Assembly (NCBI GenBank): GCA_964291655.2
Contig: OZ219802.1
Span: 2,528,001 to 2,592,000, forward strand
Origin: Chloroflexota bacterium
GTDB lineage: Bacteria > Chloroflexota > UBA11872 > VXOZ01
DNA length: 64,000 nucleotides
Direction: 5' to 3'
The notes below the pieces were generated by a model. It saw nothing but the letters and a program-made list of their open reading frames with translations, had not been told where the DNA came from and searched no databases. A program made the translations under genes and the position numbers. Numbering within the stretch: the stretch's first letter is position 1; the number at the start of each line of letters is the position of its first letter. Positions 1 through 64,000 of the stretch are shown piece by piece.

Positions 1-701
1 GTCCCGAGCAGCGGCGCAAAGGCATCGCGAGCCACATCATGGCAGCGCAAATGCGGGACTTCCAAGAGCGTGGCGGGCGGGTGCTCACTCTCGGGACGGG
101 ATTTGATTCGCCGCCGTACTGGATATACCACAGCTATGGCTTTCGCAGCATCGTCGAAGATAGCGGTGCTATGTGGTACGTGAATAATTCGGAACAGGCG
201 GAAAATTCCTGGCATGCCGCGATTGGCGAAACTGCTCCGGTCCGCTGGCGCCACTGGCCCCTGGTCAATCTTCTCTGCATCCAGCCCAACGGCGACCGCT
301 TAAGGCACGCCGCGCGGCGCCTCTGGGGTCCACGCAACTTCGAAGGCGATTTCACGCAGTATCTGCGCGATTTGGAATCTGAGAGTCCAACCACAAGCGG
401 GCGCGTGCTCGAGAACGAGTCCGGTCTCGTGGTGGGCTGGGTGAGCATGGAGGATGACCCGATCTGGGGCGGTGCGGCAGCGCTGCTCGATCTCATCATG
501 CATCCCGCAGCCTGGCACGGGGCGGCCGATCTCCTGGCTGCTCTGCCTCTACCCGCAAAGCCGGTCTTCGCCTACGCCGATCACGATTCCCCGAAGAATG
601 ACGTCCTCCAAGCGCATGGCTTCACCCAGCAGGCCTCCTGGCCGGACTGGCTTCCTGTGGGCGGCAGCAAATACGGCGTGAACTGCTGGCTGCGGCGGTG
701 A
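1..701 (+). CDS. GNAT-family N-acetyltransferase (5' partial)
   Basis: Frame is open from the window start (PEQRRKGIASHIM..., acetyl-CoA motif A) into ORF 39..701, with 'YHSYGF'; probably tandem GNAT domains. Confidence 0.75.
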   Translation, partial: PEQRRKGIASHIMAAQMRDFQERGGRVLTLGTGFDSPPYWIYHSYGFRSIVEDSGAMWYVNNSEQAENSWHAAIGETAPVRWRHWPLVNLLCIQPNGDRLRHAARRLWGPRNFEGDFTQYLRDLESESPTTSGRVLENESGLVVGWVSMEDDPIWGGAAALLDLIMHPAAWHGAADLLAALPLPAKPVFAYADHDSPKNDVLQAHGFTQQASWPDWLPVGGSKYGVNCWLRR

Positions 702-913
702 CATAACTGTAGCGCGCTAAGAGACTTTGACGAGCAGACCCTTGAGTGGCCTTGAGTCGCTCTCCGGGGAGGGTGTCTAGCCACACGCCGCAATCCAACT
801 GCGAATTCCGACAATTGTCGCAATACTCTAATTATTGACAAACTGTGTTACTATGATTCTATGTTGTGTGAGGGCTGAGAGTGGGACCGCTTCGATAAAG
901 TAGGGGGCAATAC

Positions 914-2272
914 GTGACACTCTCACGCCGAGCCTTGATGGCAGGTGCAGCGGCGCTTGGGGCCGGCTGTGGCCCTCTTGGTTCAGTCTTCTCGCCGCCG
1001 CCGCTTCCAAAGAGGGCCGAACTCACTTGGGTCTCACTGCCTTTTAGCGGGCTGTACGAACCGGCTGCGCGGGAGCAGAATTCCCTGGCTATGCTCCAGA
1101 GTGCCGTGGCGGCCCTGGAGGAAGACACTGGCAACCCCAACGGCCCGGCGCGCGGCAATTACCGTGTGACACCGATTGTCCTGGATAGCTGGGAGCCCTA
1201 TCCCGCGAGCTGGCGGCAACTCGTAGCATCGCTCGCCGACTTGGAAGTAGACCTCATATCTCTGCATGGGCCCATGGTGCGTGCACTGGCGGAGTTGGCA
1301 AAAACGGAATCCCCCGTGCTATTGCCACTCGACCGGTCCGTAGGATTTGACGATACGCTCTTGCTCCAGGAATTCTATCCGTACCTTCTCGATCCCTTCC
1401 GATATGAGGGCACACTCTACGCCCTGCCGGTGAACGCGATGCCACTCATGCTCTACTACGACGCGCGCTACTTCGCCGATGCCGGCGTGCCGCCAGTGGA
1501 TGCGAGCTGGACCTGGGATACCTTGGTTGAGAGCGCGATGGCGTTGACTGTCCGAGATGAAGATGGCGTGACAGCCCACTGGGGACTGGAGGCCCACCGC
1601 TACGGGCTGTGGTGGGCGTTGTGGCAGAATGAGGCGCTCTTTCACGACTTTGAGACGGGGGAGTGGCGCTTGCAAGAACCGGCCGCCAGCGAAGCCCTGC
1701 AATTCTACAGCGACCTGCTGCACTGCCAGCGCGTCGCACCGCCGCTTGTGAGAGAAGACGTGGCGAAACTATACACCGTTACAGCGAATTCGTGGCCCGC
1801 TATGTTCTACAGCCCCCGCCAGGACCTGTGGAACGGTGACTACCGCTGGGCGACGTTACCGCAAGGCAAGGTGCGCAGTGTTCCGGTGTTCAGCGACATG
1901 AGCATCGCGACCATGGACTGGACGGAGAATCTCGAACCCGCCTTAACGGCGCTCAAGGGGCTGGCAGGCATCATGCAGCAATTCGTGAGCGTGCCGGCTA
2001 AGAAAGATGCGGTCGACCGGCTTAGCTCGTATCGGCGCAACCTGCGTCCCCCGGAGGTCGCGGCAGTACAGGCGTCCATGGAACACGGTCGCACGCTGCC
2101 GCAAGGCGGTGCGGCGCCTGACGGGATGCCCGCGCTGGCGCAGGGGCTCATGCGGGGTGACGCGTCAACGCAGTTTACACACGCTGCGGCGCCTTGGTTG
2201 GATCGGATGGTGGAAGCTCTCATACGCGGCGAACGAGTTGGGACGGTTTCAAGCGGGAATTGTGCAAACTGA
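914..2272 (+). CDS. Extracellular solute-binding lipoprotein (family 1, Tat-type signal), paralog 1
   Basis: SRRALM twin-arginine motif plus LGAGC lipobox; YALP, LYYD, WTWD motifs; GTG start with upstream SD. Confidence 0.85.
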   Translation: MTLSRRALMAGAAALGAGCGPLGSVFSPPPLPKRAELTWVSLPFSGLYEPAAREQNSLAMLQSAVAALEEDTGNPNGPARGNYRVTPIVLDSWEPYPASWRQLVASLADLEVDLISLHGPMVRALAELAKTESPVLLPLDRSVGFDDTLLLQEFYPYLLDPFRYEGTLYALPVNAMPLMLYYDARYFADAGVPPVDASWTWDTLVESAMALTVRDEDGVTAHWGLEAHRYGLWWALWQNEALFHDFETGEWRLQEPAASEALQFYSDLLHCQRVAPPLVREDVAKLYTVTANSWPAMFYSPRQDLWNGDYRWATLPQGKVRSVPVFSDMSIATMDWTENLEPALTALKGLAGIMQQFVSVPAKKDAVDRLSSYRRNLRPPEVAAVQASMEHGRTLPQGGAAPDGMPALAQGLMRGDASTQFTHAAAPWLDRMVEALIRGERVGTVSSGNCAN

Positions 2273-2386
2273 TCGTTGCAGTAAGTACGTCCTCCTTGGA
2301 GAAGATTCCTGATAAAACGGCTGGTTCATCGAGAATGGGGAAGGCCGAATTCAGAGTATTAAGGCAGCGGTGAAGGGAGCGAAACT

Positions 2387-3670
2387 ATGCTAACGCGCCG
2401 GGCATTAATGGCAAGCATGACGGTGCTGGCGGCCGGCTGCGGTGCTCTCGAGTCCTCGTTCTCCGTGCCGAGCCAACCTCAAGTAATTGATCTGACGTGG
2501 ATGTCAGAGGCGTATGGAGGATTCCGCGAACGGGGGTTCGAGCCGCACGGACTTGAGGAAACGCTCAAGCACATTGTGGCGGCGCTGGCAGAGGACTCCG
2601 AAAATCCGTATGGGCCCGTCAAGGCACGCTATACCCTGACATCTCGCTTCGTGCGCTCGGAAAATGCGGATCCGCCGCCGCAGAGTATGGATGATGTCAT
2701 CGCGTGGTATCGCGGCTTGGAGACCGACATTTTGTCCGTGCCGCCGCTTCTTGCGCAAATTCTGGGAGAGCGAGGCGTGATCCTGCCCCTCGACCAATTC
2801 ATGACAGCTGATGGTTCCGAGTCTACCGACGCCATTTACCCATACTTGCTTGGGCACTTTCGGTCGGAGGGCGGGCTCTTCGCTCTGCCGGTGGACGCGA
2901 GTCCAACTTTGATCCACTACGACCCGAAAGTCCTGTCCCAGGACGACGTGAGCAGGATTAACGAGGGTTGGCACTGGGACGACATGGTGGAGATTGCCGA
3001 GAAACTGACCGAGCGCAATGAAGATGGAGAGATTCAGCGTTGGGGTCTGATCACGCAGCACCAAGGCTACTGGTGGGCGTTGTGGCAGAACGCGGCGGAG
3101 TTGGCCGACCCAATCACGAAGCAGTGCCGGCTTTTGGAGCCGGCGGCCATTGAAGCGCTGCAATTCTGTTACGACTTGGTACACATGCATCAGGTCTCAC
3201 CGCCCGTGACGAGTTTCGACGCGTGGAATGTCTTCAATGCACACCCTTGGCCGCCGCTGTTCTTTTCCTCAGTGCAGGGCAATTGGAGTTCCGAGAGCCG
3301 CTGGGCACCCTCGCCGCGGGGCAGGCAGCGCAGTGTACCGGTGTTTGGAAACATGGGTATCGCCATTTCCACGAGGGCCCAGAACACAGAGGTAGCTTTT
3401 ACGGCCCTCAAGGGCCTTGCCGGTGTCATGCAACGTTTTGTGGAAGTGCCGGCGCAAAAGGAAGCGGTCGCCCGGCTGGGCGATTTTCGCAAGACGCTGC
3501 TCCCCGCGGAGATCACGGCCTTCCAGCAATCTATGGAACACGGACGTGCGATTCCCTTTGGCCGGGCCGAGTGGAGCGCCATGCAAGCCCTGGAGGAGGG
3601 CATTGTGCGGGGTGTTGACGTCCTTACCGTGGTCAACGAGGCCTGCTCCTCCTTGCAAGAGCATGGCTAA
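2387..3670 (+). CDS. Extracellular solute-binding lipoprotein, paralog 2
   Basis: TRRALM...LAAGC; LFALP, WHWDD; shares WWALWQN, RSVPV, ALKGL, SMEHGR with its neighbours. Confidence 0.85.
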   Translation: MLTRRALMASMTVLAAGCGALESSFSVPSQPQVIDLTWMSEAYGGFRERGFEPHGLEETLKHIVAALAEDSENPYGPVKARYTLTSRFVRSENADPPPQSMDDVIAWYRGLETDILSVPPLLAQILGERGVILPLDQFMTADGSESTDAIYPYLLGHFRSEGGLFALPVDASPTLIHYDPKVLSQDDVSRINEGWHWDDMVEIAEKLTERNEDGEIQRWGLITQHQGYWWALWQNAAELADPITKQCRLLEPAAIEALQFCYDLVHMHQVSPPVTSFDAWNVFNAHPWPPLFFSSVQGNWSSESRWAPSPRGRQRSVPVFGNMGIAISTRAQNTEVAFTALKGLAGVMQRFVEVPAQKEAVARLGDFRKTLLPAEITAFQQSMEHGRAIPFGRAEWSAMQALEEGIVRGVDVLTVVNEACSSLQEHG

Positions 3671-3879
3671 CCGGAGACGACGTGCAATCCGGTGGTGGAC
3701 GTGACAAATGACGATTTGCCCGTATGACCCACCTTGGCGGTGGAGACGAGGCAAGGGCTTGTATCCACGGCGCGGACATGCACGCCTAACAGCAAGATCC
3801 TTTGGTGGAGAGGCGGATTCAGCTACGATGGAGTCCGCCGAGTTTCGAGACTAACAAGCGGCACTGAAGGAGCGGAAAA

Positions 3880-5163
3880 TTGCTTACACGCCGAACATTG
3901 TTGGCAGGCGCAGCAGCGCTAGCGGCCGCCTGCGGCGCCCCCGGGTTTGCGACGTCGCTGCCGACCCGAAGTGGCGAGGGAGATCTCATCTGGGCATCCA
4001 CGTGGTTTAGCGAACTGCGTGTATCGACCGGTTTTGCCCGGCGTATGATCAATACGCTTGAAGCGGTAATGGCGGCATTGCAGGAGGACACGGAAAACCC
4101 CAATGGTCCCGCTAAAGGGGGCTACACCCTGAAGTCGGGCTTCGTTTCTCCAGAGCAAGCTAATCCCCGTCCCAGAAATCAGGATGAGTTTCTGGCGTGG
4201 TACAAGAGCCTCGATGCAGACCTATTCACCGTGAATCCGTTTTTGGCGCAAGAGCTGGGAGAGCAGGGCGTGCTGACGCCCTTGGACCAGTTCATCGCCG
4301 CCGATGAGGCGTCGCTCATCCAAGGGCACTTCCCGTACCTGGTCGACCAGTTTCGGTCGGCGAGCGGGCTGTTCGCGTTGCCGGTCGATGCAAACCCCTT
4401 GATGGTCCACTATGATCCTGAGTACTTCGCGGAGCGGGGCGTGCCGCCGGTGGACGACAGTTGGAGTTGGGATGACATTGTGGCGAACGCGGTCCAATTG
4501 ACGCAACGCAATGAAAGCGGCGACGTGCAGCGCTGGGGACTGTTCACGCAACATAGCGGATACTGGTGGGCGTTGTGGCAAAACGAGGCAGAGCTGGCCG
4601 ACCCGGCGACACTAAGGTGCCGGCTACAGGATGCGGCGGCCGCGGAGGCCCTGCACTTCTGCAGCGACCTGTTGCACACCCACCGCGTTTCCCCGCCTGC
4701 GAAGAATGTGTTGGAATGGCAAGTTTCTGAACCGGCGTCAAGTCTGTGGCCGGCAATGCTCTACCTGCCGCAGCAGCACTTCTCGCGAGCCGGCTATCGC
4801 TGGGCGGCGTTGCCACAGGGCAACGTGCGCAGCGTGCCCGTGGCCGGCAATATGGGCATTGCCATTGCCGCGCGATCACAGCACAAGGAGACGGCCTATA
4901 CGGCGCTCAAGGGTCTCGTCGACGTCATGCAGCCGCTCGCAAAAGTGCCCGCGCGGAAGGATGCGATCGCGCGCCTGAGTGATTTCGACGAGGACCTGCT
5001 CCCCGCAGAGATCGCGGCAATTCAGCAATCCATGGAGCATGGACGCGGTCTGCCCCCGAACCCCCGCATGCAGCGCGCCATGGATGCTATCGTGGAAGGC
5101 CTCGCGCAGGGCGATGACGTTGCCACGGTGGTGAGCGATGCTTGCTCGGCGCTGGAGGAATAG
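3880..5163 (+). CDS. Extracellular solute-binding lipoprotein, paralog 3
   Basis: TTG start after AAGGAG; TRRTLL...AAAC; same motifs as paralogs 1 and 2. Confidence 0.85.
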   Translation: MLTRRTLLAGAAALAAACGAPGFATSLPTRSGEGDLIWASTWFSELRVSTGFARRMINTLEAVMAALQEDTENPNGPAKGGYTLKSGFVSPEQANPRPRNQDEFLAWYKSLDADLFTVNPFLAQELGEQGVLTPLDQFIAADEASLIQGHFPYLVDQFRSASGLFALPVDANPLMVHYDPEYFAERGVPPVDDSWSWDDIVANAVQLTQRNESGDVQRWGLFTQHSGYWWALWQNEAELADPATLRCRLQDAAAAEALHFCSDLLHTHRVSPPAKNVLEWQVSEPASSLWPAMLYLPQQHFSRAGYRWAALPQGNVRSVPVAGNMGIAIAARSQHKETAYTALKGLVDVMQPLAKVPARKDAIARLSDFDEDLLPAEIAAIQQSMEHGRGLPPNPRMQRAMDAIVEGLAQGDDVATVVSDACSALEE

Positions 5164-5203
5164 CGGTGAATCTGAGAGCGGCCGGAAGGCAAGTTTGGCG
5201 GGC

Positions 5204-6115
5204 CTACCTGCGGAGAATCCTATAACTTTCGTCTGGCGGCCAATCGGAGATTCCAAGCTCTTCGTCCATTAGTGGCGCGGTAAACTCCGTCTCACACGCG
5301 TCTCGGTCTATAGCTCTGAGCGGCACACCCGCGCGCAGGAATTCCCCCGGCAGCCATATCGTGCCCTCCGTATCCCACGACCAGAGCATGGTGGATCCGG
5401 CCGCCGAACTGTAGCTAACGAATGGCGTGGTCAAGAGGCCCGTGAACGTCAGATGGACGCCGTCCCACTTCTCTCCGACTCGCTTCCAATCAGGTGACAG
5501 CGAGCCGGCTCCTGCCGGGCTGTTGCGGTCCTGATTGACGCTAGGAAACGATACACACAGCGCGTGCCAGTCGGCGGGACTGGAAATCTCAAGCACGCGG
5601 GCATTTTCGTCGATCTCTGCTGCGAATTTGCCATACTCTTTCGGCTCCATCCAGTCGCCGCTGCCGAACGCAATAACCGTATCGAGGCAGGAGAAATCGC
5701 CCATTAGAGTAGAGGTGATCCGCCACTCCACTGGGCGTTGCGCATATGCCTCCCAATGGGCAAGCGACTCGGGAGATGCCTTGTGGGAAGGTGGGTGTGG
5801 CGTTTCCTTGCTCACCAGGACCTGCCTGGTCCGGTCCAGCGGCACCCTCCACCAGCGGCTTGCCGGATGGCCTGCTACCGCGCGCGCCAAGCTTGTCAGG
5901 TCTGAGCCCCGTGCTAGGGCGGCATTCATGGCCCGGTCGAAACTCCCAGACCAGGGATTGAGCGCGTCCAAAGCTATGACGGCGCGCGCGAAGGCTTGCC
6001 GGGGCGTGACGGCGACTTCAACGGGAACCTGATCCCGCTCAATGGTCAGCAGAAAGGCGCAGCCCACCGGGCAGCGCAGCAGCCGGGCGACTAAGTCATC
6101 AGTGCGGGATTCCAT
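5204..6115 (-). CDS. Conserved hypothetical protein
   Basis: 303-aa ORF with AGGAG SD; 'DWHALC..FP...PDW....WDGVHLT...WDTE' pattern looks conserved, function not recognised. Confidence 0.65.
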   Translation of the reverse strand: MESRTDDLVARLLRCPVGCAFLLTIERDQVPVEVAVTPRQAFARAVIALDALNPWSGSFDRAMNAALARGSDLTSLARAVAGHPASRWWRVPLDRTRQVLVSKETPHPPSHKASPESLAHWEAYAQRPVEWRITSTLMGDFSCLDTVIAFGSGDWMEPKEYGKFAAEIDENARVLEISSPADWHALCVSFPSVNQDRNSPAGAGSLSPDWKRVGEKWDGVHLTFTGLLTTPFVSYSSAAGSTMLWSWDTEGTIWLPGEFLRAGVPLRAIDRDACETEFTAPLMDEELGISDWPPDESYRILRR

Positions 6116-6193
6116 TGGAGACTATTCTCCTATTCCTAGGACCAGCCTGCGCTGCTGGATTCCACGGCGGGGCGCTCGATTCTGCGTGATTCT

Positions 6194-6224
6194 CTAGATT
6201 CCTCGCTGCGCTCGGAATGACATG
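6194..6224. repeat. REP-like palindrome (CTAGATTCCTCGCTGCGCTCGGAATGACATG)
   Basis: Differs by one base from 19232-19262; imperfect hairpin. Confidence 0.75.
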
Positions 6225-6329
6225 TAAAACCAGACCTCTCCGCGGGAAAGCGTGTGTTGTCACCGGACTTCCTGCCACATACAGGTATGAGAAGTAGTGT
6301 CGCAGGATCGTAACGAGTGTGAACACTGA

Positions 6330-7925
6330 TTACCCGCGTTCGGCGAAGACCGGCGCGAGCATGTTGTCCACCGGCGCGTAGCTGTCGGTGAGTATGACGG
6401 CGGGGCGGCTGTCCACGTACTCCCGTAGGCGTGCGGGGTCGAGTATCGTGCTCACCGGCCCATCCGGCAGCAATTCTCCCACAGTGGTATGCAGCGTTGC
6501 TTCTGTGAGCGGCTGCTTGCCGGCGACCAGCACAAAAGTATTGCGCCCCTCCTGTTCCCAGCCGGGACCTTCTGCCAGCAGATAGACGTGGGGGAACACC
6601 TGCTCCAGGGTCAGAATCAGCGATGGCAGAAAGACCCCGTGCTCGAAGGTGTCCACCACGTTTAGCATGTAGTACCCGTCGGGGGTCAGGAGATCATGCA
6701 CAATCTCTGCGAACTCCCGCGTCGTCAAATGGTAGGGCACAGAGAGGTCGTTAAAGGCATCGCCGATGATGGCGTGGTATTGCTCGGGTTCCAAGCGCTT
6801 CACCACCAAGCGAGCATCTTCGTTGTACGTGATGACGCTCGTATCGCGGGGGAGTCCCATCCTCGCATGCGCGATTTCGGTAACCGCCGGATCGATCTCC
6901 GCCACCTCGATCACAGCATCGGGATAGACCACTTCCAAGTAGCGGGGGAAGGTGTACCCGCCACCGCCAATGGAGAAGGTACGTATGTCTGTGCGGTCAC
7001 CGGCGATGAATTTCACAAGTTCCGCATATATCTTGACATAATCGTAGTCTAAGCGCGTGGGGTCTTCCAGGATGCTGTAGCTGTGGATGAGGTGGTCGAG
7101 CACGAGGCGGCGCTGGGTGACGTTTTCTTCGATTTTCTTTTCGGTGACGCGGATGCAGAAGTAGTTAGTCTCCACGTGGCAGGGGGCGGCGAAGGCGCCG
7201 CGGGGTTGCAGCGTAATGGCGTCCTGCGCCATTTGCCGGACGTAGTTCCAGCCGAAGGGCAGACGGTAGGCTTCGCGGCCATAGCTGTAAATGCTCAGCC
7301 CGATGAGGAGCAGGACCCCGCCCCCAAGGAGCAGGCGGCGGTTCCATAGGTTGCCGAAAATCACTGCCACGAGCAGGAGCAGCAATGCTACCAGCAAGAT
7401 GATTGTGCGCGTGCCGAACCACGACACCAGGAAGAATCCGGTGGCAAATGTTCCGGCAATGGCCCCAACCGTGGAGAGGGCATAGATGCGTCCCACGACG
7501 CCGCCGGTGCGGCTGAGGTCTTCCAACGTGAGCTTAACGACGACCGGTGTGATGGTGCCCATGAACACGCTGGGCAAGAAGAAGACGACGGCAGTGAAGA
7601 AGAGAATCTTCAGCATAAGGTGCACGGGAAGATCTTGCGCGATGCCGGAGATTATGGCTGTCAGGGGCAGGATGGTCAGCGTAAGGATACTGGAGAGGAG
7701 AAAGAGCGCGCCCAGCGTAGAGACCGCTGGAAAGCGATCGCCGATGCGCCCACCCAAGTAATTCCCGAGGCTGATGCCCGCCAGCATTACGCCAATGACG
7801 CTGGTCCAGGTGTACAGTGAGACGCCCAGGTAGGGGGCAACCATGCGCCCCGCGGTTAGCTCGACGACCAGAGTACAGAAACTCGCTATGAAAACTATGG
7901 TGCCCGCTCGCCAAGTTCCGCGCAT
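6330..7925 (-). CDS. Fused membrane domain / spermidine-synthase-like SAM-binding protein
   Basis: N-terminal TM helices (ELTAGRMVAPYLG..W, G.YALST.GAI.G), IGGGG SAM motif, EIDP, DAR, DAF, HLTTREF, LTD.YAPVD. Confidence 0.85.
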   Translation of the reverse strand: MRGTWRAGTIVFIASFCTLVVELTAGRMVAPYLGVSLYTWTSVIGVMLAGISLGNYLGGRIGDRFPAVSTLGALFLLSSILTLTILPLTAIISGIAQDLPVHLMLKILFFTAVVFFLPSVFMGTITPVVVKLTLEDLSRTGGVVGRIYALSTVGAIAGTFATGFFLVSWFGTRTIILLVALLLLLVAVIFGNLWNRRLLLGGGVLLLIGLSIYSYGREAYRLPFGWNYVRQMAQDAITLQPRGAFAAPCHVETNYFCIRVTEKKIEENVTQRRLVLDHLIHSYSILEDPTRLDYDYVKIYAELVKFIAGDRTDIRTFSIGGGGYTFPRYLEVVYPDAVIEVAEIDPAVTEIAHARMGLPRDTSVITYNEDARLVVKRLEPEQYHAIIGDAFNDLSVPYHLTTREFAEIVHDLLTPDGYYMLNVVDTFEHGVFLPSLILTLEQVFPHVYLLAEGPGWEQEGRNTFVLVAGKQPLTEATLHTTVGELLPDGPVSTILDPARLREYVDSRPAVILTDSYAPVDNMLAPVFAERG

Positions 7926-8114
7926 AGGGTTGCCCTTTCGTAGCAGTGCTCGGTAATTTAATTGCTGGGTCTTGAGTGCGCCGCCGCCCGGCGTACTACC
8001 TAATTGCAGTCGGTATCGTTTCTATTGTAGCTGTCACCTTGCCTAGCTCGCATCCTTTAAGGCGCTCCGCTAGACTATGATGAAAAGCACGAAGAGAGAT
8101 AGGAATTCCGCGAT

Positions 8115-9458
8115 ATGTCGATGAAGGGTATCACGGCGCGACAGCGTGAAGACATGATGGCGGTGCTGGCGGCTGCCCTGAAGGCGGTGGATCCGGCGCA
8201 GGCGGTACGCAACTGCGTGCGCCGAGAGGGCACGCGCCTGGTAGTCGGAGAAAACGTGTATGATCTCGATTCCTTCAAACGGATTCTCGTCGTTGGCGCC
8301 GGCAAAGCCAGCGGGCCGATGGCGCAAGCGCTGGAAGAAATTCTTGATAGCCGCTTAGAGGGCGGCGTGGTTAACGTCAAGGAGGGCTACGCCGTTGACA
8401 CGCGACGGATCGAATTGATCGAGGCCGCACATCCCGTGCCGGATGAGAGTGGCTTGCGCGGTACCGACCGCATTCTGCGGCTGGCGGCGGAGGCGAATGC
8501 AAACGACTTGGTTTTCTGCTTAATTTCCGGTGGTGGTTCGGCGCTCATGGAGTTGCCGGCGGGCGAAATCACGTTGGATGATCTTCAGCAACTTACCGAC
8601 CTGCTGCTGCGCAGCGGCGCCACCATCAACGAGGTGAATACAGTCCGGAAACACATCTCCCAGGTGAAGGGCGGGGGGCTGGCGCGGGCGGCTGCCCCTG
8701 CCACGCTGATCGCCCTCATTCTTTCCGACGTGGTAGGAAATCCGCTTGACTTCATTGCTTCGGGTCCTACCGTCCCCGACACGACCACGTTCCAAGATGC
8801 GTGGAATCTGCTAGGGAAGTTCAACTTGCAGGACGCAATACCTCAGAGCGTGCGCGCGCAACTTGAGCGCGGCCTGAACCAATCCATACCGGAAACGCCC
8901 AAGGAAGGCGACCCAATCTTTGCGCGCACGGCAAGTGTGCTCGTTGGCAGTAACGAGATCGCGGCCCGTGCGGCATTGGACGCTGCACAGAAACTGGGGT
9001 ATAATGCACTCCTAGTCACCACCTGGGTGGAAGGTGAGGCGCGTGAAGTGGCCAAGGTGATGGCTGGAGTTGCCAAGGGTCTGATTCGTCACCACTCTCC
9101 ACTCCCTCCGCCGGCGTGTCTTATCTTCGGTGGTGAAACCACGGTTACGGTGCGCGGTGAGGGCAAAGGCGGGCGCAGCCAAGAGATGGCGCTTGCCGCA
9201 TCCCTTGCGCTCGACGGCTGGGAAAACGTGGCGGTGATGGCAGTGGGGACAGACGGCACCGACGGTCCCACCGACGCGGCCGGTGGCATTGCGGACGGCA
9301 CGGTAGCTGCAAGGGCGCGAGCGCTCAACCTGGACCCACTTGCATACCTCGATTCCAACGACTCCTACCATTTCTTGCGGCAGACCGACGCCCTCTTGGT
9401 CACCGGGCCAACCAACACCAATGTGAATGACCTGATCTTTGTCTACGCCTTTAGCTAG
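8115..9458 (+). CDS. Glycerate kinase type-2 (TtuD/MOFRL family)
   Basis: GAGKAS, AAHPVPD, ISGGGSAL, VKGG, LSDV.G, SGPT, GGETTV, GTDGTDG, TGPT.TNVND. Confidence 0.92.
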   Translation: MSMKGITARQREDMMAVLAAALKAVDPAQAVRNCVRREGTRLVVGENVYDLDSFKRILVVGAGKASGPMAQALEEILDSRLEGGVVNVKEGYAVDTRRIELIEAAHPVPDESGLRGTDRILRLAAEANANDLVFCLISGGGSALMELPAGEITLDDLQQLTDLLLRSGATINEVNTVRKHISQVKGGGLARAAAPATLIALILSDVVGNPLDFIASGPTVPDTTTFQDAWNLLGKFNLQDAIPQSVRAQLERGLNQSIPETPKEGDPIFARTASVLVGSNEIAARAALDAAQKLGYNALLVTTWVEGEAREVAKVMAGVAKGLIRHHSPLPPPACLIFGGETTVTVRGEGKGGRSQEMALAASLALDGWENVAVMAVGTDGTDGPTDAAGGIADGTVAARARALNLDPLAYLDSNDSYHFLRQTDALLVTGPTNTNVNDLIFVYAFS

Positions 9459-9517
9459 GAAGATCTTCTAGCTGCCTCGTTCGTTTCCTTCGTTCGGCCG
9501 AGTTTCTCGTTCAGTCG

Positions 9518-10012
9518 TTGGCAGGTATTCTCCACATGGAACTAAGAAACGAGTCCTACCCTCCACTTGATTCGTCATTTCTTCCCCGCGCTCCCGCGCA
9601 GCGCTGGCACTCGGTAAGTAGGCGCAGCGACCTGCGGCCCTTATCTCAAGGCCGCAGCAACAGAATTTTTCTTGCTCTCGGTATCGGCGTCGTTGTGTTG
9701 CTGCTGGGGGTTGGCGCAGTGTGGCTCGTCAGTCAAGTCTTGGCGTCCAATGGTCCTGCTCCGGCCATACAAGACACCGAAGTTGCTCCCGTTACACCTG
9801 TTGCCCCCACTACCAACGCCCCTACCAATGCGGCTACGGCGGAAGTACCTGCCGCGCCTGAATTCCATGTCGTGCAGCCGGGCGAGGTGCTGACTGCCAT
9901 TGCGAGGAAGTATAATACGACTGTGGAATACTTAGCCGAATTGAATAACATTGAAAATGTTGACTCGATCCGGGTTGGGCAACGACTGCGACTCGTGCCG
10001 GAAGAGCAATAG
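9518..10012 (+). CDS. Membrane-anchored LysM-domain protein
   Basis: One TM helix, P/T/A linker, C-terminal LysM (HVVQPGE.L..IA.KY...LAELNNI...I.VGQRL); start may be ATG 9536. Confidence 0.85.
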   Translation: MAGILHMELRNESYPPLDSSFLPRAPAQRWHSVSRRSDLRPLSQGRSNRIFLALGIGVVVLLLGVGAVWLVSQVLASNGPAPAIQDTEVAPVTPVAPTTNAPTNAATAEVPAAPEFHVVQPGEVLTAIARKYNTTVEYLAELNNIENVDSIRVGQRLRLVPEEQ

Positions 10013-11549
10013 GGCTTGGACGAAGCAAGCATGGGCCAAAGGGGACACTTGCCATGTTCTGCTCGCGCTCTTCCTAGCGCTCGTGTTTTGGCTGAGTCTT
10101 ACCAGTGTTGCCGACGCGGCGTCGGGCCCGCCGTGGCATTCGGAGACCGATGGGCTGTCAGGAGAAGTGCTGGTTACCTGGCAGCTCTGGGTGCAGGCGC
10201 TTGAGGCTGAGTCTTGGGCGCAGGATGAGCAGTCGTGGGTCCCAAGCAGCCTGCCCTGGCTAATTTCCGCGCATCCCACCACCCCCAATGCGGCACTGGC
10301 TGCCGGTTCCATGGGACTGCACCGCACCGTGGACGGCGGAATGACGTGGAGCCAACTGCCAGGAATCGTCGCCCCGGTCATCGCAATTGCTTACAAGGCG
10401 GGCAATCCTCAGATAGTTTTCGCCGGGACAGAATTGGACGGCAACTACCGTAGCGAAGACGGTGGAGTTTACTGGAGCCGCATTAACGCCGGTCTCCCCC
10501 GGGACCAACTCGGCAACGTGACGGGCGCAGTGGCCCTGGCTGCCGACCCAGCCTTACCGAATACGCTCTTTGCCGCGACGACGTCGGCGGGGGGCGTTTA
10601 CCGCTCGCAAGACGAGGGCACTACCTGGCACCTGGCGAATAGCGGGTTGCCGGAGGAGACGATCTTTAGCATTGCAATTTCTGAGAGCGGGTCACCTGCG
10701 CTCTATGCGGCTACGCCGAGCGGTCTGTACCTCTCAAGTGATCGTGCGGGCGCGTGGTCGCTAATCGGCACGCTGCCAATTGAGACTTCCTTAAAACTGC
10801 TCCTGGAGCCCGGTGTTCTGGGGTTTCTGCTGTTGGTGGCCGAGGACACAATCTATCGCTCGACAAACGGCGGGCTGACCTGGATTGACCTCGACCTGCC
10901 GGCTGATATGCTGCCCATTCGCGATGCAGTTCTTGTGAGCGGCGCAGAATTCGCCTACCTCTTCGTCGTCAGCGCGAACGGTCCACATTGGTTACGGCTT
11001 ACGCCCGCTTCGCCGCAATCGCCCCCACAGGCAGAGTCGGACACGGCTTCATATATAGATGTTACCGGGCATACCATTCGCGAACCTTTTCTCTCATTCT
11101 TCAATTCCCACGGCGGCGTAGCACGGTTCGGCTATCCGCGAACCGATGCCATCAGCGAAGACGGCAGTACCGTACAATACTTTCAACGGGCTCGATTGGA
11201 GATCACGGAGGAGGAAGCCGGCGAGCGAGTGGTGCAGTCTCAGCTAGGCAGGGCCCGGAGCACGGGTGTGGATCTAGCGGTTGCCTCCACACAGTCGGAC
11301 TCGAATGGAACACAAACGCAGTATGCGGTGGACCAGGTGTTTGCAAACTTCTACGCGAACAACAATGGACGTGAAGCGTTTGGCGTCCCGATTGCTCCGG
11401 CGGCGGACGAAGTGCAAATCAACGGCGCGATCTTGTATACACAATACTTTGAATTTGCTCGACTCGAACACCATCCCGGCGCCGCAGCACCAATTCTGCT
11501 GGGGCTGATTGGCGATGAATACTTGATGCAGAAGGGCTGGCTGGAGTAA
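9951..11549 (+). CDS. Secreted BNR/VPS10-like beta-propeller protein with C-terminal Chloroflexota-type surface repeats; start uncertain
   Basis: Repeated S/T-x-D-G-G-x-T-W Asp boxes; C-terminal 'GHTI..PF..FF..HGG..RFGYP.T...QYFQRARLE' twice. Confidence 0.75.
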   Translation: MKMLTRSGLGNDCDSCRKSNRAWTKQAWAKGDTCHVLLALFLALVFWLSLTSVADAASGPPWHSETDGLSGEVLVTWQLWVQALEAESWAQDEQSWVPSSLPWLISAHPTTPNAALAAGSMGLHRTVDGGMTWSQLPGIVAPVIAIAYKAGNPQIVFAGTELDGNYRSEDGGVYWSRINAGLPRDQLGNVTGAVALAADPALPNTLFAATTSAGGVYRSQDEGTTWHLANSGLPEETIFSIAISESGSPALYAATPSGLYLSSDRAGAWSLIGTLPIETSLKLLLEPGVLGFLLLVAEDTIYRSTNGGLTWIDLDLPADMLPIRDAVLVSGAEFAYLFVVSANGPHWLRLTPASPQSPPQAESDTASYIDVTGHTIREPFLSFFNSHGGVARFGYPRTDAISEDGSTVQYFQRARLEITEEEAGERVVQSQLGRARSTGVDLAVASTQSDSNGTQTQYAVDQVFANFYANNNGREAFGVPIAPAADEVQINGAILYTQYFEFARLEHHPGAAAPILLGLIGDEYLMQKGWLE

Positions 11550-11554
11550 CGCAC

Positions 11555-13051
11555 ATGCGCCGCACTCGGATCGTTGCCACAATCGGACCCTCGTCGGCGA
11601 ATGAAGACACGCTCCGCGCCTTGCTGCGGGCCGGCTTGGACGTTGCGCGCATCAATTTTTCACATGGCGACCATCAAACTCAGGCGCGTTCCATTGGGTT
11701 GTTGCGCCAGTTAGCGGCAGCGGAAGGCGCCAACCTACCTATCATTGGCGATCTGCAAGGCCCCAAGGTACGTGTAGGTGTCGTTGCTGACGAACCCTTG
11801 CTGCTTTCCCCGGGTGGTCTGCTTATTCTCGTGGTAGATGGTGACTCAGCCGGTGCGACCGCAAGTGACGGGCTCCACGAATATGCCAGGTCTGTCGATC
11901 CCGGTGCGCCACGTGTGGATGTCGCGCCGGTGCGATTTGCAGGCCTTGCAGCCGAAACGCGCCCGGGCGATACTGTCCTGTTTGACGATGGACTGATCGC
12001 GGTTGAGGTGATGGCCACACGCGTCCAAGCAGGGCAGACCGCAGTCATTACACGGGTGGTGCGTGGTGGCAAACTAATGAGTGGCAAGGCAGTAGTCGTA
12101 AGAGGTCGGAGCCTTAATCTGCCGAGCCTGACCGCCAAAGACTGGGAGGACGTGCGCTTTGCCGTGGAACAAGAGGTGGACTGGGTTGCACTCTCCTACG
12201 TCCGGTCGGCAACTGACGTAGAGATTCTGCGGCAACTGATGCTGAACTACGGCGCGACGATACCCATAATTGCAAAGATCGAAACCCAGGAGGCGATTGC
12301 GCACTTTGACGAGATTCTCGCGGCCGCGGACGGCATCATGGTGGCGCGGGGCGATCTTGGGGTGCAGGTGCCGCCGGAGGAAGTTCCGTTGCACCAGAAG
12401 GCGATCATTGCAAAGACGCGCGCGCAAGGAAAACCGGTGATAACGGCGACCCAGATGCTCGAATCGATGATGCAGCACCCGGTGCCGACCCGGGCAGAAG
12501 CCAGCGACGTGGCAAATGCAATCCTGGACGGCAGTGACGCCGTGATGCTCTCCGGGGAAACCGCCGTCGGCCCGTATCCGGTGGAGGCTGTGGCGGTCAT
12601 GGCGCGCATTGCGACCAGCGTCGACCCGCACGTGGAGAGTTCTGCCGCAATTGACGACGCGAGCGATGCTACCGACGCTATTGCGGCGGCGACCCACCGC
12701 ATTGCGGATAAGCTATGCGCTACCGCGATCTTTGCGCTTACGCAATCGGGCTATACGGCGCGTATGCTGGCCCGCTTGCGGCCGCACGTACAACTGCTCG
12801 CGGTGACGCCGGACAAGTCGATTTGGCGCCAGCTTGCCCTGAGTTGGGGTACGAAACCTTTGCTAGCAACAGTGGAAACGGACACCGACATGGCGATGCG
12901 CGAGGCGGTAGAACTGGCGAAGAGCGCGGGACACGTGAAGGATGGCGATACGGTGGTCTTTACGGCCGGCATGCCGTTCGGCGTAGGCGGCACGACGAAT
13001 CTCATCCGCATCCACGAGATCGGCAAGCCGCTCAGCCTCAAAGGAGACTAG
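11555..13051 (+). CDS. pyk: Pyruvate kinase
   Basis: TRIVATIGP, ARINFSHG, DLQGPK, IIAKIE, MVARGDLG, ATQMLESM, PTRAE, MLSGETA. Confidence 0.97.
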   Translation: MRRTRIVATIGPSSANEDTLRALLRAGLDVARINFSHGDHQTQARSIGLLRQLAAAEGANLPIIGDLQGPKVRVGVVADEPLLLSPGGLLILVVDGDSAGATASDGLHEYARSVDPGAPRVDVAPVRFAGLAAETRPGDTVLFDDGLIAVEVMATRVQAGQTAVITRVVRGGKLMSGKAVVVRGRSLNLPSLTAKDWEDVRFAVEQEVDWVALSYVRSATDVEILRQLMLNYGATIPIIAKIETQEAIAHFDEILAAADGIMVARGDLGVQVPPEEVPLHQKAIIAKTRAQGKPVITATQMLESMMQHPVPTRAEASDVANAILDGSDAVMLSGETAVGPYPVEAVAVMARIATSVDPHVESSAAIDDASDATDAIAAATHRIADKLCATAIFALTQSGYTARMLARLRPHVQLLAVTPDKSIWRQLALSWGTKPLLATVETDTDMAMREAVELAKSAGHVKDGDTVVFTAGMPFGVGGTTNLIRIHEIGKPLSLKGD

Positions 13052-13108
13052 AAGCTATCTCATGAATCGGCTCGAGTGTCATTCATGTACGTGTCGAACA
13101 GTGTTCGT

Positions 13109-13140
13109 TGACTACGTCAAAGGCGCTGACTACGTCAAAG
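13109..13140. repeat. Direct repeat of TGACTACGTCAAAG, each unit a TGAC-N3-GTCA palindrome
   Basis: Copies at 13109-13122 and 13127-13140. Confidence 0.7.
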
Positions 13141-13248
13141 ACGGGGAATCTCGAGCGTTTGTGCCAGAGTAAGCAATTGTCAAAGATGATACTTGCGTAT
13201 GTGGTCGCTCGCTACCCCGCGTAGCAGCACGAGCCGGTGTCGCGTGAA

Positions 13249-13278
13249 GATGGATTCCCGTTTTCACGGGAATGACGG
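13249..13278. repeat. REP-like palindrome (GATGGATTCCCGTTTTCACGGGAATGACGG)
   Basis: Matches 15924-15953 with a compensatory stem change. Confidence 0.75.
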
Positions 13279-13432
13279 CAAGATGTCAACACAACCGAGA
13301 CTCCCTGATTAGATCCGGCTCGGCCAGCCCCATAGTCTCGTGCGTAAACGCCCGCTCCGGTGCCGCCTAAGCGCTACTATTTGAGCAGCAGGACTCTGGA
13401 ATGGGTGTAGGCGAATATTCCCGCGCCACTAG

Positions 13433-15190
13433 GTGGAGAAATCGATGCAACCTGGAACCCAACCCCTCGGTGTCTATCTGCACGATGGCTGCTTTCAGCC
13501 CCGCAGCGCATATATATTGGAGATTTTGGCTCACGCGGGCATCCCTTTTGTGCGCGTGGACGCCGCCACCTTGCCGGAAGCGCTGGCAACTCTTAAGGTG
13601 CTGATCTTGCCGCACCACGAGGTCACCACGCCGGAGATGGGCCGGCTCTATGGCTTCGTGACGGCGGGCGGCGCTCTGATCGGGTTGGGAGGCACGAGCG
13701 GCTTGGATGACCTCTTCGGCGTCCGCACGCAGGCAGGCACCCGCGAGGCTTACTTGAATGTTACTCAGGGCGATCATCCTCTGGTGCGCGATCTTCACTC
13801 ATCCTTGCACGTCTGGGACGCCGCGACCGCCCGCGCGGCCGGGGCCGGTGTGCTGGCCAACCTCTGTGATGGAAAAGGGAATCGCATTGGTGTGGGCGTA
13901 AGCGCCTACCGCCTCCAGCGGGGACTGAGCATCTTCTCCGCCGCAGACTTGCCCTGGTGCGTCTTATACATGCTGCAAGGCAAGACCGTGCGTCAAGACG
14001 GCCTGCCGGCGCCTGATGGGACTGCCGACATCGATGAAGGAATTCTCAAGTGTGACGACGGCATTGTGTTGAATTGGGACACAGACCGGTCTCCAGGCGC
14101 AGAAGTACCCTTTTTCTTAGAGGCCGTCGGCGATGAGCTCCGCGCCATATTGTTGCGCAGCATCTTTCTTGGCGCGCAGTTCACCAATACCGCGCTTCCC
14201 ATGCTCTGGTACTGGCCCGGCGAAATTGAGGCGGTGGCGCACCTCTCCCACGATTCCGACAACAATGTGCTTGACCGCGCGTTCCAACTCTTGGAGAACA
14301 CCCGCGCGCTCGGCGTGCACTCCACGTGGTGCATTCAGTACCCGGGCTATACACCCGAACTCTACGCGGCGGTTGCAGAATACGGCAGCGAAATCTGCCT
14401 CCACTTTGACGCCCTTTCAGGTAGGGAGCCTAACCGCTGGGACTATGGCGATCTCGTCTTCCAGTGGGAGTTCCTGCGGCGGGAGGCCGGGCTGGACACC
14501 ATTACGACCAACAAGAACCACTACACGCGCTGGGAAGGGTCGTTAGAATTCTTCCAATGGCTGGAGAAGGTGGGTATTGCCTCCGATCAGACGAAAGGGC
14601 CATCCAAGGATGGCAACACCGGCCACCTCTACGGCAGCACCCACCCCTGGTTCCCAATGGATCCAGACTCCGGTCATTTTTGCGACGTGCTGGAAGTCAA
14701 CTTCTTGACCCAAGACATGGTGCAACCGGTCGGCCATCCGGATTCGCCGGTAGACGCATATGCGCCATACAGCATCGCGGAACCATTAGTCGACCGCGTA
14801 CGGAAGCACTATGGCGTTGCGCACTACCTCTTCCATCCTCACCACTGCCTGCGGCCCGGTGTACCCGCGGCTATGGCGCAGGTTGTGGCGTACGCGCGGC
14901 AGCAGGGCTTGCCGTGGTGGACCTCTGAAGAGATTAACGTGTGGGAACGGAGCCGCCGCACGTTGTCGTTTGGCGAGGTGAGCGATCACGGGGCCAGCCT
15001 CAGCGCTGGCGCTTCCCTTGCCAACGCGACGCTGCTCCTGCTGGAAACCGGCAGCGAGCGGCACGCTATTTCTGTAGATCGCCAGTCAATGCCCACCCGT
15101 AATGTGGAACGTTACGGTTTCCGGTTCCAGGCGGTCACACAGACGCTTGCTGCTGGGGAGCATAGATTGCAGTGGGGCGAGACCGTCTGA
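13433..15190 (+). CDS. Hypothetical protein with GATase-like N-terminal domain and polysaccharide-deacetylase-like domain
   Basis: VLILP...GGALIG flavodoxin-like segment; SHDSD, LHFD, NHY.RW, LFHP motifs. Confidence 0.65.
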   Translation: MEKSMQPGTQPLGVYLHDGCFQPRSAYILEILAHAGIPFVRVDAATLPEALATLKVLILPHHEVTTPEMGRLYGFVTAGGALIGLGGTSGLDDLFGVRTQAGTREAYLNVTQGDHPLVRDLHSSLHVWDAATARAAGAGVLANLCDGKGNRIGVGVSAYRLQRGLSIFSAADLPWCVLYMLQGKTVRQDGLPAPDGTADIDEGILKCDDGIVLNWDTDRSPGAEVPFFLEAVGDELRAILLRSIFLGAQFTNTALPMLWYWPGEIEAVAHLSHDSDNNVLDRAFQLLENTRALGVHSTWCIQYPGYTPELYAAVAEYGSEICLHFDALSGREPNRWDYGDLVFQWEFLRREAGLDTITTNKNHYTRWEGSLEFFQWLEKVGIASDQTKGPSKDGNTGHLYGSTHPWFPMDPDSGHFCDVLEVNFLTQDMVQPVGHPDSPVDAYAPYSIAEPLVDRVRKHYGVAHYLFHPHHCLRPGVPAAMAQVVAYARQQGLPWWTSEEINVWERSRRTLSFGEVSDHGASLSAGASLANATLLLLETGSERHAISVDRQSMPTRNVERYGFRFQAVTQTLAAGEHRLQWGETV

Positions 15191-15331
15191 CGTGCCTAGG
15201 AGCTATTCGCATGCGGCCGCAACTCTTTGCCGGCGGTCTCAAGCAATTCGACCAATCTGCGCCAAAGTGGGCCGTAGCGAAACACAGCGCCAATCTTGCA
15301 GAATCCGGTAGGATAGAGCGGGAGTGAGTGG

Positions 15332-15823
15332 ATGCGCATTGCAATCGGAGCCGATCACAACGGATTAGCCAGCAAGAACGAGGTCAAGCAGTGGCTTGAG
15401 GTTGCCGGCCATACTGTGGTTGACGTTGGCCCGCATGAACTCGACCCGGAAGACGATTACCCGGATTTTGCTCGCCTTCTGGGCGCGGCCCTGCAACGGG
15501 GAGAGGCCGATCGGGGCATCCTGCTCTGCGGCAGTGGCGTGGGTGCGAGCATCGCCGCCAACAAGATGCGCGGTATTCGCGCGGGCCTGTGCCACGATGT
15601 GTATTCGGCACATCAGGCGGTCGAACACGACAACGTGAATGTGCTGTGTTTGGGCCCCCGAGTCGTGGGTCCCGCCCTGATGGAGGAACTGGTAACGGCA
15701 TTCTTGGCCGCCTCGTTTACGGGCGAAGAGCGGCACGCCCGTCGTCTCGCTAAGGTGACGGCCTTGGAGCAGGCGGAACGGGAGGCAGGCATCGGCCAAC
15801 AGGAGGAAGTGGAAACAACGTAG
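15332..15823 (+). CDS. rpiB: Ribose-5-phosphate isomerase B
   Basis: GADH.G, DYPD, CGSGVG...ANK..GIRA, H.N.NVL.LG, RH.RR. Confidence 0.95.
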   Translation: MRIAIGADHNGLASKNEVKQWLEVAGHTVVDVGPHELDPEDDYPDFARLLGAALQRGEADRGILLCGSGVGASIAANKMRGIRAGLCHDVYSAHQAVEHDNVNVLCLGPRVVGPALMEELVTAFLAASFTGEERHARRLAKVTALEQAEREAGIGQQEEVETT

Positions 15824-15923
15824 GCGGGGATGCCGAACGTGCACTTCATGGGTGAATGAGACGGGCATCGGTTGTTGCCGCTGTCTTTTTGACTTTGCGA
15901 GTGATTCGAGAGTGCAGGATTAA

Positions 15924-16080
15924 GATGGATTCCCGCTTTCGCGGGAATGACGGAAAAGAGTTTTCGGGAATGACGGAAAAGAGTGCACGTGAAATGGCGG
16001 AAGAAAGTTCACGGGCACGACGGAGAAGAGCTCACGGGCGTGACGGAAGAGAGTTCACGGGAATTACGGATGAGAGCTCA
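15924..16080. repeat. REP-like palindrome followed by ~6 degenerate 23-24 bp tandem units (CGGGAATGACGGAARAGAGYTCA)
   Basis: Unit starts at 15942, 15965, 15988, 16012, 16035, 16058. Confidence 0.8.
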
Positions 16081-16195
16081 CTTTCGGGGAAATATCGGAC
16101 CGTCCGCAATCACGTAGAGCGCAATCAGGTAGAGCAGGAACTGAACCGGACACACATGGCTAAGTCGCCGTCTGTGTGTTTACAAGGAGGTAACT

Positions 16196-17323
16196 ATGGC
16201 AGAGAAGAATAGGCTTGTACAACTGCAAGACTACGACCAGAGCGTGTGGCTGGATAGCATCAGCCGCGGCCTCATTCAATCGGGCCAGCTTCAGGCCCTG
16301 GTGGACAACGACGGTCTGCGGGGGATGACGTCGAACCCCGCCATCTTCGAGAAGGCGATTAGCGGTAGCGATGACTACCGCGATCAATTGCGCGCGCTGC
16401 ACGCCGCCGGCAAGAGTACGACGGAGGTTTACGAAGCGGTTGCGGTTACCGACATTCAATCGGCCTGCGACGTGCTGCGGCCGGTGTACGACGCCAGCGA
16501 CGGCGAGCACGGCCTGGTTAGTCTTGAGGTCTCGCCGGAACTCGCCTTCGATACGGCGGGCACAATTGGTGAGGTGCGCCGCCTCTGGCAGCAGGTGGAC
16601 CGTCCGAACCTGATGATCAAGATACCGGCCACTGACGAGGGCATACCCGCGGTGCAGCAGATGCTCACCGAGGGGTACAACGTCAACATCACGCTGATGT
16701 TCTCGCTCTCGGACTACGATAACGTGGCCGAGGCGTATATCTCGGCTCTCGAGGCGCGTGCCGCGGCGGGTCAGCCGGTCAACCGCATCGCTTCCGTGGC
16801 GAGTTTCTTTGTGAGCCGCATCGATACCTTGGCCGATGAGTTGTTGGAGGCACGGGCTGAGGCCGGCGAGAGTCGCGCGCGGGAGATCTTGGGAAAAGTG
16901 GCGATTGCCAACGCGAAGATTGCCTACCAGCACTTCATCGATTTCTTCAAGTCGGAGCGTTTCGCAAAGCTGGAGGCCAAGGGCGCGCGCGTGCAACGCG
17001 TGCTCTGGGCGAGCACCAGCACGAAGAACCCTGACTTCTCAGACGTGATGTACGTGGACAATCTCATCGGCCCGCACACCGTGAATACCTTGCCGGACGA
17101 CACTATGGACGCTTTCCGCGATCACGGCACGCTGGCCCAGACTGTAGATACGGGCGTGGCAGAGGCGCAAGCCGTGTTGGACGCCCTGTCGGCTGTGGGC
17201 GTGGACTATGACGCCATGACCCGCCAACTGCAGCAAGAGGGTGTGGATAAGTTTGTGCAGCCGTATCACGCCTTGCTCGAACGCATTGAGCAGGTGTGCG
17301 CAGAGCTTGTCGCAACTACCTAG
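16196..17323 (+). CDS. tal: Transaldolase (type 2)
   Basis: QSVWLD, GMTSNPAIF, VSLEVSP, MIKIPAT, NITL.FS, SVASFFVSRID, LWASTSTK. Confidence 0.96.
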   Translation: MAEKNRLVQLQDYDQSVWLDSISRGLIQSGQLQALVDNDGLRGMTSNPAIFEKAISGSDDYRDQLRALHAAGKSTTEVYEAVAVTDIQSACDVLRPVYDASDGEHGLVSLEVSPELAFDTAGTIGEVRRLWQQVDRPNLMIKIPATDEGIPAVQQMLTEGYNVNITLMFSLSDYDNVAEAYISALEARAAAGQPVNRIASVASFFVSRIDTLADELLEARAEAGESRAREILGKVAIANAKIAYQHFIDFFKSERFAKLEAKGARVQRVLWASTSTKNPDFSDVMYVDNLIGPHTVNTLPDDTMDAFRDHGTLAQTVDTGVAEAQAVLDALSAVGVDYDAMTRQLQQEGVDKFVQPYHALLERIEQVCAELVATT

Positions 17324-17325
17324 CA

Positions 17326-19032
17326 ATGGCGCGCCAACCTTCATTGGCGGGAGACGCCGACAGCGCGGAAGCTGCGATCCTGCAAGCAATAGCAACGCTC
17401 GCGCGCGAAGACGTTAGCACGCGTCTTTGGCAAAAGGACGCCAGCCTCTGGTCTGATGATCTGCAAGAGCAAGCGGCAATTCGCCACCGCCTGGGTTGGC
17501 TAAACGTCGTTGCGGACGTGCGGCGCTCCGGGCTGGATGAGATTTTCACGTTCGCTGAAACAGTCCGGGCAGCAGGCTATACTGACGCCGTAATTCTCGG
17601 CATGGGCGGGAGCAGTCTGTGCCCCGACGTCTGCCGCGCTACCTTTGGCGCCGCTCCCGGCTGGCTGCGGCTGCATGTGCTCGACAGCACCCATCCCCGC
17701 GCCGTGCAGGCCGTGCACGCTGCGGTGGATGTAAGGCGCACGCTCTTCGTGGTGTCGAGCAAGTCCGGCACCACCGGTGAATCGAACGCCTTCTATCAGT
17801 ACTTTTGGGAACGCGTCAGACAGGCCGGGATCACGCCACCCGGCGCCAACTTCATCGCAATTACCGACCCCGACACTCCGTTGGATGAGGAAGCCACTGC
17901 GCGCGGCTTTCGCCACGTCTTCCGCAATCCCGCTGACATTGGCGGCCGGTACTCGGCGCTATCGTTCTTTGGGCTCGTGCCCATGGCTTTGCTTGGGATC
18001 GATGTCGCTGACTTTCTTGGCCGCGCGGCGGCGATGGCGCGGCGCTGTGGGCCAGAGGTAGCGGCAGCCGAAAATCCAGGCGTCGTATTGGGAGCGCAGC
18101 TTGCAACCCATGCCCAGCAGGGACGGGACAAACTTACCCTCGTATGCGCGCCGGAGATTGCCACGCTGGGTTGGTGGCTGGAACAGCTCGTAGCCGAGAG
18201 CCTCGGCAAGCAGGGATTTGGCGTCATTCCGGTCGAGGGCGAGGACGTGGGACAGCCGGACAACTACGGCGCGGACCGGGTCTTCGTGCACATATCTCTC
18301 CCTGGCACCGGCGGTAAGAACGACGTGGAGGGGCTCCAAGCGCTGGCAGCTGCAGGCCACCCGGTGATTAGGCTGACAATGGCGGAGACAATGGACTTAG
18401 GGCAGGAATTTTTTCGCTGGGAAGTGGCAACGGCGGTAGCCGGTCATCTGCTCGGTGTCAACCCCTTCGATGAGCCAAACGTTCAAGAGAGCAAGGACAA
18501 CACCGCCGCGCTCCTGCAAACGTACCAGCGGGAAGGAGCGCTGCCGTCGGAGACGCCGGACCTTGTCGCAGGACCGCTCTCACTCTACGGCGATTGCGAA
18601 GGTACAACGGTAGCAGAGGCCTTGCAAGGTTTCTTAAGTCACGTGGCGCCCGGCGACTATGTTGCGTTGATGGCGTACTTGCCGCAGGATGAAGTGGTTC
18701 AGAGACGCATGGATGCACTGCGCCACACGTTACGTGCCGTCACGCCTGCAGCCACGACGATGGGTTACGGCCCCCGGTTCCTCCATTCCACCGGGCAACT
18801 GCACAAGGGCGGGCCGAACGCTGCCGTGTGTTTGCAACTCACGGCCAACATTGCCGACGACGTGCCCATCCCCGGCGCGCCGTATTCGTTCGGGACCTTT
18901 ATCCAGGCGCAGGCGCTTGGGGACATGCGCTCTTTGCGCGGCCACGGACGCCGTGTGTTGCGCGTACACCTCGGCGCGGACTACGAGCAAGGTCTCGCCG
19001 CACTTGAATCTGCCCTGAACGAGTTGCATTGA
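17326..19032 (+). CDS. pgi: Glucose-6-phosphate isomerase (type found in Tal-Pgi fusions)
   Basis: LGWL, GMGGSSL, SSKSG.T.E, ITDP, IGGRYS, EQL.AES.GK, PFDEP.V..SK, GPRFLHSTGQLHKGG. Confidence 0.9.
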   Translation: MARQPSLAGDADSAEAAILQAIATLAREDVSTRLWQKDASLWSDDLQEQAAIRHRLGWLNVVADVRRSGLDEIFTFAETVRAAGYTDAVILGMGGSSLCPDVCRATFGAAPGWLRLHVLDSTHPRAVQAVHAAVDVRRTLFVVSSKSGTTGESNAFYQYFWERVRQAGITPPGANFIAITDPDTPLDEEATARGFRHVFRNPADIGGRYSALSFFGLVPMALLGIDVADFLGRAAAMARRCGPEVAAAENPGVVLGAQLATHAQQGRDKLTLVCAPEIATLGWWLEQLVAESLGKQGFGVIPVEGEDVGQPDNYGADRVFVHISLPGTGGKNDVEGLQALAAAGHPVIRLTMAETMDLGQEFFRWEVATAVAGHLLGVNPFDEPNVQESKDNTAALLQTYQREGALPSETPDLVAGPLSLYGDCEGTTVAEALQGFLSHVAPGDYVALMAYLPQDEVVQRRMDALRHTLRAVTPAATTMGYGPRFLHSTGQLHKGGPNAAVCLQLTANIADDVPIPGAPYSFGTFIQAQALGDMRSLRGHGRRVLRVHLGADYEQGLAALESALNELH

Positions 19033-19102
19033 ATAACCAAGGTCTGGTTGTTCATTGCCAGGACCGGTTAGCAATGAGGCCCGTCATTCCTGTAAATGAC
19101 AG

Positions 19103-19309
19103 GTAATTCGTTGACAGACTTGAGAACAAAAGCAGCTGAACGCAGTTCTCTACATGAACAGTACACATGTCATTCCGAACGGAGCGCGGAATCTAAGATG
19201 TTGAGCCTATTGGGCGACACGTTGCATGGCCCTAGATTCCTCGCTCCGCTCGGAATGACATGATCTGTCAACACTGCCAATTTGGTAGAGAATTTTGTCA
19301 ACGAATTAC
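19103..19309. mobile_element. MITE/REPIN-like unit: 14-bp terminal inverted repeats enclosing an inverted REP pair
   Basis: GTAATTCGTTGACA (19103-19116) / TGTCAACGAATTAC (19296-19309); inverted REP copies at 19166-19197 and 19232-19262. Confidence 0.55.
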
Positions 19310-19380
19310 TCAACACTTACAATTCCCGCGCGAGCGGGGAGTTGACTTCAACTTCTGTGCGCTAGCCACCGCAATACAGA

Positions 19381-19482
19381 GCGGGGGACAAGCCCCCGCG
19401 CTACATTGCAATTCAGAACGGCGGGACAAGGTTTCGCGCCCGGCGCACCCCATACAAAGCAGGGACAAGCCCCCCGCGCTAC
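19381..19482. repeat. Two GTAG-type REP-like copies (GGGACAAGCCCCCGCGCTAC)
   Basis: Copies at 19381-19404 and 19459-19482; same motif at 57892-58058. Confidence 0.7.
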
Positions 19483-19720
19483 GCTTTGGCGCACAGATTT
19501 AGTGCAAGCCTCCGCGCCGCGTCCCAGTAATCTGTCGTGCGTTCAATGTCATTGTAGAGATGGCTTCAAGCTTGGGTTTGCATAGATTCACTCGATTGAC
19601 TATTCTGCTGGGAAACGTAGGGCAACTGCTTTGGCGGGCCTGGTGCAGGCTGATCACTTCGATGTACACGCTATAATGTGTTGCAACAGAAACCCATGAG
19701 TTGAGAAGGGGAAGACGCAA

Positions 19721-21265
19721 ATGCAAGTTGCTTCCCAAATTGAGGTATTGGTCGAGAATGCGTCGGCGCCCCGCGGGCTCGAGGGGTGCGCCATCGTGAT
19801 CTTTGGCGCGACCGGCGATCTAACGCGCCGCATGATTGTGCCCGCACTCTACAACCTACAGCAGCGCGGTCTGCTGCCGCGTGACTTTGCCATCGTAGGA
19901 TTTTCTCGCAGCAGGTGGGATACGGCGATATTTCGGGACAAGATGAAGGCGGCCGTGCGCGAGTATGCGGGCAACGTTGCCGTTGACGAAGACTCGTGCA
20001 ATCAGTTTGTGAAGCGTCTGCACTATATCTCCGGCAACTACAGCAATGGTGAGGACTTTCAACAGCTTGCGGCCATGCTGAACACGGTTTCCGATCAGCA
20101 TAACTGCGGCGGCAGGTACGTCTTCTATCTCTCCACCCCACCCAGCGTGTACTCTAATGTGATCCAGCAACTTGGCGCCGTGGGCCTGCATCATGTGCAG
20201 GGCAGTGACGCCTGGCGGCGTGTTGTGATCGAGAAACCGTTTGGCCGGGACCTCGCGACGGCGCAGACACTCAACGCGCAGATTGCAAACGTGTTCGCAG
20301 AGTCCCAGACCTACCGCATCGATCACTACCTCGGTAAAGAGACGGTGCAGAATATCCTGGTTTTCCGGCTGGCGAACCACATTTTCGAACCATTGTGGAA
20401 TCGCCGCTATGTGGACCATGTGCAGATAACTGCATCGGAGAGTTTGGGAATAGAGCACCGAGCCGGATACTACGAAGAGTCCGGCGCGATGCGCGACATG
20501 TTTCAGAACCACCTGCTGCAACTCTACTCTCTGGTGGCGATGGACCCGCCGGTAGTGTTTGATGCCGAGGCGGTGGGCGCGGAAAAGATCAAGGTCTTGC
20601 GGGCTACCCGCCCCATCCCACTGACGCAGATCGATCAGTGGGCGGTGCGCGGACAATACGGTCCGGGCTGGGTCCGTGAGGAATACGTCAAAGGATATCG
20701 CGAAGAGGAGAATACCGACCCGAACTCTAATCGCGAGACCTTTGCCGCGCTGAAGCTCTATATCGACAACTGGCGTTGGGAGGGCGTGCCTTTCTATCTG
20801 CGCTCCGGAAAGAGCATGACAAAGAAGGTGACGGAGATTGCCATTCAGTTTAAGCGCGTGCCTCACTTGCTCTTCGGGCTTACCCCTGCCGATGCCCTGA
20901 ATCCCAATGCGATTGTCATTCGCGTACAGCCTAACGAGGGGTTCTCGCTTCAATTCCGCGTTAAATCCCCCGGTCAGACGATCCAGGTGCATCAAGTCAG
21001 CATGAATTTTGACTATGAATCGCTCTTCAATGGTGAAGCGCCGCCGGCGTATGAAACACTGCTACTGGACATAATGAGGGGCGACCGCACGCTCTTTGCC
21101 CACAGTGAATGGATTGAATACGCCTGGGGTTTGATTACGCCCATCATCGAGGCGTGGGAATCCCGTCCCGCCGGCAACTTCCCGAATTACGAGGCCGGTA
21201 GCTGGGGGCCACCCGAGGCCGATGCCCTTATCGCCATGGACGGCCGCTCCTGGCGACGGCCGTAG
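19721..21265 (+). CDS. zwf: Glucose-6-phosphate 1-dehydrogenase
   Basis: GATGDL, EKPFG.D, RIDHYLGKE, RDM.QNH, RW.GVPFYLR.GK, Y.AGSWGP. Confidence 0.97.
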   Translation: MQVASQIEVLVENASAPRGLEGCAIVIFGATGDLTRRMIVPALYNLQQRGLLPRDFAIVGFSRSRWDTAIFRDKMKAAVREYAGNVAVDEDSCNQFVKRLHYISGNYSNGEDFQQLAAMLNTVSDQHNCGGRYVFYLSTPPSVYSNVIQQLGAVGLHHVQGSDAWRRVVIEKPFGRDLATAQTLNAQIANVFAESQTYRIDHYLGKETVQNILVFRLANHIFEPLWNRRYVDHVQITASESLGIEHRAGYYEESGAMRDMFQNHLLQLYSLVAMDPPVVFDAEAVGAEKIKVLRATRPIPLTQIDQWAVRGQYGPGWVREEYVKGYREEENTDPNSNRETFAALKLYIDNWRWEGVPFYLRSGKSMTKKVTEIAIQFKRVPHLLFGLTPADALNPNAIVIRVQPNEGFSLQFRVKSPGQTIQVHQVSMNFDYESLFNGEAPPAYETLLLDIMRGDRTLFAHSEWIEYAWGLITPIIEAWESRPAGNFPNYEAGSWGPPEADALIAMDGRSWRRP

Positions 21266-21401
21266 GAACGCCAACGAATTCCCCTACTGGTTGTCCTGAC
21301 GTTCGTGCAGACGGATTCTGCTACACTTAGGGCATTCACCAAAGCTAAGTAGCTAAGAACTGGTCTAGCCAGATATATTGACTGGGAGCATTTGTGCATT
21401 T

Positions 21402-23156
21402 ATGAGACGTTCATCGTTACTCTGTGAAACACTGCGGGACGATCCTGCGGAAGCGGACGTACCCAACCACAAGCTACTGGTACGCGGCTGCTTCATCCGG
21501 CAACTTGCCTCCGGCATTTACAGCTTGCTGCCCCTTGGCGCGCGCGTTGCGGCCAAGATCGAGCAAGTACTCCGTGAGGAGATGGATGCTATCGGCGGCC
21601 AGGAGCTCATCATGCCGGTAGTACAGCCTGCCGAAATCTGGCAGCAGACGGGTCGTTGGTACGACATTGGCGACGACTTGCTGCGGCTGAAGGACCGCGC
21701 AGATCACGACCTGGTGCTCGCCATGACCCATGAGGAAGTTATCACCAGCCTCATTGGCTACAACGTGCATTCCTATCGCCAACTGCCGGTGATGCTCTAC
21801 CAGATCCAGACGAAGTTCCGCGACGAACCGCGTCCGCGGGCCGGAGCGATCAGGCTGCGTGAATTCACGATGAAGGATGCCTACAGCGCGCACGTCACCC
21901 AGGAGGACCTGGACCGCTATTATCCTGACGTGTACCAGGCGTACTTCAACATCTTTCGCCGCTGTGGGCTGGACGTGATGTCGGTGGATTCCGACGTGGG
22001 CATGATGGGTGGCACCATGGCCCATGAGTTCATGTCGCTGACGCCGGTGGGAGAGGATACGCTGGTGCTCTGTGACGCGTGCGGGCTCAGCGCCAACCGG
22101 CAGATTGCCACGTTTCGCAAAGTCGTTGTTGACGGCGGCGAGCCGCAGCCGCTGGAGGAAGTGGCAACGCCGGATACGAAGACAATCGCGGACCTCGCCC
22201 TGCTCTTGGACATTCCCGAATCGAGCACCGCGAAAGCTACCTTCTTCATGGGCGACCGGGACTTGATCTTCGCGGTGGTGCGCGGCGACATGGAAGTGAA
22301 CGAGACTAAGCTCGTAAACGCGACGAAATCCACCATGCTGCGGCCTGCAACCGAGGGAGAACTACGAGAACATGGGATCGTAGGAGGCTATGCCTCGCCG
22401 ATTGGCGTGAGCGGCGTGCAGGTCGTTGTTGACGATCTGGTGGCCGAGTCCACAAATCTTGTCGCGGGCGCGAATAAGGAAGGCGTTCATCTGTACAACG
22501 TGAATTACGGCCGAGACTACAACGCAGACATTGTGGCGGATATTGCCAGCGCGTACGATGGAGCGCCGTGTCCGAGTTGCGGCGGGCCGGTGCATTTGGA
22601 GCGTGCTATCGAGGTGGGGAACATCTTCAAGCTGGGCACCAAGTACACGGCGGCGCTCAAGGCGCAGTACCGCGATGAGGCCGGAGAACAGCACCCGATG
22701 GTGATGGGATGCTATGGCATTGGCGTCGAGCGGCTCATGGCGGCAGTGGTAGAGGCCTCACACGATGAGCGAGGCATAATCTGGCCGGTCGCTGTTGCGC
22801 CCTACCACGTCTACCTGGTGGTGCTGAACCAGAACGACGAAACGGTCTTGCAGGCGGCGGAGCAGCTTTACGCCGATCTCGGCGCGGCCGGCATTTCCGT
22901 GCTCTTCGACGACCGCAACGAGAGCCCCGGGGTAAAGTTCACCGACGCCGACCTCCTTGGCATGCCGCTGCGTATTACCGTCAGCCGTCGCACGTTGAAG
23001 AATGAGGCGGTAGAACTCAAGCTCCGCACGGATAAGGACTTCACGCTCGTACCGCTGGCGGAGGCCGTCACCCAAGCGCAGTCGCAGATCGAGGCGCTGC
23101 AGGCGGCTATTGACGAGCGCGTGGTTGAAGAAGAATTTGTGGTGAGCGCCGGGTAG
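21402..23156 (+). CDS. proS: Proline--tRNA ligase with editing insertion domain
   Basis: THEE, YQIQTKFRDE.RPR, REF.MKDAYS, IEVGNIFKLG, MGCYGIG, anticodon-binding domain. Confidence 0.96.
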   Translation: MRRSSLLCETLRDDPAEADVPNHKLLVRGCFIRQLASGIYSLLPLGARVAAKIEQVLREEMDAIGGQELIMPVVQPAEIWQQTGRWYDIGDDLLRLKDRADHDLVLAMTHEEVITSLIGYNVHSYRQLPVMLYQIQTKFRDEPRPRAGAIRLREFTMKDAYSAHVTQEDLDRYYPDVYQAYFNIFRRCGLDVMSVDSDVGMMGGTMAHEFMSLTPVGEDTLVLCDACGLSANRQIATFRKVVVDGGEPQPLEEVATPDTKTIADLALLLDIPESSTAKATFFMGDRDLIFAVVRGDMEVNETKLVNATKSTMLRPATEGELREHGIVGGYASPIGVSGVQVVVDDLVAESTNLVAGANKEGVHLYNVNYGRDYNADIVADIASAYDGAPCPSCGGPVHLERAIEVGNIFKLGTKYTAALKAQYRDEAGEQHPMVMGCYGIGVERLMAAVVEASHDERGIIWPVAVAPYHVYLVVLNQNDETVLQAAEQLYADLGAAGISVLFDDRNESPGVKFTDADLLGMPLRITVSRRTLKNEAVELKLRTDKDFTLVPLAEAVTQAQSQIEALQAAIDERVVEEEFVVSAG

Positions 23157-23241
23157 ATTCTCGCTTGAGTGGGAACGACGGTCTAGTCTTTTGCCCGGTC
23201 TCCTTGCACGAGAGGACTAGCTGCACGACGCGTATGCGCAG

Positions 23242-23294
23242 GAGCCCCTCACCGTTCATACTTCGACTGGCTCAGCACGAACGGTGAGGGGCTC
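23242..23294. repeat. REP-like hairpin with 16-bp perfect arms; possible bidirectional terminator between proS and the NmrA gene
   Basis: GAGCCCCTCACCGTTC...CTTCGACTGGCTCAGCAC...GAACGGTGAGGGGCTC. Confidence 0.7.
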
Positions 23295-23352
23295 TTCACG
23301 AGACCACGAGTCTGAGATGAAGCGAGGTGTCTGGGAATTGTGGAGTGTCGCT

Positions 23353-24261
23353 TCACGAGAATGAGCGTGGCGAATGCACCTCTAGTTCAATCTTCAGGTC
23401 CATGGTCCAGCGCGCTTGGCTGAGGTAGTTTGCAAAGTCCATTGGCCGAAAGCCGAGAGCTTTCTCCATCCCTTCGACGCCTGCCGTGAAACCCTCTTTC
23501 CACAGCCAGTCGTAATACGCTGCATAGTCAGCGCCCATGCTTTCGGCCACCCACTCCGGCGGCAGCGGGTAGAATTCTACCGTCCTGCCGATGGCGGTAC
23601 CAATGGCTGCCGCTATCTCCTCCCATGTTAGCGCGTCCCCGGCCAGGTCGAGAGTCTTGCCCGTCCACGCTTCCGGTGCAGCCAGCACCGTGGCGGCGGC
23701 GCGGCCGATGTCGTCCACGGCGACGAGTTGGGTGGCAATGTGGGGCGGCATGGGCGCGTGGAGCCGACCCGCCAGCAAGTTGCCGGCCAGGGCGTCCGCG
23801 CCGAAGTTATCCATGAAGAAGACAGGCCGCAGCAGCGTCCAGTCTAGGCCGCTGGCTTGCAGGTACTCTTCCGCACAGTACTTTTGCGCGTAATGGGGCA
23901 CGTCATTCAGGTCTGCCGCGCGCTGCACCGAAGAATAGACGACGTGCCGGACTTTGGCATCCCGAGCCGCGTCGATGCAGGTCTTGAGCTGCTGCCATTC
24001 CGCCTCCGGGCCGTCGGCGTAGGGCGTGCCCACAAGGAAAACGCAGTCCACGCCCTGGCACGCTCGTTTCATCTGCTCTGAATCGGTCATGTCGCCCACG
24101 ACTACCCGCGCCCCGGCTTCTATAAGCGTCTCGGCGCGGGCAAAGTCACGCGTGAGCGCGCGCACGGTTTTCCCAGCAGCCAAGAGTGCGTGCGCCACAG
24201 CGCCGCCCTGTTGTCCGGTTGCGCCGGTCACGAGAGTCAGGCCGTTCGACATCTGGGCCAA
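23353..24261 (-). CDS. NmrA/HSCARG-family NAD(P)-binding protein
   Basis: VTGATGQQGG, VVYSS, PHY..K, LRP.FFMDN, V.V.DIG. Confidence 0.92.
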   Translation of the reverse strand: MAQMSNGLTLVTGATGQQGGAVAHALLAAGKTVRALTRDFARAETLIEAGARVVVGDMTDSEQMKRACQGVDCVFLVGTPYADGPEAEWQQLKTCIDAARDAKVRHVVYSSVQRAADLNDVPHYAQKYCAEEYLQASGLDWTLLRPVFFMDNFGADALAGNLLAGRLHAPMPPHIATQLVAVDDIGRAAATVLAAPEAWTGKTLDLAGDALTWEEIAAAIGTAIGRTVEFYPLPPEWVAESMGADYAAYYDWLWKEGFTAGVEGMEKALGFRPMDFANYLSQARWTMDLKIELEVHSPRSFS

Positions 24262-24335
24262 GTCCCCCTTTTCTCCAATTCTCGCCGGCGAATGATACCA
24301 CGGTCAGTGGTATAGTGAAAAAAGGAGAATACTTC

Positions 24336-24776
24336 ATGAAAGAATACAAACATACTAATGCGGACGAATATGCGGCGCTCAGCCGTCGCTTTGTTCGTCA
24401 GGCCCAAGAAGAATTCGATAAAGGCGACCGGCTCCAAGCATCCGAAAAGGCTTGGGGCGCCGCGGCACACGCAGTCAAGGCCGTTGCCGTGAGCAAAGGC
24501 TGGAACCACAACTCACATAGACTGCTCTTTGACATCGTAGACCAAGTCTCCCGCGACATGGAAAACCCTGGCTTGCGCTCGCTCTTCCATGCGGCAAACT
24601 CTTTGCACCAGAATTTCTACGAAAACTGGCAGCCGGACGGTTCGGTACAGGCCGGCATCAATGAAGTGAAGCAGTTGGTTGACTTGCTGGATGAGATTCG
24701 CACGCGGCCCCCAATGCCGTCCGCTGTGATTGATCCCCGACAGTGGGAGCGCCTCACACGATCTCCAACGGAATAG
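24336..24776 (+). CDS. PaREP1-family (HEPN-fold) protein
   Basis: AAGGAG SD; GD.LQASEK.WGAAA..VKA...H...A..LH.NFY motif. Confidence 0.85.
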   Translation: MKEYKHTNADEYAALSRRFVRQAQEEFDKGDRLQASEKAWGAAAHAVKAVAVSKGWNHNSHRLLFDIVDQVSRDMENPGLRSLFHAANSLHQNFYENWQPDGSVQAGINEVKQLVDLLDEIRTRPPMPSAVIDPRQWERLTRSPTE

Positions 24777-24805
24777 TTGAACAGGCATACCTGCACGCCG
24801 CTCCA

Positions 24806-25693
24806 TCAGCGGGGCACGGGCAGGCCGGTCGTGTTCAGCCGGATGCGGTAGAGGCTCGTGCGGGCAGTGACGAAGAGTGTGCTCCAGTCCGCTCCACCCC
24901 AAGCCACATTGGCCGGCTGTTCGTCGCCGATGATCCTCCCGAGCACGTGTCCTGCCGGATTTATCACCCAGATGCCGCCCGGCCCGGTGCAGAAGATGTT
25001 TCCTTGCGTGTCCACCTTCATGCCGTCGGGACTGCCGTCATCGCTTGAATTCATATCTGTCCAGAGGCGGTAATTGTCCAGGGCGCCGTCATCTCGCACC
25101 GCAAACGCGCGTATGTGGCGCCGCCGGCTGTCATTAACGTAGAGCGTTCGCTCATCGGGCGCAAAGGCAAGACCGTTCGGCCGGTCAAAGTCATCAGCCA
25201 AGAGGTGCAGCACGCCGTCGGTCGTAATCATATACACGCCGCGGAAGTCCAGGTCCGGCTCCAATCCCAAGTCCTCCACGCCGTACGGCGGATCGGTAAA
25301 GTAGAGCGTGCCGTCAGTGCTTACAACCACGTCGTTTGGGCTGTTGAGACTCTTGCCTTGGTAGGAGTCCGCCAGGGTCGTGTACGTGCCGTCGGCCCCT
25401 TGCCTACTCACCCGCCGTGCGGAGTGCTCACAGGAGATGAGTAGCCCCTCGCGGTCCAGCGTAAGACCGTTCGCATTGCCGGAGGGTGTGCGATAGGTAC
25501 TCACCGAGAAGCCTTCCGGCGATTCTTGCCAGCGCACGGTGCGGCTGTTGGGAATATCGCTGAACAGCAGGCTGCCGTCCCGCCAGACTGGGCCTTCGGT
25601 GAATTTGAACCCGCCCGCGACGCGCTCGAGTTCCGCGTCTTGCGGTACAAGCTGAAAGAAAGCGGGATCGCGTACGTCGAAAGTGGTTGCCAT
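24806..25693 (-). CDS. SMP-30/gluconolactonase/LRE family protein
   Basis: FTEGPVW, FSDIP, NGL, NSPND, FTDP, PNGLAF.PD, PDG.KVD. Confidence 0.93.
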   Translation of the reverse strand: MATTFDVRDPAFFQLVPQDAELERVAGGFKFTEGPVWRDGSLLFSDIPNSRTVRWQESPEGFSVSTYRTPSGNANGLTLDREGLLISCEHSARRVSRQGADGTYTTLADSYQGKSLNSPNDVVVSTDGTLYFTDPPYGVEDLGLEPDLDFRGVYMITTDGVLHLLADDFDRPNGLAFAPDERTLYVNDSRRRHIRAFAVRDDGALDNYRLWTDMNSSDDGSPDGMKVDTQGNIFCTGPGGIWVINPAGHVLGRIIGDEQPANVAWGGADWSTLFVTARTSLYRIRLNTTGLPVPR

Positions 25694-25789
25694 GTTGATT
25701 TGCTCCAAAGTTATCCGCGTAGCGGCTACGGGGCATGATTCGCTAAATAGTGCCAAGTCTGTGGAGGAGTGCCGGCTAGCGGCGAAGAT

Positions 25790-26502
25790 CCCCTCACCCT
25801 AACCCTCTCCCCAAGGAGAGGGGATGTACAGGCTACTCACCTCAATCCCTCCCCCAGGGAGAGGGGCTATACAGGCTACTCACCCTAACCCTCTCCCCCA
25901 GGGAGAGGGGCTATACAGGCTACTCACCCTAACCCTCTCCCCCAGGGAGAGGGGCTATACAGGCTACTCACCCTAACCCTCTCCCCCAGGGAGAGGGGAT
26001 ATACAGGCTTATCACCCTGACTCTCCCCCAGGGAAAGGGGATGTACAGGCTACTCACCCTAACCCTCTCCCTGTATAGACCGGGTTGATGGGTAACAGGT
26101 GTTCGGGTTGATAGGTTACACCATCGAATATGGGAGTTTTCGTTGTATGCAGTGTCCATGCCATGGAAGTTAGACCAACTCAATACCCTTATGGATACGG
26201 CTTTTCCCCTGGCACCAGCTCACGAACTGAACATGAGTATGTCGTGGTGCCTGGAACGTCTATTTCTCTGCCCAACCTAAAGCGCCCAAAGGTGTCAATC
26301 AGTACAATGTGTAACCTATCAACCCGAACACCTGTTACCTATCAGCCCAGTCTGTACACTCCCCAGGGAGAGGGAATGTACAGGCTACTCACCCTAACTC
26401 TCTTCCCAGGGAGAGGGAATGTCAGGCTACTTACCCTAACTCTCCCCCAGGGAGGAGGGGCTGTACAGGCTACTTACCCTAACCCTCTTCCCGAGAAGAG
26501 GA
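25790..26502. repeat. Tandem array of ~10 REP hairpin units of 42-44 bp (CTCACCCTAACCCTCTCCCCCAGGGAGAGGGGCTATACAGGCTA); unit 7 interrupted by a MITE
   Basis: CAGGCT anchors at 25829, 25872, 25916, 25960, 26004, 26046, 26381, 26423, 26466; no unique spacers. Confidence 0.92.
26072..26358 (+). mobile_element. 287-bp IS481-like MITE, copy 1
   Basis: TGT...ACA ends; 50-bp TIRs (46/50 match); 5-bp duplication CTCCC at 26067-26071 and 26359-26363; MPWK at 26158 and GAWNVYF at 26246. Confidence 0.9.
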
Positions 26503-26560
26503 GATGTTCTTGCTTTCTGCCGGGAGTGTGGATAGCCCCCCTAAGGTTATGCCCTTTGGC

Positions 26561-27976
26561 TTACCGTCGTCGGAAGACGTGTACGGCGCGGCGGTCGACG
26601 TCCCAGGAGGCTTCCATGATAGCTTCCGCGAGCGTGGGATGGGGATGAATATTGAGGCCGACTTCCAGGGGCGTTGCTTCCAGCATTTGCGCCAGTCCCA
26701 TCTCGGCGACGATGTCGGTGGCGCCGGGCCCTATGACGTGGGTACCCAGAATCTCATCGGTCTTGGCGTCGCAGACCATCTTTACAAAGCCTTCGGTCTG
26801 CCCCTTGATGAGCGCCTTGCCCAGTGCGGCAAAGGGGAATCGCCCGACTTTCACTTCCTTCCCCTGCGCGGCGGCTTCCTCCTCCAAGAGACCGATGCTC
26901 GCGATTTCCGGTCGGCAATACGTGGCGCGAGGCACGCGCAAGGGGTCCAGTGGGAAGGAACTCTCACCGGCAAGGTGCTCCATGGCGATGTGCCCTTCGG
27001 CGGTGGCCTTGTGGGCGAGCAGGAAGCCGCCCGCTACGTCGCCTATCGCGTAGACGTGCGGCACATTTGTGCGGCCGTATCCGTCAACCGGAATGATGCC
27101 GCCCTCCGACTTTATGCCAAGCGCATCCAATCCAAGGCCCTCGGTGTTGCCAATTCTTCCGACGGCCACAAGCAGCACATCTGCATGCAGAGACTCTTGC
27201 TTACCTTTTACTTCAATGTCAACCGTTGCAGAATCTTCATTCGTCTTTAGACTTTCCACCAACAGCTTGGCGTCAGTCTTGACAGTAATCCCACGCCGCT
27301 TAAACGAGCGGCCGAGTTCCTTGCCGATGTCTTTGTCTTCCAAGGGCACCAATGTCGGCATGATCTCGACCACCGTCACGGCCACGCCAAAATCGTGAAG
27401 GAGACTTGCCCATTCAACGCCTACCGCACCCGCGCCCAAGATGATGACCGACTCCGGCAGCGTGGTGAGTTCAAGCGCATGATCGCTGCTGATCACCGCT
27501 TTGCCGTCTATCTCCAGTCCCGGCAGGCTGCGTGGTCGTGAGCCGGTCGCGATGACGACGTTGTCGGCGCTAAGGTCTTGGCCGCCGGCGCTGCTCTCCA
27601 CGTGCACTGTTTGGGGCGACGTGAGGGTTCCGGTCCCGAAGAAAACGTCTATTTTGTTTCTTTTCAGCAGCCCTTGCACGCCTTTGTGGAGCTGTGCCAC
27701 CACCTGGGACTTGCGATCAAGCACTTTGGCATAGTCAAATGAAACATCCGTGGCGACAACTCCAAAGGCCGTGCTTTCGTCGCGGGCGTGGTACAGGTGC
27801 TCGGCGGATTCCAGCAAAGCCTTGGTGGGGATGCAGCCTTTGTGGAGGCAGATTCCGCCGAGTTTTTCCTTCTCGACCACAGCCACCTTGAGCCCAAGTT
27901 GTGCGCCGCGAATTGCGGCAGGGTAGCCCCCCGGGCCACCGCCAATAATCACAACGTCATGTGTGTTTTCTGCCAT
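26561..27976 (-). CDS. lpdA: Dihydrolipoyl dehydrogenase (E3)
   Basis: GGGPGG, GGICLHKGCIPTK, ATGS, YAIGD, LAHKA, HPHPTL.E. Confidence 0.96.
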   Translation of the reverse strand: MAENTHDVVIIGGGPGGYPAAIRGAQLGLKVAVVEKEKLGGICLHKGCIPTKALLESAEHLYHARDESTAFGVVATDVSFDYAKVLDRKSQVVAQLHKGVQGLLKRNKIDVFFGTGTLTSPQTVHVESSAGGQDLSADNVVIATGSRPRSLPGLEIDGKAVISSDHALELTTLPESVIILGAGAVGVEWASLLHDFGVAVTVVEIMPTLVPLEDKDIGKELGRSFKRRGITVKTDAKLLVESLKTNEDSATVDIEVKGKQESLHADVLLVAVGRIGNTEGLGLDALGIKSEGGIIPVDGYGRTNVPHVYAIGDVAGGFLLAHKATAEGHIAMEHLAGESSFPLDPLRVPRATYCRPEIASIGLLEEEAAAQGKEVKVGRFPFAALGKALIKGQTEGFVKMVCDAKTDEILGTHVIGPGATDIVAEMGLAQMLEATPLEVGLNIHPHPTLAEAIMEASWDVDRRAVHVFRRR

Positions 27977-28175
27977 AGTGCCTTCCCTTCAGGACTGGGT
28001 CAGCCTGAAATCGGTATTCATTCAAGAATTCTTCTCGTGTGCGCTAATTCCATCTTGCCGAATGCACTGCTCAGGAATCAAATCGGGCGAACTCTGCGTT
28101 CGCCCGATGTTCCGAAACTTGGAGCCAGGAGATTACGCCACCCAGGTGAAAACGCCACCCAGGTGAATGCGCCGC

Positions 28176-29435
28176 TTAGATCAGCAAGTTATAGGGACTT
28201 TCCAGGAGGTCTTTCAAGTCCCGCAGGAACTCAGCTGCAGGAGCGCCGTAAAGTATCCGGTGGTCGGCAGAGATGCTGAGGAACATGATGTCGCGTATGA
28301 CGATTTCACCATCGCGAACGACGGGACGCGGCTCTATGCCGCCAACGGCAATGATGGCGGACTGAGGAGGATTCACGATGGCGTAAAAGTCACGCACACC
28401 GAACATCCCCAGATTCGATACGGTAAACGTGCCGCCTTCCAGGTCGCCGGGTCGATTCTTGCCTTCACGGGTACGCTCAACCAGCACCTTTGCTTCTACG
28501 GCGAGTTGACGGAGCGGCTTGGTGTCGCAGTTCTTGAGCACGGGGACCAGCAAACCGCTGGGTACGGCAACAGCAATTCCGATATTTGCCTCTTGGTGAT
28601 ATACAAAGCCGCCATCGCGATAGTAGCCGTTTGCATCCGGATGCCGCATGAGAGAGAGCGCGGTCGCTCTCATGATGATGTCGTTGTAACTAATGCGCTC
28701 TTCTTCACTCCAGGCGGCGTTCACCTCCGCCCGCATCGCCTTGGCGGCGCTCATGTCCACTTCCAGCGTAAGGTAGAAATGCGGCACGGTGGTCTTGCTT
28801 TCGACCATACGCCGGACGATTGTGGCCTGCATGCGCGAGAGTGAAGCCACCTCAGTCTCGCTCGGCATTGCGGCAGGATCGTCGGAGACGGCAGCGTCGC
28901 GTGCCGCCTTTTCAACATCATCCTTGACGATGCGGCCGCCAGGGCCGGTGCCTGTAATCTTCGTGAGGTCAAGACCTTGTTCAGCGGCCATACGGCGCGC
29001 GAGCGGCGACGCCTTGACGCGACCGGACGCTGCATCAGTTTGCGCTGCGTCGGCAGGTTGGGATGCGGAGCCGGTCTCTCCTGTGCTGCCGTCGGCGACA
29101 GCGCGCTGTGGACTGCCCAAGTCCACGCCGCTCTCCGGGGCATCGCCAGCCGCGGGCTCGGTAGGAGCGGCAACAGCTATCTGCTTTCCTATCTCACTCT
29201 CATCACCCACCAATGCTATGGGGGCTCCCAGAGCCGCCGAACCGCCTTCTGCCACGAGAAGCTGAAGCAATGTGCCCTCTTCTACGGATTCGAGATCCAT
29301 CACGGCCTTATCGGTCTCGATTTCGGCGAGCAACTCGCCCTTCTTGATGCTGTCACCCACCTGCTTATACCACTGCAGGACTCTCCCTTCCTCCATGGTA
29401 TCGCTAAGCCTGGGCATGGGGACTTCACGGGCCAT
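28176..29435 (-). CDS. pdhC: Dihydrolipoamide acetyltransferase (E2)
   Basis: Lipoyl domain ETDKA, E3-binding ASPLARR...GTGPGGRI, catalytic DHR..YG. Confidence 0.93.
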   Translation of the reverse strand: MAREVPMPRLSDTMEEGRVLQWYKQVGDSIKKGELLAEIETDKAVMDLESVEEGTLLQLLVAEGGSAALGAPIALVGDESEIGKQIAVAAPTEPAAGDAPESGVDLGSPQRAVADGSTGETGSASQPADAAQTDAASGRVKASPLARRMAAEQGLDLTKITGTGPGGRIVKDDVEKAARDAAVSDDPAAMPSETEVASLSRMQATIVRRMVESKTTVPHFYLTLEVDMSAAKAMRAEVNAAWSEEERISYNDIIMRATALSLMRHPDANGYYRDGGFVYHQEANIGIAVAVPSGLLVPVLKNCDTKPLRQLAVEAKVLVERTREGKNRPGDLEGGTFTVSNLGMFGVRDFYAIVNPPQSAIIAVGGIEPRPVVRDGEIVIRDIMFLSISADHRILYGAPAAEFLRDLKDLLESPYNLLI

Positions 29436-29463
29436 GTCTTGGGTTGCTCCTCTTCCTGTCGGT

Positions 29464-30441
29464 CTAAGCGTTGAGGGTAGTTTTCACGGCGTCTACGATC
29501 TTTTCCGGACTAGGTATTACCGCTTGCTCCAGGGGTTTGGAATAAGGCATCGGCACTTCCACCCCGCCAACACGTTCGATGGGAGCGTCCAAATGGTCGA
29601 ATGCTTCTTCGTAGATGGTCGCGGCCACCTCGGCGTTCACGCCAAAGGAGCGGTGCTCTTCTTCCGCGATGACACAGTGGTTCGTCTTCTGTACGGAGTG
29701 GACGAGTGTCTCCACGTCAAATGGCCGGATGCTGCGCAAGTCGATAACTTCTACGCTTATGCCCTCTTCGCTCAGTTGGGCGGCGGCCTGCAGTGCAAAG
29801 AGCACCATCCGCGAGTGCGCGATGAGGGTGACGTCGCTGCCGACACGCTTCACATCCGCTTCCCCAAAGGGAACGGTGTGCTCACCCTCCGGCACCACGC
29901 CCTTGCTGTTGTAGAGGGCCAGATGCTCCAAGAACATTACCGGGTTGTCGTCACGGATAGCAGTCTTAAGCAGGCCCTTGGCATCGGCAGGCACGGCCGG
30001 CGCGACTACCTTCAAGCCGGGGATGTACGCGAACCACACGTCAAGGCTGTGCGAATGCTGGGCCGTGAGCTGCTGGCCGCCGCCGCCGGGAGCGCGAATG
30101 ACCATGGGGCACTTGAGCCTGCCACCGAACATATAGCTGATCTTGGCGGCATGATTCGCAATCTGGTCCATTGCCACCATGCCGAAGTTGATCGTCATGA
30201 GTTCGACGACGGGGCGGAGGCCCGTCATTGCTGCGCCAGCGCCTAATCCGACGAATCCTTCTTCCGCGATGGGAGTGTCGATGACGCGCTTTTCGCCAAA
30301 GCGTTCCAGCAGGCCCTCGGTGACTTTGTATGCGCCCTGAAAGACACCGACCTCTTCACCCATAACGAAGACGTCCGGGTCTTGGTCCATTTCCTCAATC
30401 AGGGCATCGCGCAGGGCTTCCCGATATGAAATTTCTGCCAT
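29464..30441 (-). CDS. pdhB: Pyruvate dehydrogenase E1 beta subunit
   Basis: GEEV, DTPIAE, AQHS, PGLKVV, DLRS.RP.D, LDAP. Confidence 0.93.
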   Translation of the reverse strand: MAEISYREALRDALIEEMDQDPDVFVMGEEVGVFQGAYKVTEGLLERFGEKRVIDTPIAEEGFVGLGAGAAMTGLRPVVELMTINFGMVAMDQIANHAAKISYMFGGRLKCPMVIRAPGGGGQQLTAQHSHSLDVWFAYIPGLKVVAPAVPADAKGLLKTAIRDDNPVMFLEHLALYNSKGVVPEGEHTVPFGEADVKRVGSDVTLIAHSRMVLFALQAAAQLSEEGISVEVIDLRSIRPFDVETLVHSVQKTNHCVIAEEEHRSFGVNAEVAATIYEEAFDHLDAPIERVGGVEVPMPYSKPLEQAVIPSPEKIVDAVKTTLNA

Positions 30442-30468
30442 AGGTCTTGTGCTCCCTGGGACAGATGA

Positions 30469-30764
30469 TTAGAAAATATGCCCGTTATCTGCTTGCGTTT
30501 TGCGCGGTAGCAACTCAAGCGCGGCCAATACCGCTATGGCCAAGCCGGCCGCAGCGAAAACGTATGCGCCCGAATGCAGCCGCATGCGCAACTCCAACTC
30601 ACGAAGGTCGGCTGTGGTCGACCGCGCCAGTTCCCTGAGGTCAGACTTGGTCGCTAAGGCGTCATGCGAGTCGCCCATGACGTCTAACCTGGCCTCCGCT
30701 TTGACCTCGCCAAAACCTGCTGCCGTAAGCGTTTTACGGCTCTATGGGTGTCAAACGCCGCCAT
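30469..30764 (-). pseudogene. DUF1640/CCDC90-like small coiled-coil membrane protein, frameshifted (pseudogene or sequencing error)
   Basis: ATG 30764 reads MAAFDTHRAVK; one extra A in the A4 run (TTTT 30732-30735) joins it to TLTAAGF..AEA...LATKSDL...LELR plus a C-terminal TM helix. Confidence 0.7.
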
Positions 30765-30766
30765 GC

Positions 30767-31810
30767 CTACACATCCTCGGCGTACACGAATTTTTCCAGT
30801 TCCGCCACGTCAGGGAACGGGCTCCGCTCGGCAAAGTCCACCGCTGATTGCACCTTGGCAAGCACGGCTTCTTCAATGTCGTCGGCGTCTTCCTGTGTGA
30901 AGATCTCACCCTCGAGCAGGCGCTTCCGGAAGTTCTCTACCGGGTCGCGTTCACGCCACTCCGCAATTTCGTCTACGGTGCGGTAGTTCTTGCCCGCATC
31001 CGCCATCGAGTGGCCGCGATAGCGGTACGTGACGCACTCGACAAATATCGGCTCGCTTGTGCGCCGCACTTCTTCTACGAGCTTCTTCGTTAGTTGGTAC
31101 ACCGCGAGCACGTCCATGCCATTAACTTTGTAGCCGGGAATGTCATAGGCCACGCCCTTCTTCCACAACTCGGTTACGGCGGAGGCGCGCGCAACGCTGG
31201 TACCCATGCCGTATTGGTTGTTCGTGCAGATGAAGAGGTTCGGCAGTTTCCACAGCGAGGCAATGTTGAGCGCTTCGTGGAAAGCCCCAATATTGGTGGC
31301 GCCGTCGCCAAAAGTGGACATAACGATTTCATCGCTGTCCCGGTACTTGATGGCAAACGAGACACCGGTGGAGAGCGGGATACTGCCGCCCACGATGCCG
31401 TAGCCGCCCATGAAGCGGCGGTCGGGGTCTACCAGGTGCATCGAGCCGCCACGGCCCTTTGCGCAACCGTCCCGCTTACCGAACAGCTCTGCCATAACGG
31501 TACCGTGTGGCAACTCACGCACTATGGCTGAGCCGTGCACACGGTAACTACCGAAAAAGTAGTCTTCTTTTCTTAGCGCCTTAAGGGTACCGACGACGGT
31601 GGCTTCCTCACCGATGTTTAGGTGGCAGTAGCCGCCGATTTTGGCACGCAAGTACATTTCCGCCACACGCTCCTCAAAGCGCCTGACGTATAGCATGCTG
31701 GTATAGAAGTCGATAAGTTGGTCGTTCTCATAGTTGGCGAGATCGCCGGAGTCGCGTACCGGGAGCTCAGTGTCAGTAACCTGGTCTGTCGGTTCCTGGC
31801 TTTGGCTCAT
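30767..31810 (-). CDS. pdhA: Pyruvate dehydrogenase E1 alpha subunit
   Basis: G.CHL.IG.EA, GRGGSMH, FGDGA.N, NNQYGMGT, TYRYRGHSM.D. Confidence 0.95.
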   Translation of the reverse strand: MSQSQEPTDQVTDTELPVRDSGDLANYENDQLIDFYTSMLYVRRFEERVAEMYLRAKIGGYCHLNIGEEATVVGTLKALRKEDYFFGSYRVHGSAIVRELPHGTVMAELFGKRDGCAKGRGGSMHLVDPDRRFMGGYGIVGGSIPLSTGVSFAIKYRDSDEIVMSTFGDGATNIGAFHEALNIASLWKLPNLFICTNNQYGMGTSVARASAVTELWKKGVAYDIPGYKVNGMDVLAVYQLTKKLVEEVRRTSEPIFVECVTYRYRGHSMADAGKNYRTVDEIAEWRERDPVENFRKRLLEGEIFTQEDADDIEEAVLAKVQSAVDFAERSPFPDVAELEKFVYAEDV

Positions 31811-32163
31811 TCCCGTATTACCTCCTTTGGCATCTCGGGCTGGAAGCCCTGTTTTACCGTGTCACGCAACCCGCAAAATGCAACGGGACCCCGATACGCC
31901 AAGTATGGGCATTTCCCGTTGTCCCCAGCGCGCTGCGTGATGTTCGCACATCACCGTGCACTCTGTTCGAGCGCGGCCCAATTCCTCATGGTGCGCATTT
32001 CGCACCCAGCCAAAATGCACGCACCACCGTTGGCATGCCACGCTCCACCTTCCTCATTATACCGTAGAGAAACACTGCGTGGCACGACCCGGGGGGCGAA
32101 CAGGCTCGTGCTATACTGTGCGGAAGATCTGAAAGTTGATTTTTCACATATAAGGGTGCTTGC

Positions 32164-32631
32164 ATGCTGGCTGTGGTGCAACGCGTGCGTGAAGCGCGTG
32201 TGGACGTTGGTGAAAGACTTGTCAGTAGCATCGGCCAGGGGCTTGTCGTGCTCATTGCCGTGAAGACTGGCGATACGGGAGAGGCTGCAACGTATGTTGC
32301 TACGAAGCTCGCTACCTTACGCATCTTTGGCGATGAAGCCGGCAAGATGAATCTCTCGGTGCAGGAGGTGGGCGGCGCAGTGCTCGTGGTCTCGCAGTTC
32401 ACGCTCTATGGCGAGACCCGCAAGGGCCGCCGGCCGAGCTTTACCAAGTCCGCCCGGCCGGAGGAAGCCGAGCCATTGATCGGGCAGGTAGTCAGCAGTC
32501 TGCAGGACCAGGGAATACCCGTTGCTTGCGGTGAGTTCGGAGCAATGATGCAGCTATCACTCATCAACGACGGGCCGGTTACCATCATTCTCGATTCGGA
32601 CGACCGCGAGATTCCGCGCCGACAGGCATAG
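32164..32631 (+). CDS. dtd: D-aminoacyl-tRNA deacylase
   Basis: VVQRV..A.V, LRIF.DE.GKMN.S, SQFTL, GRRPSF, FGA.M...NDGPVT. Confidence 0.97.
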   Translation: MLAVVQRVREARVDVGERLVSSIGQGLVVLIAVKTGDTGEAATYVATKLATLRIFGDEAGKMNLSVQEVGGAVLVVSQFTLYGETRKGRRPSFTKSARPEEAEPLIGQVVSSLQDQGIPVACGEFGAMMQLSLINDGPVTIILDSDDREIPRRQA

Positions 32632-32669
32632 GTGAAGGCGACGGCGACCGGCGGACGTTGCGCGAAGAG

Positions 32670-32730
32670 TCACAAGGGGCGGGCACAATCACCTGAGTTT
32701 CAAGCTGGTGATCGCGTCCGCCCTTTGTGA
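32670..32730. terminator. Long hairpin between convergent dtd and rpoC, probable terminator
   Basis: TCACAAGGGGCGG...CCGCCCTTTGTGA. Confidence 0.55.
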
Positions 32731-32825
32731 TTCTAACGGCATACTTTTCCGACAGGCTGCAAGAGAGCCGCTACTCTGCGGTTTCTTCTGCTGTGCCCTC
32801 TGCGGTGGGTTCCTCGACAGATGCC

Positions 32826-37331
<4,506 letters not shown>

Positions 37332-37421
37332 ATAACAATACGCCTCCTCGTACTGTGCTGGGAAAAAGCTTTGCTAGCAGCGGCAGACTGCCGTTGGGCG
37401 AACACAGGTCCCAAACTTGTG

Positions 37422-40400
37422 CTATTCGTGATGCTCGCGACCTTGCAGGTTGATACCCCCAAGATCGGGCAGGCCATCCGTGTCGCCTTCTTCGGGGAAG
37501 CGGATTTCCTCTTCGTTCTCGTTGAGAACCTCCACCGCCAGAGCCAGACTTTGCAATTCTTTGACAAGAACTTTGAAAGACTCCGGAATGCCGGGCTGGA
37601 GGACTTCCTCCCCTTTAACGATTGCTTCATACGTTTTAACACGGCCATGCACGTCATCGGACTTGACCGTAAGCATCTCTTGCAATGTGTAGGCGGCGCC
37701 ATAGGCTTCCAATGCCCACACCTCCATCTCGCCAAAGCGCTGGCCGCCAAACTGCGCTTTGCCGCCTAAGGGCTGTTGCGTAATCAAGGAATAGGGGCCG
37801 GTGGAGCGGGCGTGCACTTTGTTTTCGACAAGATGGGCGAGTTTTAGCATGTATACCCAACCGACCGTTATTTCCTGGTCGAAGGCCTCGCCGGAGCGGC
37901 CGTCGTAAAGGACTGCCTTGCCGTTGCGGGGCAGCTCCGCAGACTCCAGTGCGCTTTCGATCTCGGCCTCGCCTGCGCTGTCGAAAACCGGCACGACTGC
38001 CTGGTAACCCAGTTCGTGCGCGGCCCACCCCAAATGTGCTTCGAGGATTTGACCGAGGTTCATGCGGGAAGGAGCGCCAAGCGGGCTGAGAACGATATCC
38101 ACCGGCGTGCCGTCGGCCAGATGCGGCATGTCTTCCACGGGCATGATGCGCGCAACCACGCCTTTGTTGCCGTGGCGCCCTGCCATCTTGTCTCCTGCCA
38201 TAAGCTTGCGCTTGGAGGCCACAGATACCCGGACCATCTCATTCACGCCGCTGGAGAGCTCGTCGCCCATCTCCTTATTAAAGGTGCTGACGTCTACCAC
38301 TTTGCCGTGCTCACCGGCCGGCATGCGCTTGGAAGTGTCTTTGACATCGCGGGCGTCCTTGCCAAAGATGGCGCGCAGAAGCCGGTCTTCGCCGGTCAGG
38401 TCCGTTTCGCCTTTTGGCGTGACTTTGCCCACCAGAATGTCATCCGGGTGGACTTCCGCACCGACGTAAATGACGCCGTTCTCGTCCAAGTTCCGCAGGG
38501 CCTCTTCGGCCACGTTGGGAATATCGCGCGTAATCTCTTCGGGCCCTAATTTCGTGTCCCGGGCCTCGCACTCATACTTTTCAACATGGACGGACGTAAA
38601 GAGGTCCTCTTGCACCACGCGATCGCTGATGATGATGGCGTCTTCGTAGTTGCCGCCTTCCCAGAACATGAAAGCGCACAAGACGTTTTGTCCTAGGGCA
38701 AGTTGCCCGTTGTCTGTCGAGGAACTATCCGCCAGCGGCTGGCCCGCCACCACGCGCTCGCCTTTGCGCACGATGGCGCGCTGATTGAAGCAGGTGGCTG
38801 CATTGGTGCGCTCGAATTTCTTCAGGGGATAGACGTGCTCCTCGCCGTCGTCGCCCAGCAAGCGAAGTTCGCGTGCCGTAGCGCCGCTGACAATGCCGTC
38901 CACGGCAGCGCAAAGAACCTGTCCCGAATCTTCCGCTGCTTTCCACTCCATTCCGGTGGCCACGAGGGGCGCTTCCGGCGTGAGAAGCGGTACCGCCTGC
39001 CGTTGCATGTTGGCGCCCATCAATGCCCGGTTCGCATCGTCGTGCTCCAGGAAAGGAATGAGCGACGTAGGTACGCTGACAATCTGTTTCGGCGAGACGT
39101 CCATGAAATCTATGCGATCGGGAACTTCCTGCAGGAATTGCCCGCCGGCGCGGCAGGCAACCCGATCTTCTACAAACTCGCCAACTTCGTTAATCCGGGC
39201 ATTTGCCTGGGAGACGATGTACAGGTCCTCCTCGTCTGCAGAGAGATACGTAACACCGTCAACGTTCATGCTGGCAAAGGGACGCAGAGGTAGCTCCGTC
39301 CCCACGAGATTGGCTTCCTTAAGGGCGGCTATGTCGTTTTCGGTTAGTACCGTGCCGGATGGGATGACAACGGTGTCGCCACTCTTAATGTCTGCGGTCA
39401 CCGTGTGGCCGATGAGGTCCGCGCCATCGCCCTTAAGCGTGAGTGACTTTATGACTTGCCGATAGGGCGTTTCTATGAAGCCGTAATCGTTGACGCGTCC
39501 ATAGCTGGCGAGGCTGCCGATGAGGCCGATGTTCGGACCTTCCGGCGTCTCAATCGGGCAAATGCGTCCGTAGTGCGAGTGGTGCACGTCGCGCACGTCA
39601 AAGCCTGCGCGATCGCGGGATAGCCCGCCCGGTCCCATGGCAGAGAGGCGCCGCTTATGCCCCAACTCTGAAAGGGGGTTAGTCTGGTCCATGAATTGCG
39701 AGAGCTGGCTGCCGCCAAAAAACTCGCGCACGGCGGCAACCACCGGTCGCGTGTTGATGAGGGCTGCCGGCGTTACGGTCGCCGGGTCTTGCAGCGTCAT
39801 ACGTTCTTTAATGACGCGCTCCATGCGGAGCAGGCCGATGCGAAACTGGTTCTGCAGGAGTTCGCCGACCGCCCGCACGCGTCGGTTCCCCAGGTGGTCG
39901 ATGTCGTCCGGGGGATTCTGCGAGTTGTCGAGTTCGATGAGCCTGCGGACGATATACACAAGGTCTTCGGGTGTGAGCGTGCGTACTTCCGGCGGCGTGG
40001 GCATCTGTAAACGCTTGTTGAGCTTGTAGCGCCCGACGCGGCCCAGGTCGTACCGACGCCCGTTGAAGAACGTCGACTCGATTAGATTCTTGGCATTGTC
40101 CAGCGTGACCGGATCGCCGGGCCGGATGCGCTTGTATACCTCCCGCAAGCCACTCTCCTGCGAGTTGGAGGGATCGCGCCGCTGGGCACCGTCTTGCCCG
40201 CCGATGGTGGTGGCAATGTAGGGGTGATCGGGGTTTGTATCGATGTCATGGAAGAGGTCGTAGAGTTCAGAATCGGAGCCGTAACCGACGGCGCGCAGGA
40301 GTGCCGTCACGGGAATGGTGCGGCGTTTATCCACCTTGACGGTCAATATATCCTTGGCGCTGGTTTCGAATTCCAGCCACGCCCCGCGATTGGGGATGAG

Positions 40401-40883
40401 CTTGGCGCTATAGAGATAGCGGCTGCCGGAAGGGTCTTCCCTGCGGGTATAGTACACCCCTGGCGAGCGCACCAATTGGCTCACCACCACGCGCTCCGTG
40501 CCGTTGTAAATGAACGTACCGGAACTGCTCATGAGCGGAAAGTCGCCCATGAAGACCGTCATCTCTTTGATTTCGCCGGTCTGCTTGATAAGCAGTTTTG
40601 CTCGTACACGAAGGGGCGATTGGTAGGTTAGGTCACGTTTGCGGCATTCGTTTTCGTCGTAAGGCGGCCGGTCAAACGGGTTTTCCGGCACTTCGAAGCT
40701 GAGTTCAAAATTCTTTCCCGTAAAGTCCTCAATGGGCGAAATCTCAGCAAACACCTCTCGTAGCCCATTAGTTTGGAACCAGCGAAAGGACCGCATTTGC
40801 AGTTCGATGAGGTCGGGTAGCGGTAATATCTCCGGCAACTTGCCATAGTTGTGTTGCTGCAATGCTTTACCGCTCATGGCCAT
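37422..40883 (-). CDS. rpoB: RNA polymerase beta subunit
   Basis: [38 protein letters not shown]. Confidence 0.98.
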
Positions 40884-41104
40884 AGTAACTATCCTCTCTC
40901 GCCACTTAGATACTGTCCAAAGCGACTATTGCGCCAAGGTACATTACTTCCATGATAGCAGTTTGCACCTGCGGGAACAACTGGCCGCTTGCAGCGGGCC
41001 GAGGGTGAAAGCCCCCTTGCGAGTCCTTGTGATCTTGCCCACAACATCGCGCAGCGCGAGATTCGGTGGGGCGTTTCTCACCCCATGTACGCCGTCGCCT
41101 TGCA

Positions 41105-42694
41105 TCAGCTCTCTTTGAGTATCGCCATCGCGGCGTTGTGGCCGGGGGCGCCGGTTACGCCGCCGCCGGGATGGGCGCCGGAGCCGCAGAGGTAGAGGTT
41201 TCGCACCGGCGTGGCGTAACGCGCCCAGCCCAATGCTGGACGCATGAAGAAGAGCTGATCGAGGCTCAGTTCCCCATGGAAGATGTTGCCTCCGGTAAGG
41301 CCGTATTCTTGCTCCAAGTCCAGGGGGGAGAGGGCGTGCACGTGCTCGATGGCTTGGGGCAAATTGGGAGCATAGGCGGCGAGGGTATCAATGATGCGCT
41401 GCACAAAGCGCTCTTTCTCTTCCGGCCACGTACTCTCCTTGAGCCGGTAGGGCGCGTACTGCACAAATATGCCCATGACGTGTTTTCCCTCGGGTGCGAG
41501 GGAAGAGTCATAGGCTGTGGGGATGGTGATCTCCAGCAGGGGATGCTCGGAGGGTTTGCCGTACTTGGCATCATCCCAGGCGCGTTCCAAATACTCCATG
41601 CTTGGACAAATGTGTGTAGTGCCCCGGTGCTGCGGTCCGAGAGTCGTGCCGGGTAAGGCCGTGTAGTCCGGCAACTCGCCCAAAGCGAGATTGAGCTTGA
41701 ACGACGACCCTTCACATTGGTACGACTCGATTTGCGAAATAAAGTCTTCCGGCAGGGAGCGGCGCTCCACGAGATGCAGGAACGTGCGCTTGGGGTCGGC
41801 ATTCGAAACAACGACGTTGGCGTGGTATTCGGCGCCATCTTCCAGCACCACGCCCGTGGCTGCGTCGCCACGTGTAACCACTTGGGCGACCGGCGCGTCC
41901 GTGAGAATCACTGCGCCGTGGGCTTGGGCCGAGGCTGCCAGGGCTTGGGTGATGGCGCCCATGCCGCCCTCCACAAACCCCCATAGTCCGCGCACCCCGC
42001 CGACACCGCCCATTACGTGGTGCAGGAGCACGTAGGCAGTGCCGGGAGTGCGCGGGCCGCCGTTTGTGCCGATCACACCGTCAGTGGCAAGCGCCACTTT
42101 CAATGCATCCGATTCGAACCATTCGTCTAGGATGGATTGCACGCTCCGCGTCATGAGCTTGACCGCGTCAGCCAATTGCGCGTTGGAGAGACCGAGGAGC
42201 GTGCGTCCCGCGCGCAGCGGCTCAAGCCAGTCGCTCAGCCGTTGGGGCGGAAACTGTGGCGGCGGCTGCAAGAAGAGCGGTTCGATGAGTTTCGCGACAC
42301 CTTCGATGTACCTTTCATATTCGGGATAGCGTTCCGCGTCTCGAGCCGAAAACTTGGCGATTTCCTGAGAGGTGCGCGCCAAGTCACGGTACATAAAGAG
42401 GTGGCTGCCGTCGGGGTAAGGAGCGAAATATGCCGGGTCTTTGGGAAATGCCTTGTAACCGTAGCGCGGCAATTCAAGCTCCCGCACCACTTTCTCCTGG
42501 AGCAGGCTTACCAGGTAGGAACACGTGGAAACACGGTAGCCGGGAAAGACCTCTTCAGTCACGCACGCGCCGCCGACGATGGGCCGGCGCTCCAGCACCA
42601 GCACCCTCCAGCCGGCGCGCGCCAGGTAGCCTGCCGTGACGAGTCCGTTATGGCCCGCCCCGATGATGATGGCGTCGTATGTGGAATTCGTCAT
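41105..42694 (-). CDS. Phytoene-desaturase-family (PYROXD2-like) FAD oxidoreductase
   Basis: GAGHNGL..A.YLA..G..V.VLERR..VGGAC.TEE; GGMG; GNIFHG; LYLCGSGAHPGGGV.G.PG.NAA. Confidence 0.9.
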   Translation of the reverse strand: MTNSTYDAIIIGAGHNGLVTAGYLARAGWRVLVLERRPIVGGACVTEEVFPGYRVSTCSYLVSLLQEKVVRELELPRYGYKAFPKDPAYFAPYPDGSHLFMYRDLARTSQEIAKFSARDAERYPEYERYIEGVAKLIEPLFLQPPPQFPPQRLSDWLEPLRAGRTLLGLSNAQLADAVKLMTRSVQSILDEWFESDALKVALATDGVIGTNGGPRTPGTAYVLLHHVMGGVGGVRGLWGFVEGGMGAITQALAASAQAHGAVILTDAPVAQVVTRGDAATGVVLEDGAEYHANVVVSNADPKRTFLHLVERRSLPEDFISQIESYQCEGSSFKLNLALGELPDYTALPGTTLGPQHRGTTHICPSMEYLERAWDDAKYGKPSEHPLLEITIPTAYDSSLAPEGKHVMGIFVQYAPYRLKESTWPEEKERFVQRIIDTLAAYAPNLPQAIEHVHALSPLDLEQEYGLTGGNIFHGELSLDQLFFMRPALGWARYATPVRNLYLCGSGAHPGGGVTGAPGHNAAMAILKES

Positions 42695-43482
42695 GCTTCA
42701 ATTGCGAAAACGCGGAGGGCGTTCCGGCAGAGTATCGCTTCTTGCTGGGCGTTAGTGAGCTTGCGGCAGTGGCGTTGGATAAGCTGGGGCCCAAACTCGA
42801 TGGGCATGTGCGGGGCGTTGGTAGCATTCAGCACGCGTTCGGCCCCGACGCCGTCAACGAGATTTTGTATATAGATAGGACGCAGCACGCCAGCGAGGTC
42901 TACGACTGTATTCTCGGCTCTGCGCATGAAGGGGACAACTTCGGGCACGAACCCTGGGACGCCCGCGTGGGCGATGATAAAGGTGATGCCGGGAAAATCC
43001 AGGGCCAAGTCGGCGACCAGCGCCGGCGTACAGGTGTGGCCGTGTTCCTCACCGGTGTGGATCATCACCGGCACGCGAAGCGCCGCGATGGCTTCCAAGA
43101 CCGGCTCCAGCAGGGCGCGGTCGGCGAGGGAATAGCAGCCTGCGCCGTAGGTGGAGGCGTCGATGGTGTTCAACTTGACAGCGTGAAAGCCACGATCGCG
43201 CACCCAGTAGTGCATTTCGTCAATGGCTTGAGCGCCGCGTGGGGGTTTAACCCGCACGAAGCCATAGATGCGGTCCGGATAGGTGGCGATGGCCTGCGCG
43301 ATGCGCTCGTGGTCGGCGGCAAAGTGATCTGCAGCGCCCACGCCGGGAGGCGCACAGAGTGCCCGGTCCACTTCGCCCCGATCCATGTAGGCGATCATGT
43401 CTGGGCCCTGCATGGTGGCGGGCATGCCCTGGACTTCCCAGATGGGGTTGTGTCCGAGATAGCAGTGCGCGTCGATAATCAC
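42691..43482 (-). CDS. Amidohydrolase-2 family protein
   Basis: GTG start after GGAGGT; IIDAH, PV.IHTG, IIAHAG, RNA.R.F; ATGA overlap with the downstream oxidoreductase. Confidence 0.8.
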   Translation of the reverse strand: MIIDAHCYLGHNPIWEVQGMPATMQGPDMIAYMDRGEVDRALCAPPGVGAADHFAADHERIAQAIATYPDRIYGFVRVKPPRGAQAIDEMHYWVRDRGFHAVKLNTIDASTYGAGCYSLADRALLEPVLEAIAALRVPVMIHTGEEHGHTCTPALVADLALDFPGITFIIAHAGVPGFVPEVVPFMRRAENTVVDLAGVLRPIYIQNLVDGVGAERVLNATNAPHMPIEFGPQLIQRHCRKLTNAQQEAILCRNALRVFAIEA

Positions 43483-43562
43483 AGTTGGACCTCCATTTTC
43501 GCCAACGAGACTCTTGAGGAGCTCTGCCAAGCAGTTAGACACGGGCTCGATTGCCGCCAGAT

Positions 43563-43886
43563 CCCCTTCACCCCGGCCCTCTCCCTGTACAGACTGGGCT
43601 GATAGGTAACAGGTGTTCGGGTTGATAGGTTACACATTGTACTGATTGACACCTTCGGGCGCTTTAGGTTGGGCAGAGAAATAGACGTTCCAGGCACCAC
43701 GACATACTCATGTTCAGTTCGTGAGCTGGTGCCAGGGGAAAAACCGTATCCATAAGGGTATTGAGTTGGTCTAACTTCCATGGCATGGACACTGCATACA
43801 ACGAAAACTCCCATATTCGATGGTGTAACCTATCAACCCGAACATGTGTTACCCATCAACCCGGTCTATACACTCCAGGGAGAGGG
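43563..43886. repeat. Single REP hairpin of the 25790 family split by MITE copy 2
   Basis: CCCCTTCACCCCGGCCCTCTCCC on the left, CTCCAGGGAGAGGG on the right. Confidence 0.8.
43586..43872 (-). mobile_element. 287-bp IS481-like MITE, copy 2 (inverted relative to copy 1)
   Basis: Same length as copy 1 with ~4 substitutions by eye; flanks CTCCC / CTCCA. Confidence 0.9.
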
Positions 43887-44001
43887 AGACATTCCCGCCT
43901 GCTGGCCCAAGGAGGGCAAAGGCTTTCTCAAAAGAGAGTGGAGTCTGTGCCTCAAAACTGGGATAGGCTAGGGTCTCCTGGAGAGTAGGGTCTGAACGTG
44001 G

Positions 44002-46638
<2,637 letters not shown>

Positions 46639-46865
46639 TCTCTCGGCAGCGTGAGGTTAGGAGTGGTGGGACTTTGGTTTCTTTGACTTGCTTCCAGTCT
46701 ACGTGGCGCAAATGAGTGAAGTCAATGAAACTGCACGTCACCCCAGTGGCTGCGTGGTTCCAAGCACCAGCGAGGAATGACCCCAATGTGAAGCCAGGTG
46801 GGACGATCGGGAGAGGCAATTGCCGCGCTGCCAATGCGTAGCGTTCCTGTGATGCCCGATGGATT

Positions 46866-46894
46866 TTGCCACCGCGAACACACTGTGCTATACT
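46866..46894 (+). promoter_or_regulatory. Sigma70-type promoter upstream of rpsO
   Basis: TTGCCA-N17-TATACT with extended TG. Confidence 0.6.
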
Positions 46895-47187
46895 GTTTAC
46901 GTTTGGCTGCAGGTTCGTCTTAGTTCATGCAGCATCCCTGCATTATTTCCCCCTCGGATTGCCTTACCCTTTGCAATCTTCAATGTACTCTATCGTCCTA
47001 GTTAAGTCATGTCTGGCGAACCTGCCGCCGAACGTCTCGCGCCAATAAACTGCATGACCTCGCACCATTGTTGTGGTATTTGCCATAAATCTGGGCTATT
47101 TGATTGCGTTTTGAAAGCGAACGTGCGAGTATAGGGATTCGGAAATAAGCTTGTGAAGCGCAAATTTTGATATGAGGTGAGTGCAGC

Positions 47188-47454
47188 GTGCTAACGACAG
47201 AACAGAAGCAGGGGATAGTCGCCAAGTATGGCCGGGACGGTAACGACACGGGTTCGTCTGAGGTCCAAATCGCTTTGCTGACAAGTCGCATCCAGCAACT
47301 TTCGGCCCACATGGGCGAAAACAAGCACGACAAGCACTCGGAAATGGGTTTGCTCAAGCTGGTAGGGCGACGGCGGCGGCTCTTGCGATATCTGCACCGC
47401 CGCAATCCGGCGCAGTACCGCACGCTCATTGCGGAACTTGGATTGCGCGGCTGA
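47188..47454 (+). CDS. rpsO: 30S ribosomal protein S15
   Basis: DTGSSEVQIALLT.RI..L..H....HDKHS..GL...VG.RRRLL.YL, LGLR. Confidence 0.97.
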   Translation: MLTTEQKQGIVAKYGRDGNDTGSSEVQIALLTSRIQQLSAHMGENKHDKHSEMGLLKLVGRRRRLLRYLHRRNPAQYRTLIAELGLRG

Positions 47455-47477
47455 GCGGCAGTTTCTGCGAAAAGAAG

Positions 47478-47501
47478 AGCGCTACGGTTTTCCGTAGCGC
47501 T
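47478..47501. terminator. Intrinsic terminator hairpin after rpsO
   Basis: AGCGCTACGG-TTTT-CCGTAGCGCT. Confidence 0.7.
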
Positions 47502-47569
47502 TCTATGATTCTGGGCACCCGGTCGAATGGCGCCTCTTTGGCAATTTGGTGGGAGTCTCCGCTTGGACT

Positions 47570-48931
47570 TCAGGTATTATTCGTAACGTCATTCCACTCT
47601 ATGCGCAGCGCGTAAAACTTGTCCGCCATTCGTTCCAACGCTTCGCGTGGAGAGACCTGGCGTAAGAGCACGCGTTGGATTTCGAGCTGGGAAAAGTGCT
47701 CCCATGTCTGAAACCAGGGCACTTCCCGCCCTTCGTGCGTACGGGAGACCTGTCGCTGCTGCAGGTAGGAGTTCATGTTTTCCAGACCACGCTCATCCGC
47801 CAGCCTCTGCACTTGCGGTTCCGCATAGAGCGACTCGTAGGCGCTGCCAAGCGAACGGTTCACAAACCAGAAGAGCGGTGTAAAGTAGCGGTTCTCTCGA
47901 TCGAGTCCGCCGAGGTACTGCAAGAGTTCCCAGGCAGCGTCTTTGTTCCGGCTCGCTCGCGGGATTGCATAGAGTCGAGTCCACATGACCGAACCGCTTT
48001 GAGAGGGATCATTGCCCGGGAAAAGGGCAACGCGGCGGGATCCCGGGGCATTACTTCCCTCCTGTTGGTTGAAGAGAAAATTGTATCCGGGCTGAATAGT
48101 AAACGCCGTTGGGTTGCGTAAGGCGGCTTCATAGCTGCTCCCAAGGACGTCGGCGTGGATTATTTCGGTACTATAGATGCCGGCCAATAACCATGAGAGG
48201 GTCTGCTCCGCGGCGGAACCAGGCAGGTGGAACACGGGATTCAGCAATTCATCGAAGAAGGTACCGCCTCGTGCATACACCATTGACCACCAGTCGATGT
48301 TGGTGCTGGTGTGAAAGCGGTACGTAAGCCGGATCGGGTATTCCACCAGGCCGCGCCGCTTTATCTCGAGCGCCTGCTCCGTTACTTCCTCCCATGTCGC
48401 AGGAGGGAGCGGAATGCCGGCACTTTGGAGAATCTCTTCGTCGTAGACCCAGAGCGCGCACTCCGTATAGTACGGTAGGCCGTAGCTGGCGCCTTTGTGT
48501 TGGATACCCTCCACTGCCTGCGGGACCATGGCTTCACGATACTGATTGATACCGCTGAATCCGTCCAGCGGCTCAAGCCAGTCGGCTTCCGCCCATGCCG
48601 CGAGATCCGTCTCCCGCACGTAGACGGCGTCAATTGGCTGCCCTTCATTGAGGAGGTGGCTGACCGCCTGAAAATAGTCCGAATCTATGAGTTCCGGCGC
48701 CACGCGCAATCCGGGGTACTGCGTGACGAAGCGTTCCAGATTCCAACGCAGCAACTCAGGTTCGTAGCCCCAGTAGACCAGGCGTAAAGACAGTGGCTCC
48801 TGCTCGTTTCCAAACGTCTCACCACGGCTGCACGCAGCAGCCAGCAGGGCACTGGAAAGAAGGAGATGCCGACGGGAAAGTGAATTACCGAGAAAGAGAG
48901 GTGCTTCTAGTCTGCTCACAATTGACTCCAC
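47570..48931 (-). CDS. Extracellular solute-binding lipoprotein (family 1)
   Basis: SRRHLL...AAAC; YGLP, PATWEE, AAWELLQYL. Confidence 0.85.
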   Translation of the reverse strand: MESIVSRLEAPLFLGNSLSRRHLLLSSALLAAACSRGETFGNEQEPLSLRLVYWGYEPELLRWNLERFVTQYPGLRVAPELIDSDYFQAVSHLLNEGQPIDAVYVRETDLAAWAEADWLEPLDGFSGINQYREAMVPQAVEGIQHKGASYGLPYYTECALWVYDEEILQSAGIPLPPATWEEVTEQALEIKRRGLVEYPIRLTYRFHTSTNIDWWSMVYARGGTFFDELLNPVFHLPGSAAEQTLSWLLAGIYSTEIIHADVLGSSYEAALRNPTAFTIQPGYNFLFNQQEGSNAPGSRRVALFPGNDPSQSGSVMWTRLYAIPRASRNKDAAWELLQYLGGLDRENRYFTPLFWFVNRSLGSAYESLYAEPQVQRLADERGLENMNSYLQQRQVSRTHEGREVPWFQTWEHFSQLEIQRVLLRQVSPREALERMADKFYALRIEWNDVTNNT

Positions 48932-49119
48932 ACCAAGCGGTTACTAGAGACGGTACCATTTAAGAGGCGCTTTCGTCAACGGCCGTGCAGTGTGCGCGGT
49001 ACGCCATGAAGTCTGCTAAATGTGAGTGTTGAAAGGCGAATCGGATTCGAGCTCTCGGGAGTGTAGAGAGACTGTCGCTTAGTTCGCGGACAAGAGCTTG
49101 CATGAAAGTGAGTAGGAGC

Positions 49120-49398
49120 ATGGCAGAGAAGATTGTGACGCTGCACCCGGCGGGCAAAGCCGGGGTGAATATCGACAAGCAGAAGTACGACACTGTACGG
49201 GAGGCAATTCTCCAGTCGCTCCAAGATCACGGCGCGATGACTTTCAAGGATTTAACTGCAGAAGTGCGCAGAAGGCTGGAAGGCAGCTTTGCCGGATCGA
49301 TCTCCTGGTACGTGACCACGGTAAAACTCGACTTGGAGGCGCGAGGCGAAATTTCCCGCGTGCCGAAGAGCAGTCCTCAAGTGCTGACCCTCTCCTGA
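49120..49398 (+). CDS. Small conserved winged-helix-like protein (DUF6958-like)
   Basis: HP.GK.GVNI...KY...AIL...F.GSI.WY.TTVKLDLEARG; AGGAG SD. Confidence 0.75.
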   Translation: MAEKIVTLHPAGKAGVNIDKQKYDTVREAILQSLQDHGAMTFKDLTAEVRRRLEGSFAGSISWYVTTVKLDLEARGEISRVPKSSPQVLTLS

Positions 49399-49537
49399 TT
49401 TTGGGCAAATGGAACCTGGTCACAGGCATTGATAGTTGTTAGCGGGAGTCTCGCTTGCACGTGGCTCCCAAGGGCAAGGAGTACGTGCATTTGTTCAAGT
49501 ACTAAACAAAGTGCACCTGTAAATGGTAAGGGAAAAG

Positions 49538-49575
49538 CAAGACGGTCACGGAATTCTCGACCCGTGACCGTCTTG
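49538..49575 (-). terminator. Intrinsic terminator for the 49621-51063 gene
   Basis: CAAGACGGTCACGG / CCGTGACCGTCTTG with an A-run on the left. Confidence 0.7.
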
Positions 49576-49620
49576 TCTTGTTCTGCGACTTTCACTCAGT
49601 GACTTAACACCGTAGGCGGT

Positions 49621-51063
49621 CTACGGCCAGTTGCCGAGCTTCTCGCGGATGGTCGCAACGCCATCATCCACGATCGCCTGCAGGGTCGGCTTCAGCTCCT
49701 TGAGGAAGGTCGCCGCGTCCTGCTCACCGGTCCAAAGCCTGGCGTCGCCATTCTCATTGAGCAGCGTCGTAATCTGACCGCTGACTGGCGTCGTGCCGAC
49801 GTTCCACTGCGGGACGGCGGTCGCGAGCGCGTCCTGCGCCACCGAGATGCGCGGGTTGCTATAGCCGGCGAACGCTTCATTGATGAAGGGCTCGATCTCA
49901 GGAATCCAGGCCGGGATACGGCGTACGAACTTGCCCAAGCGCCCTTTGTCGAGGAGGAAGACCATGTAGTCAAAGGCCGCTTCACGCTTCTCGCTGCCGT
50001 AAACCAGTCCAAGCTTGTGCTGGTTGGCGTCCGGGGTAGAGCGTTCCACGCGCGGCATGGGGGCCATCACGAAGTCGATGCCCTGCTCCAGCGCCTGGTC
50101 GGCATACGTGAGCGGTAGGCTGCGCGGCGCCGAAATCATGAGCGGCACTTGGCCGGTCAGGAAGGGATTCTGGCCGCCGAAATAGGTCGCGTTGCGGTCA
50201 GCCTGCGGCGGAATGACCTTGTGCTTGTGCACGAGATCGAAGAAACTCGTGTAGCAGTCGATCATAGCCTCTGAATCACAGGTAGCTGTCGTCAGGTCCT
50301 GCGAAATCCAGCTACAGTCATCACCCCAGAGCAGTTGCCAGGAGCCCCAGTCGTGCGCGTGGTTGCCCATAGCCCACTGGCTTACCTGGTCGCCCTCGAA
50401 CTCACGCAGCTTGACCATTACTTCAAGCCACTCGTCCCAGGTCCAGGAGTTCTCCACGTCGGCTGACGGATAGTCGAGACCCGCTGCCTCAAAGTAGTCG
50501 GGGTTGATCATGACGACGTGGGCGTTGCCGCCGTGGCCCATGGGCAGCAAGTAGACCTGCCCCTGGAACATGGCGTCGCGCTCGAGGAGATTCGGGTTGT
50601 AGACGCTCAGGTCGAGGCCGCGCGCCTTGACCAGGTCGTCCATGTTCTGGGCGAGGTCCTGCATCACCTGCGCAAACGCGCGGCGCGGGAACTCGGAGAT
50701 GTCCGGCGGAATGCCGCCGGCTTGCATGGTCTTGATCTTAGCGACACGGTCAGCCGTACCGCCGACCTGAGAGACCAACTCGATGGTCGTGCCCGGGTTC
50801 TCAGCGATGTACGGGTCGGCCATGTTCTGCATGTAGTCGGCTTCGAGCTCGGTCGGCACCTTCAAGAAGGTGACAATGTTTACACTCTCGGCTTCTTGGG
50901 CCGGCGCCGCTTCTTTCGCTTCCGGCTCAGCCTTGGCTTCTTCCATCGAGCCAGAGTCTGCCGGCGCTGCGCCTCCGCAAGCTGCGAAGACTATGGACGT
51001 TGCCCCCAGCATGGCCGATCCTGCGAGTAGGCGACGTCGGGATAGAGACTTGCTATCGAGCAT
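49621..51063 (-). CDS. Extracellular solute-binding lipoprotein (family 1, Tat-type)
   Basis: SRRRLL...FAAC, Ala/Glu/Pro linker, PPD, Y.LP, WTWDE. Confidence 0.88.
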   Translation of the reverse strand: MLDSKSLSRRRLLAGSAMLGATSIVFAACGGAAPADSGSMEEAKAEPEAKEAAPAQEAESVNIVTFLKVPTELEADYMQNMADPYIAENPGTTIELVSQVGGTADRVAKIKTMQAGGIPPDISEFPRRAFAQVMQDLAQNMDDLVKARGLDLSVYNPNLLERDAMFQGQVYLLPMGHGGNAHVVMINPDYFEAAGLDYPSADVENSWTWDEWLEVMVKLREFEGDQVSQWAMGNHAHDWGSWQLLWGDDCSWISQDLTTATCDSEAMIDCYTSFFDLVHKHKVIPPQADRNATYFGGQNPFLTGQVPLMISAPRSLPLTYADQALEQGIDFVMAPMPRVERSTPDANQHKLGLVYGSEKREAAFDYMVFLLDKGRLGKFVRRIPAWIPEIEPFINEAFAGYSNPRISVAQDALATAVPQWNVGTTPVSGQITTLLNENGDARLWTGEQDAATFLKELKPTLQAIVDDGVATIREKLGNWP

Positions 51064-51269
51064 TGCGCTACCTCCTTACTACTTGTCAATACGCACTACT
51101 GGCAATAATACGTGCCAGTGCCACCCCTGATAGCAGCAGCAATTCTAAAGCGATTGTTGTCGTCTGTCAAATGTGGTAGGGGAGGTACATATCCAGCGTT
51201 TCAAGCTGCGGCGTTTCAAGCCAGGAATTTTGATCAGATTGCTAGTCCGTCAATTCTGCCAAAACATGG

Positions 51270-51298
51270 ATGACAAGCTCTTGAAAACATGCTATAAC
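51270..51298 (+). promoter_or_regulatory. Putative sigma70 promoter for the 51547 gene
   Basis: ATGACA-N17-TATAAC with extended TG. Confidence 0.5.
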
Positions 51299-51546
51299 TA
51301 CCTTGCAGTTCTTGCCTATTTGGCGAGCGAATGGTGCGTACGCTGAGGGTTCATACAAAGGAGGAGTTCATAGCATAGACGCTCAGCAGGAAAGAGCGCT
51401 CTCATGTGCGGGTAGCAGCTCTTAAGCAGTGAATAGCGTGCGAGAGGGTGCTGATTGGTTTACGAATCGACCCAGGACAATAGCTTGAGGGTATACCGCC
51501 CGCGGGTAAGCTTAAGACAGAGACAGCAGTCTTGAGGAGACAAATC

Positions 51547-52938
51547 ATGCGTGGAGAATTGACACGACGGCAATTGCTTGGTAGCAGTGCGGTAGCCGGT
51601 ACCGGCCTGCTGCTCGCGGCCTGCGGTCAGGCGACGATGGCGCCTGCCGATGCACCTGCAGCAGCCGATGCACCTGAAGAAGAAAAGACAACCGAGGCGC
51701 CGGCAGCCGCTGAGCAGAAGATCGTCAAGTACCTGCACGTCACCACGAATCAAGCGGTGTGGGACGAGTCGTTTGGCGCTTTCTTTGATACGTTCCGCGA
51801 GCGGTATCCGGAGTACGACCTGCAAGTCGACCCGACGGTTTGCTGTTTTGCGGAAACCATTGATAAAGCCTTAGCGTCGTTTGCCGGTGGCATATCCTAC
51901 GACGTGTACTACGGCCACTTTTCCTACATCAGCCAGTTCGCGACGGCGGAAATGATCCAGTCCCTGGAGCCGTTCTTGTCGGCGGACGCTGAGGTCAGCA
52001 AGGACGACTACCACGTCTGGGCGACGGAGCGCATCCAAGGTCAGGTATACAGCATTGCCTGGTTCACCAACGGCAAAGAGTACTGGTACAACGCCGATCT
52101 CTACGCCGAGGCCGGCCTCAAGACCCCCAAGGAGCATGAGGCTGAGGGCACATGGACCTGGGATACGTTGCTGGAAGGCGCAAAGAAGCTGACCACGCAA
52201 GAGGGCAACAACGTCACGCAGTGGGGTTTCTGGACGCCTTCCTACTCATTTGGTTGGCACTGGATCCACTTGATGGCGTATGGCGCAACGTGGTGGAATG
52301 AAGATTTTTCCGCACCGTCCATGCTCTCACAAGAGTTCGCCGAAGGCACACAATTTGCCGCTGACTTGGTGACGAAGCACCGGGTCATGCCGAGTCGGGC
52401 CGCCCCAAGTGAAAACGACGTTGCTGCGGACTTTAACACGCAACTGCTCGCGGGCCGCACCTGGGGATCGTACGGCACGCGTACGATCGAAGAGCAGATC
52501 ATGTCCCAGGAGGAACCGTTCACGGTGGAGATGGAAATGCTGCCGAAGGGCCCGGCCGGGCGCCAGGTGGTGCAGTCCATCAACGCGAACTGGATCTCCA
52601 GCTCGTCGGAGAATCCCGATGGCGCATGGGACTTCTATAAATTCTGGCTGAGCCAGGAAGGCCAGAGCTTCATCGTGCCGCTGGGCGGCGGGCGCTACGT
52701 TTCGAACAAGAACTTCCAGGGCTTCACGGTCTATGACTATGAGGATCCGGAAGTCTACGCGCGCTCTGCCGAGATCAGCGTGGAACAGCGCCAGGTTGTG
52801 AAGCAGTCTGACGTCAACGCAGCATGGACCGAGAACTGGGAAGCCTTGGAGCTAGAGACCAAGACGGTCCAAGAGGTCCAGGAAGAGATTCAGCAGGTTG
52901 CGGAGAACGCGCTCCGCGAGGGCGGCTGCCTCTGCTAA
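51547..52938 (+). CDS. Extracellular solute-binding lipoprotein (family 1, Tat-type)
   Basis: GAGGAG SD; TRRQLL...LAAC; YNADLY..AGL.TP, WTWD, LPKGP, AW.F.KF. Confidence 0.88.
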   Translation: MRGELTRRQLLGSSAVAGTGLLLAACGQATMAPADAPAAADAPEEEKTTEAPAAAEQKIVKYLHVTTNQAVWDESFGAFFDTFRERYPEYDLQVDPTVCCFAETIDKALASFAGGISYDVYYGHFSYISQFATAEMIQSLEPFLSADAEVSKDDYHVWATERIQGQVYSIAWFTNGKEYWYNADLYAEAGLKTPKEHEAEGTWTWDTLLEGAKKLTTQEGNNVTQWGFWTPSYSFGWHWIHLMAYGATWWNEDFSAPSMLSQEFAEGTQFAADLVTKHRVMPSRAAPSENDVAADFNTQLLAGRTWGSYGTRTIEEQIMSQEEPFTVEMEMLPKGPAGRQVVQSINANWISSSSENPDGAWDFYKFWLSQEGQSFIVPLGGGRYVSNKNFQGFTVYDYEDPEVYARSAEISVEQRQVVKQSDVNAAWTENWEALELETKTVQEVQEEIQQVAENALREGGCLC

Positions 52939-52994
52939 CGTCTGATCGCCACAATTTGGTGGCTTGAGCAATTGCAGCAATCATAGATTGCAAT

Positions 52995-53026
52995 GCGTAG
53001 GGGCACGACATGTCGTGCCCCTACGC
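52995..53026. repeat. Perfect 32-bp GTAG-type palindrome
   Basis: GCGTAGGGGCACGACATGTCGTGCCCCTACGC; 28-bp core identical at 58191-58218. Confidence 0.85.
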
Positions 53027-53096
53027 TGTATTATGGACACCGCACGAATGCGGCATCTTTTCCAAGAGCAAAATGTAGTGTGGAGGGAGAAGTACT

Positions 53097-53915
53097 GTGG
53101 CAACCGAAACCAAAGTGGCTTTGCGCATATTGGGAACGCACTGGTCTACGCCGAATGCGCGTGATGCCGGCTGGGTCGAAGATGCATTTGACCTCAATCC
53201 GGCGGAGACCGGCTTTGTGGCGCTCCACCTGTGGAATGTGGGCGACGTAAACGGGCCCGCTGTACCGGAAGACTACTTTGTGGATATGGGCATCACTGAA
53301 GGCCAGTTGGAGTCGGTGCGGATTGCAGACAACTATATTCGCCCGGCGATTGCGGCAGCGCGCGCGGCAGGCATGCAAATCTTCCACGTGGAGCCGGGGA
53401 ACATCGCCATGAAGTACGACTCCGTCCACTACATGTTGGAAGAGGAAGACACGAACCCGCCGCCCGGTCCCGCGCGGCCGCCGGAAGCCAATCCGGGTTG
53501 GAACCTGGAACGCGCGGAACGCTCCCATGGCGCCGGGTACCGTGACTGGGATGGCTGGGAGCAATTGCGCATCATCCAATCCTGCGACGCTGAGCCCGGC
53601 GACCAGGTGATTCTTACCAGCGCTCAGTTCGACCGCATTTGCCGCAGCAAAGGCATCAAGAACCTGATCTACACGGGCTTCGCGGCGAACATGTGCATTT
53701 TGGGCTCCGCCGGCGGCACACAACCCATGCTTGGGTATGGATACAAAGTCTTTCTCATCCGCGAAGCGACTTTGGCAGTGGAGTATCCGGATACGTTTGC
53801 CGAGCGGCTCATGACCCGGTCGGCGCTCAAGTACTTCCAACAAGCGGTGGGCGATACAGTCGGCTACGAACAGTTCATCGAAGCCTGCGAGGCGGTAGCG
53901 GCGGCGCAGCGTTAA
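53097..53915 (+). CDS. Isochorismatase/cysteine hydrolase family protein
   Basis: AARAAGM.I.H, GIKNLIY.GFAANMC, L.REAT. Confidence 0.78.
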   Translation: MATETKVALRILGTHWSTPNARDAGWVEDAFDLNPAETGFVALHLWNVGDVNGPAVPEDYFVDMGITEGQLESVRIADNYIRPAIAAARAAGMQIFHVEPGNIAMKYDSVHYMLEEEDTNPPPGPARPPEANPGWNLERAERSHGAGYRDWDGWEQLRIIQSCDAEPGDQVILTSAQFDRICRSKGIKNLIYTGFAANMCILGSAGGTQPMLGYGYKVFLIREATLAVEYPDTFAERLMTRSALKYFQQAVGDTVGYEQFIEACEAVAAAQR

Positions 53916-54014
53916 GTAATCGACGTGAAAGGACGCGTACCCGCGCTTTAGTCATTTGATTCCGCGCACAGATTGTCGCGGTACATCGCCAAAGAACAAA
54001 GGAGTTTGGGGCAG

Positions 54015-55178
54015 ATGAGACGAGAGACCGGCCGTGGCAAATCCCAATTTCCCCGCCCATGGCGCAGCTTGTGGACAGCGATTGCAATCCTTGTGCTCGT
54101 TGTTGCCGCCGCGTGCGGGGGCGACGACCCGGACGTTGAGCCGGCGCCGTCCGAGGCGCCGGCGATTCGCGTGATCGCCGTCACGAATGTCCTCGCGGAC
54201 TGGGCAAAGGCAGTCGGCGGCGACCGCGTGGAAGTAGCCAGCCTCATACCGACCGACGTGGACCCGCACGGATTCCAACCCGGCCCCCGCGACGCGGCGA
54301 AGATTGCAGAAGCCGATTTGATTATTGCCATCGGACTGGGCATGGAAGGCTTCTGGCTCGATGAGCTCTTGCACAACGTGGCGCGGGATTCGTCAATTGT
54401 GCTGACGTTGGGCGATCTCGTCGACCCCATTCTGAACGATACAGAGGATGAAGGCGGCCACACTGACGACGAAGAAGGTCACGACGAGGATGAAGAGGGT
54501 CACGCCGACGATGAAGGTGAGGGCCACGATGATGACGACGAAGGGCATGCCGACGATGAAGAAGGCCACGCCGAAGATGAGGATGAGGGCCATGCCGATG
54601 ACGAAGATGAGGGCCACGCCGATGACGCAGGAGAACATGGGCACGACCACGGGGCGCATAACCCGCACTTCTGGTTCGATCCGCTCCGTGTGGTACTCGC
54701 GGTCGATGCGATTGCCGCCCGTTTCGCGGAGCTCGATCCGGATCATGCCGACGAATACCGGGCCAATGCCGCCGCCTACAACGCGGAAGTCCTGGCGTTG
54801 CACGCCTGGACGCTGGAACAGGTCAGCGCGGTGCCGGCCGCAAAGCGGCTGATCCTCGGTTCGCACGACTATTTCCGCTACTTTGCGGTACGGTACGAGT
54901 TCGAGGTTGTTGGGATAATCCTGTCGATTGCCGAAGACGCGGAACCGTCCGCTGAGCACCTGGCGCATCTCGTAGACATAATGAGAGAGCATGACGTGCA
55001 GGCCGTGTTTGGTGAGAAGATTGCCCGGGAGCGCCTGGCAAGCGCCTTGGCGAATGAGGCCGGCGCGACGCTCGTGCGGCTCTACTCGGATTCGCTCGGG
55101 CCCGAAGGCAGCGGCGCGGACACCTATATCACGATGGTGCAGTTCAACGTCCGGCTCGTAGTCGAGGCGTTGCGATGA
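54015..55178 (+). CDS. Zn/Mn ABC transporter substrate-binding lipoprotein (ZnuA/TroA family) with a long His/acidic loop
   Basis: AAAC lipobox, DPH.F.P, NPHFWFDP, HD.F.YFA, EPS, DSLG. Confidence 0.92.
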   Translation: MRRETGRGKSQFPRPWRSLWTAIAILVLVVAAACGGDDPDVEPAPSEAPAIRVIAVTNVLADWAKAVGGDRVEVASLIPTDVDPHGFQPGPRDAAKIAEADLIIAIGLGMEGFWLDELLHNVARDSSIVLTLGDLVDPILNDTEDEGGHTDDEEGHDEDEEGHADDEGEGHDDDDEGHADDEEGHAEDEDEGHADDEDEGHADDAGEHGHDHGAHNPHFWFDPLRVVLAVDAIAARFAELDPDHADEYRANAAAYNAEVLALHAWTLEQVSAVPAAKRLILGSHDYFRYFAVRYEFEVVGIILSIAEDAEPSAEHLAHLVDIMREHDVQAVFGEKIARERLASALANEAGATLVRLYSDSLGPEGSGADTYITMVQFNVRLVVEALR

Positions 55179-55963
55179 ACGCGGGCGCAGACGACACGCA
55201 GGAGCAGTCTAGCGACGCGACCGCGCCGTCACTTGCCGTGGAAGACCTCTTCGTGGATCGCGGAGAGGTCCAGGTGCTCAACGGTGTCAGCTTTGCCGCG
55301 AGCAGTTCGCGCATCATGGGCGTCATTGGCCCCAATGGCGCCGGCAAAAGCACGCTCTTCAATACGCTCACCGGGCTGATCCCGGCCAGAGAGGGCCGGG
55401 TGCGTATTAGTGGTAAGTCGATAGGCGAGTCGCGGGGGCAGGTTGCGTTCGTGCCGCAGCGCCAAAACATCAACTGGGATCTGCCCATGACCGTGTGGGA
55501 CATGGTGATGCTGGGCCGAACGCGCCAGATCGGGTGGTTTCGCCGGCCAGGGAGTGCCGACAAGCAAGCCGTGGAGGACGCCCTCAACCAAGTTTGGATG
55601 TGGGACAGGCGCGATGCCCTGATTGCGGAACTCTCCGGCGGGCAGCAGCAACGAGTATTCGTCGCCCGCGCCCTGGCGCAGGATGTGCAGGTGCTGATTC
55701 TGGATGAAGCCTTCCGGGGAGTGGATTTTACCTCCCAAGAGGTCATGACACTGGTGCTGCAGGAGATGCGGGACGCGGGGAAGACCATCCTTCTCGCTTC
55801 GCACAATATCAGCTACATCCGGCGGTTGACCGATGATTGCCTCTGCCTCAACCGCCAAGTCATCGCCTGCGGGCTCACGTCGGAAGTGCTGGTGCCGAAA
55901 GTCATGGACGAGTTGTACCGCTCGGTGGATATCTACCGGGCCTACGAGAGCGAGCACCGCTAG
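55175..55963 (+). CDS. Zn/Mn ABC transporter ATP-binding protein
   Basis: GPNGAGKS, VPQ, LSGGQQQRVF.ARAL, LDE. Confidence 0.92.
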   Translation: MNAGADDTQEQSSDATAPSLAVEDLFVDRGEVQVLNGVSFAASSSRIMGVIGPNGAGKSTLFNTLTGLIPAREGRVRISGKSIGESRGQVAFVPQRQNINWDLPMTVWDMVMLGRTRQIGWFRRPGSADKQAVEDALNQVWMWDRRDALIAELSGGQQQRVFVARALAQDVQVLILDEAFRGVDFTSQEVMTLVLQEMRDAGKTILLASHNISYIRRLTDDCLCLNRQVIACGLTSEVLVPKVMDELYRSVDIYRAYESEHR

Positions 55964-56785
55964 ATGGAGGTCCTTGCCGACATCTTCATTGCTCCCTTTC
56001 AGTACGGCTTCATGCTGCGGGCGCTGATTGTCTCGGTGCTTGTGGGGGTAATGTGCCCCATGCTGGGCGCTTACGTCGTGACCAAGGGCCTGGGGTTTAT
56101 GGGGGACGCGCTCTCCCACGCCGTGTTGCCCGGCATGGTGGCTGCGTTCGTAATTGGCGTCAATCCGTTTTTGGGAGCGATGCCCATGGGCATCGTGGTG
56201 GCGCTGCTCAGCGGCTACCTCATTCGACGCGCCGGTATCAGCGCCGATACCTCTGTAGGCATACTCTTCGCCGGCCTCTTTGCCTTGGGTGTAGTCATGT
56301 TGTCCTTCACCCGGGGTCTGCGCGTAAGCCTGGAAGACATTCTGCTGGGACAGGTGCTGGGCGTAACCACCCAGGACGTGCTCTTGACGCTGGTACTGGC
56401 CGTGCTGGTACTGGCAGTCCTCTATCTGCTCCATAAAGAACTGGTCTTTGCCAGCTTCGACCCAGCGGGGGCGACGGTGATCGGCCTGCCCACGCAGGCG
56501 CTGGATTACCTGCTCTTGGCACTGCTGGCGGTCGTGATCGTGCTGGCCATCCAGGCGGTGGGTATCGTGCTTGTGTTGGCGATGCTCATCACGCCGGCGG
56601 CCACGTCATTCCTGCTGGTGCGCAATTTCCCAAAAGCGATGTTCACCGGTTCGCTCTTGGGATTGACCTCGGCTGTGTCCGGGCTTTACCTTTCCTACCA
56701 CTATAACCTGCCGTCGGGGCCTTCCATGGCGCTGGTGGCTACGGTGATTTTTGCGGTTGTGGTGGCGGTGAAAAAAGCACGGTAA
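55964..56785 (+). CDS. Zn/Mn ABC transporter permease
   Basis: GDALSHAVLPG, SFDP, VG..LV.AMLI.PAA, PSGP. Confidence 0.93.
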   Translation: MEVLADIFIAPFQYGFMLRALIVSVLVGVMCPMLGAYVVTKGLGFMGDALSHAVLPGMVAAFVIGVNPFLGAMPMGIVVALLSGYLIRRAGISADTSVGILFAGLFALGVVMLSFTRGLRVSLEDILLGQVLGVTTQDVLLTLVLAVLVLAVLYLLHKELVFASFDPAGATVIGLPTQALDYLLLALLAVVIVLAIQAVGIVLVLAMLITPAATSFLLVRNFPKAMFTGSLLGLTSAVSGLYLSYHYNLPSGPSMALVATVIFAVVVAVKKAR

Positions 56786-56924
56786 CATCTGCATGGTGAA
56801 TTGCTGTAGGTGTGGCACATTGGGATATGCAGCGACAGGAATTCGGCGTGTTTGAAGATGTCAGCGGAATTCGTCCGCCCGCAGTGCCACGTATCAAGAG
56901 TATTCGAGAATAAAGGAAGCTCTC

Positions 56925-57842
56925 ATGTACCCAAACGGCGCACAGTTTTGCCTTAGCCTGACCTTCGACGTGGAGATGTGCACCAATTTTCCGTATTGGA
57001 CGTCGGTGTGGGACCATCGCAAGGGCGCCATCGATGCTGACTGCAAGCAATACATCCAGAAGCTGAACGCGGTGGCGGCGAATTACGGCGTCAAGCTGCA
57101 CTACTTCCTGGTGGGCAGCGCGTTGGAAGACCCTGACCTCGACTACCTAAAGCAGGCCGTTGACGCCGGTCACGCGCTCGGCAACCATACGTATTCTCAT
57201 ATTAATGTGCGGGCGCAAGAGATCCCACAGCTCCAGGTGACGTATGCCTCAGCACCATGGCGGGCCCACGGCCGTACCGCGCTCACGTGCATCCGCGACG
57301 AGCTTCGCCAGACCAGCAGCGCCATGCGGGAGGTATTGGGCGTAAATCCAGTGGGATTTCGCACGCCGGGCGGGTTCGTTGACGGCTTACACAGCGTGCC
57401 TGCGGTGCAGGAGCTATTGAAAGATGAGGGCTTTGGCTACGCTTCTTCGCACTTTCGTTTTCCGGTCGACCCCACGCACAAGCGACCCCCGCGAGAGCGA
57501 TTAGAAACGGCCATGCGCGAGAGTCTCGACTCGCTGCAGCCGTACCGCTATCCCAACGGCCTGCCGGAGCTCCCGCCCACGGGCATAACCGACATTTGGG
57601 GGTTCCGCTATCTGGACCTGGACCGCTGGGAATTCATCAACCTGCTCAAGCACGGCATCGACCACGCTCACGCCAACGGTCAGGTGCTGACCATGACGTT
57701 CCATCCGCCGGTTTTGGCCGCCAGAGACCCGCACTGCGATGTACTGGAAACGGTGTTGCCCTATGCGCTGGGGAAGCCCGGCGGCTGCTGGGTCGCCACG
57801 AATGACGAGGTTTACGAACACGTCGTGCCGAATGTCGCATAG
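56925..57842 (+). CDS. Polysaccharide deacetylase family protein
   Basis: LTFDVE, GNHTYSH, GFRTPGG, FHP. Confidence 0.85.
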   Translation: MYPNGAQFCLSLTFDVEMCTNFPYWTSVWDHRKGAIDADCKQYIQKLNAVAANYGVKLHYFLVGSALEDPDLDYLKQAVDAGHALGNHTYSHINVRAQEIPQLQVTYASAPWRAHGRTALTCIRDELRQTSSAMREVLGVNPVGFRTPGGFVDGLHSVPAVQELLKDEGFGYASSHFRFPVDPTHKRPPRERLETAMRESLDSLQPYRYPNGLPELPPTGITDIWGFRYLDLDRWEFINLLKHGIDHAHANGQVLTMTFHPPVLAARDPHCDVLETVLPYALGKPGGCWVATNDEVYEHVVPNVA

Positions 57843-57891
57843 TTGCCGAATCACGGCAGGAAGTGCGGCATACTCCATTCGAAAGGTCATT

Positions 57892-58058
57892 GTCGCGCGG
57901 GGGCTTGTCCCCAATGCTGTCGCGCTTAAGCATGATGGCGACAGACAACGCGCTTCACATTCCCGGTAGCGCAGGTGTGCAACCTGCGTTCCTGCAAGGT
58001 CAATACTTTGCGTGCCTGTTACTTTTTGCCTTTGGCGCGGGACAAGCCCCCGTGCTAC
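57892..58058. repeat. Inverted pair of GTAG-type REP-like motifs (REPIN-like)
   Basis: CGCGCGGGGGCTTGTCCC ... GGGACAAGCCCCCGTGCTAC; same family as 19381-19482. Confidence 0.65.
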
Positions 58059-58190
58059 TTTAGTGCGACAACATTGGGGCTTTTCCTCCGCTCCGGTGTC
58101 AAGCAAGTCCTTAGCGAGCGGCGCGCATTTACACCATTCGAAGGTGGAACCTGAGTGAGGAAGTTCCACTTCTTCTAGGTGCGCAAGGGT

Positions 58191-58218
58191 GTAGGGGCAC
58201 GACATGTCGTGCCCCTAC
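58191..58218. repeat. Perfect 28-bp GTAG-type palindrome, second copy
   Basis: GTAGGGGCACGACATGTCGTGCCCCTAC. Confidence 0.85.
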
Positions 58219-58321
58219 GTGCCATACTCTTACCAAATGGCTCATTCCACAGTGAGTGTAAAGCCCACGGCAGAGACAAGACCATAGGAATATTCGCGCG
58301 TAAAGCTAAGGAGATGGACTC

Positions 58322-59530
58322 GTGAGAAAGACGATTGACGAGATCGGCGTGACCTTCGACACGGAGTTTGAAGCGGCCGCGGCGGAAGACGTATCCCTGG
58401 CCGAAGACGGGACCGTGCATCTCTATACCCGCGTCGATCCCAAGCCCACTGGCTTCGACGAACACTTCAAAGGCGTACCCACGCAGTACCGCTACAGCGT
58501 GCGCGTCACGGCGCACCGGGAGACGCCCGCGCTGCGCATTCACGTGCATACAGACAGAGAGCTGGGTGGCTGGTACATCCAGTTTGGAGGCTTTGTGAAG
58601 CGCGCGGGCGGCTGGGAGCCGATTCCATTAGAAAACGCCACCAACGTGCCGGACACCAGCGATGTGCTCATCACGCTCTCGCTCCGTGAAGGCGAATCCG
58701 TGGTGCTGGGCAGCATGCCGTTCATCGCGCCGTCGGAATTGGAGACGCAACTCGAGGCGCTCATGCGCACGGAAAGTCACGTCTGGTCGACGCGTGTCTT
58801 GGCCGAGACGGCGAAAGGGCGCAAGATTTGGGCGCTGGAGACTGCGCCACGGGACAAGCGCATCGTGGTGGCGGGCACCTCGCAGGGCGCGGAGCCGGTG
58901 GCAGAAAGACTGGTGGAATTGGCGCGGCGGCTCACGGTCGATCTCACGGACTCGCGCTGGCTCTTGGACAACTACCAGGTGAGTTTGGTGCCGATGATCA
59001 ATCCCGACGGCGCGGCGGAGGGTCACAGTTTGCTCAACGGCAGCGGCGAGGTGGTGGCCGGCGGCTACAAAGCGGCGGTTTCCGGCGAGCCGTGCCCGGT
59101 GGAGAGCAAGGCCTTGGCAGACTACGTCGGGCTGGCACCAACCCAAGCCTATCTCGAATTCCATGCCCACTACCGCACGATTCCCCCGGGAGAAGAAGAT
59201 CACCTGGGCGTGCGCAAGCTGCACTTGCTCAATCCCGGCATGACGGACATCTATCCGCCGGAAACGGACCCGGAGTACGTCGACCGCTTCAACGCCGTCA
59301 TGCGCCAGCGGCTGGGCGATCACAACGACCACCGCCCCATCGGCCAGTGGTGGAAACCGGCGGCGTTCTTTACCCCCAACCTCGCCCGGCTGCATCACCA
59401 TTGCATGTTCTACGCCGTGCAGTCGTGGAACTACGATCTTCAAGCCACCACAGCCTGGGCAGAACGCTACCTCTACGCCGCGGCGGAAAGCACCGCCATC
59501 GCCAGCGGCGAACCCACCTGGCGAGAGTGA
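58322..59530 (+). CDS. M14-family carboxypeptidase-like protein (divergent)
   Basis: T.KGR.I, VPMINPDG, ES.A, EFH; canonical HxxE and NR motifs altered. Confidence 0.65.
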   Translation: MRKTIDEIGVTFDTEFEAAAAEDVSLAEDGTVHLYTRVDPKPTGFDEHFKGVPTQYRYSVRVTAHRETPALRIHVHTDRELGGWYIQFGGFVKRAGGWEPIPLENATNVPDTSDVLITLSLREGESVVLGSMPFIAPSELETQLEALMRTESHVWSTRVLAETAKGRKIWALETAPRDKRIVVAGTSQGAEPVAERLVELARRLTVDLTDSRWLLDNYQVSLVPMINPDGAAEGHSLLNGSGEVVAGGYKAAVSGEPCPVESKALADYVGLAPTQAYLEFHAHYRTIPPGEEDHLGVRKLHLLNPGMTDIYPPETDPEYVDRFNAVMRQRLGDHNDHRPIGQWWKPAAFFTPNLARLHHHCMFYAVQSWNYDLQATTAWAERYLYAAAESTAIASGEPTWRE

Positions 59531-59777
59531 GAGCGAGCTGGGTAGCAACTCTATCGATGCCAGTGAGTGCCAGAGGGGATGGTCGGGCAGCAGACGTAGG
59601 AGGCGGTATGGTCAGCCGCTTGGCCCATGCCTTCTGTTTCCACGATTCAGTTGGCGGGAGCCTTGGTACTTCACTGGTTGCGAGTGCCCGCTGCGCCTGA
59701 ATTGCCCATTGGTTTTGCCTTAGGCAACTGGAAGCCGTAGCTGACTTTTAAAGCAGTTCCTATCAAAATTGCATCCA

Positions 59778-62700
59778 TTATCGGTTCTCAAAGGGTCTCC
59801 AATATATCAGAATTCTGTTGCGGTTTTGATCGGCCACGTACAGGTTGTCGTTTTCATCGAACGTTGCCGCATACGGCATTGAGCCAAGGTCCTTCAAGAA
59901 TCCGTTTGGGGTAGTGTTTGGACCGAGCGGGCTATCGTAGTAGCCGACGAATCTGGGCGCCATGTAGCTGTTGTAACCCACCACCATTCTGTTCGTGCTG
60001 TCGAAGGCTGGTTCCCACGTGGCAGTCTGCCTTGATCTTAGGTAGACTCTGCCGGTTTCAACCGTTTGACCGGGATCCCAAGCATTTGCAAAGTACCTCT
60101 CTTCCACCGCGCCCAAGTCAGTGAAGACCTTCGTGGCGGCAGGAGCAAAGATGGCTGACGCATTGTCAGCAGTGGTTACGTCCGGAGGGAATACCAAGAG
60201 CCGCCAATTGCCCGCGACTTCCAGTGAGTGGTCGGAGACGAAGAGGTTGCCGAGCCTGTCAATAGTGAGTGCGCCCGGGAAGCAGAGCATGTCGGCTGCA
60301 GGCGCGCCACCTACGTCCTGGGGCCTATCCCACGGCCCAATGTAGGCTCTGCGATTGCACTTGTTCCCCGTCGCACTCTTCTGTCCCAGAATCACGTCAA
60401 CGACAGGTTCACCCAGTGGATTGCGCAGCCGCAGCACGCGGTGATTATACGCATCGCTGATCCACACTGCTTCACCGTTGCCTACGGGGGCTATGCCGCG
60501 AATGTAGGGGCCCCTGGATACGTCCGCCCTTTCTCCTGGGACTCTAAATGTGGTAGGGCCAAGCCAAACCCGTTCACTTGATCCCAGCACCGGAAAGCTT
60601 GCCTGTAAAGTCGAAATGGTCTTTATCGGCTCCGAATGTGTGGTCAAGGGTAGCTGATAGACATTGATGTACCGTGTGACGTCAGTGCCCAAGACCCATA
60701 GCCTTCCCGCCCCATCTACTTTGATCTGGCCGCAGCACGTTTCCCGGGCAGGTGTCCAATGAGTTTCGCCGACCACGCCGTCAGCGGGCTGGCCGTTCCT
60801 GAGCCCGGCTACCCCATTCCAAAAAAGCAACCGCTTGGTATCCGCGGCGATTAGCTGGTCTTTGAATACCGCAACACCTGTTCCGTTGCGGATTTCCCGA
60901 TCCCCCTTAAAGTTGATCCCACCGGGTGGATAGAATAACCGCTTGTCTGGCTCGCCGATAGAGCTCGCTTGCGTATTCAGTCTGCTGGCGGGGAAGCGGT
61001 AAACATCCTGGGCAAATAAAATCAATGGCAACAAGAGATTCCCTGAACTATCGATGCCGATGCCTCCCCCACTTCGGCCCGGTATGGACATGAGTGGCGC
61101 TCCAGTTCCAGAGTCTCGCATGTTCCAGAAAACAAGACCATTGCTATCGGAGCTCGTTATCCACATCCCGTTCTTGATTGGATCTACTTCTAGCGTCGTC
61201 GGGCGGTTTAGGTTGGAACTGAACATGGAAGTTGCCGGCATTCCTGATGAGTATGGAGGCGTGAAGACCAGTATGCGATCGTTGCCTTTGTCGGCTACGT
61301 AAACATGGCCTTGTGCGTCGGACCTGACTGCCGCAGGGGAGTCAAGCTGACTAAGTCCGGTGCCCCATTCATTGCTTTGAAAGTTTGGTTGACCGAGCAC
61401 CAAGTCGGCCTGCTTGGCGATAGAGCCAGTGGCGTGATTCAGGGGAAAGCGCAATACACGATGATTGGCGGCATCCGCCACCCAGAGGTTACCCGCGGGA
61501 TCGGTTTCCACACCGCTGGCGAACCAGCCCAAGCCCACACGAGATCGGAAAGAGCTTGAGTGGAAGCACAGAGTTTCCCGCGTAGGCTGCATGCCGGGTC
61601 TATCGCGGTTGCAGACTATGCCGGAAAAGTCACTTTGTCCCCAGACCTCATCGGCAATGGAGTCAGTCTCGAACGGACGATTGTATTTCAGGACGCGGTT
61701 ATTCAGGGAATCCGGTACGTAGAGGTTGCCGTGGGCGTCGACTGCCATGGTCACGAAGGTGTGTTCTTCGTCCACCGAAATGGCGACATCGGTGATGCCG
61801 CAGAGGGTCTTGGCACTGGCTGCGGCCCGTACGGGATAATTCTGCACATTGGAATCGCCGTTGCAGGCAGAGTGATCGAACGCTGACGGTTGGCCGATAA
61901 CTACGTCTGCCGAACAGGGTCCCTCCCCGGCATAACACGTGCTCAGGTCAATTCCCAAGATTCGGCTGTTGCCTGCGTCCCAAATGTAGGCCCTGCCCGG
62001 AGAAACTGAGCGATCGACAACCACACCGCCCGGGTTGAACACCTTGAATGGTACTACTTGCTCCTCAGAGACTTGCGAAAAGTCCGGCTGGCCGATGATG
62101 ACGTCGGCCCAGAGGTCACCGGATACGCCTCTGACAGCTTTCGTGCGGGGAAAGGGAGCGAAGTCATTCAGAATCCGAGGTTTGCCCATCAGGTCTGTAA
62201 ATGCCGACCGCGAGTTGCGCGCCCAGTCAATGAGGTCTGAAACCCTATTCAGCTCAAACTCAAAGCCTCGATATAGCGGCGGCTGGCTGCGAATGCCGTC
62301 ACGCACCCAGGGCAGTGCCGCTATCGCCGCCGCAGCCTCGGGATCGCTGCGTCTCAGAGACAAGAGAGCGGCAACTACTGTGACGTTCTTGGCAGTGGCT
62401 AAGCCTAACGCGGGGTGAGATAGCGTCTCTTGCAGTGCGTTTGAGTTGAATCCCAATTCGACGTTCAGCGCTCGCAAGGCATCCACGTCTGCACGTTCAA
62501 TGCTGAACAAGAAGTGTGTGCGGATAAGCTGCAGCACGCCAGATTCATCAATGGCACTCATGGCAACAAGCTGTTCGAGTGCTGCCAACTCTACCTCGTT
62601 GCGTGGAGGCAGCCATTTCATCCGAGACGCAATCAAAGTGCCCAAGGCGTGAGGAGACCTTCCACCGAGCTCCTGCAATGACGCAACAGCTTGCTCTTCC

Positions 62701-63158
62701 AAGCTCGTCAAGCCGTCCCGCACCCACGGCAGGTTCTGCAATATTTGTACCGCCATGGCGGACGCATCCGGGGTCGGAGTAGGTGGAGGCGTCGGGATGG
62801 GAGTAGGCGTTGCGATGCCACCGCCGGGGGCGTAGTCGGCTTCCCACGCAAAGCGCTCGGTGTCGAGGCGCTGTTCCAGGCCGTTGGGGCCGTCGATCCA
62901 GGTGCGGTAGCCGTCGGTGAAGGCGGTCCGGTTATCGGCTTTGCGCCAGACCAGGAGGCCGCCGGTGGTTTGTTGCAGGGCATCGCCGTTGGCGCCGTGG
63001 CGCTCGTTTTCCAGGCACTCGCCTACGATGTCATGGCCGATAAGGTCGCGGAGAGTCGCAAAGCCGAGCACGAACTGGCACTCCGCGGCTACGGCAGTAC
63101 TGGGCAGGAGAAGAAAGAGAGCCAAGGCAAGGAGCAGGGCAATTCGTTTCACTGTCAC
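59778..63158 (-). CDS. Large secreted modular protein with NHL-like beta-propeller repeats
   Basis: Signal peptide, compact N-terminal domain, PT linker, two LPWVRDG motifs, repeated G.L.V.D..N.RVL and AD.V.GQ..F. Confidence 0.85.
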   Translation of the reverse strand: MTVKRIALLLALALFLLLPSTAVAAECQFVLGFATLRDLIGHDIVGECLENERHGANGDALQQTTGGLLVWRKADNRTAFTDGYRTWIDGPNGLEQRLDTERFAWEADYAPGGGIATPTPIPTPPPTPTPDASAMAVQILQNLPWVRDGLTSLEEQAVASLQELGGRSPHALGTLIASRMKWLPPRNEVELAALEQLVAMSAIDESGVLQLIRTHFLFSIERADVDALRALNVELGFNSNALQETLSHPALGLATAKNVTVVAALLSLRRSDPEAAAAIAALPWVRDGIRSQPPLYRGFEFELNRVSDLIDWARNSRSAFTDLMGKPRILNDFAPFPRTKAVRGVSGDLWADVIIGQPDFSQVSEEQVVPFKVFNPGGVVVDRSVSPGRAYIWDAGNSRILGIDLSTCYAGEGPCSADVVIGQPSAFDHSACNGDSNVQNYPVRAAASAKTLCGITDVAISVDEEHTFVTMAVDAHGNLYVPDSLNNRVLKYNRPFETDSIADEVWGQSDFSGIVCNRDRPGMQPTRETLCFHSSSFRSRVGLGWFASGVETDPAGNLWVADAANHRVLRFPLNHATGSIAKQADLVLGQPNFQSNEWGTGLSQLDSPAAVRSDAQGHVYVADKGNDRILVFTPPYSSGMPATSMFSSNLNRPTTLEVDPIKNGMWITSSDSNGLVFWNMRDSGTGAPLMSIPGRSGGGIGIDSSGNLLLPLILFAQDVYRFPASRLNTQASSIGEPDKRLFYPPGGINFKGDREIRNGTGVAVFKDQLIAADTKRLLFWNGVAGLRNGQPADGVVGETHWTPARETCCGQIKVDGAGRLWVLGTDVTRYINVYQLPLTTHSEPIKTISTLQASFPVLGSSERVWLGPTTFRVPGERADVSRGPYIRGIAPVGNGEAVWISDAYNHRVLRLRNPLGEPVVDVILGQKSATGNKCNRRAYIGPWDRPQDVGGAPAADMLCFPGALTIDRLGNLFVSDHSLEVAGNWRLLVFPPDVTTADNASAIFAPAATKVFTDLGAVEERYFANAWDPGQTVETGRVYLRSRQTATWEPAFDSTNRMVVGYNSYMAPRFVGYYDSPLGPNTTPNGFLKDLGSMPYAATFDENDNLYVADQNRNRILIYWRPFENR

Positions 63159-63476
63159 CTCTCCAATTATTCCGCAGTAGGTCGAAAGGATAGCCTAGTA
63201 CTGGGTGCAGCGTACAGAAGCAGCGAAACCATTGTACCTGAGAGGTCAATACGAATGCTGAATATATTGCCGAGTGCAGGGCAAGTAGGGAATTGCGCGA
63301 AGAAGGGGCGCAGCCGCAACAGAAGTAGATGTGCCGAGTTTACTTGGGGCAGGGATGCGGCCGGCGCAGGTTACGTACAGACTAGGCGTGGCTTTGCAGC
63401 GCCTACAGCGGTCGCACATTCTGATGCAATGGCGGTATTTGCAGTTCAAGCCATGCAATTGTGGAGAACTCTGCGG

Positions 63477-64000
63477 CTAGCGGGATGGGTTGTTGAACGG
63501 TTTCCAGTATATGAGCACCCTATTGCGATTGAGGTCGGCGACGTACAGGTTATCGTTTTCGTCGAATGTGGCCGCGTATGGCATCGAGCCCAAGTCGTTG
63601 AAGAAGCCGCTGGGCACGGTGCTCGGGCCGAGAGGATCGTCGTAGAACCCGACGAATCTCAGCCCCATGTAGCTGTTGAAACCCACCACCATCCTGTTCG
63701 TGCTATCGAATGCGGGTTCCCAGGCGGCAACCCTGTCTACCTGCGAGTGACCGCTTACCTTTGTAGCGTGTCTCGGCTCAAAACGTCGTGGCTGGAGGTA
63801 TTTGCCTTTTACTACGCCCAAGCTATCAATTACTTTGGTCGCGGAGGGCGCATAGATCACTGTTTGATTGTCGAATGGGATTGAGCCGGCTGCAAAGACG
63901 AGGAGCCGATTGTTGCCGGCTACTTCCAGTGAGTGGTCGGAGACATAGAGGTTGCCAAGCCGGTCAATAGAGAGCGCGCCCGGGAAGCAGAGCATGTCGG
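63477..64000 (-). CDS. Paralog of the NHL-like protein (3' end only; runs off the window)
   Basis: C-terminal ~170 aa closely matches 59778-60300 (MLCFPGAL.IDRLGNL.VSDHSLEVAGN, WEPAFDSTNRMVVG, DLGSMPYAATFDENDNLYVAD). Confidence 0.85.
   Translation of the reverse strand, partial: DMLCFPGALSIDRLGNLYVSDHSLEVAGNNRLLVFAAGSIPFDNQTVIYAPSATKVIDSLGVVKGKYLQPRRFEPRHATKVSGHSQVDRVAAWEPAFDSTNRMVVGFNSYMGLRFVGFYDDPLGPSTVPSGFFNDLGSMPYAATFDENDNLYVADLNRNRVLIYWKPFNNPSR

Follow-up and report, generated by a model that had tools for sequence, protein, structure and literature searches.

Insertion into REP repeats is a known route by which insertion sequences (ISs) multiply without killing their host, and how DDE transposases recognize such targets is unsolved. 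REP targeting has been described for IS1397 and ISKpn1 of the IS3 family and for IS621, ISPpu9, ISPpu10, and ISPa11 of the IS110 family (Tobes & Pareja 2006, PMC1525189). Like the elements considered here, these insert at a fixed position of a REP or palindromic unit, and the target was read by those authors as being recognized by the transposase. The families treated in the available text of PMC1525189 are IS3, IS110, IS4, IS256, and IS5; 'IS481' does not appear there as a term, nor is a requirement for a third block reported. The IS110 elements are unlike those described here in having a different chemistry and no inverted repeats. Closer still is an IS481-family IS found in 2024 to target REP in Pseudomonas fluorescens SBW25 (PMC11708052). 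According to the available portion of that report, it shares with the present ISs its family, a length of about 1.3 kb, 49-bp inverted repeats, and a short target duplication; it is unlike them in its five copies in one proteobacterium, its other REP family, its 4-bp duplication, and its lack of MITEs, and neither a third block nor a triplex motif is mentioned in that portion. A preliminary description of the present locus tentatively took REP targeting by IS481-like MITEs to be undescribed; for an IS481-family IS it had in fact been published in SBW25, which makes the novelty smaller. In the literature searched, which left out most subscription journals, ISfinder/TnPedia, and supplements, no IS481-family REP targeting was found beyond the SBW25 work (paper and preprint), nor was any present in the matching passages of PMC6209633 and PMC10433421; the same literature yielded no link between a triplex motif and an insertion sequence. 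REP targeting by ISs has thus long been known, including one IS481-family case; new here are a target that matches a triplex motif, the dependence on a third block, and the pairing of IS and MITE subfamilies.

The window analyzed here is a stretch of 64 kb from a host genome of 3.47 Mb (two contigs) with Chloroflexota relatives. It contains two MITEs of 287 bp, copy 1 at 26072–26358 on the forward strand and copy 2, inverted with respect to it, at 43586–43872 on the reverse strand. As first described, they are four substitutions apart: a pairwise comparison gave 98.6% identity (four mismatches), and the copies are 99% complementary as they stand. Copy 1 carries subfamily-B ends (defined below), with the IS-left-type end TGTATAGACC leftmost, and the 50-nt TIRs are 92% complementary in copy 1 and 88% in copy 2. 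The short length, the absence of a transposase gene, TIRs matching those of an IS, a target duplication of the same length (5–6 bp), and the presence of 11 copies identify the element as a MITE; two further genomic copies are 100% identical to copy 1. Left of copy 1, the left half of the target repeat (26053–26071, forward strand) consists of a third block, CTCACCC, the spacer TAA, and the middle block CCCTCTCCC; the duplication CTCCC takes up its final 5 nt (26067–26071). The right half (26359–26374, forward strand) holds the second CTCCC (26359–26363), the remainder of the loop, and the G-arm GGGAGAGGG, the flank reading CTCCCCAGGGAGAGGG; the duplication starts at arm position 5. Copy 2 is preceded by a left half (43565–43585, forward strand) with the third block CCTTCACCCC (its end reading CACCCC), the spacer GG, and the same middle block CCCTCTCCC, ending in the duplication CTCCC (43581–43585). 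It is followed by a right half (43873–43886, forward strand) in which CTCCA, a duplication copy with one mismatch, precedes GGGAGAGGG, the flank reading CTCCAGGGAGAGGG. These flanks agree with the earlier observation that both elements split the same hairpin, with the repeat in the same orientation and the element inverted, and that the host repeats differ, as their spacers (TAA vs GG) do. Copy 1 occupies the last unit of a tandem array (25793–26071, forward strand; 6.4 copies of 44-nt units), each unit of which is a three-block repeat, and the array resumes to its right (26362–26492, forward strand; period 43, 3.1 copies). Rfam returned nothing at gathering score for window positions 25000–45000.

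Across the genome, 68 complete elements have these ends: 24 intact ISs of 1265 bp and 44 MITEs. Sixty-seven were found as paired copies, namely the 24 ISs, 11 MITEs of 287 bp, and 32 MITEs of 288/289 bp, and the 68th, C1:473618, was found additionally. The ISs, with the transposase frame open in all 24 copies, fall into subfamilies A (17 copies) and B (7 copies). Sub-repeats in the IS ends differ by subfamily (GGGTTGAT vs GGG[TG]ACAT), and the MITEs are paired with them, the 287-bp family having B-type ends and the 288-bp family A-type ends. Subfamily B thus provides the full-length parent that had been sought for the window MITEs. The right-end repeat of the 287-bp MITE is that of the subfamily-B IS (50/50), there are 3 differences in the left-end repeat, and similarity to the IS is confined to the terminal 51–53 nt; the inner 180 nt are therefore no obvious deletion derivative of it. 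No subfamily-B IS lies within the 64-kb window, all 7 copies with matching ends being elsewhere in the genome, in line with the earlier proposal of a transposase encoded elsewhere.

Members of the IS481 family have, in ISfinder descriptions, a single transposase frame, a length of about 1–1.3 kb, TIRs beginning with TGT, and a short target duplication. The parent ISs belong to this family: subfamilies A and B and a third lineage, C, are 1265 or 1287 bp long, with a single frame of 377–384 aa, 50-nt repeats starting from TGTA, and a 5–6 bp duplication. Their transposases scored 290.3 (A), 278.9 (B), and 293.3 (C) bits against the IS481 model NF033577 (NCBIfam; cut-off 224), but only 114–118 bits against the IS3 model, below its cut-off of 160; the Pfam domains are rve, HTH_32, and LZ_Tnp_IS481. 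With parent scores of 279–290 bits, the initial assignment of the MITEs as IS481-like and non-autonomous holds. The A and B transposases are 89% identical, and 27 of the 43 differences fall within the HTH region (residues 1–60). Since the two differ almost exclusively in the DNA-binding N-terminus and in the element ends, yet share a target, the residues that discriminate the ends are unlikely to read the target, and this contrast makes the question of the target reader addressable by domain swaps.

We consider it probable (about 85%) that the window MITEs have been mobilized in trans by the subfamily-B IS481 transposase and inserted into the three-block repeat, with the third block required. 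The IS481-family DDE transposase of the seven 1265-bp subfamily-B ISs would act in trans on the window MITEs, subfamily A (17 ISs) having its own 288-bp MITE family, and would make a 5–6 bp staggered cut, in either orientation, in one dispersed intergenic repeat. The transposase itself would read the composite motif, with recognition of duplex DNA as the default, and transposition would likely follow the copy-out/paste-in route of the IS3 and IS481 groups. This reading takes fixed copies as the record of targeting and builds on what was observed directly, namely how the elements are built, how many there are and where they lie, which sites are empty, that occupancy depends on the third block, and that related ISs in other genomes behave likewise.

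Canonical repeat halves flank 67 of the 68 copies; the remaining copy lies in a variant hairpin. A duplication of 3–6 bp inside the repeat was found for 57 of the 67 paired copies (5–6 bp in 55), and removing the element with one copy of the duplication restored a normal repeat in 58 cases, these 57 and C1:473618. Nine A/B copies have the repeat halves without a clean duplication, their flanks being mismatched or chimeric as judged by eye. Among the 57 duplications, 35 start at arm position 5, 10 at position 6, and 5 at position 7, with 5 more at the mirror position (12) and 2 elsewhere; what is duplicated is thus the 5 nt of the middle block nearest the loop. Relative to the repeat, 29 elements have the same orientation and 28 the opposite, as expected from the absence of orientation preference claimed initially. 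Empty repeats number about 160–170 genome-wide (one count gave 168). As for IS1397 and ISKpn1, then, most copies sit in one REP family, at a fixed position, and empty REPs are present. The repeat makes up ~0.2% of the genome and holds 66 of the 67 paired copies plus the 68th, an association far beyond chance (binomial P about 1e-176; about 1e-116 if only 12% of the genome, an assumed figure, is available), and the genome-wide flank count did not place most copies outside the REP family. The 68 copies are independent targeted insertions, because orientation is random, empty repeats exist, and the flanking repeat variants differ. The preliminary description had likewise preferred independent insertions to a segmental duplication, and the reconstituted repeats agree with it.

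An origin of the repeat halves as constant parts of a longer element, or a spread of the element between repeats by recombination or gene conversion instead of transposition, is very improbable. Recombination does occur, to judge from the mismatched or chimeric flanks of the nine A/B copies and of 10 of 23 IS1182-type copies described below; but the 29:28 orientation relative to an asymmetric repeat, the several insertion positions, the differing flank variants, the restored repeats, and the 168 empty ones all count against it, and the constant halves without empty sites that such an origin predicts did not appear. Random insertion with survival only in harmless intergenic repeats is harder still to credit. 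It gains some plausibility from the compactness of the genome and the intergenic position of both host repeats in the window. Selection, however, cannot give single-nucleotide precision, and 50 of the 57 duplications start within 3 nt (arm positions 5–7); nor would it avoid 80 equally intergenic-looking hairpins that lack the third block. Every multi-copy element of at least 500 nt in the genome sits in the target repeat, so the genome holds no internal negative control.

The target extends beyond a hairpin to a motif of three blocks: C-arm, loop, G-arm, N3, and GGGTGAGGG. On the G-rich strand, it reads C-arm CCCTCTCC(C), a loop of 2–7 nt, G-arm (G)GGAGAGGG, N3-4, and the third block GGGTGAGGG. 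Among hairpins with the third block, 57 were occupied and 156 empty, whereas among those without it none was occupied and 80 were empty (Fisher p = 2e-9), although these 80 also deviate in other ways, 33 coming from another composite repeat and 43 having arm mismatches. In the subset with perfect arms and loops of 3–5 nt, 50 of 87 with the third block were occupied vs 0 of 21 without it (p = 2.4e-4). Hairpins without the third block being never used, the block is probably necessary. The hairpin had been proposed as the recognized site; insertion does occur in the hairpin, but the hairpin alone is insufficient and the three-block motif with the adjacent GGGTGAGGG takes its place. About 51 of 146 CC-loops were occupied vs 3 of 48 CG-loops in a hand tally, and plain sequence preference thus forms part of the picture.

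The target repeat fits the sequence pattern of the TMECO-type intrastrand triplex, a triplex here being predicted only. The pattern CCCTCNCCC-N3-6-GGGNGAGGG-N3-GGGNGAGGG had 48 strict and 144 relaxed uninterrupted matches in the genome and 0 in a shuffled genome, where strict allows one stem mismatch (PMC4666352) and relaxed up to 2 substitutions with loops of 2–6 and 3–4. Of 58 reconstructed occupied sites, 11 matched strictly and 55 under the relaxed pattern, and an IS or MITE occupies roughly one quarter to one third of the motifs. The TMECO motif is reported to fold into a stable triplex in vitro (Holder et al. 2015, PMC4666352) and is, like the target repeat, intergenic, multi-copy, and located at variable loci. 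In the available text of that study, it was counted in proteobacterial genomes only, no link to a transposon or transposase was found, and the mechanism of the associated instability was called unclear.

Four IS lineages from two unrelated transposase families share the repeat, each with its own nucleotides. The nucleotides at which lineage C and an IS1182-family IS enter this repeat are not those used by A and B; the IS1182-family IS has 25 copies, in the loop of the same hairpins, and of 23 copies, 13 have a 5-bp duplication and 10 mismatched or chimeric flanks. IS1272 of Staphylococcus aureus belongs to the IS1182 family. It also targets inverted repeats (hairpins), but by a mode that replaces the inverted repeat and, in the available text, leaves no target duplications (PMC5678879), unlike the 13 of 23 seen here. 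The convergence of unrelated ISs could reflect a host protein that is bound to the repeat and tethers transposition complexes, although we regard this as improbable: no candidate protein was identified, and the trait tracks the IS clade into other phyla, which better suits a property of the transposase. A REP/REPIN-RAYT link for the repeat was considered and rejected, the single Y1_Tnp (RAYT-like) match in the genome (30.2 bits, C2:2523481-2523714) having no hairpin copies within 3.2 kb around it.

Related ISs in other genomes behave alike. Ends were defined at all but 2 of 80 loci (L040 and L054). Of 49 copies, 37 lie at a stem of at least 7 bp vs 9.1% of 980 control positions, and 25 lie in the three-block motif vs 0 of 490 controls; the other 24 sites were not scored as three-block by the motif finder, and L026 is without a visible third block. 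The architecture is conserved even in relatives whose block sequences differ, and repeat targeting follows the IS clade into other phyla. Two copies, the MITE C2:1507574 in the host genome and the relative's IS L021, each lie in a hairpin of unrelated sequence abutting GGGTGAGGG.

These last cases suggest, tentatively, that recognition depends on structure, the motif being captured by the transposase or the strand-transfer complex only when extruded as a hairpin or an intrastrand purine-motif triplex (e.g. during replication or transcription) and joined where the loop meets the middle block. The match to a published triplex pattern, the need for the third block, the architecture kept despite different block sequences, and the use of the same hairpin by the unrelated IS1182-family IS are all consistent with such capture. 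Tn7, moreover, offers an earlier example of DDE transposition attracted by triplex DNA, having been reported to prefer triplex-forming DNA (PMC2886061); as presented in the available text, though, it has a dedicated target-selection protein, and its targets were artificial or triplet-repeat sequences and not a dispersed genomic repeat. The loop-sequence preference and the recurrent CTCCC duplication, by contrast, suit plain sequence reading, and the target variants are all G/C-rich with GGGAG-like cores. More doubtful again is the broader proposal that triplex-motif repeats, known in bacteria ranging from E. coli to cyanobacteria, may through non-B structure serve transposons as natural landing sites, with a cross-phylum IS481 clade and, independently, an IS1182-family transposase reading the fold, not the sequence, and each having a different joining nucleotide in the middle block or loop. 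The data tie intrastrand triplex motifs, a functionally unexplained class of repeat said to be associated with instability, to transposon insertion, and provide an unusually clean natural data set of about 100 insertions from four IS lineages and two transposase families, with three joining positions in a 30-nt motif. If the folded motif is what is read, it would explain the genomic instability reported at triplex motifs and would amount to natural, structure-guided safe-harbor insertion, with two orthogonal transposase-end pairs for one target.

Empty-site alleles, which the preliminary description suggested looking for in reads, were sought in four sequencing runs, all as contigs. In run X2, from a diverged strain, a contig has the two flanks of copy 2 joined by 57 other letters in place of the MITE, which makes it evidence of an allele free of the MITE but not of an exact empty site. 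Contigs from the near-identical runs X13 and X15 break off where the MITE starts or stops, and the coverage of the stretch by run X1 is incomplete. Both the repeat and the MITE are absent from the orthologous spacer between the amidohydrolase gene and secA in the three species read (G006, G007, and G002), so that this locus supplies no exact empty site; across the genus the spacer is between 24 nt and about 3.2 kb long. For a replication-strand bias of occupied repeats, cumulative GC skew along both contigs gave no clear origin or terminus as reference. A stretch of high depth at 44006–44061, considered as a further repeat, was rejected as such; it codes for the conserved SEC-C end of secA and occurs only once in the genome.

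The targeting of a REP-like repeat by IS481-family elements and their cognate MITEs in this Chloroflexota genome is real, and the target is a three-block "triplex motif" repeat (C-arm, loop and G-arm, followed by a short spacer and a third block) on which insertion depends through its third block. Two of the MITEs were located in the window, copy 1 at 26072-26358 and copy 2 at 43586-43872. Each is 287 nt long with 50-nt terminal inverted repeats starting TGTA; the two lie in opposite orientation and are 99% complementary (98.6% identity, or 4 mismatches). Both are intergenic. Copy 1, inside an array of tandemly repeated 44-nt units, has an SMP-30-like gene on one side and a pyridine-nucleotide oxidoreductase gene on the other, and copy 2 lies in the interval from the secA stop to the amidohydrolase gene start. 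The flanks of copy 1 are CTCACCC-TAA-CCCTCTCCC on the left and CTCCCCAGGGAGAGGG on the right; those of copy 2 are CACCCC-GG-CCCTCTCCC and CTCCAGGGAGAGGG. A 5-nt direct repeat, CTCCC, was observed on both sides of copy 1 (CTCCC versus CTCCA at copy 2), and excision in silico of either element with one copy of the direct repeat restored a 20-nt palindrome. The preliminary description of the two elements was correct in all details. The array around copy 1 (window 25793-26492) comprises some ten units of 43-44 nt, in which a three-block repeat is joined to a spacer with [CT]ATACAGG or TGTACAGG; this spacer is similar to the opening bases of the element termini, a similarity that may be due to chance.

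An end search of the whole host genome (3.47 Mb in two contigs, 59% G+C, the window being part of it) recovered 137 termini. Their pairing gave 67 elements, of which 24 measure 1265 bp, 11 measure 287 bp, and 32 measure 288-289 bp. One more 288-bp copy, degenerate at one end, raises the total to 68, and two remnants were found besides. The 1265-bp elements are insertion sequences (ISs) encoding a transposase of 377 aa from a conserved start in a single frame, which is open in all 24; none of the 24 lies within the window. Their transposases passed the NCBIfam IS481 model (290 and 279 bits, cut-off 224), failed the IS3 model, and contain the Pfam domains rve, HTH, and IS481 leucine zipper. Two subfamilies were distinguished, A (17 ISs) and B (7 ISs), with transposases 89% identical; 27 of the 43 differences fell in the helix-turn-helix part, residues 1-60. 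Two internal sub-repeats in the ends also separate them, GGG[TG]ACAT in A versus GGGTTGAT in B. The 287-bp MITEs, both window copies included, bear B-type ends and the 288-bp MITEs bear A-type ends, and therefore the genome holds two cognate IS-MITE pairs; the match between MITE and IS is limited to the terminal 51-53 nt. Two of the B copies, both outside the window (G000:C2:909903-911167 and C2:1793963-1795227, where G000 is the host genome and C2 one of its contigs), have a hybrid end pair, the left end and N-terminus being of type B and the right end of type A; these are inter-subfamily recombinants. Signs of recent movement include the mutual identity of the MITE copies (98.3-100%) and the intact IS frames.

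Duplications of 3-6 bp (5-6 bp in 55 cases) bound 57 of the 67 paired copies, and removal of the element with one duplication copy restores CACC[CT]-N2-5-CCCTCTCC-loop-GGAGAGGG. Nine further copies have no exact duplication, some being one base off, but nonetheless have repeat halves on both sides; the remaining one, at C2:1507574, lies in a hairpin of different sequence adjoining GGGGTGAGGG. The 68th copy is also inside the repeat, with the duplication GGGGA. By the same pattern, 168 repeats are uninterrupted (161 by a stricter palindrome count, 322 over both strands). The repeats make up about 0.2% of the genome, and the chance of finding 66 of 67 copies inside them is P ~1e-176. The possibility that most copies lie outside the REP family is excluded. 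A second possibility, that the repeat halves are constant parts of the element without empty sites, is likewise excluded because orientation relative to the repeat is random (29 same, 28 opposite), the flank variants differ, and empty sites are plentiful; on these grounds the original interpretation of the window pair as independent, REP-targeted insertions holds. In the orientation that puts CACCC to the left, the duplication begins at left-arm position 5 (n = 35), 6 (n = 10), 7 (n = 5), 9 (n = 1), or -1 (n = 1), and at the mirror position 12, in the opposite arm, in five cases. Despite the symmetry of the palindrome, insertions favour its CACCC side by 50 to 5; therefore, something asymmetric must be read. 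At three of the nine copies without an exact duplication, all outside the window (C2:1511277, C2:1520257, and C2:1793963) the left and right flanks derive from different repeats, both being third-block sides or both distal sides, which marks recombination between copies. The left-out halves of C2:1511277 and C2:1520257 fit together on one side, as expected if the intervening ~9 kb had been inverted.

A G/C-rich "intrastrand triplex motif", TMECO, has been described as CCCTCNCCC-N3-6-GGGNGAGGG-N3-GGGNGAGGG and counted 3610 times across 262 proteobacterial genomes (Holder et al. 2015, PMC4666352). Uninterrupted matches to this pattern in the host genome number 48 in strict and 144 in slightly relaxed form (0 in a shuffled genome), and 55 of 58 reconstructed occupied sites match it in relaxed form, 11 of 58 in strict form. 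Judged by sequence pattern, the target repeat fits TMECO. A generic three-block finder scored 57 of the 58 sites, and in 49 of them the duplication begins between -2 and 0 relative to the middle block. When the comparison was limited to hairpins having no more than one substitution in either arm, those with a third block were occupied in 57 cases and empty in 156, whereas those without it were occupied in none and empty in 80 (Fisher p = 2e-9); of the latter 80, 33 are part of another composite repeat, which has a second hairpin, and 43 have arm mismatches. For perfect arms and 3-5-nt loops only, the counts were 50 occupied and 87 empty with the third block versus 0 occupied and 21 empty without it (p = 2.4e-4). 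Insertion depends on the third block. By a hand tally, the loop also affects occupancy (CC-type, 51 of 146; CG-type, 3 of 48). No A or B element was found in the 33 third-block-less hairpins of the GAGCCTGCCCCGTAC composite type. This second hairpin family (GAGCCTGCCCCGTAC...) has 134 matches over both strands at no more than two substitutions, is distributed genome-wide (e.g. G000:C2:1507525-1507600), and often adjoins the CCCTCTCC hairpin where the third block would be.

Apart from the known copies, a scan for TGTATAGACC ends revealed a third IS481 lineage, C, of 1287 bp, with four complete copies (L093, G000:C2:1707063-1708349; L094, C2:1755174-1756460; C2:1906013-1907299; C2:2408023-2409309) and one solo end (C2:1965576). 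Its transposase (384 aa; IS481 model, 293 bits) is 55% identical to that of A, and its duplication, CCCTC/GAGGG, falls at the opposite end of the same middle block, with orientations divided 2:2. Subfamilies A and B and lineage C account for all 28 IS481-family transposase genes in the whole genome. Self-comparison of the genome (repeats of at least 500 nt in at least three copies) yielded just one additional element, of 1643 bp, with 23 complete copies and two at contig ends (L095, G000:C2:460350-462200, and 24 more copies including the final ~1.6 kb of both contigs). Its transposase, in two frames, matches the model for IS1182, the family of IS1272, at 141.7 and 215.2 bits, both short of the 270-bit cut-off. 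This IS1182-type element interrupts the loop of the target hairpins. A 5-bp duplication, comprising the 4 nt of the loop and a single base of the arm, accompanies 13 of 23 copies, and 10 of 23 have chimeric or mismatched flanks. As it is the only further element of that size and copy number, every multi-copy IS of the genome occupies this repeat, and the nucleotides used differ from lineage to lineage. Each contig terminates in a copy of the 1643-bp element, and so the two may be a single replicon broken there. The sole match to a Y1 (IS200/RAYT-like) transposase in the genome was at L084 (G000:C2:2521981-2525214), ~4.3 kb before the window start, in a frame of 226 aa with HVH and YIESNP motifs. 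The target repeat is absent from the flanks of this gene, and its adjoining frames contain a different short repeat, visible as recurrent peptide strings.

A scan of one genome per species identified 576 stretches encoding relatives, of which the best 80 were analysed. These 80 are mostly metagenome-assembled Chloroflexota and Dehalococcoidia, together with single contigs labelled Desulfobaccales, Thiotrichales, Desulfurivibrio, and Planctomycetota. Element ends were located in 78 of the 80 loci, with a duplication of at least 4 nt in 49. At these 49 sites from the best 80 of 576, a stem of at least 7 bp was present in 37 (versus 9.1% of 980 control positions drawn from those loci) and the three-block motif, by a conservative finder, in 25 (versus 0 of 490 controls); the figures are counts and not a test, same-genome copies not being independent. 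Three-block sites made up 11 of 12 in the class with identity of 71% or above, 8 of 19 in the 63-65% class, and 6 of 18 in the 57-59% class, and seven more sites in the 63-65% class have three blocks with loops beyond the length limit of the finder. Matches include the Desulfobaccales and Thiotrichales contigs, with different block sequences. The targeting is thus a clade trait and not a trait of a single genome.

The transposase is of the DDE family, and the ends of autonomous and non-autonomous copies match. Insertion occurs with a 5-6 bp stagger at a fixed position, the loop-proximal edge of the middle block, with no orientation preference. The IS481 group transposes by copy-out/paste-in via a circular intermediate, as in the related IS3 family. 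Either the transposase alone or the transposase bound to the element ends probably recognises the composite three-block motif. Because A and B use the same site, the residues that separate them, and hence the ends they bind, would not be the ones that choose the target. The motif may be read as a folded hairpin or triplex, as suggested by the requirement for the third block, the odd site in an unrelated hairpin adjoining GGGTGAGGG, the conservation of the architecture among distant relatives, and the use of the same hairpin by the unrelated IS1182-type element; or it may be read as plain duplex sequence, to which the loop preference and the recurrent CTCCC point.

The principle of REP targeting is known, being on record for members of the IS3, IS110, IS4, IS256, and IS5 families (Tobes & Pareja 2006, PMC1525189); IS481 is absent from that paper. 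A 2024 paper reports on an IS481-family element of ~1.3 kb in P. fluorescens SBW25 (PMC11708052), and so the targeting of a REP by an IS481-family IS has already been published. What is added here is an unusually rich data set, and the finding joins two separate literatures, on REP-targeting ISs and on intrastrand triplex motifs. We found no literature linking the triplex motif to insertion sequences; Holder et al. (PMC4666352) state that TMECO showed no association with transposons or transposases, and call the mechanism of instability unclear. IS1272 has been reported to target inverted repeats (PMC5678879), and Tn7 to favour triplex-forming DNA (PMC2886061).

In a contig of a diverged strain (run X2), the flanks of copy 2 are joined without the MITE, but with 57 further letters of unseen sequence between them. 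The secA-amidohydrolase spacer (window 43543-44001; orthologues L088-L092) is hypervariable in the genus, ranging from 24 nt to ~3.2 kb, and both repeat and MITE are absent from the orthologous spacer in the three other species of the genus inspected. An unrelated tandem repeat was observed in the spacer of another genus member, G001. Traces of element loss are present outside the window at C2:1710217, where 10-17 nt of an element end remain within an otherwise normal repeat, and at C2:921078-921134, where the element is truncated.
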